Made by a program: the position numbers and the translations under genes. A stretch of DNA of 32,000 nucleotides. Source: Nitrosopumilus sp. b3 (lineage in GTDB: Archaea > Thermoproteota > Nitrososphaeria > Nitrososphaerales > Nitrosopumilaceae). The stretch spans positions 125,174-157,173 of the forward strand of contig NZ_MU078695.1 in assembly GCF_014078525.1 (NCBI RefSeq), read 5' to 3'. The notes below the pieces were generated by a model. The model ran no database searches. It had not been told where the DNA came from and was given only the letters and a program-made list of their open reading frames with translations. Each line of letters opens with the position of its first letter. Position 1 is the first letter of the stretch. Below are positions 1-32,000 of this stretch, in pieces.

Positions 1-44
1 ATTCAGATAAACCTGCAAAAGAAGCTGAAGTAGAGGCAAGTTAA
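1..44 (+). CDS. 3' end of an upstream CDS, truncated by the window edge (...SDKPAKEAEVEAS*)
   Basis: Frame 3 is open from the window edge to TAA at 42-44, directly upstream of spt4. Product cannot be determined from 14 codons. RNA polymerase subunit E' often precedes spt4 in archaea, but that is only a guess here. Confidence 0.3.
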   Translation, partial: SDKPAKEAEVEAS

Positions 45-45
45 G

Positions 46-234
46 ATGGCACGAGAAATGGCATGCCGTAAATGTAAGTTTGTTACAACAGGTAAAGTTT
101 GTCCAGGTTGCAAGTCATCAGATTTGACACCGGACTGGAGTGGAATTGTTCTAGTAGTTGATCCTACAAATTCAGAGATTTCAAAAACTCTAGGAATTAC
201 ACAAAAAGGCAAGTATGCAATCAAAGTAACATAG
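46..234 (+). CDS. spt4: Transcription elongation factor Spt4 (RpoE''-type zinc ribbon)
   Basis: 62 aa with an ATG start. Two CxxC pairs (CRKC...CPGC) are followed by the 'W.G.V.V.DP..S.I' pattern typical of archaeal Spt4. Confidence 0.8.
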   Translation: MAREMACRKCKFVTTGKVCPGCKSSDLTPDWSGIVLVVDPTNSEISKTLGITQKGKYAIKVT

Positions 235-277
235 AAAATTTCTAAATCTTTAAAATCACAGTAATATTTTAACAATA

Positions 278-1096
278 GTGTTGTCATTTAATTCTAAAAA
301 ACAATTATCACAATTTCTTGCTGAAGATATAGGTGCTGGAGACATTACTAGTGTCCTTTTGCCAAAGAAAAAAATTTCAGCTAAAATAATTTCAAGGGAA
401 GATGCCATTGTTGCAGGAGCAAATTATGCAAAAGAGATTTTTAAATTAAAAGGATGTAATGCAAGAATTATTAGAAAAGATGGTTCCAGAGTCAAACCTA
501 ATCAGACTATAATGACAATTTCAGGCGATGCAGGAAAAATTCTCACATGTGAGAGAACTGCATTAAACATACTAACTAGAATGAGTGGAATTGCAACGCA
601 AACTAATCAACTTGTAAAAAAAATCCCAACAAAAACAAAATTGTATGCAACCAGGAAGACTGCCCCAGGGTTAAGATATTTCGATAAAGAAGCAGTAGAG
701 ATTGGCGGAGGTAAAAAACATAGACTCAAACTAGACGAAATGGTCATGATAAAGGATAATCACATTGCAATTGAAGGCTCAATACTATCTCTAATTAAAA
801 AAGCAAAGAAAAGACACAAAAAATTCGAAGTAGAGGTTGAAAAAACATCAGACGCAGTTCTTGCAGCAAAAGAAGGTGCATCAATAATAATGCTAGATAA
901 TTTCACACCAGCACAAATCAAGAAAACAATCCAAGTGCTCAGAAATGAGAAATTAAGAGCCAAAGTAAAACTTGAAGCATCAGGAGGTATTAATTCCAAA
1001 AACATTGCCAGTTTTGGTAAGACAGGAGTAGATATCATATCAGTTGGGAGCATTACAAATTCTGTTAAAGGAATCGATATGAGTTTAGAAATTTAA
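278..1096 (+). CDS. nadC: Nicotinate-nucleotide pyrophosphorylase (quinolinate phosphoribosyltransferase)
   Basis: 272 aa with a GTG start. Motifs 'AEDIGAGDIT', 'TRKTAPGLR', 'HRLKLDEMVMIKDNH' and 'LEASGGI' follow the NadC family pattern. Confidence 0.9.
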   Translation: MLSFNSKKQLSQFLAEDIGAGDITSVLLPKKKISAKIISREDAIVAGANYAKEIFKLKGCNARIIRKDGSRVKPNQTIMTISGDAGKILTCERTALNILTRMSGIATQTNQLVKKIPTKTKLYATRKTAPGLRYFDKEAVEIGGGKKHRLKLDEMVMIKDNHIAIEGSILSLIKKAKKRHKKFEVEVEKTSDAVLAAKEGASIIMLDNFTPAQIKKTIQVLRNEKLRAKVKLEASGGINSKNIASFGKTGVDIISVGSITNSVKGIDMSLEI

Positions 1097-1494
1097 GAAT
1101 TCAATTCTTCTAGTAATTTTAGAACAGATTTATTTTTTGGATCAATTTCTTGAATTTTTTCACAGCATTGAATTGCCCTTTTGTTTTCACCCAATTTTTG
1201 ATGTGAATATGCTTTGAGTAGCAAAACTTCAACATCATATGAAGCAATTTCTAATGCTTTATCAAAGTAAGATATTGCAGTTTTGTACTTGTTTTGTAAA
1301 TAGTAAATTCCACCCATAGTAAACAAAATATCATGATGATGTGGAACTTTGTGCAAAAAATCATTTCCAGATTTTAGAGCAGCAGCATATTTTTTTTCTT
1401 TAACTAGTTTTTTTATTTCTTTTAGTTTTTCAATATTTTTTTTCTTGTTGGGATCTTTTGGAGTTCTACTGAATAATCCAACCAAAGCAGTCAC
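1093..1494 (-). CDS. TPR-repeat protein
   Basis: 133 aa. Repeated 34-aa-like helical units with A/Y/G spacing ('GGIYYLQNKYKTAISYFDKALEI', 'LLLKAYSHQKLGENKRAIQCCEKIQEIDP'). Its 3' end overlaps the 3' end of nadC by 4 bp (convergent genes). Confidence 0.6.
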   Translation of the reverse strand: MTALVGLFSRTPKDPNKKKNIEKLKEIKKLVKEKKYAAALKSGNDFLHKVPHHHDILFTMGGIYYLQNKYKTAISYFDKALEIASYDVEVLLLKAYSHQKLGENKRAIQCCEKIQEIDPKNKSVLKLLEELNS

Positions 1495-1499
1495 GTAGT

Positions 1500-2456
1500 T
1501 TAACTGATTTCAAGCATTCTATTTATTGCCAAACGGGCCTTATCAGCAATTTCTTTTGGGACAGTGATAACATTTTTTTCATTTATCAGTGCATCATACA
1601 CTTTTTCAAGAGTAATCATCTTCATGTATTGGCATTCAGCTTTCTCTGATGCGGGGATGAATGTTTTTCCTGGATTTTGCTGTCGCATTTTATACAAGAT
1701 TCCAGTCTCTGTTGCAACAACAAAGTTTTTTGCTTTTGATTGATGAACATGATTCAACATTCCCTCGGTAGAAAGAATTGAAACTTTTTTGTCATCATAG
1801 CTTCCATCAGCCACATCATACATCATAGGAGTTGTGCAGCTACATTCAGGATGAATTACAAATTCCGCATCTTTCATAGAGTTTAATTTTTCAGTTACAT
1901 CTTCAGGAGTAATTCCAGCATGGACATGGCATTCTCCTGCCCAGATATGCATATTTTTCCTCCCAGTCATTTTTGCAACATAAGAGCCAAGGAACATATC
2001 GGGCAAAAATAATATTTCTTTTTCTTCAGGAATTGCTTTTACAACATTTACCGCATTAGATGAAGTACAACAATAATCTAGTTCCGCTTTAATTTCTGCT
2101 GTCGTATTTACATATCCTACAGCAATTGCACCAGGATGTTGTTTCTTCCAATTGCGTAATTCATCAACAGTTATAGAATCAGATAGAGAGCATCCTGCTT
2201 CCAAATCAGGAAGAAGTACTTTTTTGTCGGGACTAATAATTGCAGCAGTTTCTGCCATAAAATTTACACCGCAAAATAAAATCGTCTTTTGGTCTACAGT
2301 AGCGGCCTGCCTTGAAAGTCCCAAAGAATCACCAGTAAAATCTGCAACATCTTGCACATCAGGAATTTGATAATTATGTGCTAAAATTACCACATCTTTT
2401 TCTTTCTTGAGTCTCAGAATCTCTTCTTTAAGCTGAGATGATTGTTGAACCAACAT
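1500..2456 (-). CDS. nadA: Quinolinate synthase
   Basis: 318 aa. 'VILAHNYQ', 'GVNFMAETA', 'YVNTTAE' and 'IHPEC' follow the NadA three-domain pattern with conserved Cys residues for the Fe-S cluster. Confidence 0.9.
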   Translation of the reverse strand: MLVQQSSQLKEEILRLKKEKDVVILAHNYQIPDVQDVADFTGDSLGLSRQAATVDQKTILFCGVNFMAETAAIISPDKKVLLPDLEAGCSLSDSITVDELRNWKKQHPGAIAVGYVNTTAEIKAELDYCCTSSNAVNVVKAIPEEKEILFLPDMFLGSYVAKMTGRKNMHIWAGECHVHAGITPEDVTEKLNSMKDAEFVIHPECSCTTPMMYDVADGSYDDKKVSILSTEGMLNHVHQSKAKNFVVATETGILYKMRQQNPGKTFIPASEKAECQYMKMITLEKVYDALINEKNVITVPKEIADKARLAINRMLEIS

Positions 2457-2549
2457 AGGCTACAAAATTTTGAGTTTGTAGGGATTTAAAGAATGGGAAG
2501 TAGTCCAGAATTCTCTAAAAATATGGTTAATGTGGCAATTATTGCCAGA

Positions 2550-3368
2550 TCAGGTACCTATCTGAATATCATCAGAGCAGTATTTTCGCAAAGTTTCGAT
2601 TGCAGATAAAATTGCTAAACGGCTTGTTTTAGGATTGTTAGAATCTGGGAAATTTTCTATTGTAAAGTTCATCTTTCCAAATTTTCCTGCTGCCTCAATG
2701 TGGTGAGTGTTTTTATCAGTATTTGGATCAGCAATGATTTTGACAATTGTTTTTTCACTTCCGATTCCAGATAATGAAAGGAGTGCTGCAACATTGATGT
2801 TTGCAGGAAACAGTGAAACTGCTTCTTTTGCAGTTCCTTCAAAGATTGTAGTAGAATCACTAATAGCATTCAAATCGATTTGAGAAGTTTCAAAAAACTT
2901 TGCACCTTTCAGAGAACGTGGGTGTTTTGTTGTTGTGAGTGATACAGACTCTAACTCATCTTTAACAGATTTAATACCATCCAAACCGGCAATTGCACCA
3001 GAGGGCAGATAGATAGTTTTTTTGAAATGCTCACAGGCATCAGACAAAATATCATAAATTGATTCATCTAGTAACGCACCAACACTCATGATCATCAAAT
3101 CACGTTTATTTTGCAAGACACTAAGGCCAACATCTTTTACGGCATCTTGAGATGCAGCTTCAACTACAATGTTTATACTATGAGAAGATAAGAGATGGGA
3201 GTTTTCAACTATTTCGGGTTTTGAGTTTAATTTTGAGACAAGTTCGATTGCAGTTTCCTTTGATGCATCATAAACATGTGTTAGAATCCCAGGGATTTTT
3301 CCTGAATCAATAGCAAGAGCAATTTGAGTTCCTATTGCTCCACATCCCAACAAACCTATTCGTTTCAA
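2550..3368 (-). CDS. nadX: L-aspartate dehydrogenase (NAD biosynthesis, used instead of NadB)
   Basis: 272 aa. N-terminal Rossmann motif 'IGLLGCGAIGT'. Length and the C-terminal 'NTHHIEAAG' resemble the TM1643-type aspartate dehydrogenase family. Clustered with nadA and nadC. Confidence 0.75.
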   Translation of the reverse strand: MKRIGLLGCGAIGTQIALAIDSGKIPGILTHVYDASKETAIELVSKLNSKPEIVENSHLLSSHSINIVVEAASQDAVKDVGLSVLQNKRDLMIMSVGALLDESIYDILSDACEHFKKTIYLPSGAIAGLDGIKSVKDELESVSLTTTKHPRSLKGAKFFETSQIDLNAISDSTTIFEGTAKEAVSLFPANINVAALLSLSGIGSEKTIVKIIADPNTDKNTHHIEAAGKFGKMNFTIENFPDSNNPKTSRLAILSAIETLRKYCSDDIQIGT

Positions 3369-3391
3369 GTAATAACACTAGAAAGACTCAC

Positions 3392-4006
3392 TTAATTAAT
3401 TCTAGTCCAACCTTTTACTAGTGGATTCTTTTGTGCTGTGTAGATTATTGCCAGTATAGAAACTCCAAGAATCAAAATTGTCAATCCTTCAAATTCCGGG
3501 ATAACTCTAGTTCCAATAATTTCAATATTTTCAGTACCTTCTGAAATTACCAAACCAACAACATAGTCATTTGGGTATTTCATCAAATCATATCCTGTAT
3601 CTACTCCATCAACTAGTACTTTGAATTTTTCACCTTCAGCATAAAGGACATCTTCAGGAGTTCTTACCCAAAAATCAGTTTTTTCTGGAACATCCTCCAT
3701 GACAATTTCTATTGATTTTCTTTCTTGGTTTATTTTCATCGATGATAGTACTGGGTATTGATGTTCAGTTCCCATTGAATCAAGACTACCCCGATATCCA
3801 TAGTAAATATCATATAATTTTTCATCAAATTCAAAAGTAACTTTTTCGGATTCTATTTGAGAGATGTCAAGGTATTGAGCATACGCATCAGTTGCGAATA
3901 TGTGTTCAGTAAAAGCGTAGCTTGATGTAGGTATTATCAAAACTAAAAGAAGAGCAAAAACATATCGAATCAAGTAGAAATAGTACGATTCCACCACATA
4001 TAACAA
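3392..4006 (-). CDS. Secreted surface protein with a PEFG-CTERM-like anchor
   Basis: The C-terminus 'IPEFEGLTILILGVSILAIIYTAQKN' has a PEF(E)G motif, a TM helix and basic residues, like the thaumarchaeal PEFG-CTERM sorting signal. The body is paralogous to 22299..22850 and 24690..25556 ('VLVDG', 'ENIEIIGT'). The start is uncertain: TTG at 4006, or an internal TTG giving MIRYVFALLLVL... Confidence 0.6.
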   Translation of the reverse strand: MLYVVESYYFYLIRYVFALLLVLIIPTSSYAFTEHIFATDAYAQYLDISQIESEKVTFEFDEKLYDIYYGYRGSLDSMGTEHQYPVLSSMKINQERKSIEIVMEDVPEKTDFWVRTPEDVLYAEGEKFKVLVDGVDTGYDLMKYPNDYVVGLVISEGTENIEIIGTRVIPEFEGLTILILGVSILAIIYTAQKNPLVKGWTRIN

Positions 4007-4095
4007 AATAGTTAATTGTCAATTTTGGTTTTCTATTAGAAATAAACTATAATTTATCACTAAATTATTTATGTAAAGAAAATCAAAAATGTCTA

Positions 4096-5070
4096 TTGAA
4101 TGTTTTCCAAATAGCAATAATTTGTAGTATTTTTCTCATAGTTTTTCAACCAGTATTTGGAGACATTGATTCGCCTAGAAAACAGATGCAACGTGGAATC
4201 ATGCCTCAGAATGTTATTTGTGAGACAGAATTAGAATTAGTAATCAGAACAAATGGCTTTGCTGCCTGTGTAAGACCTGAAACTGCAGAGAAAATGCAAA
4301 AACTAGGAATGCTATTCATTCCAATCAAATTCACAGATTTACAAAAAGAATTCAAAACAGTTTCAGCTTCAGAAAAAGAAATAGAAACTATTCCTGCATC
4401 AAGTATGTCAATTGTTAATTTCTACATAAAAGATCAAGACTTGAATGTAGCACATAATGCAGTTGAAGAGATTTCCACACAAGGATTGTTTGAATTTACA
4501 ATCAATGGAATTGAGATTAGCGGTCCTCAAAAAATGATTGAGACAGGGCCAAATACTGGTGAATTTTATATCAGACTAGAATTACCATCTACAATCAATG
4601 GAAAGCCATTGAGTCAAGATGATGTGGTTATCATAAAATACCTAGATGAATCAGATGTTGCTGGAGATAAAAGAATACTTGTAAAATCATTTCCTTTGAC
4701 TTCTACATTTGCCAAAGTTGAAACTTTGGGAGGGGGTTCTAGAATTGGACACGAGTTCACATTAAGAATTTACGAACCTGATGCAAATAGAGACTCGAAA
4801 GATGAAGACAAGATCCCATTAAGTTCATTTGAATTCAGAGGTGAAGGAGGAATTAGAACGACACTAGCAAATCCAAGATTTGATGCAAATTCCAGTTCTT
4901 TAATTGAGACAGGTCCCAATACAAGCACATTTGAAGTAAAGATAAAGATCCCAAGAGAGTTAGACGGCAAAGTAATTCACATCGGGGACAAATATGAAAT
5001 CAGGTACATAGATAGAAGTACGCCTTCAGGAACTGATGAAAAAATTATCTATAAAGGGAGAATTGGATAA
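4096..5070 (+). CDS. Secreted protein with two internal ETGPNT-motif repeat domains
   Basis: TTG start and a signal-peptide-like N-terminus (IAIICSIFLIVFQPVFG). The motif 'IETGPNTGEFYIRLELP' (from 4537) recurs as 'IETGPNTSTFEVKIKIP' (from 4903), 122 codons apart. Confidence 0.55.
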   Translation: MNVFQIAIICSIFLIVFQPVFGDIDSPRKQMQRGIMPQNVICETELELVIRTNGFAACVRPETAEKMQKLGMLFIPIKFTDLQKEFKTVSASEKEIETIPASSMSIVNFYIKDQDLNVAHNAVEEISTQGLFEFTINGIEISGPQKMIETGPNTGEFYIRLELPSTINGKPLSQDDVVIIKYLDESDVAGDKRILVKSFPLTSTFAKVETLGGGSRIGHEFTLRIYEPDANRDSKDEDKIPLSSFEFRGEGGIRTTLANPRFDANSSSLIETGPNTSTFEVKIKIPRELDGKVIHIGDKYEIRYIDRSTPSGTDEKIIYKGRIG

Positions 5071-5272
5071 AAATCAATTTTAATTAAATTTTAAAAATAC
5101 CATTTAATTTAAAAATTTCAGGCACAAATTAAATGGTAAAAAATGGATTTGAAAAAAATCACACCTAGTAATTTAATTTAATTTCAAAAAAGAACTTGAA
5201 TAAATGTATTTAATTTTTCAAAAAGATTTTCAAGACTAATTAATCAAAAAACCAATCTTAGTTGGGAACAAA

Positions 5273-5716
5273 ATGAAACGAGGTAGACCTACCAAAAATG
5301 ATGAAGAAAAGATCAAACAGAGAATTTTGGAATACTATGAAAAAGATATTTCGGCAACTGTTGCTGCAAAAGAATTAGGGGTTAACCCCAAAACAATTTA
5401 CAAACATTATAAAAATTGGGATGCTCAAAAATTAGGCATAGATGAAAAAGATTTTCTATCACGCATTAAAAATACAAAAGAAAGATCTATTCAATCTTTA
5501 GAGGAAGACATTATTTCATTATCCAAAGAAATTGACAGGATCGAATTTCTAATGGAAAAGTCATTACAAAATGGAAATATTTTAGAATATGAAAAATTAG
5601 CAAAATTGAAACTAAAGACTATGAATCAAAGAACAAAAACCATATCTGCAAAAATCAATCTTGTAGGAGCACCAACTGCAGATATTTTGATTAATAATGA
5701 GGGGATGTTAGCATGA
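5273..5716 (+). CDS. Terminase small-subunit-like HTH protein
   Basis: 147 aa. N-terminal helix-turn-helix ('ISATVAAKELGVNPKTIYKHYKNW') followed by a coiled-coil-like region. Sits immediately upstream of TerL with a 4-bp ATGA overlap, the classic TerS-TerL order. Confidence 0.5.
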   Translation: MKRGRPTKNDEEKIKQRILEYYEKDISATVAAKELGVNPKTIYKHYKNWDAQKLGIDEKDFLSRIKNTKERSIQSLEEDIISLSKEIDRIEFLMEKSLQNGNILEYEKLAKLKLKTMNQRTKTISAKINLVGAPTADILINNEGMLA

Positions 5717-7488
5717 CGTATAATTTAGTACAATGGAAAAAATCACATGAAAAATTAGCAAGAGTGTATTTGAAGAAAATTAACAAACTAAATCCACTTC
5801 CAATAGACATTATGGATTGGATCAAAGTTGCAAGACCAAAAGTCGAAAATAAGGAGCGAGAATTTCTTACATGTCCATTTTGGATTCCAATTTACAACGA
5901 TCCTCACAATTATCAGATGATAATTGGTGGGCGGCAAATATACAAATCAACTGCATGTACGGATTTTATCGCATGTGAGGCAACTTCGCATCCAGGAATT
6001 CAAGTATGCTATGTAACTCACGACCAAGGAAGTCTATCAGCATTTTCTAAACAAAAATTAAAGATTGGGACATTTTTAGTAAATCCAATTCTTTCAAAAT
6101 ATTTACGCAATCCTGGAAACATAGGAGAGATTTCACTAAAAAATAACAGTACAATCTATCTAGTAACTGACAACTATCAATATCGGCATTTAGAGGGAAA
6201 ATCACCCTCATTATGCATTCTAGATGAAGCTCAATACCAAGATGTAGAATATTTTGGAAGAGTGCATCAAACAATGATGGCAACAAAAGGTAAAGTGAAG
6301 GTCTTTGGGATTGGAGGAGAAGCTGGAAGTCCTTATGAAAAATTATGGAATGAGACAAATCAAATGGAATGGTTTTATGACAATCCAGAATGGCGAGAAA
6401 ATTTACAGTATGATCATAAAGGGTTGATTAAAGATCAGTATCTTGAAGAGTTGTTGAGGGGAAAATGGATTCCACAAAATAAATCTGCAGAATCATTTCA
6501 TGGGTATCACATACCACAATCAATTTTTCCCACAATTCCATTGACAAAACAAGATGCAATTGAAAAATACAAGATTCATCCTAGATTTTCAATTGAATAC
6601 CAAAAAGAGACATTGAAAGATTCAGAATTTAGATCACATGTAACTGGAACGTTTTACAAAAGTCCACATAGACCCATCACAAAAAAGATGATAGATGATT
6701 GTACAGAGTATTATAGATATTTACAACTGTTAAAAGAAGATGAAGTTAAAAAACTGAAAGAAACATTTGGTGATGAGATAACTATTGCAATGGGGGTTGA
6801 TTTTGGTTCAGGCGCTTCCAGTTTTACAGCAATATCAATTATAATTTTATGACACAAATCAAATAGAATACAGATTGCATTTATAGAGAAAAGGCATCCA
6901 GAGAATCAATTAAAACAAGCACAATATATTGCAGATTTATTTGAAAGATTTTCTTGTGATATTGGAGTTGGTGATTTGGGTTATAGTGCAAATCAAGTAA
7001 AAATAATACAAGAGGGAGGATTTTCGGTAGACTCAGGAGAGGCATTCAAAGGTGTAACAAATAATAAATTTTTTGGGTGTCGTACTATTTCAGATAACAC
7101 AAAACCCATTCAAATTTTTGATGAAACAACGGATGAGCACGGAGACCAAGTTGGTAGAATCCAGATAGATAAAACATCAAGCATAGAACTTTTGATTGAA
7201 AGTATGGAGAACATAGTATTTCATCCAGCATACCATAAGGATAAAAATAGAAGCAGGGCAAAGTTAATCATCCCATCAAAGTACGATTATGAAATAGATT
7301 TTCTCTTAACGGATCTTAATAACATAACTCGCAAAGACATTCAAGATATGGAGAAAATTATTTCAGATCCTCGTCAGCGTCCAAGAAAAGAATACAACCA
7401 CCCACCAGATTCTGTAATGTCTTTGATTTATGGAATAGTAGCATTAAAGGTGAAAGATCAAACAAAATGGCACTGGGTGAGCGGATAA
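5713..7488 (+). pseudogene. Terminase large subunit (TerL) of a head-tail virus, interrupted by one in-frame TGA at 6850-6852
   Basis: ORFs 5713..6852 and 6976..7488 are in the same frame. My translation of 6853-6975 has no further stop (HKSNRIQIAFIEKRHPENQLKQAQYIADLFERFSCDIGVGD). Walker A-like 'GGRQIYKST', Walker B 'LCILDEAQ', and RNase H-like nuclease Asp motifs 'MGVDFGSG', 'IGVGDLGY', 'HPPDSVMSL'. Confidence 0.75.
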
Positions 7489-7509
7489 AAGAAATTGTTG
7501 AGCCTATAA

Positions 7510-7535
7510 AGTATCTATTGTATGCATACTATACT
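7510..7535. promoter_or_regulatory. Candidate operator copy 1 (AGTAT-N5-GTATGCATAC-T-ATACT) upstream of nurA
   Basis: The perfect 10-bp palindrome GTATGCATAC is at 7520-7529, preceded by AGTAT with a 5-nt spacer and just downstream of TATAAA (7505-7510). The same architecture occurs at 14191 and 15331. Confidence 0.5.
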
Positions 7536-7657
7536 CATATTTCTTAATACGGGTTCCATTAGAGATTTTTCCATGAAACAAGCTAAAACTCTGATAACTA
7601 ACAGTCAGATTATTACTCTAGGAAAATATCATACCACTCAGAGGGGAGAAATTACAC

Positions 7658-8755
7658 ATGAATGAAGATCCAGTAAAAAGTATGATTGCAGAATTGGGTG
7701 CTCATCTTTCACAAAAAGAGCATTCAGATATTGTTTTAAACAATGGGAATGGAAAGCAGTTTCTCATTGCACCTTCAGAGTTTGTTGAAATAAAATCTAC
7801 AGATGCACCACGTAAGATTGCCTTTGTTGATGGGGGTGATGGTCCATTAGAAGAGTCACCAAACTTTTTAATCACAATTAATCGGGTGTACTTTTCATTG
7901 TTCCAGGGGAAAAATAGAATAAAACCTAAAGAGAATCCACGAGTTCAGTTCTTCTCTTCTGTGACGTCAAATATTCAAACCGAAAATGGTAAAAAAATAG
8001 TTAGTTATGATACAAAGTTATTTCCTCACACTACGGAGGATAAAAAATATCTCCCAGCAGAGTCTGATCTGACTTCAAACACAGAGAGTACTACAGTTTT
8101 GCAAGGCTCAAGATTGAATTCATTAGGAAGACGATTTGCTGAATGGCAATTGGCAATTCATGTTGTAGAGTCAGAACTTGAGAAAGGAGACATGATAGTT
8201 ATGGATGGGTCTCTGCAGACTAATTTTAAAAATGAACTAAAATATGCAAATAGATTGTATGATTTGGCAATAAGTAAGGGAGTAATTGTGTGTGGTTTGG
8301 CAAAGACTAGTAGATTAATTACAGAGTCGGGTCACCCGTTACTTGCACGAGTTGCAGAGATTGCTGAAGACGTTCCATTTGGAAAATGGTATGTCAAAGT
8401 TGCAGAAGAGGTTTCAGGGGATGATAGAGGGTTTATGCTTGCAGTAAAGTTTCATGAAAAATCAAGATACGTATTTAGATTTGAGATTCTTCGTGAACAA
8501 TTTTCTTCTATGAGTCCTGATGAGTTGAACTCAGTTCTTGCTAGTTTGGTTGAGAATTCCCAGGATGTAGCCATGATTGGCTATCCATATGGGGCAATTG
8601 ATGCAGACAGATTTGCTCAAGTTAGGCGTGATGAGTTGGGAATGTATCAAGGGTTTATTCTATCAGAGAAACTCAGAGACCCTATTTGGAAGAGGCTGCA
8701 AAAATATTCTGCTAGTCTGTCAGCTCATGATACACTGAATGGAGTGACTAGTTGA
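7658..8755 (+). CDS. nurA: NurA 5'-3' nuclease
   Basis: 365 aa. Catalytic-type motifs 'IAFVDGG' and 'MIVMDGSL' plus 'GLAKTS' fit the NurA domain. First gene of the nurA-herA-mre11-rad50 cluster, with a purine-rich GAGGGGAG upstream of the ATG. Confidence 0.8.
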
Positions 8756-10332
8756 TGGATGAGATTTCAATTGTAGGTCAAGTAGTTGGCGGAAGTTTTG
8801 GAGACATTGTAATTCGTCAAAAAGCAGGAACCAATCTAGAGATTGGAGATTTGATGGTCTCCGAAGAGAACGGTTCGTTTTTGATTTTACAGGTATTTGC
8901 ATTAGAGTATGGTAGTCAGATTCAAGATAAAATGCAGCAGATGATGTCAGGTGTTAATTTAGAGCAAGGAATAGTTGATGTGAACTTTTATGAACCAGAA
9001 TTTGTAAACTATGTACTAGCTAGAATCAAACCTCTTGCTCGAGTGTATAGAGAAAATAATGATGTAAAGATTCCAAAATCATTACCATCATTTTTTAACA
9101 AATTACGATTAATTGACAAGGATGATTTGAAATTCCTGCAAAAGGAGAAAGAGTCTATCTTTGTAGGACACATTCGAAGTGGCAGTAAGATAATAAAAGA
9201 GGCAGAAGTTTGGCTGCCAGCTGAAGATGTGTTTTCACATCATGTTTTAATTCCAGCTACTACGGGTCGTGGAAAATCAAATTTGGTGAAAACTATTTTG
9301 TGGCATTTGCTTGATGCAAATAAAGTGGGTGCACTTGTTTTAGATGCACACGATGAATACTATGGACGTACAGGACCTGGACTAAAAGATCATAGTAAAG
9401 CAAAAGATAATCTTGTTTATTATACACCATCTCACCCACCAGTTGGCGCAAACAGACTAACAATCAATCTTGAATCAATAAGACCAGATCACTTTGAGGG
9501 AATAATTGAACTATCAGACCCGCAACTTGCTGCAATGCGAATGGCATTTAGAAAAAATCCTAGAGGATGGATTTCTGATTTGATGAAAACCAGTGCAGTT
9601 GATGCAGGAATGGAGCCAGGTGGACGTGCAGAATTTGCTGCGGCAACTTTGATGGTCGTTCAAAGGAAATTACGCCTAATTTTGAGCCTAGATGTGGATG
9701 AAGAGCAGGTAATTGTATCAAGACATGAGGTATTTGATAGTACAACTAGAGGTCTGAATACCGTTGATGACATAGTTCGAGATATAGAGCAGGGTAAGGT
9801 CGTTGTTTTAGATACATCTCGATTAGGTGATGAGGCAGAGTTGATTGTTGGAAATATTATTGCTTCAAAATTATTACAAAAATACAAAGACGCTAAAGCA
9901 ACCGGTGAGCTTGATAGAAAACCAGTTGCCACCATAGTTATTGAAGAAGCACCACGTGTAATTGGAGAGGATGTTCTAAAATCTCGAAATGATAACATCT
10001 ATGCCACCATAGCTAAAGAAGGACGTAAATTCAAAGTGGGTTTGACTGCAATTACTCAGTTGAGCAGTGTGATTCCAAAAACAATTCTTGCAAACATGAA
10101 TACCAAAATTATTTTAGGAAACGAGATGAAGCAAGAAAGAGAGGCAATTATTGCATCAGCTTCTCAAGACTTGTCGGAAGATGACAAAAATATTGCAAGT
10201 TTGGATAAAGGCGAGGCAATTATTTCTAGTATCTTCGTTCCATTTGCAATGCCAATCAAAGTTCCTTTGTTTGAAGATATTGTAAAAAGTAAAGGATCGT
10301 CACCGCAACCTGGTAAGACAAAGGTGTTCTAG
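8752..10332 (+). CDS. herA: HerA hexameric DNA translocase/helicase
   Basis: 526 aa. N-terminal HAS-barrel-like region, Walker A 'ATTGRGKSN', Walker B 'VIEEAP', FtsK/HerA-type architecture. The start (TTG 8752 or ATG 8755) overlaps the nurA stop. Confidence 0.9.
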
Positions 10333-10333
10333 T

Positions 10334-11590
10334 TTGTTATTTGCGCATTTATCTGATATCCATCTAGGTTTTCAAAAGCACGAATCATTGCAGAGAATAG
10401 AGCAACAAGTATTTGAGAAATCGATGGATGAGTGTATTTCTCGCAAAGTAGATTTTGTTTTAATTCCAGGGGATTTGTTTCACGTAAATATTCCGGAGAT
10501 GCGAGTTCAAAAGTTTGCATTTGCAAAGTTTCGTCAGGTCCATGATGCAGGAATTCCAATCTATGTGGTTTATGGTAGTCATGACTTTTCTCCAGTTTCA
10601 AACTCTGTAATTGATCTGCTAGCAGAAGTTGGGTACATCACCAAAGTAACTCGTGCAACAAGTAATGAGGATGATACGATATCTTTGGATTTCCTAGTAG
10701 ATGAGAAAACAGGTGCAAAAATTGCAGGATTGTCCGGACTCAAAGTTGGAAAGGACAGAGAATGGTATGAGAAACTAGATAGGAATTCTTTAGAGGCAGA
10801 GCCAGGATTTAAGATATTCCTATTTCATGGAGGAGTCTCAGAAATGAAGGCTGATTCAGGCATGGATGGGGACCATATGCCACTTTCTTTGCTACCTAAA
10901 GGATTCGCATACTACGCAGGAGGACACATGCACAAATTCAATCATCAGTCATTTGATTCACATCCTAATGTAGTGTATCCTGGAACTCCATTTGCAGGAT
11001 ATCATGCAGATTTGGAAGATAATGCAAATGGGCAAAAACGCGGATTTGTTCTAGTAGAGTTTGATGATGTGGTAAAGTCAGTGGAATTTGTAGAGATTCC
11101 AAACACATCATATGAAATAATTGAAGTTAATGCAGATAACAGAAAATCGGATTCTATTAATCAAGAACTAGTTGAAAAAAGTAAAGACATTGATCCTGCA
11201 AATAAAGTGATAATAATTAAAGTCAAAGGAGAACTAACATCAGGCAAGACTGCAGATGTAGATATTTCTGGGATTAGAGAAGAGTTAAACTCTCGCAATG
11301 CGATGTTCATCAATGTTTCAAAGAACGGATTGACTTCAAAAGAGTATTCAATTACAGAGGCAAAGGGGGCAAACAAAGAAGAGATTGAAACAAATGTGTT
11401 TTCAGAAAACATTGGACAGTTACGATTTGATCATCCAGAATTGTTAGGAGATGAAGGAGTCAAACTTGCAAAAAAGTTGTTGCGAGAGTTAGGACAACCA
11501 GTACTAGTTAATGAGAAGAGAAACGAGTACACTCCAAGAGTTCGTGATAATGCTTTAGCAATTTTAGGATTAGACAAAGATGATTCTTAA
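10334..11590 (+). CDS. mre11: Mre11 nuclease (calcineurin-like phosphoesterase)
   Basis: 418 aa with a TTG start 1 nt after the herA stop. Phosphoesterase motifs 'HLSDIHLG', 'GDLFH', 'YGSHD', 'GGHMH'. Confidence 0.9.
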   Translation: MLFAHLSDIHLGFQKHESLQRIEQQVFEKSMDECISRKVDFVLIPGDLFHVNIPEMRVQKFAFAKFRQVHDAGIPIYVVYGSHDFSPVSNSVIDLLAEVGYITKVTRATSNEDDTISLDFLVDEKTGAKIAGLSGLKVGKDREWYEKLDRNSLEAEPGFKIFLFHGGVSEMKADSGMDGDHMPLSLLPKGFAYYAGGHMHKFNHQSFDSHPNVVYPGTPFAGYHADLEDNANGQKRGFVLVEFDDVVKSVEFVEIPNTSYEIIEVNADNRKSDSINQELVEKSKDIDPANKVIIIKVKGELTSGKTADVDISGIREELNSRNAMFINVSKNGLTSKEYSITEAKGANKEEIETNVFSENIGQLRFDHPELLGDEGVKLAKKLLRELGQPVLVNEKRNEYTPRVRDNALAILGLDKDDS

Positions 11591-14000
11591 TAGCATCATT
11601 ATTGATAACATTAGAAGTTATGAGCACGAAGAGGTAGAGTTTCCTCGAGGGATATCTTTGTTTGAAGGAGATATTGGTTCTGGAAAATCAACTGTACTCA
11701 TGGCAATAGAGTTTGCACTGTTCGGTTTGGGTTCTCAAAAAGCTGAGAGTTTACTTGCAAAAAAGTCTGAAAATGGAAGTGTTATTTTGGATTTTTCAGT
11801 AGACGGTGAAAAATATGAAATTAAAAGAACGTTGCTGAGAAAAAAATCAGGAGTCAATCAAGATCCTAAAAATTCCTGGATAAAGATTGATGGCGAGAAA
11901 GAACCATTATCACCATCTGAACTAAAACAACGAGTGTTACAGATATTAAAATTCAACGAGCCAGCAGATCCTAAAGCTGAGAGTAAAATATTCAGATATG
12001 CTATATTTACGCCTCAGGAAGCCATGAAAGAGGTGCTTTTTGACTCTGCAAAGAGACTAGAGACTATTCGTAAAGCCTTTGGGATTGAAGATTACAGTAT
12101 TGCACACTCTAATGCACGTGAAGTACTTACTGAGATCAAAGCAAAAGCAAGAGTGTTTCAAGAAAGATTCAGTAATATTTCAGAATTAGAGTCAGAGATT
12201 ACAGAATCAAATAAAGGGATAACAGAGACAGAGAAAGTAATTTCTAAAACCAAAGAACAACTTAGTAGTTTAGAGAATAACGAAGTACAAAAAACCAATG
12301 AACTCAAAGAGTTGCAGGCAAAAAACAATGAAAAAATAAAACTAGAATCAAAAAAAGAAAACATTACAGATAAGATAGAATCTGCAAAACAAAATGTTGA
12401 AAAGATAGAGCAAGAGTTTGCAGAAATTGAATCAGAATTAAAAGAGAATAATGAAAGATTTGAAAAATTGATGAGTGTAGAAAAACCTCAAACAGAGAAA
12501 AGCATACCAGATATTATATCTGAAATAAAAAAACTTCAGGAGATTAATGACAAGAAAATAAGACTAGAGACAGAAAAAGAAACAATTACAGATGATCTTG
12601 TAGAACTAAAAGAGAGTTTAGGTGAGAAGGTAAATTCAGACAAGTCAGTTTTAGAGAAATCTCTGCAAGATTTAGAAGAAGAGAAAAAAGGTTTGGAGAA
12701 ATTCTCTGATGAGATAAAGCAACAACAAGATAAAATCAAAGAAGAGCAAATCCAAAAAAATACGCAGAAAAAATCATTAGAACAAGATATTTTAGAATTT
12801 TCTAAACTTGGAAATGCATGTCCTACATGCAAACAAGAAATTACTAAAGAGCATCATCATGCCCTAGTTGATGAAAAACAAAAGCTAGTTAACAGTCTTG
12901 AAAAGGAAATAAAAACAGTTACAGATTCATTTTTTGAATCAAGTTCAAAATCAAAAGAGATTGAATCAAAGATAGATTCCTATGAAGAAGAAATCTCAAA
13001 GATAGAAAAAATCATTCCAGGAATAGAAGAATTTATTGAAAAATCCTCAAAATTAAAAGAAATTGAGGCTGATTTGCAAGAAATTACACCCCCAGACACT
13101 AAAGAGTATGGCGAGAATCCCATAGAGTTTCTATCTGAACTAAAAGACAGAGTTTCAGAGTATAGAAATGCACAAGAGCAGTTACAACAGATAGCACAAA
13201 GAAGACAGAAGATTCAAGAAAAAATAGAATCAGATCAGTCAAGTGCAAATACGTTGTTATCAGGTATTAAAGAAAATGAATCAAAATTAAAAGAAATTGA
13301 AAAACAGTTAGCCAAATTTGGAAGATTGGAAGAAAAAGTACAATCTAAAGAAGATGAACTAGGTGAAATCAGGAAAAAAATTGCTCAAGCATCAGGAATT
13401 ATTGCTGCATCTCAAGAAAAATTAAACAATGAACAAGTCAAAATTTCTCAAAATGAACAAAAAATTTCTGAATCAAAACAATGGGAGGAAAAATACAAGA
13501 AATTTACTCAGTTCCAGGAATGGTTAGAATCATTTTTTATTCCAACCATATCACAGATTGAAAAACAAGTATTATTGTCAATATTGCAGAATTTCAATGA
13601 GACATATACCAGATGGTATTCTATTCTAATTGAAGATCCAACCAAAGAATCCAGAATTGATGAGAACTTTACACCAATTGTGAATCAAGACGGATATGAT
13701 CAAGAGATTGGATTTTTGTCAGGAGGTGAAAAAACAAGTATTGCATTAGCATATAGATTAACATTAAACTCTCTAATGAGAAAAGAGACAGAATCAATGA
13801 AGTCTAATTTATTAATTTTAGATGAACCTACCGATGGATTCTCTAAGAATCAATTGGGAAAAATTAGAGAGTTACTTGATGAATTAAAATCAGAACAAAT
13901 CGTACTTGTCTCTCATGAAAAAGAGCTTGAAACTTATGTAGATAATATTTTTCAAATTTCAAAAGAAAATGGGTTATCAAAAATTTTAAGAATTAATTAA
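11580..14000 (+). CDS. rad50: Rad50 ATPase (SMC-like, zinc hook)
   Basis: 806 aa. Walker A 'GDIGSGKST', a long E/K-rich coiled coil, zinc hook 'CPTC', ABC signature 'LSGGEKT', Walker B 'LLILDEPT'. The start overlaps the mre11 end by 11 nt. Confidence 0.9.
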   Translation: MILNSIIIDNIRSYEHEEVEFPRGISLFEGDIGSGKSTVLMAIEFALFGLGSQKAESLLAKKSENGSVILDFSVDGEKYEIKRTLLRKKSGVNQDPKNSWIKIDGEKEPLSPSELKQRVLQILKFNEPADPKAESKIFRYAIFTPQEAMKEVLFDSAKRLETIRKAFGIEDYSIAHSNAREVLTEIKAKARVFQERFSNISELESEITESNKGITETEKVISKTKEQLSSLENNEVQKTNELKELQAKNNEKIKLESKKENITDKIESAKQNVEKIEQEFAEIESELKENNERFEKLMSVEKPQTEKSIPDIISEIKKLQEINDKKIRLETEKETITDDLVELKESLGEKVNSDKSVLEKSLQDLEEEKKGLEKFSDEIKQQQDKIKEEQIQKNTQKKSLEQDILEFSKLGNACPTCKQEITKEHHHALVDEKQKLVNSLEKEIKTVTDSFFESSSKSKEIESKIDSYEEEISKIEKIIPGIEEFIEKSSKLKEIEADLQEITPPDTKEYGENPIEFLSELKDRVSEYRNAQEQLQQIAQRRQKIQEKIESDQSSANTLLSGIKENESKLKEIEKQLAKFGRLEEKVQSKEDELGEIRKKIAQASGIIAASQEKLNNEQVKISQNEQKISESKQWEEKYKKFTQFQEWLESFFIPTISQIEKQVLLSILQNFNETYTRWYSILIEDPTKESRIDENFTPIVNQDGYDQEIGFLSGGEKTSIALAYRLTLNSLMRKETESMKSNLLILDEPTDGFSKNQLGKIRELLDELKSEQIVLVSHEKELETYVDNIFQISKENGLSKILRIN

Positions 14001-14127
14001 TAATTGATTATTTAAAACAGTGTTTACAATTTAACGAATTGGAAATTTATCATTTTCAAATATCTATAAACATGAATTTTGTTCCTACTGATCATTTCAA
14101 GTGGATATTAAATCAGATACAGGGGTA

Positions 14128-14134
14128 TTTTTTT
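14128..14134 (+). terminator. Oligo-T tract, possible archaeal terminator of the rad50 transcript
   Basis: First run of at least 5 T (T7) downstream of the rad50 stop. Archaeal termination commonly uses oligo-T. No experimental support. Confidence 0.3.
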
Positions 14135-14190
14135 AATATGTAAAATTCCGAGTCTATTCCAGATAAATTTCCAAAAATAGAAAATTAAAT

Positions 14191-14220
14191 AGTATTCAAA
14201 GTATGCATACTATTGTCATG
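14191..14220. promoter_or_regulatory. Candidate operator copy 2 (AGTAT-N5-GTATGCATAC) upstream of a TATA-like element and micro-ORF
   Basis: Palindrome core at 14201-14210. The 30-bp block matches 15331-15360 at 26/30 positions. A TATA-like 'cataataatat' (14224-14234) lies about 25 nt before the ATG at 14253. Confidence 0.5.
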
Positions 14221-14252
14221 TTTCATAATAATATCAAATTCAAACCTAAAAT

Positions 14253-14333
14253 ATGCAAAAACAAGCAATGTATCCAAGAATTATCAGAGAATTCGAAGAG
14301 GATAGAGATGAAGAGCCACTCTTTTATTCCTAA
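14253..14333 (+). CDS. Micro-ORF (26 aa, MQKQAMYPRIIREFEEDRDEEPLFYS), paralog of 15393..15515
   Basis: Not in the ORF track because it is too short. It shares the YPRIIREF core with the 40-aa ORF at 15393. The three nucleotide differences in those 8 codons are all synonymous. Spacing from the TATA-like element suggests a leaderless transcript. Confidence 0.45.
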   Translation: MQKQAMYPRIIREFEEDRDEEPLFYS

Positions 14334-14363
14334 AATGAAGAGCATTTCACACCTTAGGAGAAA

Positions 14364-14591
14364 ATGAATAGGGCAAGAAATCAATCTATCAAAAGAACAG
14401 CAAGAAATTATTGATTCAAAGAAAAACACATCGTAGTTTCAAATCCAGGAACTGGAAAGACCACCACATTATCTCTCAAAGAAATAAAATTACTAACAGA
14501 CGGAGTAAATCCTGAAGATATTCTATGTATCACGTTTACTGAAAAAGCTAAAAAAGAAATGTTTAATGAGATTTATGATAATTCAAATTAA
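14364..14591 (+). pseudogene. N-terminal relic of a UvrD/PcrA-type superfamily-1 helicase (frameshifted and truncated)
   Basis: Frame 1 reads 'INLSKEQQEIIDSKKNTS*' and frame 0 continues 'KHIVVSNPGTGKTTTLSLKEIKLLTDGVNPEDILCITFTEKAKKEMFNEIYDNSN*'. Together these give the UvrD motifs Q, I (Walker A, GTGKT) and Ia (TFT..A..EM). The frame switch is at the A-run near 14419-14426. The gene ends after about 75 codons and overlaps the 3' end of the convergent regulator by 9 bp. Confidence 0.55.
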
Positions 14592-15329
14592 AAATTCGGC
14601 AGCATTTTTGCCCTCTTCAGTAATTTTTATCCAACGATTCCTACCAATCTTTTCAATCTCGATAAACTTCCAATCTTTTTCTAATGGTTCAATGATATTT
14701 TTATCTAAACTTGCAAATCTAGCTTGGGAGTGATTTGATTTTTCAGCATTAACTGTAATGATTCCTTTCTCTTCTGTAATTTCTGCCATCTCTTTTTTAG
14801 TTAGTTTTTGATTTTTATGTTCATGAACTATTTTTAATGCATCTAATAATTTTGGTTTTGGTGTTTGAATCTCATATGTTGGTAATGGAATTGTATCTTT
14901 GATTCCAAAGGATTGTTGTTTACCCTCAAATGCTGCATACTTTTCAGGTTCTGCATAAAATGGTTTTAGATTTTCACAGTGTTTGAGTACCATACATGCC
15001 ATCATGCATGCGATTGCTTGGATTTTAGATCCTGATGCGACATTGACATAGATGTAGTTATTTTTTTCTTCCTCAATGATATCTTTGATTGATTTTATTG
15101 CTTTAAACAAACTCAATCTATCAGCATATGCAATCTTTACTTCTACACCGAGTTTTTTGCATTCTTTTTTTATTTTCTCCAAGTATGGTGCTGAAAGATC
15201 AGTAGTACGATTGTCATGTGATATCAACCACAATTTGTCAGCCTTTGTCTGCTTGAGAGGTATGATGATTCGGTCTACTTCAAAACCTAAAGGGGCAATG
15301 TGAACTCGAAATGTGGCTAGATTAGTCAT
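14583..15329 (-). CDS. Csa3-like regulator: N-terminal CARF-like Rossmann domain plus C-terminal winged helix-turn-helix
   Basis: 248 aa. The N-terminal pattern 'RVHIAPLGFEVDRIIIPL', 'DKLWLIS', 'YIYVNVASGSKIQAIACMMA' is collinear with my recollection of Csa3 ('YFVTMGFNETFLLRLL', 'DSLVIVV', 'IISDLTMGMRMINTL'). The C-terminus 'LTKKEMAEITEEKG...GRNRWIKITEEGKNAAEF' looks like a wHTH. The call is by architecture only; no search was done. Confidence 0.55.
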   Translation of the reverse strand: MTNLATFRVHIAPLGFEVDRIIIPLKQTKADKLWLISHDNRTTDLSAPYLEKIKKECKKLGVEVKIAYADRLSLFKAIKSIKDIIEEEKNNYIYVNVASGSKIQAIACMMACMVLKHCENLKPFYAEPEKYAAFEGKQQSFGIKDTIPLPTYEIQTPKPKLLDALKIVHEHKNQKLTKKEMAEITEEKGIITVNAEKSNHSQARFASLDKNIIEPLEKDWKFIEIEKIGRNRWIKITEEGKNAAEFLI

Positions 15330-15330
15330 T

Positions 15331-15373
15331 AGTATGTACAGTATGCATACTATTGTGATGCTATATAATAATT
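15331..15373. promoter_or_regulatory. Candidate operator copy 3 plus strong TATA box in the divergent regulator/small-gene intergenic region
   Basis: AGTAT-N5-GTATGCATAC with the core at 15341-15350, followed by 'tatataataatt' (15362-15373). That 12-mer is identical to the one upstream of nirK. ATG 15393 lies about 26 nt from the TATA centre (leaderless geometry). The palindrome lies between the TATA and the regulator ATG at 15329. Confidence 0.55.
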
Positions 15374-15392
15374 TCTATGCCTAAGAAACACC

Positions 15393-15515
15393 ATGAATCA
15401 AACAAAAACAATTCAAAATGAAGGATTAAACTCTGGAAATCTTTTCTATCCCAGAATTATCCGAGAGTTCGATGAAAAAGACGAACCAATAATGTATGGA
15501 GGAAGATTTGATTAG
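15393..15515 (+). CDS. Micro-ORF (40 aa, MNQTKTIQNEGLNSGNLFYPRIIREFDEKDEPIMYGGRFD)
   Basis: Paralog of 14253..14333 (YPRIIREF core, acidic DE(E)P-[LI]-[FM]-Y tail). First ORF of a tightly packed plus-strand operon. Confidence 0.5.
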   Translation: MNQTKTIQNEGLNSGNLFYPRIIREFDEKDEPIMYGGRFD

Positions 15516-15517
15516 AA

Positions 15518-15682
15518 ATGAAAATTACTAGAATTCTTCCAAAGTTTCTTGCAAAAACATACCAGGAAGAAGATTTGAGACGTGCAGAAATCCAGCTACA
15601 ATATCACAAAGGTATGATCAGAGTTTGGGAGAAAAGATGCAATGAAGGGCGACAAGAATTACAGAGGTTGAATCAAAAATGA
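15518..15682 (+). CDS. Small hypothetical protein (54 aa, MKITRILPKFLAKTYQEEDLRRAEIQ...)
   Basis: The ATG is 2 nt after the previous stop, and its own stop overlaps the next ATG (ATGA at 15679-15682). Predicted helical and basic. No recognisable family. Confidence 0.4.
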   Translation: MKITRILPKFLAKTYQEEDLRRAEIQLQYHKGMIRVWEKRCNEGRQELQRLNQK

Positions 15683-15891
15683 AACTCGGTAAAATAATCC
15701 AAAACCTTAACATGAAAAATATCAATCAAGGAGTTGACATCTTCAATAAAGCTGTTCAGGATTTCGGAGATTCTATGGATTCACTGAATAAAGAAATGTC
15801 AGATGATATTGAAAAATCAAACAAGGAATCCAAAATTAGAGAGAAAAAGAACAAGGAAAATTTAGATAAAATTTGGGGGAAAAGGAAATGA
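15679..15891 (+). CDS. Small charged hypothetical protein (70 aa)
   Basis: ORF-track entry. K/E/D/N-rich and helical. ATGA overlaps at both ends suggest translational coupling. Confidence 0.5.
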   Translation: MKLGKIIQNLNMKNINQGVDIFNKAVQDFGDSMDSLNKEMSDDIEKSNKESKIREKKNKENLDKIWGKRK

Positions 15892-16283
15892 TCAAAACTG
15901 AATTTTTTGATGATAGTTATAACAAAGTTGAAGAAAGTACAGCAGAGATTATAGTTCAGTCAATTTTTGATAAAGATGGTAATTTACAAAAAAAGATAGA
16001 ATGGACTCCAAAGAAAAAGACAGGTTATTCAAGAACTACTCAGGTAAATGATGATATTAGATACGAATTTCTTTCACAAGATGTAAAAAATCATTATTTA
16101 GATAATGTGCTAGGAATTCAAAGGGCAATTGATTTACTTTGGAGATATCACAGTCAAGAAGAAAGTATTTCTCAAAAAAGAAAAATTCTAAGTTCCATAT
16201 TAAATGGATATAGTAAAATCAACTTTGCAATAATGAGTTTTGATCATGAATTAAAACGAGAAAAAGGAGGTAGTGGGTACTAG
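15888..16283 (+). CDS. Hypothetical protein (131 aa from ATG 15888; the ORF track gives an alternative TTG start at 15873)
   Basis: ATG 15888 forms an ATGA overlap with the upstream stop and is preceded by 'aaagga'. No family recognised. Confidence 0.55.
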   Translation: MIKTEFFDDSYNKVEESTAEIIVQSIFDKDGNLQKKIEWTPKKKTGYSRTTQVNDDIRYEFLSQDVKNHYLDNVLGIQRAIDLLWRYHSQEESISQKRKILSSILNGYSKINFAIMSFDHELKREKGGSGY

Positions 16284-16576
16284 TGTCTGAAACTCTCAAA
16301 GATACCCACTCTAAGAGCCTATCAGAGGCATTTGTAAATTCTTTTGGAAGTTATCCAATTGGGTATGGATTAGGAATAGTTATTTTACCATTATCAGTAG
16401 GATGGATTCAAGAAGACCCGCTAACTGTAAATCTAATAATTACTGGGATTTATGCAACAGTTTCATTTGCCAGGACCTATTTTTATCGTAGAGTATTTGA
16501 AAAATTTGGAATTGATGATAATTTCATCAAACTAGGAATCAAAGGAGTAAAAAAACTCAGGAGATTCAAAAAATGA
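16283..16576 (+). CDS. Small two-TM membrane protein
   Basis: 97 aa. The GTG start shares one base with the preceding TAG. Two hydrophobic helices ('IGYGLGIVILPLSVGW', 'LIITGIYATVSFA') are followed by a basic tail 'RTYFYRRVFEKFG'. The pattern (S..E...N...G ... S..R.Y..RR.F) resembles a small membrane protein family I recall from phage genomes. Unverified. Confidence 0.55.
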   Translation: MSETLKDTHSKSLSEAFVNSFGSYPIGYGLGIVILPLSVGWIQEDPLTVNLIITGIYATVSFARTYFYRRVFEKFGIDDNFIKLGIKGVKKLRRFKK

Positions 16577-16782
16577 CTGAATCAAAACCATCATGTCCTA
16601 ACTGCAATAGTGAGAATGTTGCATTTATCCTATGGGGATATGTTGGAGACATGCATTCAATTGAAGAAGAGTTAGAAAAAGGAGAGATTGTTTTGGGAGG
16701 ATGTATTGTATCTAGTAACGATCCTAAATGGAAATGCAATGATTGCCACCACAGATGGGGGGTTAGAGACGATGATGAATGA
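16573..16782 (+). CDS. Zinc-ribbon protein (CPNC...CNDC)
   Basis: 69 aa. 4-bp overlap with the upstream gene. Two CxxC pairs flank 'GEIVLGGC'. Acidic C-terminus. Confidence 0.6.
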   Translation: MTESKPSCPNCNSENVAFILWGYVGDMHSIEEELEKGEIVLGGCIVSSNDPKWKCNDCHHRWGVRDDDE

Positions 16783-17094
16783 AGAAAGAAGATCCATTTT
16801 TGATTTCAACAATCCAATAGATACTTCATTACCGATTTCAGGCAAAATATACTGTGCATTCAAGGCAAGATTAAATGATTTTTTCGGATCCTGATGTTTT
16901 TCCTTTAAGAGAAAATTTTCCAGATGTTTTATCAAGAACCCATCATCTAAATTCCAAGCATTTGCAAAATAGGCAATATCTGAACATAGGCCATTATGGT
17001 ACTTGATGGAATTCCCATAGTTTTTACGATCACATGATCGTAAGATACTACCTCAAAACAATATTATGATAATATTTATTTAGAAAGGAAAATT

Positions 17095-18060
17095 TTGTGT
17101 TGTATGTTTACATCTGCTTCTAAAACAGCATTTGTTTTTTCATTTATTGTTCTAATCAGTATGGGTATGTTGTTAGGGCATACGCATGCTCAAACAAATT
17201 TTGATTTTGGTGATGCTCCGGATGGCGGTCCTACGGGATATTCTACAGGTATTCTGTTAGGAGGTGCACAATTACCTCAAACTGGCAACTTCCCTTCATT
17301 GTTAGCAAATGACGGTGCTAGAACTATTACTCAATCTGCCACTTTGGGTTCTGCATCTACGTCTGAAAGTGATGCTAACATTACTGATGCAGACGCTGAT
17401 GATGATGGTCTAATTCAATTTGGAATTCAGCTAATATCGATACCAGCAGTAGGTACGCTTAACGTAGAGGTCGATTCTGTATCTGGCGGAACTTATTATC
17501 TCAACGCAGTAGCTGATCTGAATCAAGATGGTGAATGGGGCGGATTTGGAATTAATGGTGAGTCTGAATGGATTGTCCAAAATGAAATTGTCCCAATTTC
17601 ATCTGGTATTTTTACAAGCCAACCTTTTGCATATGGAAGTGGTAATCGAATCCCTGAAGATACATGGGTTAGAATAGCACTGACTAGTGAACCTGTCCCA
17701 AATAACTGGGATGGTACTGGTGTATTCAATGATGGTGAGATTGAAGATCATTTCATCCACGTTGATTTTGCAGGTAACTCTCCTCCTACTCCTCCTACTC
17801 CTCCTGCAATCATTATCATCGTTATCATAATTATCATAATTTTAATAATTATCATAATTCTGATAATCTTGATAATTATCTTTAAGATTACTTGGTTAAT
17901 TTGGATTGTTTTGGCCTTACTGGTAGTTGTGGTGGTCTTAGTTGTGATCGTATATGTGATTACAATTGAAATTACAATCTGTGATTCCATGTGCTATGAT
18001 GTACCTTCCAGTACTGTACCTCGTGAGAAGATTCCTTCTACAGAAATATTTGATGGCTAG
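17095..18060 (+). CDS. Secreted GEVED-domain-like protein with a PT linker and an extreme Ile/Leu/Val C-terminal membrane region
   Basis: TTG start and a signal-like N-terminus. 'FDFGDAPDG', 'ANDGAR', 'DADADDDG', 'ADLNQDGEW' and 'GEIEDHFIHV' match the pattern I recall for GEVED domains. These are followed by 'PPTPPTPP' and about 75 residues that are almost all I/L/V. Confidence 0.6.
   Translation: MCCMFTSASKTAFVFSFIVLISMGMLLGHTHAQTNFDFGDAPDGGPTGYSTGILLGGAQLPQTGNFPSLLANDGARTITQSATLGSASTSESDANITDADADDDGLIQFGIQLISIPAVGTLNVEVDSVSGGTYYLNAVADLNQDGEWGGFGINGESEWIVQNEIVPISSGIFTSQPFAYGSGNRIPEDTWVRIALTSEPVPNNWDGTGVFNDGEIEDHFIHVDFAGNSPPTPPTPPAIIIIVIIIIIILIIIIILIILIIIFKITWLIWIVLALLVVVVVLVVIVYVITIEITICDSMCYDVPSSTVPREKIPSTEIFDG
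17824..17877 (+). repeat. Six in-frame tandem copies of a 9-bp unit (ATCATAATT and variants) encoding III/LII triplets
   Basis: Read directly: atcataatt atcataatt ttaataatt atcataatt ctgataatc ttgataatt. Lies inside the poly-Ile segment of 17095..18060. Confidence 0.85.
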
Positions 18061-18140
18061 TCCTGAACAATTAGAGGATTATTTTTCTGAGTTTAGTAAA
18101 AGCGTGTTACTTTTTAAGATGGCACATCACAATTTCAGTC

Positions 18141-18728
18141 ATGGCAAACTGGAAGATTCTAGTCATTGCCGGTTTTGCAATAAACTTTCTAATCCCTTTA
18201 ACATTATGGACAAGCGGCGACTATGAGGGAAAGATAATACAAATTCCCCAACATGTAGAGTCACAACCAGTAACACTTGCACCAAAGGATTCCATAGAAT
18301 TAGTGTACTATCTTGATTCAGGGCAAATCCTTGGTTTTGGATTCATCGGTACTGCTGACAGAGTTACCCAACAAATGTTTGCAGCAGGAAGAGTTGATCT
18401 GCAAATAACAAACCACAACGGCCTTGACAATGGTCTGGAAAAAATCATGCCAACTGAATGCGAGTATCCAACAACGATTGGAACTGGACTTGGATGCTTT
18501 AGGACTACTGTTCCCTCAAACTATACGTTTACACTGACAAACAACAGTCCATTTGATCTTACCATCCCTGCAGTCCAGTTTGGCAAGCTTGATGGAGTGC
18601 TTGTAACTGAATTTGATGATACAATGGATGATGGAGACATTCTACCAATGTTTGCATATGAGATACTCGTTATAGTTTCAGCAGTACTGATCGTTACAGG
18701 TTTTCTTTTAAGATATTATAGAAAATAA
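18141..18728 (+). CDS. Hypothetical membrane-anchored extracellular protein
   Basis: 195 aa. N-terminal hydrophobic segment (ILVIAGFAINFLIPLTLW) and a C-terminal TM plus basic tail (ILVIVSAVLIVTGFLLRYYRK). Confidence 0.5.
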   Translation: MANWKILVIAGFAINFLIPLTLWTSGDYEGKIIQIPQHVESQPVTLAPKDSIELVYYLDSGQILGFGFIGTADRVTQQMFAAGRVDLQITNHNGLDNGLEKIMPTECEYPTTIGTGLGCFRTTVPSNYTFTLTNNSPFDLTIPAVQFGKLDGVLVTEFDDTMDDGDILPMFAYEILVIVSAVLIVTGFLLRYYRK

Positions 18729-18910
18729 CTCAAAATTTAAGACAACCGTCATAAAATCACGCACCAAACGGGGGCGTTCTATTTTTACTGATTGTCGATA
18801 AACTAGTTAACGCTGATTTCTATTCTTGGAATCCTTTTTTCAAACCATTATAAGCACTCAGACGGTTGGGTTAGTTTTGATAATGGTCAGAATAATTAAT
18901 TGTAAAAATT

Positions 18911-19960
18911 CTAACTTACGTTAACAATTCCAGTCATCCAAGGATGAACCATGCAGAAATAATCATATTTTCCTGCTTTCTCAAATGTATGCTCAAAGGT
19001 TGAACCTGACATAAATAATCCAGAGTCAAAGACCCCAGTCACTCCAGCATCAACAGTTCCACTAGTTACAGTATGTGCAGCTGAATCATCATTACTCCAA
19101 GTAACTGTTTGTCCAACAGATACAGTAATCTCGTAAGGCAAGTAACACTCGTTTGTTTCTTCACATCCCGGAATTGCAGCACCTGCAGGAATTGAGACAA
19201 TAGACGTTGTTTCTGTTTCTACCATTGGTTCGGGTTCTGGCTCCATTACAGGTTCTGGTTCTGCCATTGGTTCAGGGTCTGGCTCTTCAATTACCATCAT
19301 CTCTTCAATTTCATTAACAACAACTTTGCCAGTCATCCAAGGATGAACCATGCAGAAATAATCATATGTTCCTGATTCGTCAAAAGTAAATTCAAAAGTT
19401 GAACCTGACATAAATAAACTAGAATCAAATATTCCATCATGTCCATCAGAGATATTTCCACTAGTTACAGTATGAGCAGCACTGTCAGGATTATTCCAGA
19501 TTACAGTGTCACCCACAGAAATTGAAATTGAATAAGGCAAGTAACACTCGTTTGTTTCTTCACATCCAGGTACTCCAGAACCTTCAGCAATGTTTACTGT
19601 ATGAATTCCAGATGTCATTGGAGCAGACATAGTTGGTTCAGGGGTTGGCTCTACCATTGGTTCAGGCTCTGCAATTTCTTCAGGTTGAACTCTTGGTTTA
19701 ACCTTAGGATCATCAACACTGCATTCGCCGTCATGGGCTAATTTTACATCAGCAGCGTTTAACATGCATAAATTACCATAAGTTTCTCCATCAACACCAC
19801 ATACAGGGGCATATTCCCTTGTACAAGCAGTTGGTTTTTCAACTGAAACTATTCTTGGTTGAATTACATCATCAGGGTTCATTGCAATGAATCCCATTGT
19901 GATTGCAGCTAAAACACCAACAATTGCTATTACTCCATATGCAAAATTCATCTCATCCAC
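18911..19960 (-). CDS. Membrane-anchored Kazal-like domain fused to two tandem amicyanin/plastocyanin-type cupredoxin domains
   Basis: N-terminal TM, then 'CTREYAPVCGVDGETYGNLCMLNAADVKLAHDGEC' (Kazal-like PVCG.DG.TY.N.C motif). Two roughly 70% identical domains follow, each ending 'YDYFCMVHPWMTG' (C-x2-H-x2-M type-1 Cu ligand loop with an upstream 'AAHTV' His). PEPEP-rich linkers. Confidence 0.75.
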   Translation of the reverse strand: MDEMNFAYGVIAIVGVLAAITMGFIAMNPDDVIQPRIVSVEKPTACTREYAPVCGVDGETYGNLCMLNAADVKLAHDGECSVDDPKVKPRVQPEEIAEPEPMVEPTPEPTMSAPMTSGIHTVNIAEGSGVPGCEETNECYLPYSISISVGDTVIWNNPDSAAHTVTSGNISDGHDGIFDSSLFMSGSTFEFTFDESGTYDYFCMVHPWMTGKVVVNEIEEMMVIEEPDPEPMAEPEPVMEPEPEPMVETETTSIVSIPAGAAIPGCEETNECYLPYEITVSVGQTVTWSNDDSAAHTVTSGTVDAGVTGVFDSGLFMSGSTFEHTFEKAGKYDYFCMVHPWMTGIVNVS

Positions 19961-20441
19961 CTGTTAACTTTGCAAACTTTTCGTTCTTACTTAACTTTTC
20001 CATAAATTCAATATTTGATAGGGCCACAACTGCAGATTCTACGACTGGTGGTTCTGGATCGTTTAGTGCTTTTTGAAGTGCCTCTTTAGCTTCTTTATTT
20101 CCAACAACACCCAATGCTATTGCGGCCTCATGTCGAACAAACATACTTGGATCATGAAGAGTCGCATCAGTTAATGGCGGAATAGCACTAGAGTAACTCA
20201 TCTGACCTAATGCAAATGCAGCCTCATGTCTAACCAATTCATTTTCATCATTTTTCAAAACTTTAGCAATATACTCTACTTTATCCTCTCCTCCAAAATC
20301 AACTAAAATACAAGCTACTCTAGTTCTTACAACATAATCAGGATGATCTAAAAGGGATACAAAATAATCAGTATCTTTCTGCTCGTACTTTTCTTCCATT
20401 TCAGCAAAAAGTGCTAATCTGTCATCAGTTACTACTTGCAA
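19953..20441 (-). CDS. HEAT-repeat (PBS-lyase-type) protein
   Basis: 162 aa. Repeated 'D....VR..AA.ALG' units ('VRHEAAFALGQM', 'VRHEAAIALGVVG', 'VVESAVVALSNI'). Its 3' end overlaps the start of the downstream gene by 8 bp. Confidence 0.7.
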   Translation of the reverse strand: MQVVTDDRLALFAEMEEKYEQKDTDYFVSLLDHPDYVVRTRVACILVDFGGEDKVEYIAKVLKNDENELVRHEAAFALGQMSYSSAIPPLTDATLHDPSMFVRHEAAIALGVVGNKEAKEALQKALNDPEPPVVESAVVALSNIEFMEKLSKNEKFAKLTGG

Positions 20442-20489
20442 TTTGTTTTGAAACTTTGTGTGTCCTATATTAGGTTACTTGAAAAAATT

Positions 20490-20945
20490 CTAATAATTTT
20501 GATTCAATACAAAAGAATTCGAAGTCCTTTTGTCCGGTGGAGACTTTTTCTTTGAATCAACCTTTTTTCCACTATTCAACACATCAACAATAGTTTTCAT
20601 CAGTACCATTCGATTCATGGGTTTTGGAAGATAACTAAAGGCACCCATTTTCATTAGTTCATTGATGCTAGTTTGATCACCAACATATGCCGAAGTCACA
20701 ACAACTCTTGTGTTCATGTTATCTTTAACAATGGCTTTCAATACTTTAAAACCATCAACATTAGGCATTTTCAAATCTAATAAAATCACATCTGGTTTGT
20801 GCTTTAGATACATTTGAAGACCTTCATATCCATCTTTGGCCTCCACTATACGAGCCCATTTTACAGTTCTTTTCAGAGTGTCCCTAAAGAATACACGAAA
20901 GGCATGAGAGTCATCAACTATCAGCACAATTGGGAATTTTCTCAC
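20490..20945 (-). CDS. CheY-like response-regulator receiver protein (no output domain)
   Basis: 151 aa. 'VLIVDDS', 'DVILLDLKMP', 'VVVTSA' and 'YLPKP' are canonical receiver motifs with the phospho-acceptor Asp. Confidence 0.85.
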   Translation of the reverse strand: MRKFPIVLIVDDSHAFRVFFRDTLKRTVKWARIVEAKDGYEGLQMYLKHKPDVILLDLKMPNVDGFKVLKAIVKDNMNTRVVVTSAYVGDQTSINELMKMGAFSYLPKPMNRMVLMKTIVDVLNSGKKVDSKKKSPPDKRTSNSFVLNQNY

Positions 20946-21101
20946 ATATACAGTTCATTTCTGAGAGATTTATCGAATTGTTTGTTTATTTTAACAATCA
21001 AAGATCCCTGATTTTTAATATGAATTAGCTTTCTTTTAAGATCTAGGTAGATTCAAGGTATAATTCAGTGTAAAAAAACTGCACTCAGCAGTTAGTATTT
21101 A

Positions 21102-21791
21102 ATGGAAAAAATACAAGAATGCATCATGAGCGCAGTAATTGGTCAAAAAGCACCAAATTTCGGGGTTTCAGAATGGGTTCAAGGTGCACCAACAAACTTT
21201 GATCAGGAAAAAGACCACATTGTGGTATTAGAAGTATTTCAGGTCAATTGTCCAGGATGCTTTATGAATGCATTACCAGAGGCAATTAACATTTACAACA
21301 AATACAAAGATGACGGAGTTAGAGTACTGGGTCTTGCAACAGCATTTGAAGATTTTGACAAAAATACATTAGAAAATTTGAAGATGCTTGCAGAAACTGG
21401 AGAAGTTATTGGAGAAACTAAGAATGCGCTATCAATGTATGGACAATTAAAAGATGGAAACAAGCTAAGTTATAAAATTCCATTTCCATTAGGGATGGAT
21501 AATTTAACAAAGACTTCAGGTGAGATTAGCCAAGAAAAAATTATGGAGTTCATCTATCCGCAAATTCCTGATTTTGACTCACAGCCCGATGATTATAAAA
21601 ATCAGATCATCCAAAGAGTCAAAGACTATATGAAATCAAAAGAATACTCTGCTGAAACATTTGAAAAATTTGCATTACAAGGAACTCCATCAACAATAAT
21701 AGTAGATAGAAAAGGAATTCTCAGAGATGTGTCATTTGGGCAAACAGGACACATAGAATCAATTATTGAGAAATTAATTGCTGAAGACTAA
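21102..21791 (+). CDS. Thioredoxin-fold redoxin (TlpA/AhpC-TSA-like, CPGC active site)
   Basis: 229 aa. 'IGQKAPNF', 'VLEVFQVNCPGC' and 'GTPSTIIVDRKG' are typical of thiol-disulfide oxidoreductases. The start could be ATG 21102 or the internal ATG giving MSAVIGQ. Confidence 0.7.
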   Translation: MEKIQECIMSAVIGQKAPNFGVSEWVQGAPTNFDQEKDHIVVLEVFQVNCPGCFMNALPEAINIYNKYKDDGVRVLGLATAFEDFDKNTLENLKMLAETGEVIGETKNALSMYGQLKDGNKLSYKIPFPLGMDNLTKTSGEISQEKIMEFIYPQIPDFDSQPDDYKNQIIQRVKDYMKSKEYSAETFEKFALQGTPSTIIVDRKGILRDVSFGQTGHIESIIEKLIAED

Positions 21792-21792
21792 A

Positions 21793-21873
21793 TCAACGTA
21801 AAAAGAGCAGTGCGATTGACAGAGCAACTACAGTAACAAACCCCCCAATCAAAGCAATTTTTGGATTATCCAT
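21793..21873 (-). CDS. Possible 26-aa single-TM micro-protein (MDNPKIALIGGFVTVVALSIALLFLR)
   Basis: Found by hand. The ATG is 6 nt downstream of the stop of 21880..22245 on the same strand. It has a hydrophobic core and a terminal Arg. Could be a chance ORF. Confidence 0.3.
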   Translation of the reverse strand: MDNPKIALIGGFVTVVALSIALLFLR

Positions 21874-21879
21874 GAATAA

Positions 21880-22245
21880 TCATTTAGGTTGGTTTTCATA
21901 ATAGAGTTTGATCACTTCATCAACTACAACATTAGTATCTGCATCTTTTTCAGCACTAACCAAAAGCAGATGCTCAGCACCAAGGTAAAATGAAAATCGC
22001 TTGACTTTATCATATTCGCCTAGAGTGTATTTTGTCATGCCCAACCATTTTGACATGTCTTTTCGTGCTTTCCAATCCATAATTGAAAGATTAACTAATT
22101 CATTTTCAGCATGGTTGGAAAGTAAATTTTCAACTCCCTCGCGCATCCCACCTGCAACACGTGAAGCCCATTCATCATATACAGTAGCAAATCTAATTTT
22201 AGGATCAGCAGCTAAAATATCTGAACAAAATTTTTCATAATCCAT
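21880..22245 (-). CDS. Hypothetical cytoplasmic protein (121 aa)
   Basis: Long ORF with sensible composition. No family recognised by eye. Confidence 0.5.
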   Translation of the reverse strand: MDYEKFCSDILAADPKIRFATVYDEWASRVAGGMREGVENLLSNHAENELVNLSIMDWKARKDMSKWLGMTKYTLGEYDKVKRFSFYLGAEHLLLVSAEKDADTNVVVDEVIKLYYENQPK

Positions 22246-22298
22246 AAAATGTGTTCATATCTTAAATTATTAGAGTTTTTGTATCAATATTAGATGAA

Positions 22299-22850
22299 TT
22301 ACTTTCTTTTCTTTAGTTTCACTGCAATTAATGCTGCTGCAACAATCACAACCCCAACAAGCATAACCAAACCAAGAGAATCAGAAATTGTTTCTTCTTT
22401 TTGTATTGAAGGTATCTCATTTTGAGTTACTGTATCTTTCTCTTCCAATCCTTGAAGATAGGTTGTTCCAAAAATCTCCAATTTGTTTTCACCACTTCCA
22501 GTAAAATTCAATGTGATAAATGAGATTTTTTCATTGGAGTTAATTTTTGGAAAATATTGTTGCTCGTTGAGATAAAATGTGAAATTACCTCCCAAAAGGG
22601 TTTGAGGAATTAGCACTTCACCCAAATTATTTTCTAATCCACTGTTAATGAACAGAGACAGTCTTTTCTCATCAGGGTCAAAATCAAAATCAAGTATATT
22701 GAAATTAGAAATTGTTTCAATTTCAAATGTATGACCACCTGTTTGAATATCCAATCGATTTACTAACCCTGTTGCATCAGACAAAGCCTGACCGTATGCA
22801 GGTAAAATTACAAATAGTAAAACTAGAGGAACTGAAAATAATATCTTCAA
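22299..22850 (-). CDS. Secreted surface protein, paralog of 3392..4006 and 24690..25556, with a C-terminal TM plus KLKKRK
   Basis: TTG start 1 nt after the rpl15e stop. Signal peptide 'VLLFVILPAYGQA'. Shares the family end-motif 'NKLEIFGTT'. C-terminal anchor 'LVMLVGVVIVAAALIAVKLKKRK'. Confidence 0.6.
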   Translation of the reverse strand: MKILFSVPLVLLFVILPAYGQALSDATGLVNRLDIQTGGHTFEIETISNFNILDFDFDPDEKRLSLFINSGLENNLGEVLIPQTLLGGNFTFYLNEQQYFPKINSNEKISFITLNFTGSGENKLEIFGTTYLQGLEEKDTVTQNEIPSIQKEETISDSLGLVMLVGVVIVAAALIAVKLKKRK

Positions 22851-22851
22851 C

Positions 22852-23316
22852 TTATGCAGTTTGAGGAATTCGTCTGTTTAATTCTTTATCCTGAGCAATT
22901 CTTGGATGTTGGGGATCTGCCAAGATAACTTCAAACCAATAATGTTTTCCATCTTTATAGATAAAGTAAGAACCTAAAAGTTTCATATTTGGATATCTTT
23001 CAAGAACTCTTCTATTTGCAACAGTTTTCATGTTATCATCTGCTTTGATTCTTGTAACACCGAGATGTTTTGGTCTTCTACCACCAGTTGGTCTTTGTTT
23101 TCTCATACCACCAGTACCAACTCGCATTCTAACAACAATGATTCCTTGTTTTGCTTTGTAACCTAATCTTCTAGCCCTCTCCAATCTACTGGGTTTTTCA
23201 ATTCTAGTGATTGCATTTTGCTTACGCCATCCAACTACACGTTCACGTAGTTCAGGAGCATTTTCCTTCCAAAGACTGATCCACATTTTGTCTTGATGAC
23301 TAGGCATATCAGGCAT
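22852..23316 (-). CDS. rpl15e: 50S ribosomal protein L15e
   Basis: 154 aa. 'RIEKPSRLERARRLGYKAKQG', 'VRMRVGTGG' and 'VILADPQHP' match the L15e family pattern. Confidence 0.9.
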   Translation of the reverse strand: MPDMPSHQDKMWISLWKENAPELRERVVGWRKQNAITRIEKPSRLERARRLGYKAKQGIIVVRMRVGTGGMRKQRPTGGRRPKHLGVTRIKADDNMKTVANRRVLERYPNMKLLGSYFIYKDGKHYWFEVILADPQHPRIAQDKELNRRIPQTA

Positions 23317-23521
23317 AAAAAAATCCCCTTTAATAACTGTAAATCAAAAATTTATTCCAAGCAACGCTAAGTTGTAAAAATTGCTTTGAGTGAACGAATT
23401 TCACTCACTCAAAGATTTTGCTTCCGCAGAAAACTCGATAATAAAACTAGTCCCAAGTTATTAAAAAGGATTCCTCAGGAATTATTTGAGATTTTTATTG
23501 GACAGTATGAGAAAATGAGGG

Positions 23522-24181
23522 ATGAGAACAAAATCTACTTTATTATCATTATTTGTGGCATTAAGCATCATTTCAGTTATTCCAAGTATTCACGCAGAGC
23601 CTTCAGTTGAGATAATATTGGAAAAAACTACCTACACCTATTGTGAAAAATTATTTTACATAATTGAGGTTTCTGAAATCACTGAAGAATCTGCAATTAT
23701 TCACATAAGAGATGAATCAGGTAAAGGTAGCAGTGCAATACCAATTCAAATTACAGAATTACAGACTCCAGTTCCATCACTGATTCCATTTGAAAAAGAA
23801 ATATTCCCATTAGGAAAATATTTCATAGATGTTCAATATTCAGGAGTCCAAGTTACTGCAGAATTTAATTTAATTGATTCAGATTCAATATGTATTCCAG
23901 AATTAATCAAACCCATAATGGCCAACTGGTTGTCTGAAAATATTTCAGATGGATTTCTAATGGATGCATTTGAAAAGTATGTAGATAGAAAGTTGGTAAA
24001 CATACCAATTGAAATTAACGAGAATAATGTTTACGATGTAACAATTCCTGATTGGGTGAAAAATGTTGGATATTGGTGGATTGGAGAAGCAATATCGGAT
24101 GAAGATTTGGGAAATAATCTAAACTATTTAATTGATAAAAAAATAATCTCTTTTTCATCAGAAATTAGTGAAGAGATATGA
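23522..24181 (+). CDS. Secreted hypothetical protein
   Basis: 219 aa. Signal peptide 'LLSLFVALSIISVIPSIHA|EPS'. ATGA overlap with the next gene. Confidence 0.55.
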   Translation: MRTKSTLLSLFVALSIISVIPSIHAEPSVEIILEKTTYTYCEKLFYIIEVSEITEESAIIHIRDESGKGSSAIPIQITELQTPVPSLIPFEKEIFPLGKYFIDVQYSGVQVTAEFNLIDSDSICIPELIKPIMANWLSENISDGFLMDAFEKYVDRKLVNIPIEINENNVYDVTIPDWVKNVGYWWIGEAISDEDLGNNLNYLIDKKIISFSSEISEEI

Positions 24182-24693
24182 ACAAACATTCAATCATTAC
24201 AGGAATTGCAATAATAGTAATTGTGATTCCTTTTTTGGTTTCTGGATTAAACATTCTTGGAACACAGACATTAGAGTATAGATGGGGAGGTCCTGGTCAA
24301 TTTAGTTTCTTTGCAATGTCCAATCATGGGGATATTGAATTCTGCAATACAATGCCGTTTTGGACCAGCTTTCAAAAATACGAGGTCGCATTATTTTATG
24401 ATTCAAAGCACATAGGTTCATTTGTAGTAAATCCTTTGATAATCAATCCATTATCATCACAGGTACAATCAGGGATTTTTACATCAGAAGAGATTGCAGC
24501 TACACAGCATGTCTTTATGACTTTGGATTTTGAGTTTGATGGTGGAGATATCAGACTAGATCCAAACAAATTCATCACAGTTATTCAAATCGATACTCCA
24601 ATTATAGGAATGATTCCATATTCAACTACAACGCAGATATCAGGATTTGATTTTGACAAAATAATGAATTCAGATAACTTGTCTTGTGATTAG
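24178..24693 (+). CDS. N-terminally anchored membrane protein
   Basis: 171 aa. N-terminal TM 'IITGIAIIVIVIPFLVSGL'. Translationally coupled to 23522..24181. Confidence 0.5.
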   Translation: MNKHSIITGIAIIVIVIPFLVSGLNILGTQTLEYRWGGPGQFSFFAMSNHGDIEFCNTMPFWTSFQKYEVALFYDSKHIGSFVVNPLIINPLSSQVQSGIFTSEEIAATQHVFMTLDFEFDGGDIRLDPNKFITVIQIDTPIIGMIPYSTTTQISGFDFDKIMNSDNLSCD

Positions 24694-25556
24694 TTTTTAC
24701 TTTTACTTGCTTTAGAAATAAGTGCTAAAATCACTCCAACAGAACCTGCAACACCAAATGCTACAAGTAAGGAAATTACCATTTGTTTACCTACACCTTG
24801 TGGAGTTGTCACAGATGGTTTTGGAGTTGAGTCAAGTACACATGCTCCATCTTTTAGAATGGTTCCTGGTCCACATCTCTCATCAAGTACACATGCTCCA
24901 TCTTTTAGAATGGTTCCTGGTCCACACTGAACTTTTGGTGTTGTTACAGTTGGTTTTTCCTCAACTTTAGGTGGCGTCACAATAGGTGTTTCTTCTGGGG
25001 TTTCTTCTGGGGTTTCTTCTGGGGTTTCTTCTGGGGTTTCTTCTGGGGTTTCTTCTGGGGTTTCTTCTGGGGTTTCTTCATCTGGAATTGTTGTTCCACC
25101 AAAGGTTGAACCAATAATTTCAATTTCTTCAGTACCTGCAGGTAAATCAATACTTAGAGTTCTACTTTGAGTAGTAGTTTCAGTTTCAGTAAAAGATGGT
25201 TCATCCCCATCAACTAAAATAATAAAATCATCATCTAAGCCATCAAAAGTTGAATCAAAGAAAGAACGCTCAAATGTAATATCTAACATCCCATCAGAAT
25301 CTGGGACATCTACAGTTAGAATCAATGAAACAAAATCAAGATCAGCTTCAATGCCATCAAGAGTCATTCCAGTTGCAGTGTAATCAATATCATATGACGT
25401 ACCTTCAATATCAACAGATATTGTTTCAGCATATACCAAAGCTGAAGCAATTATTGTAAATAGTACTAATCCAAGTGAGAGTTTCAACAAAGAATTAACA
25501 TTAGGAAAATGCCTTAGTTTGTCAGATTGCATTTTATCCATATTCATATTTTGCAT
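24690..25556 (-). CDS. Surface protein of the same paralog family, with an (EETP)8 stalk, a duplicated Cys-loop module and a C-terminal TM anchor
   Basis: Body motifs 'SYDIDYTATG', 'FIILVDGDE' and 'EEIEIIGST' match 3392..4006. These are followed by EETP x8, 2x 'CGPGTILKDGACVLD' and the TM 'MVISLLVAFGVAGSVGVILALI' with a basic tail. Confidence 0.65.
   Translation of the reverse strand: MQNMNMDKMQSDKLRHFPNVNSLLKLSLGLVLFTIIASALVYAETISVDIEGTSYDIDYTATGMTLDGIEADLDFVSLILTVDVPDSDGMLDITFERSFFDSTFDGLDDDFIILVDGDEPSFTETETTTQSRTLSIDLPAGTEEIEIIGSTFGGTTIPDEETPEETPEETPEETPEETPEETPEETPEETPIVTPPKVEEKPTVTTPKVQCGPGTILKDGACVLDERCGPGTILKDGACVLDSTPKPSVTTPQGVGKQMVISLLVAFGVAGSVGVILALISKASKSKN
24832..24926 (-). repeat. 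Tandem duplication: identical 44-bp blocks at 24832-24875 and 24883-24926 (period 51 bp), encoding CGPGTILKDGACVLD twice
   Basis: Read directly from the sequence. In frame with CDS 24690..25556. Confidence 0.9.
24985..25080 (-). repeat. Eight tandem 12-bp units (GGGGTTTCTTCT on the plus strand) encoding EETP x8
   Basis: Read directly. The first and last units each carry one substitution. In frame with the CDS. Confidence 0.95.
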
Positions 25557-25669
25557 TACGATATTTTAACCTCTAGATAGACGTTAAAAATGAAGAGCCC
25601 AGAATAAATCACGTAAAAGTCAAGCTTTTTTGCTTATTTTTAAAGTTCAGGCAGGAATTATACTCTAGT

Positions 25670-26602
25670 CTAGATAACGCCACGGAGGATCTGAATAATT
25701 TTTTCTGCAATAACATTTGCAGCCAAAGATTGAGCCTCTTTTGTTTGAGCACCAATATGAGGAGTCAAGATCACGTTATCAAGTTCAGCCAATTTATTGC
25801 CAATTGCAGGTTCTTTTTCAAAAACATCTAATGCTGCACCACCTAGTGTTCCATTTTTCAGAGCATTGTAAAGTGCATCTTCATCAACAACTCCACCACG
25901 AGATGTATTGATAATTTTGGCAGTCTTTTTCATTGTTGACATTTTTTGTGCATCTAAGAGATGATGTGTAGAATCAAGTAGTGGGACATGTATTGAGATA
26001 TAATCAGAGCTTTGCAATAGGGTATTCAAATCAGCTTTCATCAATCCAACTTCTTTTGAAAACTCTTCATCAATTGGAACCACATCATATCCAATGATAT
26101 TCATATTTAACGCACGTGCAAGTCGTCCCAATCTTTTTCCAATATTTCCCAAACCAATTATTCCGAGATATTTTCCTCTAAGTTCAGTTCCTTTGAGTTC
26201 TTTTTTGAGCCACTCTCCATTTCGAATGGCCCTATCACCTCTTGCTGTTTGTCTTGCAAGAGAAAGCATCAAACCTAAAACTAATTCAGCTACGGCATTC
26301 ATTGCACCTTCTACGGCATTAATTACACGGATGTTTTTTGCTTTAGCTGCTTCTTGATCTACATTGTCAAGTCCAACTCCAACACGTGCAATAATTTTAC
26401 AATTCTCGGCTTTATCGATCATCTCTTTTGTAATAGTTGTTCTACTTCTAACAATCACAATATTGAAATTTGGAATTCTTTCTATTATTTGATCAGGAGT
26501 AATTTCAGGTTCATAAGATACTTTGAGACCATTATCTTCTAAAATTTTATTCAAAATGGGATCTACTTCATCACATATCAATACAGAGTCGTCAAATCCC
26601 AT
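25670..26602 (-). CDS. D-isomer-specific 2-hydroxyacid dehydrogenase, D-3-phosphoglycerate dehydrogenase-like
   Basis: 310 aa. NAD-binding 'GIIGLGNIGKRLG', catalytic-region 'NTSRGGVVDE' and 'LTPHIGA'. Lacks the ACT domain of long SerA proteins, so the substrate is uncertain. Confidence 0.75.
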   Translation of the reverse strand: MGFDDSVLICDEVDPILNKILEDNGLKVSYEPEITPDQIIERIPNFNIVIVRSRTTITKEMIDKAENCKIIARVGVGLDNVDQEAAKAKNIRVINAVEGAMNAVAELVLGLMLSLARQTARGDRAIRNGEWLKKELKGTELRGKYLGIIGLGNIGKRLGRLARALNMNIIGYDVVPIDEEFSKEVGLMKADLNTLLQSSDYISIHVPLLDSTHHLLDAQKMSTMKKTAKIINTSRGGVVDEDALYNALKNGTLGGAALDVFEKEPAIGNKLAELDNVILTPHIGAQTKEAQSLAANVIAEKIIQILRGVI

Positions 26603-26670
26603 AACATCAGAGAATGAGCTACAGAATATAATTCATTAAGAAAATAAAAAGAAAAAAAGATGTTAAAAGA

Positions 26671-28083
26671 TCAAGAAGTAAGGATTTCTGCTACTACAGG
26701 AATTACTTCCCATAATGCGACATAATCGCCACTTGCTTGCATTTCAGAAGCTACTTCATCAGTGTATAAACCGTGAATGTTTAGTGCAGGATGAGCAATA
26801 CTGTTCATTCCCATTGGTGGGACAGCATCACTTGGATTGCCTAAAGCATATGCATAAGATGCTACTGGTGCTGGGATAACTCCTTTCTCAACTAGAACTG
26901 GGTTCAAGCCGAATGGGTCACCTGCTACAAATACTGTAGCTGCGCCAGTGTAAATTGCTGCATAATCATGGTTTACTGCTGCGTATGCACCTGGTTCATC
27001 AAAGACCAAGTCAACAATCATGTTCTGTGATCCACCGAGTAACCATGTTTCAGTTGCTGCGGATTGTACTCTGTTACCTTGAGTAACTCTGTCCAAGATT
27101 TCTCCAACAATGTGGAAGAATAGTGGTTCGTTACCATGGTTTTCGATAAAGAGTCTCACGTGTTGATTATTTTCAACAAACAAGAGTTGTGATTGGTATT
27201 GCTTGTGTTCAATTCCATTCCATGGTTGTGCTACAAAGATGTTCTTGTTTACATCGCCATTGACGAGTAAGTTGTGAGCCATGTTTGGTACATAACCGAA
27301 TTGCATTCCATTAACAACTGTTGCAGTGTTATGATGCTTGAACATTGCTCCGGCATCATAGTTGCCTTCAGGTGTAAGGTACAATTGATTGTATTGGAGT
27401 TGGAACTCTAATGCATCTGCATTGTAGAACATTCTCTTCAATTCACCGCTTCCGCTGGTTTTCTCAACCATTAATTTCTTGTATCCATTAGCTGGATCAA
27501 CTATTGCAATTCCGTACATGCCGGAAAGAACGTGTTGGTCCATGCCAATTAGTTTGACACCAGAACAATGGTATTTGAAGACACCAGCTGCTTCTGCGAT
27601 GTAACAATACTGACTTGTTTCGCCAGGATTGACAGATTCAAATGCTCCAGCAGAAATTTGTGAGGCGTGCATGTCGTTACCGTGTCCAGTAACTTCATCT
27701 GCTGGAATTGTAAGTGTCATTTTTACAACATCACCTTGTGTAACTCTTAGTGTTGGTCCTGGGACTTGTCCACTAAAGGTCATGGCGTTGTAAGTTTTTC
27801 CTCCCATAATTGGAAGTTCAACACTTTCACCAGTCAAATTAAACTCTACGACTTTTCGTCCAGAGTTTGACAAAACACCACAATCAGTTTCTGCGAATGC
27901 TTGAGGCATTACAAGCTGTAAACCGCCCATTTGATGGATTTGTTCAATTACATCGACATCCATTTTGTTGATATCGAGTGATTGTCCAGCAATCTGGGTT
28001 TGTGTGTATGTGCTTCCGAATAAGGTTGCGCCCATTACAGCTACTGCTGCAATTGTAAAGAGCATACTAACACGCTTATTCAT
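26671..28083 (-). CDS. nirK: Copper-containing nitrite reductase family protein (NirK-like two-domain multicopper protein)
   Basis: 470 aa with a signal/TM N-terminus. 'HGNDMH' has H-x2-D-x-H spacing, like NirK 'HNIDFH'. 'YHCSG...DQHVLSGMYG' gives the H-C...H-x4-M type-1/type-2 ligand arrangement. 'FHIVGEILDRV' and 'AAVNHDY' correspond to the second-domain His motifs. Confidence 0.75.
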   Translation of the reverse strand: MNKRVSMLFTIAAVAVMGATLFGSTYTQTQIAGQSLDINKMDVDVIEQIHQMGGLQLVMPQAFAETDCGVLSNSGRKVVEFNLTGESVELPIMGGKTYNAMTFSGQVPGPTLRVTQGDVVKMTLTIPADEVTGHGNDMHASQISAGAFESVNPGETSQYCYIAEAAGVFKYHCSGVKLIGMDQHVLSGMYGIAIVDPANGYKKLMVEKTSGSGELKRMFYNADALEFQLQYNQLYLTPEGNYDAGAMFKHHNTATVVNGMQFGYVPNMAHNLLVNGDVNKNIFVAQPWNGIEHKQYQSQLLFVENNQHVRLFIENHGNEPLFFHIVGEILDRVTQGNRVQSAATETWLLGGSQNMIVDLVFDEPGAYAAVNHDYAAIYTGAATVFVAGDPFGLNPVLVEKGVIPAPVASYAYALGNPSDAVPPMGMNSIAHPALNIHGLYTDEVASEMQASGDYVALWEVIPVVAEILTS

Positions 28084-28106
28084 TAAGCACGATGACTAGC
28101 GATTCC

Positions 28107-28118
28107 TATATAATAATT
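28107..28118 (-). promoter_or_regulatory. Consensus-like TATA box for nirK (leaderless geometry)
   Basis: 'tatataataatt' is centred about 27-29 nt upstream of the nirK ATG (28083). The identical 12-mer occurs at 15362-15373. Confidence 0.4.
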
Positions 28119-28193
28119 CCCATTATGCTCATATGAAAATATGAAATCTCCAGAAAAAGAATGAATAATAAGTAAAAATGGAGTACAGTCAGC

Positions 28194-29555
28194 ATGAAAT
28201 TTAGATTAGATCAAGACTCGCTGGGAAAAGTCAAAATCCCATCTGACGCATATTATGGAGCATTTACAGGAAGAGCAATCAAACAATACCATGTTACAGG
28301 TAACAAAAGCCATGAGAATCTGATAAAGTCGTTTGTAATGATAAAACGCTCTGCAGCAGTTGCAAACATGAAGACCAAAGCCATAGATGCAAAACGAGGT
28401 AAAGCAATAGTTTCAGCATGTGACAAAATTTTGTCCGGAAAGCATGTAGACCAATTTGTAGTCGATATGATCAATTCCGGTGCAGGTACTGCATTTAACA
28501 TGAATTCTAATGAAGTCATTGCAAATGTAGCATTAGAAGTATTACACAAGAAGAAAGGACAGTATGAGTTTCTCCATCCAAATGATCATGTAAACATGTC
28601 ACAGTCCAGTAATGATACCTATCCTACTGCAATGCATGTTGCAATTTTGATGAATCTAAAAGAAACAATTCCAGCAATCGACATTTTAATTAAATCATTA
28701 TCAAAGAAGGCAAAACAATTTTCATCATTTAAGAAAATTGGAAGAACACATCTGATGGATGCACTGCCAGTTACATTGGGAAGTGAATTTGGAGCATATG
28801 TAACATCAATCACAAAAGCAAGAAATGAAATTGCATCATCACAAAAAGAATTACAAAATGTTGCATTAGGTGGAACAGCCGTAGGTTCTGGTGCAAACAC
28901 TCCTAAAGGATATAGAAAGATTGCAATATCGGAATTATCTAAGATTTCAAAACTTGCATTAAAACCTGAAAAAGATATGCAGCATGGTTTGCAAAGTAAA
29001 TTTGCCGTTGCAAATGCATCAAGTGCTCTAAGAAACTTGGCTTTAGAAATTGGAAAACTTGCAAATGATATTAGATTAATGGCATCAGGTCCCATTGCAG
29101 GATTAGCAGAGATTGGAATTCCAGCTGTTCATGCAGGCTCATCAATTATGCCTGGTAAAGTAAATCCATCTTTAGCCGAATGCATGAACATGGTTTGCTT
29201 TAACATAATCGGAAATGATACTTCAGTATCTTATGCTGCACAAAGTGGGCAGTTTGAGCTAAACGTCATGCTACCTGGAATGCTAAAATGCATGCTAGAG
29301 TCAACAGATATGCTCAAAAATTTCCTACCAATGTTTTCTGCAAATCTAATTGACGGACTAACTGCAAATAAAGAAAAACTTCGTGCAGACATTGAGAATA
29401 GTCCAGTGATAGTTACACTGCTAACTCCAAAGATTGGGTATCTAAAATCTGCAGAACTTTTCAAAGAATCACTAAAAACTGGAAAAACTATCAGGGAGCT
29501 TGTTGTTTCAAAGAAATTAATGAGTAACAAAGAGATCGATTCTCTTTTCGGATAG
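28194..29555 (+). CDS. Class II fumarase/aspartase family lyase (AspA-like versus FumC not resolved)
   Basis: 453 aa. Signature 'GSSIMPGKVNP'. 'DQFVVDMINSGAGTAFNMN' and 'VCFNIIGND' look AspA-like. 'SQSSNDTYPTAMHVA' looks FumC-like. Confidence 0.85.
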   Translation: MKFRLDQDSLGKVKIPSDAYYGAFTGRAIKQYHVTGNKSHENLIKSFVMIKRSAAVANMKTKAIDAKRGKAIVSACDKILSGKHVDQFVVDMINSGAGTAFNMNSNEVIANVALEVLHKKKGQYEFLHPNDHVNMSQSSNDTYPTAMHVAILMNLKETIPAIDILIKSLSKKAKQFSSFKKIGRTHLMDALPVTLGSEFGAYVTSITKARNEIASSQKELQNVALGGTAVGSGANTPKGYRKIAISELSKISKLALKPEKDMQHGLQSKFAVANASSALRNLALEIGKLANDIRLMASGPIAGLAEIGIPAVHAGSSIMPGKVNPSLAECMNMVCFNIIGNDTSVSYAAQSGQFELNVMLPGMLKCMLESTDMLKNFLPMFSANLIDGLTANKEKLRADIENSPVIVTLLTPKIGYLKSAELFKESLKTGKTIRELVVSKKLMSNKEIDSLFG

Positions 29556-29558
29556 AGT

Positions 29559-30827
29559 ATGGCAAAAATTTTCGTAGAAGCTTACGGATGTTCTGCAAGC
29601 TTTGGTGACTCTGAAATGATTTCAGGGTTGATTCAAAATGGTGGTCATACATTAGTAGAAAATTCATCTGAATCAGATCTTAACATAGTAGTGACGTGTT
29701 CTGTAAAGGACTCTACAGCAAACAAAATGATGTATAGAATAAAATCATTAAAATCAAAACCACTAATTGTTGCAGGATGCCTTCCAAAAGCTGAACAATC
29801 CAGTGTAGAGAAATTTGCAGATCAAGCTAGTCTTTTAGGACCAAACTCACTTGGGAAAACGCTTCAGATAATCAATTCAACACTAAATGGAAGGAAGCAA
29901 ATTGCTTTGGAAGACTCTGATTTATCAAAAGTTGGACTACCAAAAGTAAGACTAAATCCTTCCGTTGGGATTGTAGAAATTGCAAGTGGGTGTATGAGTG
30001 AGTGTACATTCTGTCAGACTAAATTATCAAAGGGAGATCTTTCAAGCTATAGACTTGGAGATATTGTAAGACAAGTCCAAACAGAAATCAAAGAGGGATG
30101 CAAAGAAGTGTGGCTGACATCAACAGACAATGGATGTTATGGATTTGATATTGGAACGGATTTGCCATCATTAGTAAATGCAGTTGTAGAGATTCCAGAG
30201 GATTTCATGATCAGAGTAGGAATGATGAATCCAATGTACATGCCAAGAATTAAGGATAGATTAATTGAATCATATGATAATGACAAAGTCTTCAAATTCC
30301 TTCACATTCCAGTTCAGAGTGGAAGTGACAAAGTTTTGCATGATATGAAACGAGGCCACACAGCAGGGACTTTTAGAGAAATGGTAAAAATGGCAAGAGA
30401 GCGATTTAATCAATTTACAATTTCAACTGACATCATAGTTGGATTCCCTTCAGAAACTGAAGAAGATTTTCAGAAAACAATTTCTCTGCTTGATGAGACA
30501 AAGCCAGATACCGTAAATTTATCTAGATACAGTGCTAGACCAGGTACAGATGCTGCTGAGTTGAAACAACTGGATGCAGCAGAAGCTAAACGAAGAACAA
30601 AGATAATTTTTGAGCAGATCAGTAAATTATCAATAGAATCCAACAGAAAGTGGATCGGTTGGAAGGGCAGAGTACTATTCGATGAAATGACAGATGAGGG
30701 AATTAAGGGAAGAAATTTTGCTTACAAGCCTGTATCAGTTGTTGACAAAGTGGCCATTGGTGAATCACACATAGTTGAAATCACAGATGCTACTGTGAAG
30801 AGACTCGTTGGAAAGATCGCAAGCTAA
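29559..30827 (+). CDS. MiaB-like radical-SAM tRNA methylthiotransferase (archaeal MtaB/CDKAL1 type)
   Basis: 422 aa. N-terminal UPF0004 Cys pattern ('YGCSAS', 'VVTCSV', 'VAGC'), radical-SAM 'CMSECTFCQT' and a C-terminal TRAM-like domain. Confidence 0.85.
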   Translation: MAKIFVEAYGCSASFGDSEMISGLIQNGGHTLVENSSESDLNIVVTCSVKDSTANKMMYRIKSLKSKPLIVAGCLPKAEQSSVEKFADQASLLGPNSLGKTLQIINSTLNGRKQIALEDSDLSKVGLPKVRLNPSVGIVEIASGCMSECTFCQTKLSKGDLSSYRLGDIVRQVQTEIKEGCKEVWLTSTDNGCYGFDIGTDLPSLVNAVVEIPEDFMIRVGMMNPMYMPRIKDRLIESYDNDKVFKFLHIPVQSGSDKVLHDMKRGHTAGTFREMVKMARERFNQFTISTDIIVGFPSETEEDFQKTISLLDETKPDTVNLSRYSARPGTDAAELKQLDAAEAKRRTKIIFEQISKLSIESNRKWIGWKGRVLFDEMTDEGIKGRNFAYKPVSVVDKVAIGESHIVEITDATVKRLVGKIAS

Positions 30828-30899
30828 ATTTTTTAGATCTAAAATTTGATTAAAAAAACGTAAGAAGGTTTTTTATGTAAATCAGAAAATAAGATCAGA

Positions 30900-31844
30900 A
30901 TGAGTTTTCAAGTAAAAGAACCAATTTTAGTAATAGGCCTAGGAGGCGTAGGCTCAAAATTAGCAATCAAAGCAAAAGACTCACTCAGTGCAGATTGTCT
31001 ACTAATTAGCAATGATCAAAAAGATTTCTCTTCAGGAGAACAATCTATTCATATCTCTACAGAGGGCGTAGTAAATCCATCTGTGCAATTAATCAGAGGC
31101 TCAACTTACAATACATCAGATGAAATAAAATCAAAGATTGAAGGATATTCTACAGTTATTCTAATGAGTAATTTAGCAGGCAAGGCAGGCTCAGCCATTG
31201 CTCCAGTAGTATCTGATATGTGTAAAAACCAAGGACTAGTTTCATTTGCAATTATGCCATTCAAATATGAAAAAGATAGAATTTTCAATTCTGGCGTATC
31301 CCTAAAAAGAATCAGAGAGAATTCAAAATGTACAGTTGTATTAGATAACGATTCATTACTAGAAAGCAATCCTGATTTGAGTCCTAAAACATGCTATGAC
31401 ATTGCAAATTCAGCAATTATGCATGTTGTAGAATCACTTGGATCTTCAGAAATATCCAATGAAACAAATATTCTTACAACAAGTAAAGAGGGACAACATA
31501 TTGAAGACTCGTTAAGAGATTCACTAAAAATGCTATATGGTAATGCACCACCAAATTCAGTTAAACGCTCTATGTTGTATGTGGTTGGAGGTAGCAACAT
31601 ACCAGTAGGAGTAATAAATTCAATTACAAACATTACAAGCGGAATTCTAAACGATAGTAATTCACAGATAGACATGAGTTCAACTTCTGATGAATCAAAA
31701 GTTGTAATGTTATCGTCAATACAAGGAATGACAAAATTTGACAACTATGATCCTCTTGGAATGATTCCACAGGAAGATACACTTGATTGGTCAACCCCTG
31801 ATTGCAGTATTGACTGTAAATTAGACTTGTATCAATTAGAATAA
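30900..31844 (+). CDS. Divergent FtsZ/tubulin-superfamily homologue with a degenerate GTP-binding signature
   Basis: 314 aa. 'ILVIGLGGVGSKLA' aligns with FtsZ 'VIGVGGGG.N'. 'NLAGKAGSAIAPVVSDMCK...FAIMPFKYEKDR' is collinear with FtsZ 'G.GGGTGTGAAPVIA...VVT.PF.FEG..R', but the GGGTGTG signature is replaced by AGKAGSA. Confidence 0.7.
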   Translation: MSFQVKEPILVIGLGGVGSKLAIKAKDSLSADCLLISNDQKDFSSGEQSIHISTEGVVNPSVQLIRGSTYNTSDEIKSKIEGYSTVILMSNLAGKAGSAIAPVVSDMCKNQGLVSFAIMPFKYEKDRIFNSGVSLKRIRENSKCTVVLDNDSLLESNPDLSPKTCYDIANSAIMHVVESLGSSEISNETNILTTSKEGQHIEDSLRDSLKMLYGNAPPNSVKRSMLYVVGGSNIPVGVINSITNITSGILNDSNSQIDMSSTSDESKVVMLSSIQGMTKFDNYDPLGMIPQEDTLDWSTPDCSIDCKLDLYQLE

Positions 31845-31883
31845 AATAATTTTTTTAAAATTATGATTTTTTAGAGGTTTTGT

Positions 31884-32000
31884 TTATTCTTTCTTTGGTG
31901 CTTCTTTACCTGGTTCTTCTTTCTTTGGTGCTTCTTTACCTGGTTCTTCTTTCTTTGGTGCTTCTTTAGCTGGTTCTTCTTTCTTTGGTGCTTCTTTAGC
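31884..32000 (-). CDS. 3' end of a CDS truncated by the window edge, encoding the decapeptide repeat EP(G/A)KEAPKKE
   Basis: The minus-strand frame is open from the window edge to TAA (complement of 31884-31886). The repeat is in frame. Too short in this window to appear in the ORF track. Confidence 0.5.
   Translation of the reverse strand, partial: AKEAPKKEEPAKEAPKKEEPGKEAPKKEEPGKEAPKKE
31887..32000 (-). repeat. 30-bp tandem repeat, 3.8 copies, running off the window
   Basis: Units at 31887-31916, 31917-31946, 31947-31976 and 31977-32000 (partial). Units differ only by acc versus agc (Gly versus Ala on the coding strand). Confidence 0.95.

Follow-up and report, generated by a model that had tools for sequence, protein, structure and literature searches.

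Regulators of DNA Repair Genes in Archaea and Bacteria

The closest described system is Csa3a of Sulfolobus (Saccharolobus) islandicus, an activator that recognizes an imperfect palindrome directly before the promoters of nurA-mre11-rad50-herA, nurA-herA and dpo2 (PMC5587795, PMC7515695). The regulator analyzed here has the same domain architecture and falls in the same CARF3 clade, and in both cases a palindromic site lies upstream of promoters, the Csa3a targets including nurA-mre11-rad50-herA, nurA-herA and other DNA repair genes (PMC5587795, PMC7515695). The claim of an earlier note on this DNA, that such coupling of a regulator with repair genes had not been described, therefore goes too far. 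However, csa3a belongs to a type I-A CRISPR-cas locus, and Csa3a acts mainly on adaptation cas genes and CRISPR leaders, whereas neither cas genes nor a CRISPR array was seen in the present locus or those compared with it: no CRISPR-like repeat array was found in the 32-kb window (the whole stretch of DNA analyzed), and no cas genes among the neighbors scanned within ~8 kb (nurA-rad50, helicase remnant and small genes). The two regulators share remote sequence similarity, and the operator here is unrelated in sequence, far more strictly conserved and keeps a constant spacing to the TATA box. Additionally, the regulon proposed here would comprise a micro-protein, a PIN protein and a UvrD-nuclease.

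A second relative is HFX_2341 of Haloferax mediterranei (DUF6293 family), which has the Pfam domains HFX_2341_N and DUF6293_C in common with the regulator of this locus. It is CRISPR-unlinked, vertically inherited and Csa3-like by structure prediction, and its described role is global repression of transport and cas genes (PMC11434293). It differs by its size (308 aa versus 248 aa), and neither a binding site nor a herA/nurA link has been reported for it. Orthology of the two proteins was ruled out, since the equivalog model NF051475 scores 19.9 bits against a cut-off of 500 and aligns with the N-domain alone.

In its design the system also recalls the bacterial SOS response, LexA being the classical autoregulated repressor with palindromic operators in front of repair genes: a (here putatively) autoregulated factor, a dyad operator before its own gene and before recombination, repair and nuclease genes, and few sites per genome. 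Unlike LexA, the regulator belongs to another protein family, no LexA/S24 peptidase is present, the predicted promoters are of the archaeal BRE/TATA type and the operator is located upstream of the core promoter, not over it; the signal would presumably be a small ligand at the CARF-like domain, in contrast to the RecA-stimulated self-cleavage of LexA. The only well-studied archaeal DNA-damage regulon is the Orc1-2/TFB3 response of Sulfolobales, in which repair and DNA-transfer genes share a conserved motif in their upstream promoter regions (PMC6061795, PMC6101594). Both its regulators, one a paralogue of Orc1/Cdc6 and the other of TFB, and its motif are unrelated to those of this locus, where no involvement of orc1-2 or tfb3 was seen.

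The Proposed Operator and Its Three Copies

As the earlier note had stated, the palindrome GTATGCATAC occurs exactly three times in the window (Table 1), against a chance expectation of 0.01, and three copies were reached in none of 100 shuffles. Exact matches to AGTAT-N5-GTATGCATAC fall on these three positions, in each case on the plus strand, which bears out the fixed 5-nt spacing noticed before; looser motif searches of the window gave one extra coding-region match in each of two, which is chance level. The motif is 23 bases long and contains three AGTAT half-sites, two forming the palindrome AGTAT-GC-ATACT and the third being a direct copy 9–10 bp upstream. The three copies share one layout: AGTAT-N5-GTATGCATACTAT, 10–11 nt, a TATA-like box and an ATG 62–63 nt from the first A (ATGs at 7573, 14253 and 15393). 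The block common to copies 2 and 3 proved longer than first noted, with 78% identity over 58 nt and a 31-nt core with four mismatches.

Table 1. Coordinates of the operator copies, promoter elements and genes in the window.
Feature	Position	Strand	Remarks
Operator copy 1 (AGTATCTATTGTATGCATACTAT; palindrome 7520-7529)	7510-7532	+	Upstream of nurA operon promoter; kept in 12 genomes
TATA-like box CTTAATAC, nurA promoter	7543-7550	+	TTAATA invariant in 12-genome alignment
Nucleotide-invariant block GATAACTAACAGTCAGATTATTACTCTAG	7593-7621	+	Within ~85-nt nurA leader
nurA	7658-8755	+	Pfam NurA
herA	8752-10332	+	Pfam HerA central domain (DUF87)
mre11	10334-11590	+	Pfam Metallophos
rad50	11580-14000	+	Pfam Rad50/SMC (SMC_N) with zinc hook
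Operator copy 2 (AGTATTCAAAGTATGCATACTAT; palindrome 14201-14210)	14191-14213	+	TATA-like CATAATAATA at 14224-14233
Micro-protein gene, 26 aa (MQKQAMYPRIIREFEEDRDEEPLFYS)	14253-14333	+	First cistron behind copy 2
Frameshifted UvrD helicase remnant with PD-(D/E)XK nuclease domain (residues 5-75 of ~888)	14380-14594	+	tblastn E = 1e-23
Regulator, 248 aa, CARF-like N-domain and C-terminal winged helix	14583-15329	-	CARF3/Csa3-like, HFX_2341_N + DUF6293_C
Operator copy 3 (AGTATGTACAGTATGCATACTAT; palindrome 15341-15350)	15331-15353	+	Begins 1 nt from regulator start codon
TATATAATAAT (15362-15372) then TTTCT	15362-15376		Conserved in 100 regulator-divergent sites
Small-gene operon behind copy 3	15393-16782	+	Same families recur behind operator in relatives
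Micro-protein, 40 aa	15393-15515	+	First gene of copy-3 operon
54-aa protein	15518-15682	+	Copy-3 operon
70-aa protein	15679-15891	+	Copy-3 operon
136-aa protein	15873-16283	+	Copy-3 operon
DUF7220 membrane protein	16283-16576	+	Copy-3 operon
Zinc-ribbon 69-aa protein	16573-16782	+	Copy-3 operon

Copy 1 had been placed between a TATAAA (7505-7510) and the transcription start. This TATAAA is not conserved in relatives whereas the TTAATA 3′ of the palindrome is invariant (12 genomes), and therefore copy 1 lies upstream of its TATA box with the same geometry as copies 2 and 3; the nurA operon transcription start is predicted at ~7572-7573. Within the leader, the GATAACTAACAGTCAGATTATTACTCTAG block was found only upstream of nurA among 172 loci; a search for a consensus RNA structure in it found none, and the 30-codon ORF that covers it (7573-7665) is not consistently open in relatives. 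The nurA-herA-mre11-rad50 genes (7658-14000) are adjacent and co-oriented, with coding regions that overlap or abut, and keep the same order in relatives. The gene before nurA, formerly read as a TerL relic, is indeed terminase-like, but it is a conserved gene with a single nonsense codon and no relic. Copy 3 is located between a shared TATA box and the regulator's start codon, and TATATAATAAT probably serves as a TATA box in both directions, a BRE-like AGAAA accompanying it on the strand of the regulator.

Distribution in Ammonia-Oxidizing Archaea

An 18-specified-base pattern was searched in 185,579 species genomes (a 596-Gb collection, for which we estimate ~17 chance matches) and matched at least 80 loci. 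Among the matches listed, ~70 are Nitrosopumilaceae (Nitrosopumilus, Nitrosarchaeum, Nitrosotenuis, Nitrosopelagicus and Nitrosotalea), three of these lying on contigs binned to other phyla, and the complete chromosomes among them carry 1–3 sites. The motif is sparse in each genome and always promoter-placed. At nearly all of these loci an ATG follows at 62–63 nt and a TATA-like box 14 nt behind the palindrome, a geometry common to ~200 sites. Of the 100 regulator-divergent sites, 84 have the ATG at +62/63, as do 69 of the 103 other unique sites. Altogether, 100 of the 203 unique sites directly abut the regulator gene.

A sample independent of the motif was obtained by fetching 78 regulator orthologues by protein, all of them close (80–90% identity). 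The strict motif is present in 62/78 and the perfect palindrome in 67/78, the remainder being 1–2-nt variants in the same place, so that the motif or such a variant stands 0–3 nt from the regulator start codon in 78/78; the placement of copy 3 described earlier is therefore general among them. In this sample the operator columns are at least 95% conserved whereas the surrounding intergenic DNA is variable. The copy-3 arrangement also occurs beside orthologues down to 51% identity, although these more distant ones were collected via the motif itself and this part is ascertainment-biased. Upstream of nurA, the palindrome is present at 12/12 starts examined, L057 and L093 having entered the data set via a different site. 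The site following rad50, equivalent to copy 2, is also found in L055, L057 and L060, and the regulator adjoins the rad50 end in several genera. From this comparison the motif is a conserved control site in marine ammonia-oxidizing archaea and no local accident.

The Regulator Protein

Profile-library searches, which covered window ORFs up to 17 kb, assign the N-domain to Pfam HFX_2341_N (E = 6.6e-36) and Csa3_N (35.6 bits, cut-off 27) and the C-domain to the DUF6293_C winged helix (E = 3.6e-25); the PADLOC model CARF3--CARF (PDLC01847) matches residues 7–247 with E = 1.7e-73. The Csa3-like identity proposed in the earlier note agrees with these assignments. In the AlphaFold model residues 159–247 form helices and a beta-hairpin wing (pLDDT ~90), and the best two Foldseek matches are the Csa3 structures 2wte and 6wxq, with E ~0.01 and TM 0.31–0.35, in a model whose N-domain is unreliable (mean pLDDT 59). 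A sequence search of the PDB with the regulator gave no match. Helix 197–219 and the wing are the most conserved parts of the protein among orthologues of 52–91% identity.

Proposed Mechanism and Alternatives

We consider it likely that the motif is the operator of the adjacent CARF and winged-helix regulator, which would control a regulon and its own gene. The assignment is well supported by comparative genomics, although it is one of guilt by association and binding itself is inferred; what stands of the earlier proposal is one operator linking the nurA operon, the regulator and the micro-ORF promoters, with the regulator as its presumed binder. Since the motif lies both beside the regulator gene and before the repair operon, one switch probably controls both. 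The operator would span about -62 to -40, with the palindrome center near -47.5, followed closely by a weak BRE and the TATA box; TATA-like boxes at the expected distance from a conserved ATG are found at more than 150 sites, and the predicted starts suggest leaderless or near-leaderless transcripts. Three units of the window would be under operator control: nurA-herA-mre11-rad50, a micro-protein with a truncated UvrD helicase-nuclease, and a micro-protein with the small-gene operon. The targets are functionally coherent (NurA/HerA/Mre11/Rad50, a UvrD and PD-(D/E)XK helicase-nuclease, and a PIN protein). Because copy 3 is located between the shared TATA box and the regulator start codon, the regulator should autoregulate, most likely by autorepression. 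Given the positional rule for archaeal regulators and the analogy with Sulfolobus Csa3a, activation of the downstream promoters seems the more likely mode, in a state of the sensor domain that a small ligand would set. A point against the model is that only ~7 bp separate the half-site centers of the 12-bp palindrome, which for a dimer of winged-helix proteins is unusual.

Pure repression by the same protein at the same sites, in an SOS-like circuit, is nearly as likely as activation: bound beside the BRE at all promoters and over its own start, the regulator would be released by a damage or infection signal via the CARF-like domain, and its own gene would be derepressed along with those for repair and nucleases. 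The operator ends 2–3 bp from the predicted BRE and could therefore occlude TFB, and an autoregulated repressor with palindromic operators before repair genes is a classical design. On the other hand, a repressor in archaea usually has its site overlapping the BRE/TATA or the start of transcription, whereas this operator is upstream of both at every target promoter, and the BRE predicted there lacks the purine-rich character, suggesting that these promoters depend on an activator. Regarding relatives, HFX_2341, which belongs to the same N-domain family and is the only one studied in it, represses many genes and argues against the activator half of our model (PMC11434293), whereas Csa3a, which among studied regulators is the closest functional analogue at nurA/herA promoters, activates (PMC5587795).

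It is unlikely that a real cis-element is read by a different trans factor (another transcription factor with its gene elsewhere or a promoter-class-specific TFB/TBP paralogue), the regulator gene being just one target. Thaumarchaea have many TFB paralogues, the rigid TATA spacing at ~200 sites and the conservation of the whole 45-nt promoter would suit a specialized promoter class, and two Nitrosotalea sites (L054 and L068) showed no regulator gene within 8 kb, which also counts against the main reading. Nevertheless, this reading is opposed by the 78/78 association with the regulator start codon and by the share of unique sites that abut its gene. TFB contacts the BRE, at about -33 to -38, whereas the motif is a 23-bp dyad at -62 to -40, and no other DNA-binding gene was found consistently nearby in the neighborhoods compared.

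More improbable still are paralogous promoter cassettes, spread by local duplication in a variable island and having a basal promoter function with no dedicated regulator, as the 58-nt promoter and micro-ORF similarity of copies 2 and 3 and the clustering of sites within a few kb in many genomes might suggest. Even under the favored reading, such duplication could partly account for the fixed spacing and the 45-nt promoter similarity, in place of independent selection per site. However, identity in the operator columns does not fall below 95% even as neighboring promoter and spacer positions drift, in genera whose regulators are 51–60% identical; a basal archaeal promoter needs neither dyad symmetry nor repeated AGTAT half-sites, and the nurA copy has operator and TATA spacing alone in common with the others. 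A mobile element carrying nurA-rad50, with the direct repeats as its recombination or attachment sites, is scarcely credible: copies 1 and 2 do flank the block in direct orientation and a terminase-like gene adjoins copy 1, but every site shows promoter geometry with the ATG at +62/63, synteny and vertical conservation of the block extend across genera, no integrase lies beside the sites among the neighboring ORFs scanned, and no viral contig carries the regulator, viral motif matches being unrelated coding or phage sequences. An integrated virus, for which integrase, capsid or portal genes and bounding att repeats would be expected, was likewise rejected, since the neighbors scanned gave an HTH protein and the terminase-like gene only.

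Implications for Marine Archaea

Nitrosopumilaceae are among the most abundant archaea of the ocean, and to our knowledge almost nothing is known of their gene regulation or of their DNA-damage and virus responses. While coupling of a CARF regulator with nurA was known from Sulfolobus Csa3a, the operator and regulon in ammonia-oxidizing archaea appear to be new, no report of either having been found in the literature. The comparison yields a precise, testable 23-bp operator, a named candidate regulator and target operons conserved in at least five genera; within the HFX_2341_N/DUF6293 domain family, this operator would be the first proposed binding site. The Csa3a finding is also extended, since coupling of a CARF-type sensor with DNA-end resection appears outside Sulfolobales and outside a CRISPR context, and this raises the question of which signal such sensors read in CRISPR-less cells, marine ammonia-oxidizing archaea being mostly without CRISPR-Cas. 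Speculatively, and with more doubt than belief, an inducible damage or infection response may operate in these archaea, in which the CARF-type sensor reads a nucleotide second messenger and, via one invariant operator, switches on HerA-NurA-Mre11-Rad50, a RecB-like helicase-nuclease, a PIN nuclease and the conserved 40-aa acidic micro-protein as a new effector or co-regulator. If true, archaea would have here their own counterpart of the SOS response, with a CRISPR-ancillary sensor module as its building block.

Micro-Proteins and the Helicase Remnant

The earlier note had seen only a micro-ORF behind copy 2; by comparison with relatives, copy 2 additionally heads a truncated UvrD helicase-nuclease pseudogene. 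Intact helicase-nuclease genes of 888–893 aa are found behind the equivalent operator in L055, L095 and L096 (Pfam UvrD-helicase 3.2e-42, PDDEXK_1 1.2e-8). The homology of the micro-ORFs behind copies 2 and 3 was rightly noticed: the family occurs at 75 sites, its invariant residues being encoded by several synonymous codons, and as judged from this conservation the two ORFs encode a real, conserved micro-protein. This micro-protein was missed by automatic annotation.

Architecture of the operator

The 23-base operator found three times in the window is a real cis-regulatory element and is strongly conserved. Its palindrome GTATGCATAC occurs at three positions, against 0.01 occurrences expected from shuffles, and AGTAT-N5-GTATGCATAC has exact matches at those same positions, all on the plus strand, which confirms the earlier note's description of three palindromes each preceded by AGTAT at a distance of 5 nt. 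The shared block proposed there is also present and proved longer than described, comprising AGTAT-N5-GTATGCATACTAT, 10–11 nt, a TATA-like box and an ATG 62–63 nt from the first A. Because the block, the TATA-like box and the ATG spacing agree, one geometry is common to all three copies; over 58 nt, copies 2 and 3 share 78% identity. Copy 1 had been placed downstream of a TATAAA at 7505–7510, which is not conserved, and it therefore lies upstream of its own TATA box like copies 2 and 3. Relaxed searches for further sites in the window returned only single coding-region matches, at the level of chance.

Features of the window around the operator copies
Feature	Position	Strand	Remarks
HTH protein gene	5273-5716		upstream of terminase-like gene
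Terminase-large-subunit-like gene	5713-7488		PHROG 675, E=1.8e-18
Operator copy 1	7510 (palindrome 7520)	+	ATG at 7573
nurA leader block GATAACTAACAGTCAGATTATTACTCTAG	7593-7621		
nurA, herA, mre11, rad50	7658-14000		between copies 1 and 2
Operator copy 2	14191 (palindrome 14201)	+	ATG at 14253
26-aa micro-ORF	14253-14333	+	behind copy 2, before helicase fragment
Helicase-nuclease fragment	14380-14594		frameshifted
Regulator gene	14583-15329	-	248 aa
Operator copy 3	15331 (palindrome 15341)	+	1 nt from regulator start codon; ATG at 15393
40-aa micro-ORF	15393-15515	+	in operon divergent from regulator, with small genes including DUF7220 and a zinc-ribbon protein
Repeat	18911-19960		two 270-nt copies, 78% identity, in 349-aa ORF with CMVHPWMTG twice
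Tandem repeat	24961-25091		12 nt, 8 copies, in ORF 24690-25556
Tandem repeat	31851-31998		15 nt, at window end

Distribution and conservation

A scan with the pattern AGTATNNNNNGTATGCATACTAT over one genome per species (185,579 species) matched at least 80 loci, where our own estimate of the chance expectation for the whole collection is about 17 matches. Among the matches listed, 68–71 loci belong to Nitrosopumilaceae, the genera with the motif being Nitrosopumilus, Nitrosarchaeum, Nitrosotenuis, Nitrosopelagicus and Nitrosotalea, and seven appear to be true chance matches. Three of the Nitrosopumilaceae loci are on contigs binned to other phyla but contain thaumarchaeal genes, either the regulator or small ones. 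These loci (L011, L053 and L061, from Salipiger, Chloroflexota and Phycisphaerae MAGs) hold a thaumarchaeal operator, L011 and L061 encode the regulator too, and L053 is close to the Nitrosopelagicus locus L009; the contigs are probably mis-binned.

The geometry of the window recurs at every archaeal locus: the palindrome is followed at 14 nt by TATATAATAAT or a variant, and the ATG is at +62/63. The 203 unique sites divide into 100 that adjoin the start codon of a regulator orthologue and 103 without such a neighbour, with the ATG at +62/63 in 84 and 69 of them, respectively. The complete chromosomes among the matches listed carry only 1–3 strict sites each; the motif is thus not a dispersed repeat.

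A sample independent of the motif was obtained by retrieving 80 metagenome loci through the regulator protein alone (80–90% identity), 78 of them with enough upstream DNA. The strict motif is present in 62 of the 78 and the perfect palindrome in 67, and the remaining loci show 1–2-nt variants at the same place. The 54 unique upstream sequences have 0–3 nt between start codon and AGTAT. Identity in their operator columns is at least 95%, against variation in the spacer, in the stretch behind the TATA box and even in the opening codons of the regulator. Judged by sequence comparison, this is a clean phylogenetic footprint at the place where the earlier note had proposed a binding site, the operator being kept in position as its flanks drift. 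The operator also accompanies regulator orthologues down to 51% identity, at loci that were found through the motif itself. Many database entries for the regulator (P0006–P0120) are 255 aa long, gene callers having started at an ATG inside GTATGCATAC; these extensions are mis-annotations, since the conserved MTNLATF start lies at a variable distance (0 to 3 nt) from the operator.

The association with nurA holds in relatives: 12/12 nurA starts available have the palindrome, followed after 14 nt by an invariant TTAATA. Two of these (L057 and L093), which entered the data set via another site, keep the palindrome perfect but differ in the first half-site (AGCAT and AGTAG). In several genera the end of rad50 adjoins the regulator gene. 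The nurA 5' leader contains a block, GATAACTAACAGTCAGATTATTACTCTAG, which is nucleotide-invariant in 12 genomes, even at the third-codon positions of an overlapping 30-codon ORF, and which among 172 loci is found only upstream of nurA. A conserved peptide was rejected for this ORF, given an in-frame TAG in L057 and GTG starts in two genomes, as was a conserved RNA fold (0 predicted pairs).

Genes behind the operator

ORFs downstream of operator sites were clustered into families and counted by site. One family is a micro-protein (..F[FY]PRIIREF[ED]D.DEPM.YGG; 75 sites), and the operator also precedes DUF7220 (48 sites), a 57-aa family (34), a PIN-domain protein (31; Pfam PIN, 3.5e-9), a 74-aa MTEQ family (21), the nurA operon (9), a 425-aa secreted protein (9) and a 74-aa family. 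Most operators have as their first cistron the micro-protein, which is about 26–43 aa long and without a match in Pfam. Up to six synonymous codons are used for its invariant residues (P, I, I, R, E and F), so selection acts on the protein and the micro-protein is real. The site after rad50 in L055, L095 and L096 heads the micro-protein and an 888–893-aa UvrD helicase-PD-(D/E)XK nuclease fusion, of which the window retains a remnant of residues 5–75; the remainder seems to have been lost in a deletion reaching to the 3' end of the regulator gene.

The regulator and the sign of control

The regulator matches HFX_2341_N (6.6e-36) and the DUF6293_C winged helix (3.6e-25) in Pfam, with Csa3_N above the cut-off, and, along its whole length, a CARF3 model of PADLOC (1.7e-73). 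HFX_2341 itself, the Haloferax mediterranei regulator, is not its orthologue. A sequence search of solved structures returned nothing at E <= 1, and the homologues listed were all close relatives (at least 78% identity). The AlphaFold model was built on a shallow alignment of close homologues (78–92% identity) with a poorly modelled N-domain, so that its Csa3 fold matches are weak corroboration only. Among orthologues of 52–91% identity, the best-conserved parts are the helix 197–219 and the wing.

It is quite likely that this neighbouring regulator binds the operator. The operator consists of three AGTAT half-sites, one direct and then AGTAT-GC-ATACT. With the ATG as +1, it spans -62 to -40, upstream of a predicted BRE (-37 to -31), which is not purine-rich in the target promoters, and a TATA box at about -30 to -23. 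The TATA box of the regulator-divergent sites is near-symmetric, and the TTTC behind it reads as a BRE-like AGAAA on the regulator strand. In archaea, binding of a factor upstream of a weak BRE/TATA usually goes with activation, and binding between the TATA box and the start with repression, as exemplified by Ptr2, TFB-RF1, SurR and TrmBL1. The regulator would thus activate the downstream operons from the upstream operator and repress its own gene through the palindrome, whose place over the predicted regulator transcript start implies autorepression. A circuit in which the regulator acts solely as a repressor comes a close second, such action having been reported for HFX_2341 (PMC11434293). 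Activation with autorepression is favored because of the operator position, the precedent of Csa3a as an activator and the palindrome over the regulator start, and the full model, sign of control included, is offered with less confidence than binding. The regulon reading of the earlier note is largely supported, with the corrections given here.

Relation to known systems

The nearest known system is Csa3a of Sulfolobus islandicus, a CARF and winged-helix factor whose sites are imperfect palindromes and whose targets include csa1-cas1-cas2-cas4, nurA-mre11-rad50-herA, nurA-herA, dpo2 and DNA-damage-response genes (PMC5587795, PMC7515695). Csa3a is an activator that binds "immediately upstream of the promoters" (PMC5587795). 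Its sites upstream of nurA-mre11-rad50-herA give the coupling of regulator and repair genes a precedent (PMC5587795, PMC7515695), although the earlier note had taken such coupling to be undescribed. Unlike Csa3a, the present system has no CRISPR context and a regulator of a different subfamily (HFX_2341_N/DUF6293); its operator is unrelated in sequence, far more strictly conserved and fixed in spacing, and its regulon adds the micro-protein, the PIN protein and the helicase-nuclease. Literature searches on the motif, on DUF6293/HFX_2341 and on repair or stress regulation in Nitrosopumilus found no prior description in ammonia oxidisers. The significance of the system lies in the ecological weight of its hosts, in how cleanly it can be tested and in a CARF sensor being used independently of CRISPR.

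Viral matches and the terminase-like gene

The strict pattern matched 12 contigs in IMG/VR, none of which encodes the regulator. Ten of them, together with L031, form one tailed-phage-like family with the match within coding sequence of the other strand (L085, ORF 5560–5994), and two carry an unrelated intergenic AGTATTGAT repeat; the viral matches are judged unrelated to the operator. The phage-like L084 (4960–5020) and L088 contain an intergenic array of AGTAT half-sites at 9-nt spacing (AGTATTGAT AGTATTGAT AGTATGCATACTATTGATAGTATGG). L084 does not look thaumarchaeal in base composition or genes, and its half-site and spacing, common with the operator, are treated as coincidental.

PADLOC matched NurA, the terminase-like gene, the PIN protein and the small proteins to no known defence system. 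Within 5273–7488, the TerL relic of the earlier note is a single reading frame broken by one TGA at 6850–6852 (..IIIL*HKS..). Relatives (L049, L069 and L072) have TGG at that codon and keep an intact terminase-large-subunit-like gene of about 590 aa with about 80% identity; it always comes after a 147-aa HTH gene, with the nurA operator immediately downstream. The stretches examined showed neither capsid nor portal genes, and the terminase-like gene appears to be conserved and possibly domesticated, not the remnant of a prophage in decay.

Follow-up and report, generated by a model that had tools for sequence, protein, structure and literature searches.

The archaeal regulators that are closest to the one described here are Csa3a and Csa3b from Sulfolobus and HFX_2341 from Haloferax mediterranei. 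HFX_2341 is a repressor (PMC11434293), and Csa3a binds the promoters of nurA-mre11-rad50-herA in Sulfolobus (PMC5587795). Neither Csa3 nor HFX_2341 is known to have a micro-protein as a partner, and the HFX_2341/DUF6293 literature that we found mentions none. The regulator that we discuss, from Nitrosopumilus sp. b3, has the same two-domain architecture as these proteins, and as with Csa3a, palindromic sites are found before a nurA-herA-mre11-rad50 operon. However, there is no CRISPR-Cas in the window (the whole stretch of 32,000 nucleotides that we analyzed), and the regulator scores far below the equivalog cut-off for HFX_2341.

The regulator is accompanied by a gene for a micro-protein, and several known systems resemble this arrangement in part. 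Some small proteins modulate a transcription factor or sensor that is encoded nearby; these include anti-repressors and, in bacteria, feedback peptides such as MgrB for PhoQ. Our micro-protein is similarly tiny, apparently co-regulated by a regulator, and genetically coupled to it, so feedback is plausible. But it is archaeal, its gene has a leaderless geometry, its motif has a viral copy, it has no sequence relationship to those proteins, and its binding to the regulator is only putative. The cysteine-responsive leaders of mycobacteria are reportedly leaderless short ORFs at the 5' ends of operons. Our micro-ORF is likewise the first, and probably leaderless, short ORF of polycistronic transcripts, but the micro-protein gene often stands alone, and it is the whole core of 10–20 residues that is under purifying selection, not a run of a single amino acid. 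Finally, mimicry of host short linear motifs has been described mainly for eukaryotic viruses. Here, a host motif of about 20 residues occurs within low-complexity, charged proteins of tailed viruses, although the host “motif” is a free-standing micro-protein. The putative hosts, the ammonia-oxidizing Nitrosopumilaceae, count as some of the most abundant archaea of oceans and soils, and little is known about their gene regulation or their defenses against viruses.

The window contains two modules, each with an operator, a TATA-like box, and an ATG, and the encoded peptides are of 26 and 40 amino acids (aa). This matches the description in the initial annotation, which had also reported, correctly, that copy 1 heads a decayed helicase gene (the frameshifted fragment follows it) and that copy 2 heads an operon of small genes (there are five). 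The features are as follows.

14190–14211 (no strand): operator of copy 1; a TAGTAT half-site and then the perfect palindrome AGTATGCATACT at 14200–14211
14222–14234 (+): TATA-like box of copy 1, TTCATAATAATAT; 31 nt upstream of the ATG, with the same spacing as in copy 2
14253–14333 (+): micro-protein gene, copy 1; 26 aa, EEPLFY subtype, MQKQAMYPRIIREFEEDRDEEPLFYS
14364–14590 (+): decayed UvrD-type helicase-nuclease, N-terminal fragment; frameshifted, and truncated against the regulator gene
14583–15329 (-): regulator, 248 aa; HFX_2341_N CARF-like Rossmann domain and DUF6293_C winged helix, Csa3-like
15330–15351 (no strand): operator of copy 2; TAGTATG and then the palindrome AGTATGCATACT at 15340–15351, between the regulator's start codon and the TATA box
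15362–15372 (no strand): TATA box of copy 2, TATATAATAAT; 31 nt to the ATG of the micro-ORF and 33 nt to the start codon of the regulator
15393–15515 (+): micro-protein gene, copy 2; 40 aa, long form, MNQTKTIQNEGLNSGNLFYPRIIREFDEKDEPIMYGGRFD
15518–16782 (+): cargo operon behind copy 2; genes of 54 aa, 70 aa, 136 aa, 97 aa (DUF7220), and 69 aa (zinc ribbon)

The two ORFs are paralogous genes. The 58-nt blocks upstream of them (14178–14235 and 15318–15375) are 78% identical, and the coding cores (14271–14299 and 15447–15475) are 86% identical. Within the core of eight codons there are three substitutions (CCA/CCC, AGA/CGA, and GAA/GAG), and each is synonymous, as can be read directly from the alignment of the copies and as had been noted before. 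These are the only copies of the peptide in the genome: the 17-mer AGTATGCATACTATTGT occurs exactly twice in 1.79 Mb, and the reversed control does not occur. At locus L051, the ortholog of copy 1 is a 28-aa gene that heads an intact UvrD+PD-(D/E)XK helicase-nuclease of 888 aa, and a tblastn search with the decayed fragment matched intact helicases at other loci (Pfam was run on these intact relatives).

The geometry of the two modules is the same to the nucleotide. Each upstream block contains the perfect 12-bp palindrome; from its start it is 22 nt to the start of the AT-rich TATA box, and from there another 31 nt to the ATG. Micro-ORFs of other genera are preceded by almost the same block of operator and TATA box. 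Because the micro-protein gene starts about 20 nt past the TATA box, its mRNA is probably leaderless. Judging from geometry alone, the TATA box of copy 2 probably serves both of the divergent genes. Our operator scan covered the genome of Nitrosopumilus sp. b3 itself, plus one pattern of the nurA type; it found a third perfect palindrome (contig 1:112972), which lies inside a 565-aa gene and lacks the TATA context, and we attribute it to chance.

The micro-protein belongs to a family that was previously unannotated and that is confined to the Nitrosopumilaceae in the GTDB sense (Nitrosopumilus, Nitrosarchaeum, Nitrosotenuis, and Nitrosotalea). The long form, [FY]PRIIREF[DE][DE]..DEPM.YG, is found in about 70 of 400 genomes of the family, in open frames of 25–50 codons. 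A homology search found matches in 96 of 401 genomes at E ≤ 1, and about 70 of these had E < 0.01. A profile search matched 71 of 223 genomes of the family, whereas the other families of the class gave one marginal match in 177 genomes. The equivalent place is taken by a short form (…YPKVKSVFEE) in Nitrosotalea and lineages related to it. Among cultured organisms, Ca. Nitrosotenuis chungbukensis MY2 has the long form (L265), and Ca. Nitrosotalea bavarica SBT1 (L305) and Nitrosotalea sp. TS (L288) have the short one. The members of the family have 24–45 aa, are polar and acidic, and lack a signal peptide. Annotation has largely overlooked them, even though an exhaustive HMM search of 1.84 billion public proteins matched 105 clusters (at 50% identity) of predicted small proteins, almost all of 24–77 aa, from metagenome-derived collections. 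No described family or paper matches: Pfam, NCBIfam, and PHROGs gave no family at E ≤ 0.1, the motif string was not found in the literature that we searched, a word-indexed homology search that started from the 40-aa protein found nothing but the copy in the window, and a search of the ESM Atlas gave no usable match. We discarded P0104, which is an unrelated repeat protein, and the long frames (186–302 aa) around the motif in GC-rich genomes, which are artifacts of GC content, since a Met lies within them shortly before the core. AlphaFold2, given the peptide alignment, predicted no secondary structure for the peptide alone (mean pLDDT 68); this fits with a peptide that is unstructured by itself, and we do not count it as evidence.

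The initial annotation had argued that the peptide itself is under selection and not just a DNA site, and the homologs bear this out. There are dozens of them in archaeal genomes, the frames at homologous loci are open, and residues are kept while synonymous sites saturate. Across 38 distinct core sequences, the entropy at the three codon positions was 0.28, 0.12, and 1.19 bits, and pN was 0.095 versus a saturated pS of 0.80, a contrast that is inflated because the cores were chosen by their amino acid motif. Even given this choice, the pattern at third positions is still not what would be expected of a DNA site. The arginine codons of the core alternate between AGR and CGN, with all six in use, and the peptide persists in GC-rich genomes, where codon usage differs. 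Overall, the micro-ORFs are almost certainly real genes.

The regulator is the micro-protein's regular neighbor. Its N-terminus matches PF19810 over the full profile (6.6e-36) and also Csa3_N (1.1e-8) and CARF_Card1 (4.9e-5), and its C-terminus is a winged-helix DNA-binding domain (PF22665, DUF6293_C, 3.6e-25). It scores 19.9 bits against the haloarchaeal HFX_2341 equivalog NF051475 from NCBIfam, whose cut-off is 500, so it is a distant relative of HFX_2341 and not an ortholog. We detected the regulator in 202 of 401 genomes of the family, and genomes with the long form are almost all regulator-positive. At about 22 of 29 loci, it is the divergent neighbor of the micro-ORF. Conversely, among 78 regulator loci (those with named organisms), 56 have a recognizable core within 330 nt. 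The distance from the ATG of the micro-ORF to the divergent start codon of the regulator is fixed at about 68 nt, and this interval holds the near-invariant palindrome and the TATA box. The operator, the promoter, and the regulator form a conserved unit with single-nucleotide geometry. Some loci have the regulator and no recognizable micro-ORF: three have remnants of the leader (L080, L083, and L226), and two have unrelated micro-ORFs (L213 and L214). In a tree of the regulator, the type of micro-ORF follows the regulator's clades, which shows co-inheritance only and not co-evolution. The regulator was not found in IMG/VR, which indicates that the module is chromosomal rather than viral.

A related operator lies elsewhere in the window.

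7510–7549 (+): related operator and TATA-like box, AGTAT-N4-TGTATGCATACT, upstream of nurA-herA-mre11-rad50

This nurA-type operator is kept in L038 and L046. A sample of 101 genomes of the genus yielded it just seven times, and in G259, which is among the seven, no regulator was detected. The putative regulon would take in the operon for DNA-end resection in some species.

The peptide motif also occurs in viruses. At least five clusters of tailed-virus proteins contain it, in the form KKKPTMFPRI[IR]REF[PE]DEK(D)EDPM[VI]Y, within a charged, low-complexity protein of 155–508 aa that is encoded next to TerL. The viral segment includes …FPRIIREFPDEKEDPMVY…, and the whole-library E-values of the matches are 4e-6 to 4e-4. 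In proteins P0001, P0002, P0087, P0095, and P0106, the motif lies between repeated SWExWLEK motifs, and a diverged version is found in L205. The viruses are inferred to infect Nitrosopumilaceae from the motif itself, their GC content (35%), and their TerL, for which the best match with a name is from a haloarchaeal tailed virus. The same short motif thus recurs in proteins that are unrelated and look disordered, which suggests that the peptide docks in trans and that viruses imitate it; this is a candidate case of viral motif mimicry. We found no similarity between the motif-bearing viral loci and either the window's small cargo proteins or its pair of an HTH and a 379-aa protein. The 14-mer of the operator has at least 119 matches in viral contigs, but none of the 119 loci has the extended operator and the TATA context, so these are chance matches. 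The fixed divergent pairing with a Csa3-like regulator, the short forms, and the viral copies were all absent from the initial annotation.

Our preferred reading is that the micro-ORF is a real gene, that it is tied to the regulator, and that its product acts in trans; we give this whole statement a probability of roughly 55%. In the ancestral layout, the micro-protein gene and the gene for a regulator of the Csa3/HFX_2341 type would share a promoter divergently. The regulator would bind the palindrome, which is conserved at a fixed spacing in every one of the putative target promoters, and would then control its own gene, the micro-protein gene, and the cargo after it. Here and in a few relatives, it would also control the promoter of nurA-herA-mre11-rad50 and the helicase-nuclease gene. 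Copy 1 would be a duplicated cassette of promoter and micro-gene that formerly drove the now-decayed helicase-nuclease. The peptide would work as a short docking motif, Y-P-R/K-I/V-x-x-x-F-D/E, to which the long form adds an acidic tail, DEPM.YG. Among the functions that had been suggested for the peptide, a regulatory peptide or an anti-defense-like factor fits best.

As for the target, our best guess, a tentative one, is the regulator itself, on which the peptide would feed back as an anti- or co-repressor. Our second guess, a more doubtful one, is a protein of DNA-end processing or replication. A fuller scenario, which we consider speculative and rather improbable as a whole, is that the micro-protein is an endogenous switch of a Csa3-like response to DNA breaks or nucleases. 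Its docking site would be either an end-processing nuclease or the regulator's CARF-like domain, where it would substitute for a nucleotide ligand, and tailed viruses of these archaea would have captured the motif in a disordered protein of the virion module to shut the response down. If the switch and the mimicry are real, then short-linear-motif mimicry is part of the conflict between archaeal viruses and their hosts, the CARF/Csa3 class of regulators gains a branch that is controlled by or responds to a peptide, and there is a handle on how thaumarchaeal viruses cope with host nucleases.

The rival that survives best accepts the trans-acting peptide but has it modulate, inhibit, or serve as an adaptor for an enzyme of DNA-end processing or replication, and not the regulator. 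This partner could be the UvrD+PD-(D/E)XK helicase-nuclease, NurA/HerA, Mre11/Rad50, PIN, a beta-CASP-like nuclease, or else a hub protein like PCNA or SSB, and the viral motif, in a protein of the virion module, would neutralize that enzyme on entry. Nucleases and helicases abound in both the cargo and the neighborhood (UvrD+PDDEXK, MBL/RMMBL, PIN, RNase_H_2-like, PDDEXK, and HNH-HIT). The module adjoins rad50 in 9 of 21 wide loci, the EEPLFY subtype immediately precedes the helicase-nuclease (in L051 and at copy 1 in the window), and the viral motif gene comes after TerL. Also, we take the acidic tail, with its terminal hydrophobic or aromatic residue, to resemble protein-docking tails. But the short form in Nitrosotalea adjoins only the regulator, with no nucleases, and the regulator is the one invariant partner across the family. 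We consider this alternative possible but doubtful.

A leader peptide, which had also been suggested, is disfavored. It would be a leaderless upstream ORF that acts in cis by loading or stalling ribosomes for the downstream genes, with no function after release. The downstream cargo varies among loci (helicase-nuclease, PIN protein, DUF7220, or none), and many lineages have the gene as a monocistronic unit, contrary to what a leader would require: at seven short-form loci, from Nitrosotalea and its relatives, a convergent gene abuts the micro-ORF in a syntenic chromosomal context, and in L039, L043, and L046 the long form stands alone, with no gene in the same direction after it. Where a PIN gene comes first, the micro-ORF is second and is preceded by its own GGAGG, and the viral copies lie in the middle of proteins of 400–500 aa, with different flanks. 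A leader would suit the micro-ORF's position, which is otherwise always the first in the transcript, and the gap of just 2 nt between its stop codon and the next ATG in both window copies. A different leaderless micro-ORF precedes nurA at the same spacing. Furthermore, the conserved part is the C-terminal 20 residues or so, with a D/E/P-rich stretch, and some arrest or ribosome-destabilizing leaders carry such stretches. On balance, we think that a leader is unlikely.

That the peptide belongs to a known class (a type II antitoxin partnered with PIN, a secreted pro-peptide of the quorum or arbitrium type, or a RiPP precursor) is largely refuted by gene content, and we consider it very improbable. 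A PIN gene (PF01850) does precede the micro-ORF in a minority of loci, but this is only about 6 of 21 wide loci; there is no obligatory toxin neighbor, and the peptide is too short and acidic to contain a DNA-binding domain, so the classical antitoxin that had been proposed, of the VapBC kind, is disfavored. The gene adjoins a regulator, as do those of signaling pro-peptides, and the N-terminus of the micro-protein is variable and its C-terminus conserved. However, the N-termini are polar, without a hydrophobic signal sequence or transmembrane segment, and the regulator next door is CARF-like with a wHTH and is not of the TPR type that RRNPP or arbitrium systems would have. The neighborhoods of micro-ORF loci are variable, and we found no modifying enzyme, exporter, or other enzyme that is common to them, as a RiPP would require.

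Finally, an untranslated ORF, conserved as an extended operator or as a 5' RNA structure, would suit the extreme DNA-level conservation of the adjacent operator and TATA block, but it is refuted as far as sequence analysis allows and is the least credible reading, given the open frames with nearly saturated third positions, invariant residues, and six arginine codons, the motif's survival of changes in genomic GC content, and its recurrence in viral proteins with different flanks.

By reading positions 13900-15900 of the window and listing its open frames, we found both of the operator, box, and ATG modules that the initial annotation had described, with a gene for a Csa3-like regulator between the two micro-ORFs:

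14200-14211, palindrome AGTATGCATACT of copy 1
~14222-14234, AT-rich box of copy 1
14253-14333, + strand, micro-ORF of copy 1 (ATG at 14253, 26 codons)
14583-15329, - strand, 248-aa regulator, with HFX_2341_N (6.6e-36) and a DUF6293_C winged helix (3.6e-25)
15340-15351, palindrome of copy 2, the same as in copy 1
15362-15372, box TATATAATAAT of copy 2
15393-15515, + strand, micro-ORF of copy 2 (ATG at 15393, 40 codons)

According to a repeat finder, the copies share an upstream block of 58 nt (78% identity) and a coding block of 29 nt (86% identity), and the three DNA differences within the YPRIIREF core are all synonymous, as had been claimed. A 17-mer that spans the palindrome has just two matches in the 1.79-Mb genome (its reversed control has none), and the genome has no other copies of the micro-protein. 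Copy 1 had been thought to head a decayed helicase gene and copy 2 an operon of small genes. Both descriptions hold: behind copy 1, a frameshifted fragment that has Walker A and motif Ia of the UvrD type continues into the 3' end of the regulator gene, and copy 2 is followed by five genes of 54, 70, 136, 97 (DUF7220), and 69 (zinc-ribbon) residues. For the copy 1 peptide (…EEPLFYS), the orthologue is a 28-aa gene (…EEPLFYARN) in the comparison locus L051, where it stands at the head of an 888-aa helicase-nuclease that is still intact, close behind rad50. Copy 1 is thus a duplicated cassette of promoter and micro-gene, and its cargo has decayed in the window.

We are close to certain that these micro-ORFs are real protein-coding genes. 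A six-frame search with the micro-protein gave matches in 96 of 400 genomes of the same family (about 70 at E<0.01), nearly all of them within open frames of 25-50 codons. The extracted peptides have a variable N-terminus, which sorts into conserved subtypes (e.g., MKSITLLHKSHQVGEKPT…), and then a common core, [FY]P[RK]IIREF[DE][DE]x(1-3)DEPM.YG. For 16 core codons, compared over 38 distinct nucleotide sequences, mean pN was 0.095 and pS was 0.80 (saturated), a contrast that is somewhat inflated because the sequences were chosen by their amino-acid motif. Entropy at codon positions 1, 2, and 3 was 0.28, 0.12, and 1.19 bits, and both AGR and CGN codons are used at both core arginines. This agrees with the initial annotation's argument that the peptide itself, and not just a DNA site, is under selection. 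GC-rich relatives retain the peptide (…AAFYPRIIREFDDGPDEEPMLY…) and encode it with very different codons; around the motif in these relatives, long open frames were rejected as GC artefacts. When the class was searched with a profile, 71 of 223 same-family genomes had the micro-protein family, versus one marginal match in 177 genomes of other families. Among 1.84 billion proteins searched exhaustively with an HMM, 105 clusters matched, almost all of 24-77 aa. In one GC-rich relative (genus g2; L067:3191-4096), about 15 tandem in-frame copies of the 9-residue AARAAGPLT lie just upstream of the core; a paralogous locus in that genome (L066) lacks these repeats.

The regulator, which also has weaker matches to Csa3_N and CARF, is divergent from the micro-ORF and roughly 65 nt upstream of it in about 22 of 29 3-kb loci, and in locus after locus its start codon is about 68 nt from the micro-gene's ATG. 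Between them, the block AGTAT-N5-AGTATGCATACTAT-N7/8-TATATAATAAT-~20 nt-ATG hardly changes between Nitrosopumilus and Nitrosotenuis; the regulators of these loci are just 50-60% identical to each other. This archaeal promoter geometry suggests a leaderless mRNA, as a transcript that begins at the ATG, or right beside it, would call for such a fixed spacing. The regulator's start codon and the TATA box flank the palindrome, a position that would suit repression by the regulator of its own gene; HFX_2341 is a repressor in Haloferax (PMC11434293). The regulator is present in 202 of 401 genomes and is more widespread than the long form of the peptide ([FY]PRIIREF…DEPM.YG). In five Nitrosarchaeum and Nitrosotenuis-like loci (L080, L083, L226, L297, and L303), the micro-ORF is reduced to an N-terminal leader (MKTITQLQKNHEMSEN*) directly followed by a DUF7220 gene, so the core was lost and the promoter and regulator were kept.

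In 16-kb neighbourhoods, the module sits in a variable island, which adjoins nurA-herA-mre11-rad50 in 9 of 21 loci (window included); in several of these nine, the far boundary is a conserved block of cupredoxin, HEAT, and peroxiredoxin-like genes. Behind the micro-gene, the cargo varies among these types:

small proteins
DUF7220
a ~495-aa MBL/RMMBL nuclease-like protein
~1020-aa and ~888-aa UvrD+PD-(D/E)XK helicase-nucleases
an RNase_H_2-like exonuclease
a PD-(D/E)XK protein
none (micro-gene alone)

Six loci have a PIN gene in first position, and the micro-gene then comes second, preceded by GGAGG. The stretch by rad50 (window 14000-18900 and L034-L053) is hypervariable across Nitrosopumilus and Nitrosarchaeum, up to the cupredoxin/HEAT block where that flank is present. 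It contains UvrD+PD-(D/E)XK helicase-nucleases, MBL/RMMBL, PIN, RNase_H_2-like exonuclease, Cas4-like PD-(D/E)XK, and HNH-HIT genes, and may be a hotspot for defence or repair that the Csa3-like regulator controls.

Scanning IMG/VR with the peptide profile, we found the motif inside viral proteins of 402-508 aa, whose genes immediately follow TerL (PF03237, phrog_2) in viral contigs of 22-65 kb:

L072:5260-6786, motif-bearing protein gene (UViG_3300024261_000095)
L074:5947-7155, motif-bearing protein gene (UViG_3300022933_000006)

These proteins are highly charged, of low complexity, and very rich in K/E/D, with 4-6 copies of W-x-x-W-L-[ED]-K (SWESWLEK; repeats, SWExWLEK); they matched no family and may be modular carriers of several docking motifs. 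An exhaustive search of protein collections added three viral clusters with KKKPTMFPRIRREFEDEKDEDPMVYDNKTASWESWLEK, and a viral homologue without the exact motif has a diverged form of it in the corresponding position. The best named relative of the TerL is from a haloarchaeal tailed virus, and the hosts are probably Nitrosopumilaceae. The regulator was not found in the viral contigs. In the window, two proteins at 5273-6852 (147 aa, with HTH matches alone, and 379 aa, without a Pfam family) have no similarity to this TerL.

A short motif common to a free-standing host micro-protein and to disordered-looking viral proteins is what would be expected of a docking peptide that viruses mimic, and we think that the micro-protein acts in trans in this way (probability about 0.7). 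Our first choice of target, held tentatively, is the regulator, because it is the only invariant genetic partner; the peptide would dock on it and feed back on operator binding. The nuclease-rich cargo and the viral copies point instead to a DNA-end-processing or replication protein, our second choice, which we consider rather unlikely.

Genera that seemed to lack the peptide (by organism name, Nitrosotalea and other Nitrosopumilaceae) have a 22-28 codon ORF at the same position that ends in …[VF]YP[KR][VI][KR]S[VI]FE[ENDY], and this short form shares Y-P-[RK]-[IV]-x-x-x-F-[DE] with the long form. Among 78 regulator loci with organism names, 19 have the long core within 330 nt of the regulator and 37 have the short core; among the others are PIN-first arrangements, remnants with the leader alone, and a few micro-ORFs that are unrelated. 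The type of micro-ORF tracks regulator clades, which is evidence of co-inheritance only. Short-form genes are monocistronic, their stop codon directly adjoins a convergent 180-aa gene, and the chromosomal context is conserved. In L075-L084 (Nitrosotalea and relatives), the pair is flanked on one side by an SDR-type 247-aa gene and a 72-aa membrane protein and on the other by this convergent gene (MSGTEILRNDH…) and a 279-aa gene, and seems here to belong to the core genome, not to an island.

A leader peptide was among the functions first proposed. Since the short form is monocistronic and the long form also stands alone in some loci, a purely cis-acting leader is improbable. Membership in a known peptide class is very doubtful, and a non-coding element, which would constrain the third codon positions that are left free here, is hardly credible. 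Profile searches of Pfam, NCBIfam, and PHROG matched no family. As for the docking peptide, CARF-like/wHTH regulators and small regulatory proteins are both known kinds. In the literature searched, we found neither the motif nor a description of such a regulator paired across a family, in fixed geometry, with a conserved and probably leaderless micro-protein that is also duplicated with its promoter and copied by viruses.

Two further features lie near nurA:

7510-7531, related operator before nurA (also in L038 and L046)
7574-7666, + strand, candidate for a second kind of micro-ORF, probably leaderless

In Sulfolobus, Csa3a binds nurA-mre11-rad50-herA promoters (PMC5587795), which this predicted operator echoes. 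It was found in 7 of 101 sampled genomes of the genus, one of them without a detected regulator, so the link to nurA is lineage-specific. The candidate micro-ORF has the same ~67-nt spacing behind its operator and overlaps the start of nurA. Its …ITNSQII[TS]LGKY is kept in L046 (shorter frame) and L038 (GTG start), and its conservation is mostly at the DNA level.

Follow-up and report, generated by a model that had tools for sequence, protein, structure and literature searches.

Coupling of Csa3-type regulators to NurA, HerA, Mre11 and Rad50 has so far been read as a service to CRISPR spacer acquisition. In Sulfolobus, Csa3a binds the promoters of nurA-mre11-rad50-herA, nurA-herA and dpo2 (PMC5587795). 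HFX_2341 (Crr) of Haloferax mediterranei is a predicted repressor with no genomic link to CRISPR and with vertical inheritance within its clade, and its deletion alters many transport and metabolism genes (PMC11434293). MM_0565 of Methanosarcina mazei, a dimer of CARF plus winged helix-turn-helix (wHTH) architecture, is closest in structure to Csa3a; it binds at its own promoter, and its effects extend to genes beyond the CRISPR locus, one of them a casposon cas1-solo gene (PMC7465815).

The protein considered here is encoded in a 32,000-nt stretch of Nitrosopumilus sp. b3 DNA, all of which was analysed and which is termed the window. It has the same two-domain CARF plus wHTH architecture as Csa3a/Csa3 of the Sulfolobales (Sso1445, SiRe_0764), and its pocket motifs lie in the same loops (PMC8844856). 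In contrast to Csa3, however, it has 248 rather than about 210 aa, shares only 11-12% sequence identity with it according to Foldseek, has an unrelated operator sequence and is paired with a conserved micro-ORF. The likeness to MM_0565, drawn by description and not by sequence, lies in the CARF-wHTH architecture, whereas the MM_0565 gene neighbours a CRISPR locus of type I-B and its product binds CRISPR leaders. With HFX_2341 the protein shares the Pfam N-terminal family HFX_2341_N, but HFX_2341 has 308 aa and a reported broad metabolic regulon, and a link to nurA or to a micro-ORF is not reported for it. Few archaea of the ocean rival the ammonia-oxidising Nitrosopumilaceae in abundance, yet their transcription factors and their responses to DNA damage and viruses have hardly been described. 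We consider it probable, at roughly two chances in three, that this CARF-wHTH sensor controls its own promoter, the micro-ORFs and the nurA operon through the site TAGTATG-N9-CATACTA.

Domain architecture and family placement

The gene occupies 14583-15329 on the minus strand and starts with ATG. The first-pass annotation had divided its product into an N-terminal Rossmann-like half and a C-terminal winged helix, a division borne out by the ORF, by Pfam and by the computed fold, an AlphaFold model (pLDDT 95.2, pTM 0.87) in which a Rossmann-like beta-alpha domain is followed by the wHTH. This model was built on a 102-sequence alignment; one made with only 25 close homologues reached pLDDT 60 and was set aside for it. 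Pfam places HFX_2341_N (PF19810) on residues 8-131 (6.6e-36, 123.8 bits against a gathering score of 30) and DUF6293_C (PF22665) on residues 149-246 (3.6e-25, 88.8 against 27 bits), both above the gathering score and in the N-to-C order expected of the DUF6293/HFX_2341-like family. Weaker matches of residues 8-131 are to Csa3_N (1.1e-8, 35.6 bits against a cutoff of 27) and CARF_Card1. The CARF domain (residues 8-131; 14937-15308, minus strand) is supported by AlphaFold secondary structure, Foldseek and pocket conservation. The wHTH (residues 149-246; 14592-14885, minus strand), the predicted DNA-binding domain, consists in the model of helices 159-170, 178-187 and 197-219 and strands 223-228 and 231-236, with Q202-A-R-F-A-S-L-D-K-N-I-I in the predicted recognition helix and G229-R-N-R-W-I in the wing.

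The likeness to Csa3 and other CARF proteins, at first suggested by strand and motif positions, holds at the level of structure. The best Foldseek match of the model in the PDB is Csa3 with bound cA4 (6wxq_A, E 2.2e-9), the Csa3 structures 6wxq, 2wte and 6w11 are its best structural matches, and the top 50 are all CARF proteins, among them Csa3, Csm6, Can2, Card1, Cam1 and ring nucleases. Queried with the 248-aa protein sequence alone, PDB chains gave no match, while the family profile reached Can2/DUF1887 and Card1 at E < 1e-4 and, weakly, Sso2081 and Csm6 (E 0.1-0.3).

The designation "Csa3-like" stands for the architecture and the closest solved structure and fails for the Csa3 family as NCBI defines it. 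A true Csa3 is ruled out by a score of 33 bits against the cutoff of 60.2 of the NCBIfam model TIGR01884 (cas_HTH), to which the N-terminal half alone aligns; Csa3_N was passed at the domain level only. The PADLOC profile PDLC01847 "CARF3--CARF" matches over its full length at 1.7e-73, residues 7-247 aligning to positions 5-235 of its 239, and 16 of the next 19 PADLOC profiles listed are CARF3 as well. Judging from the profile names, we take CARF3 to be the Csa3-like CARF-wHTH group. NCBI names close homologues "DUF6293 family protein", and haloarchaeal proteins named DUF6293 and HFX_2341-domain fall in one HMMER family. The NCBIfam HFX_2341 equivalog NF051475 scores just 19.9 bits against a cutoff of 500, so the function of HFX_2341 cannot be transferred. 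The protein thus belongs to the already named DUF6293/HFX_2341-like family, within the CARF3 group, and is by itself no surprise; the new part is the predicted regulon, comprising operator, micro-ORF and nurA operon.

Predicted operator sites, micro-ORFs and the nurA operon

A palindromic site common to the neighbouring genes had been noticed at the outset, and the letters agree: AGTATGCATACT is exact at 14200-14211 and 15340-15351 and has one mismatch at 7519-7530. A 23-nt weight matrix (PWM) scores no other place in the 32 kb at 10 bits or more than these three, compared with 0-2 in each of 20 shuffles. O1 (15330-15352, 36.7 bits), which reads TAGTATGCATACTGTACATACTA toward the DUF6293 ATG, combines the outer inverted repeat TAGTATG-N9-CATACTA with the inner perfect palindrome at 15340-15351. 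O2 (14190-14212, 23 bits) lies inside a 58-nt direct repeat (14178-14235 and 15318-15375, 78% identity). O3 (7509-7531, 25.1 bits) reads TAGTATGCATACAATAGATACTT on the minus strand, its promoter side toward nurA.

An operator adjoins the DUF6293 ATG in 80 of the 83 Nitrosopumilaceae loci that have upstream DNA, at 54-91% protein identity. Over the same range of identity the aligned upstream regions conserve a block AATTATTATATA, and they reveal an AT-rich TATA-like box, CTATATAATAATTTC (15361-15375), common to the divergent starts; its spacing suggests a bidirectional TATA box. Loci that retain the operator show next to no variation in the predicted recognition helix and wing, whereas both elements are altered in L021 and L022, where the promoter repeat differs. 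These two loci are close relatives, and this co-variation is therefore a single event. From the site at the gene's own promoter and this one event we infer that the DUF6293 protein binds the operator.

On the other side of O1 lies micro-ORF1 (15393-15515, plus strand; 40 aa, MNQTKTIQNEGLNSGNLFYPRIIREFDEKDEPIMYGGRFD), recognised by its recurrent ATG and motif and by codon-position entropy. Its ATG follows O1 by 40 nt, so the transcript is presumably leaderless. Across the family a divergent micro-ORF of 22-43 aa recurs, with its ATG ~65 nt from that of DUF6293 and with the motif YPRIIREF ([FY]PRIIREF) or YPKVKSVFE, and its computed codon-position entropy (0.50/0.58/1.23 over 56 unique sequences) is a coding signature. 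It is missing from gene calls, i.e., unannotated, and micro-ORF1 found only itself in a database of 5.8 billion proteins, a search that is insensitive for 40-aa queries. Behind micro-ORF1 a packed operon of small genes that overlap or abut (15518-16782, plus strand) encodes a 54-aa ORF (s54, 15518-15682), a 70-aa ORF (s70, 15679-15891), a 136-aa ORF (15873-16283), a DUF7220 membrane protein (16283-16576; Pfam 1.2e-14, phrog_4276) and a 69-aa Zn-ribbon protein (Zn69, 16573-16782). Homologues of s54, s70, DUF7220 and Zn69 are found near DUF6293 in many loci whose remaining context differs. Micro-ORF2 (14253-14333, plus strand; 26 aa, MQKQAMYPRIIREFEEDRDEEPLFYS) has its ATG 40 nt past O2, and a second operator with a similar second-copy micro-ORF is also present in L002, L006, L012, L014 and L020. 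A distance of 40-41 nt separates operator end and ATG at O1, O2 and O3, and most of the secondary sites known from other genomes obey the same spacing.

The third unit is the nurA-herA-mre11-rad50 operon (7658-14000, plus strand), consisting of nurA (7658-8755; Pfam NurA), herA (8752-10332; DUF87/HerA), mre11 (10334-11590; Metallophos) and rad50 (11580-14000; SMC_N/Rad50 zinc hook), and predicted to be regulated through O3. A 30-aa ORF that overlaps the nurA ATG (7573-7665, plus strand) starts 41 nt past O3; many NurA loci conserve its sequence, yet it may not code, because the reading frame is kept in some of them and not in all. A site equivalent to O3 occupies the same position in L011. Among 27 independent metagenomic NurA loci, 17 carry an operator 120-127 nt upstream of the nurA ATG, with 11 distinct site sequences and a conserved layout operator-CATGTTTCTTAATAC-ATG. 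The remaining 10, as well as Nitrosarchaeum (L003), L019 and L023, are without it, which makes the predicted control of nurA lineage-specific. The earlier proposal that the regulator acts on a DNA-end-resection operon thus gains real comparative support from the operator positions in the window, in L011 and at the 17 NurA loci, and such control is predicted from sequence. The arrangement parallels the binding of Csa3a at the nurA/herA promoters of Sulfolobus.

Exact operator-like strings were also met in three IMG/VR contigs and were treated as coincidence. In L088 the string is part of an ORF's coding sequence, where it falls in the hydrophobic N-terminal segment (MKVSTVSIVSLVCILMM), and in L086 and L087 it also translates, in our own reading, as a hydrophobic stretch.

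Genomic context, distribution and extent of the regulon

The gene had been described as an orphan with no CRISPR-Cas locus in the window, and the searches agree. Pfam finds no cas family in the scanned ORFs of at least 90 aa, PADLOC finds none among the neighbours (DUF6293 and nine other ORFs were run), and the 32 kb contain no CRISPR-like array, so that the type I-A CRISPR-cas association of Csa3 has no counterpart in the window. The related loci that were inspected show neither cas gene nor array among their called genes. The host clade is largely without CRISPR-Cas: free-living Thaumarchaeota are reported to carry only 0-2 CRISPR-associated genes, except N. adriaticus NF5 with 4 (PMC7848895). 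Scans of the window for Rfam families and for tRNA genes gave no match.

Conservation of the regulator extends over marine and soil ammonia oxidisers among the archaea, which mostly lack CRISPR. The best 120 homologues are 78-92% identical, and those named belong to Nitrosopumilus or Nitrosarchaeum. Almost every Nitrosopumilaceae locus sampled has the gene, at 54-92% identity and with a fixed promoter architecture. In ~40 Nitrosotalea-type loci it occupies a fixed, ordinary context (SDR, metallophosphoesterase and a 180-aa protein). The first-pass annotation had spoken of a "repurposed" switch, a word that becomes uncertain because the gene is conserved family-wide and its context in the Nitrosotalea-type loci is stable and housekeeping in character. 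This conservation and synteny come close to a widely conserved housekeeping regulator, which the annotation had held against its own proposal.

The same distribution favours the best-surviving alternative, namely that the protein, like HFX_2341 (Crr), is a housekeeping or global regulator of broad reach whose metabolic targets are many, the micro-ORF and nurA sites being just the few visible in the DNA examined; the shift of many transport and metabolism genes upon deletion of HFX_2341, which is unlinked to CRISPR, points the same way. Nevertheless, sites of at least 18 bits across 1.28 Mb of loci lie almost all at DUF6293 or second micro-ORF promoters, and in the operator-bearing NurA loci (1.8-7 kb each) the upstream site is the sole one at this threshold. 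With the low HFX_2341 equivalog score added, we regard this alternative as unlikely. Since the scan covered the window and roughly 10 kb on either side of homologues, the true extent of the regulon may be far greater, as is the case for HFX_2341. A global regulator would differ from our main explanation in the size of the regulon and not in mechanism.

We see a still smaller chance that the protein represses a cryptic integrated element or provirus remnant, to which the operators, small ORFans, PIN/exonuclease genes and terminase relic would all belong, its adjacency to nurA-rad50 marking an insertion hotspot. In marine Nitrosopumilus the neighbours of the gene do vary between genomes, the window copy is inverted relative to Nitrosarchaeum, and the gene travels with small ORFan genes and with DUF7220, PIN and DEDD-exonuclease-like genes. 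In the window the 58-nt direct repeat flanks the gene, and a UvrD-like helicase pseudogene (14415-14591, plus strand), a truncated N-terminal fragment with a frameshift that was identified from translations and a Pfam UvrD-helicase match of a 54-aa piece (3.4e-12), runs into its 3' end. A terminase relic (5273-7488, plus strand; phrog_675 terminase large subunit, 1.8e-18) ends 20 nt before O3 and comprises an HTH small-subunit-like gene (5273-5716), the large-subunit ATPase part (5713-6852) and a 170-aa ORF (6976-7488); in L067 its homologues are some 3 kb away from DUF6293. For Ca. Np. koreensis a similar TerS/TerL relic has been described, and such Nitrosopumilus relics are classed as cryptic integrated elements (PMC6563490). 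However, the presence of the gene in almost every locus with its promoter architecture, its syntenic position in the Nitrosotalea-type loci, and the nurA-linked operator in many loci with or without the terminase relic argue against an element, and the window shows neither an integrase nor any att-like structure. Nor was any relative found on viral contigs (IMG/VR, 2.9 million contigs, protein query) or among viral structures (BFVD), where weak generic Rossmann-like matches alone appeared. These searches also leave the suggested anti-virus role without direct backing. As to the neighbours described at first, the resection operon at 7658-14000 is real, and the clearly virus-like genes shrink to the terminase relic and the DUF7220 gene (PHROG match).

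Putative ligand pocket and proposed circuit

The CARF pocket signature in the beta4-alpha4 loop is (D/N)-x-(S/T)-x3-(R/K), the Csa3-specific cA4-binding motif 1 is Phi-G-F-(N/D)-x-zeta-F, and CARF ring nucleases of the Crn1 type carry a catalytic GxS/T in motif 1 (PMC8844856). In the window protein, motif 1 is L14-G15-F16-E17-V18-D19-R20 in the beta1-alpha1 loop, and motif 2 is N96-V-A98-S-G100-S-K102 in the beta4-alpha4 loop, directly after strand 92-96. The pocket was inspected for conserved residues, as the first-pass annotation had suggested: over 105 aligned sequences (the window protein and 104 relatives, roughly 26-49% identity) N96 is invariant (105/105), G100 (103/105), R20 (101/105) and G15 (100/105) exceed 95%, and K102 is kept in 85/105 (81%). 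The canonical CARF pocket residues thereby rank among the best-conserved positions of the family. The beta4-alpha4 signature is present, position 98 being Ser in 89 of the 105 sequences and Ala in 16, including the window protein. Phi, G, F and the hydrophilic position of Csa3 motif 1 are kept, with E17 in place of N/D (family-wide E 77, D 20, N 4 of 105), and the near-invariant R20 stands where Csa3 has the adenine-stacking Phe14. Owing to these two replacements, cA4 may not be the ligand. From the pocket sequence we infer that the CARF domain senses a ligand.

It is improbable that the CARF domain is a mere dimerisation scaffold, or a cyclic-oligoadenylate ring nuclease, in a constitutive autoregulated repressor. 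In favour of such a role, these CRISPR-poor genomes have no known source of cyclic oligoadenylate, Arg and Glu replace Phe14 and N/D11 of Csa3, motif 2 has the Lys of ring nucleases, and Foldseek match 4 is Sis0811, a CARF-HTH ring nuclease. Against it, no other positions of the family are conserved as strongly as those of the pocket, which is not expected of a scaffold, and the catalytic GxS/T is absent (G15-F16-E17, with E/D/N at position 17 across the family).

In the circuit that we propose, the DUF6293 factor, presumably dimeric, would combine a Csa3-like CARF ligand sensor with a winged helix predicted to bind TAGTATG-N9-CATACTA; the Nitrosopumilus sites also contain the inner AGTATGCATACT. 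An operator between TATA box and ATG is the classical archaeal position for autorepression, and the operator at the promoter of the gene itself is flanked by the common TATA box and the ATG, where it would bring about autorepression. On the opposite side, the operator would immediately precede the TATA box of promoters with presumed transcription starts ahead of an ORF that begins 40-41 nt past the operator. Three units would be driven in this way in the window: micro-ORF1 with the small-gene operon, micro-ORF2, and the short ORF with nurA-herA-mre11-rad50. Binding of a putative nucleotide-type ligand in the CARF pocket would change DNA binding, so that a cellular signal would govern expression of the microprotein and, within this lineage, of the end-resection machinery, without CRISPR-Cas.

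We put forward only tentatively the wider possibility of a lineage-wide, CRISPR-independent CARF circuit, in which a nucleotide messenger would act through DUF6293 to switch on the microprotein and, in many marine lineages, NurA-HerA-Mre11-Rad50. The link between Csa3 and repair in Sulfolobus might then predate CRISPR adaptation or be independent of it, with the microprotein as a possible new effector or co-regulator. The absence of the paired microprotein from gene calls indicates that comparative promoter analysis can recover missed small genes. If the proposed control is true, the defined operator, the small regulon and the sensor domain awaiting its ligand offer three testable items, and a Csa3-type sensor coupled to NurA, HerA, Mre11 and Rad50 would exist without CRISPR.

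Family, Fold and Predicted Ligand Pocket of the Regulator

The open reading frame at 14583-15329 (-) claimed by the first-pass annotation is present and encodes 248 aa, in a window with a GC content of ~0.29-0.41 per 1-kb windows. Pfam assigns residues 8-131 to HFX_2341_N (6.6e-36) and residues 149-246 to the DUF6293 C-terminal winged helix (3.6e-25), with weaker matches in the N-terminal half to Csa3_N (1.1e-8, above cutoff), CARF_Card1, and Cas_APE2256. In addition, the "CARF3--CARF" profile (PDLC01847) of the PADLOC set, which includes CARF classification profiles, covers the entire protein (1.7e-73). The 120 best-ranked homologues share 78-92% identity with the protein; where an organism is named it is Nitrosopumilus or Nitrosarchaeum, and the protein name given is "DUF6293 family protein". 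Base composition and these homologues together assign the window to a marine, Nitrosopumilus-like ammonia oxidiser among the archaea. When 1.84 billion representative sequences were searched exhaustively with HMMER, 635 clusters passed E ≤ 1e-3 and 317 the stricter threshold of E ≤ 1e-10; most members have ~250 aa and the same architecture, and one cluster holds a Halorubrum protein carrying both names, DUF6293 and HFX_2341-domain.

Structure prediction reached a pLDDT of 60 with 25 close sequences as input, and 102 diverse sequences provided a usable model (pLDDT 95.2, pTM 0.87). The best Foldseek match in the PDB is Csa3 with cA4 (6wxq_A, E 2.2e-9), in an alignment that spans both domains; the top 50 otherwise comprise apo Csa3 (2wte), Csm6, Can2, Card1, Cam1, and CARF ring nucleases. 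The proposed Csa3-like CARF plus winged-helix organization therefore stands at the level of domains and fold, but true Csa3 membership does not. It scores below cutoff with both NCBIfam models (33 bits vs 60.2 for Csa3, and 19.9 vs 500 for the HFX_2341 equivalog) and can thus be classed neither as a true Csa3 nor as an orthologue of HFX_2341. For many database homologues (among P0006-P0120) the annotated length is 255 aa. L010 is one example, in which an in-frame ATG within the operator palindrome AGTATGCATACT lengthens the protein by 7 residues. Since the ATG in this palindrome in the window (15340-15351) is out of frame with the DUF6293 gene, 248 aa is likely the true length, and the 255-aa starts are probably mis-calls by a gene caller that would have begun at the palindrome ATG.

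The predicted pocket proved to be well conserved across the window protein and 104 diverse members: N96 is invariant among the 105 aligned sequences, and G100 is retained in 103, R20 in 101, G15 in 100, and K102 in 85. R8, H10, and M113 are likewise >90% conserved (alignment A2). The segment N96-V-A/S98-S-G100-S-K102 comes after strand 92-96 and fits the generic CARF signature (D/N)-x-(S/T)-x3-(R/K). L14-G15-F16-E17-V18-D19-R20, after strand 8-13, is the counterpart of the cA4-binding motif 1 of Csa3 (Phi-G-F-N/D-x-zeta-F), except that Glu replaces N/D and the second Phe is exchanged for Arg. The regulator lacks the GxS/T motif of ring nucleases. We infer a functional nucleotide pocket, the specificity of which may differ from cA4.

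The reported lack of a cas gene and a CRISPR array in the window was confirmed: no cas family was found by Pfam among the scanned ORFs of at least 90 aa or by PADLOC, run on the DUF6293 regulator and nine other ORFs, and the 32-kb window contains no CRISPR-like repeat array. An ORF without family match (24690-25556, -) contains, at 24832-25079, a perfect direct repeat of 44 nt spaced by 51 nt and then a perfect tandem repeat of 12 nt x 7.7; a 30-nt x 3.7 repeat is found at the window end (31887-31998). These are coding repeats and not CRISPR. The extremely Ile-rich low-complexity segment of a GEVED-domain secreted or membrane protein (17095-18060, +) arises from 9-nt tandem repeats, ATTATCATA x 7.7, at 17780-17880. 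Free-living Thaumarchaeota reportedly carry 0-2 CRISPR-associated genes, with the exception of N. adriaticus NF5 with 4 (PMC7848895).

Predicted Operator and Divergent Micro-ORF

A 58-nt direct repeat is situated on both sides of the DUF6293 gene (14178-14235 and 15318-15375), with the perfect palindrome AGTATGCATACT in both copies. Aligning the 90 nt that precede the gene across GTDB species-genome loci reveals a promoter architecture that is fixed over 54-91% protein identity. A conserved AATTATTATATA block is followed by TAGTATG-N9-CATACTA, which stops 0-3 nt short of the DUF6293 ATG, and a second, divergent ATG lies ~65 nt off. With a PWM derived from the aligned promoter sites, the predicted operator was found at the DUF6293 promoter in 80 of the 83 loci with upstream DNA. 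The window contains exactly three sites, O1 (15330-15352, 36.7 bits), O2 (14190-14212, 23 bits), and O3 (7509-7531, 25 bits), versus 0-2 per shuffle in 20 shuffles, in agreement with the common palindromic site noted previously in this neighbourhood. The wHTH recognition helix QARFASLDKNII and the wing GRN/TRWI are nearly invariant among loci keeping the operator. L021 and L022, which carry QVRYASLQNNII, have the most divergent promoter repeat of all loci; this joint change of helix and repeat, a single co-variation event, supports, but falls short of proving, binding of the predicted operator by the DUF6293 regulator.

Operator-like exact strings in the low-GC viral contigs L086-L088 of IMG/VR are probably coincidental. 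L088 encodes MCM and RadA-like genes, and its string falls in the part of an ORF that codes for a hydrophobic N-terminus; by our own reading, translation of the L086/L087 match gives a hydrophobic stretch as well. In haloarchaeal L124/L125 (4213-8828), a Halorubrum-type DUF6293 member is divergent from a DUF2797 and Piwi/Argonaute operon. This region further encodes GmrSD, an HNH-repeat protein, and AAA genes, and in its 135-nt intergenic region AGTAT(T/C) occurs three times, resembling the TAGTATG half-site.

The divergent ATG starts an ORF of 22-43 aa, with the core [FY]PRIIREF[DE] in Nitrosopumilus, Nitrosarchaeum, and Nitrosotenuis loci and YPKVKSVFE in Nitrosotalea-type loci. The codon-position entropy (0.50, 0.58, and 1.23 over 56 unique core sequences) indicates that this micro-ORF, which has counterparts throughout Nitrosopumilaceae, codes for protein. 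In ~40 Nitrosotalea-type loci it occupies the whole 137-nt gap before a convergent gene, and thus stands alone. The window has two paralogous, unannotated copies, of 40 aa (15393-15515, +) and 26 aa (14253-14333, +), both with the YPRIIREF(D/E) motif and each with a start 40 nt past a predicted operator. The microprotein has no Pfam family and matched only itself in a 5.8-billion-protein database, in a search that is insensitive for 40-aa queries. The divergent slot is held by a PIN-domain gene or another gene in several genomes. In L005, L006, L012, L015, L022, and L030, the replacement is a 137-139-aa ORF on the opposite strand, ~64-71 nt upstream of the DUF6293 start, with a Pfam PIN match in the L005 copy. 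Five of the seven genomes with a replaced divergent gene and a second site (L002, L006, L012, L014, L020) have a YPRIIREF micro-ORF behind the second predicted operator, ~1.35 kb away.

Genomic Surroundings and the Predicted Link to nurA

The DUF6293 gene is located between rad50 and HEAT/cupredoxin genes in the window, L003/L013, L011, L019, and L023, with varying orientation and, in the window, additional small genes. In other marine Nitrosopumilus it occurs elsewhere, near DUF7220, small ORFans, or genes for a DEDD-like exonuclease, PIN, or DUF4011 helicase. In L002, a 183-aa DEDD/RNase-H-like exonuclease gene (10739-11290, -) converges on the 3' end of the regulator gene, and a 494-aa HHH + RNase_H_2 (DUF2779-like) protein is encoded behind DUF7220 (8024-9508, -); these are further nucleic-acid-processing genes near the regulator.

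The N-terminal part of a UvrD-like helicase gene, truncated and frameshifted but retaining Walker A and motif Ia (14415-14591, +), reaches into the DUF6293 stop codon and is a scar of an earlier rearrangement. A terminase relic (5273-7488, +) comprises an HTH small-subunit-like gene, the ATPase portion of a large-subunit gene (phrog_675, 1.8e-18), and a 170-aa ORF without family match; no virion genes beyond it are present. The relic resembles the TerS/TerL relic reported for Ca. Nitrosopumilus koreensis (NitKor-E1), and its homologues lie ~3 kb from the DUF6293 gene in L067. Because of the truncated fragment and the relic, the surroundings suggest a recombination-prone island. Both features also lend some weight to a mobile-element reading, which is nevertheless improbable: gene and promoter are conserved family-wide, synteny is stable in Nitrosotalea-type genomes, and no viral relatives of the regulator were found among 2.9 million viral contigs or in viral structures.

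O3 sits between the terminase relic and nurA, the first gene of the nurA-herA-mre11-rad50 end-resection operon (7658-14000, +), with its TATA side toward nurA. A short ORF begins 41 nt past O3, the same spacing as at micro-ORF promoters. This 30-aa ORF (7573-7665, +) overlaps the nurA start codon, and its core ITNSQIITLGKYH recurs before nurA in many Nitrosopumilus loci, with the frame sometimes lost; the stretch could be coding, as a small gene, or act as a conserved 5' leader or DNA element. A metagenome scan for NurA gave 35 loci, and the 27 whose upstream DNA spans 150 nt or more were assessed. The predicted operator is located 120-127 nt before the nurA ATG in 17 of these 27 (11 distinct site sequences), as the sole site of at least 18 bits in each, with a conserved CATGTTTCTTAATAC box behind it. 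It is directed toward nurA in 16 of the 17; in L104 the two strands score about equally. The idea of a switch controlling a DNA-damage response is partly supported by these sites and by L011, which has the gene order of the window and an O3-equivalent site, but the equivalent is missing in Nitrosarchaeum L003, in L019, and in L023. Csa3a of Sulfolobus islandicus binds the promoters of nurA-mre11-rad50-herA, nurA-herA, and dpo2 (PMC5587795). The predicted link of operator and nurA would repeat this connection in a clade without CRISPR.

Proposed Regulation and Relation to Known Regulators

At the regulator's own promoter, the predicted operator lies between the TATA box and the start, for which reason autorepression would fit. 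At the outward promoters it lies immediately upstream of the TATA box, an arrangement that could mean either activation or TFB occlusion, and a ligand in the CARF pocket would shift the balance at the promoters.

Among known proteins, Csa3a, HFX_2341/Crr (a global repressor without CRISPR link), and MM_0565 (which binds its own promoter) come closest to the regulator. Members without CRISPR-Cas link have long been noted in each CARF family (PMC4012209). The regulator itself is therefore of a known kind. We found no literature on DUF6293 apart from the HFX_2341 study, and the predicted operator, the paired microprotein, and the lineage-specific wiring to nurA-herA-mre11-rad50 appear to be new. 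Although the DUF6293 regulator is ordinary as a family member, it comes with a predicted regulon that is concrete and open to experiment, in a group of ecological importance that is poorly understood.
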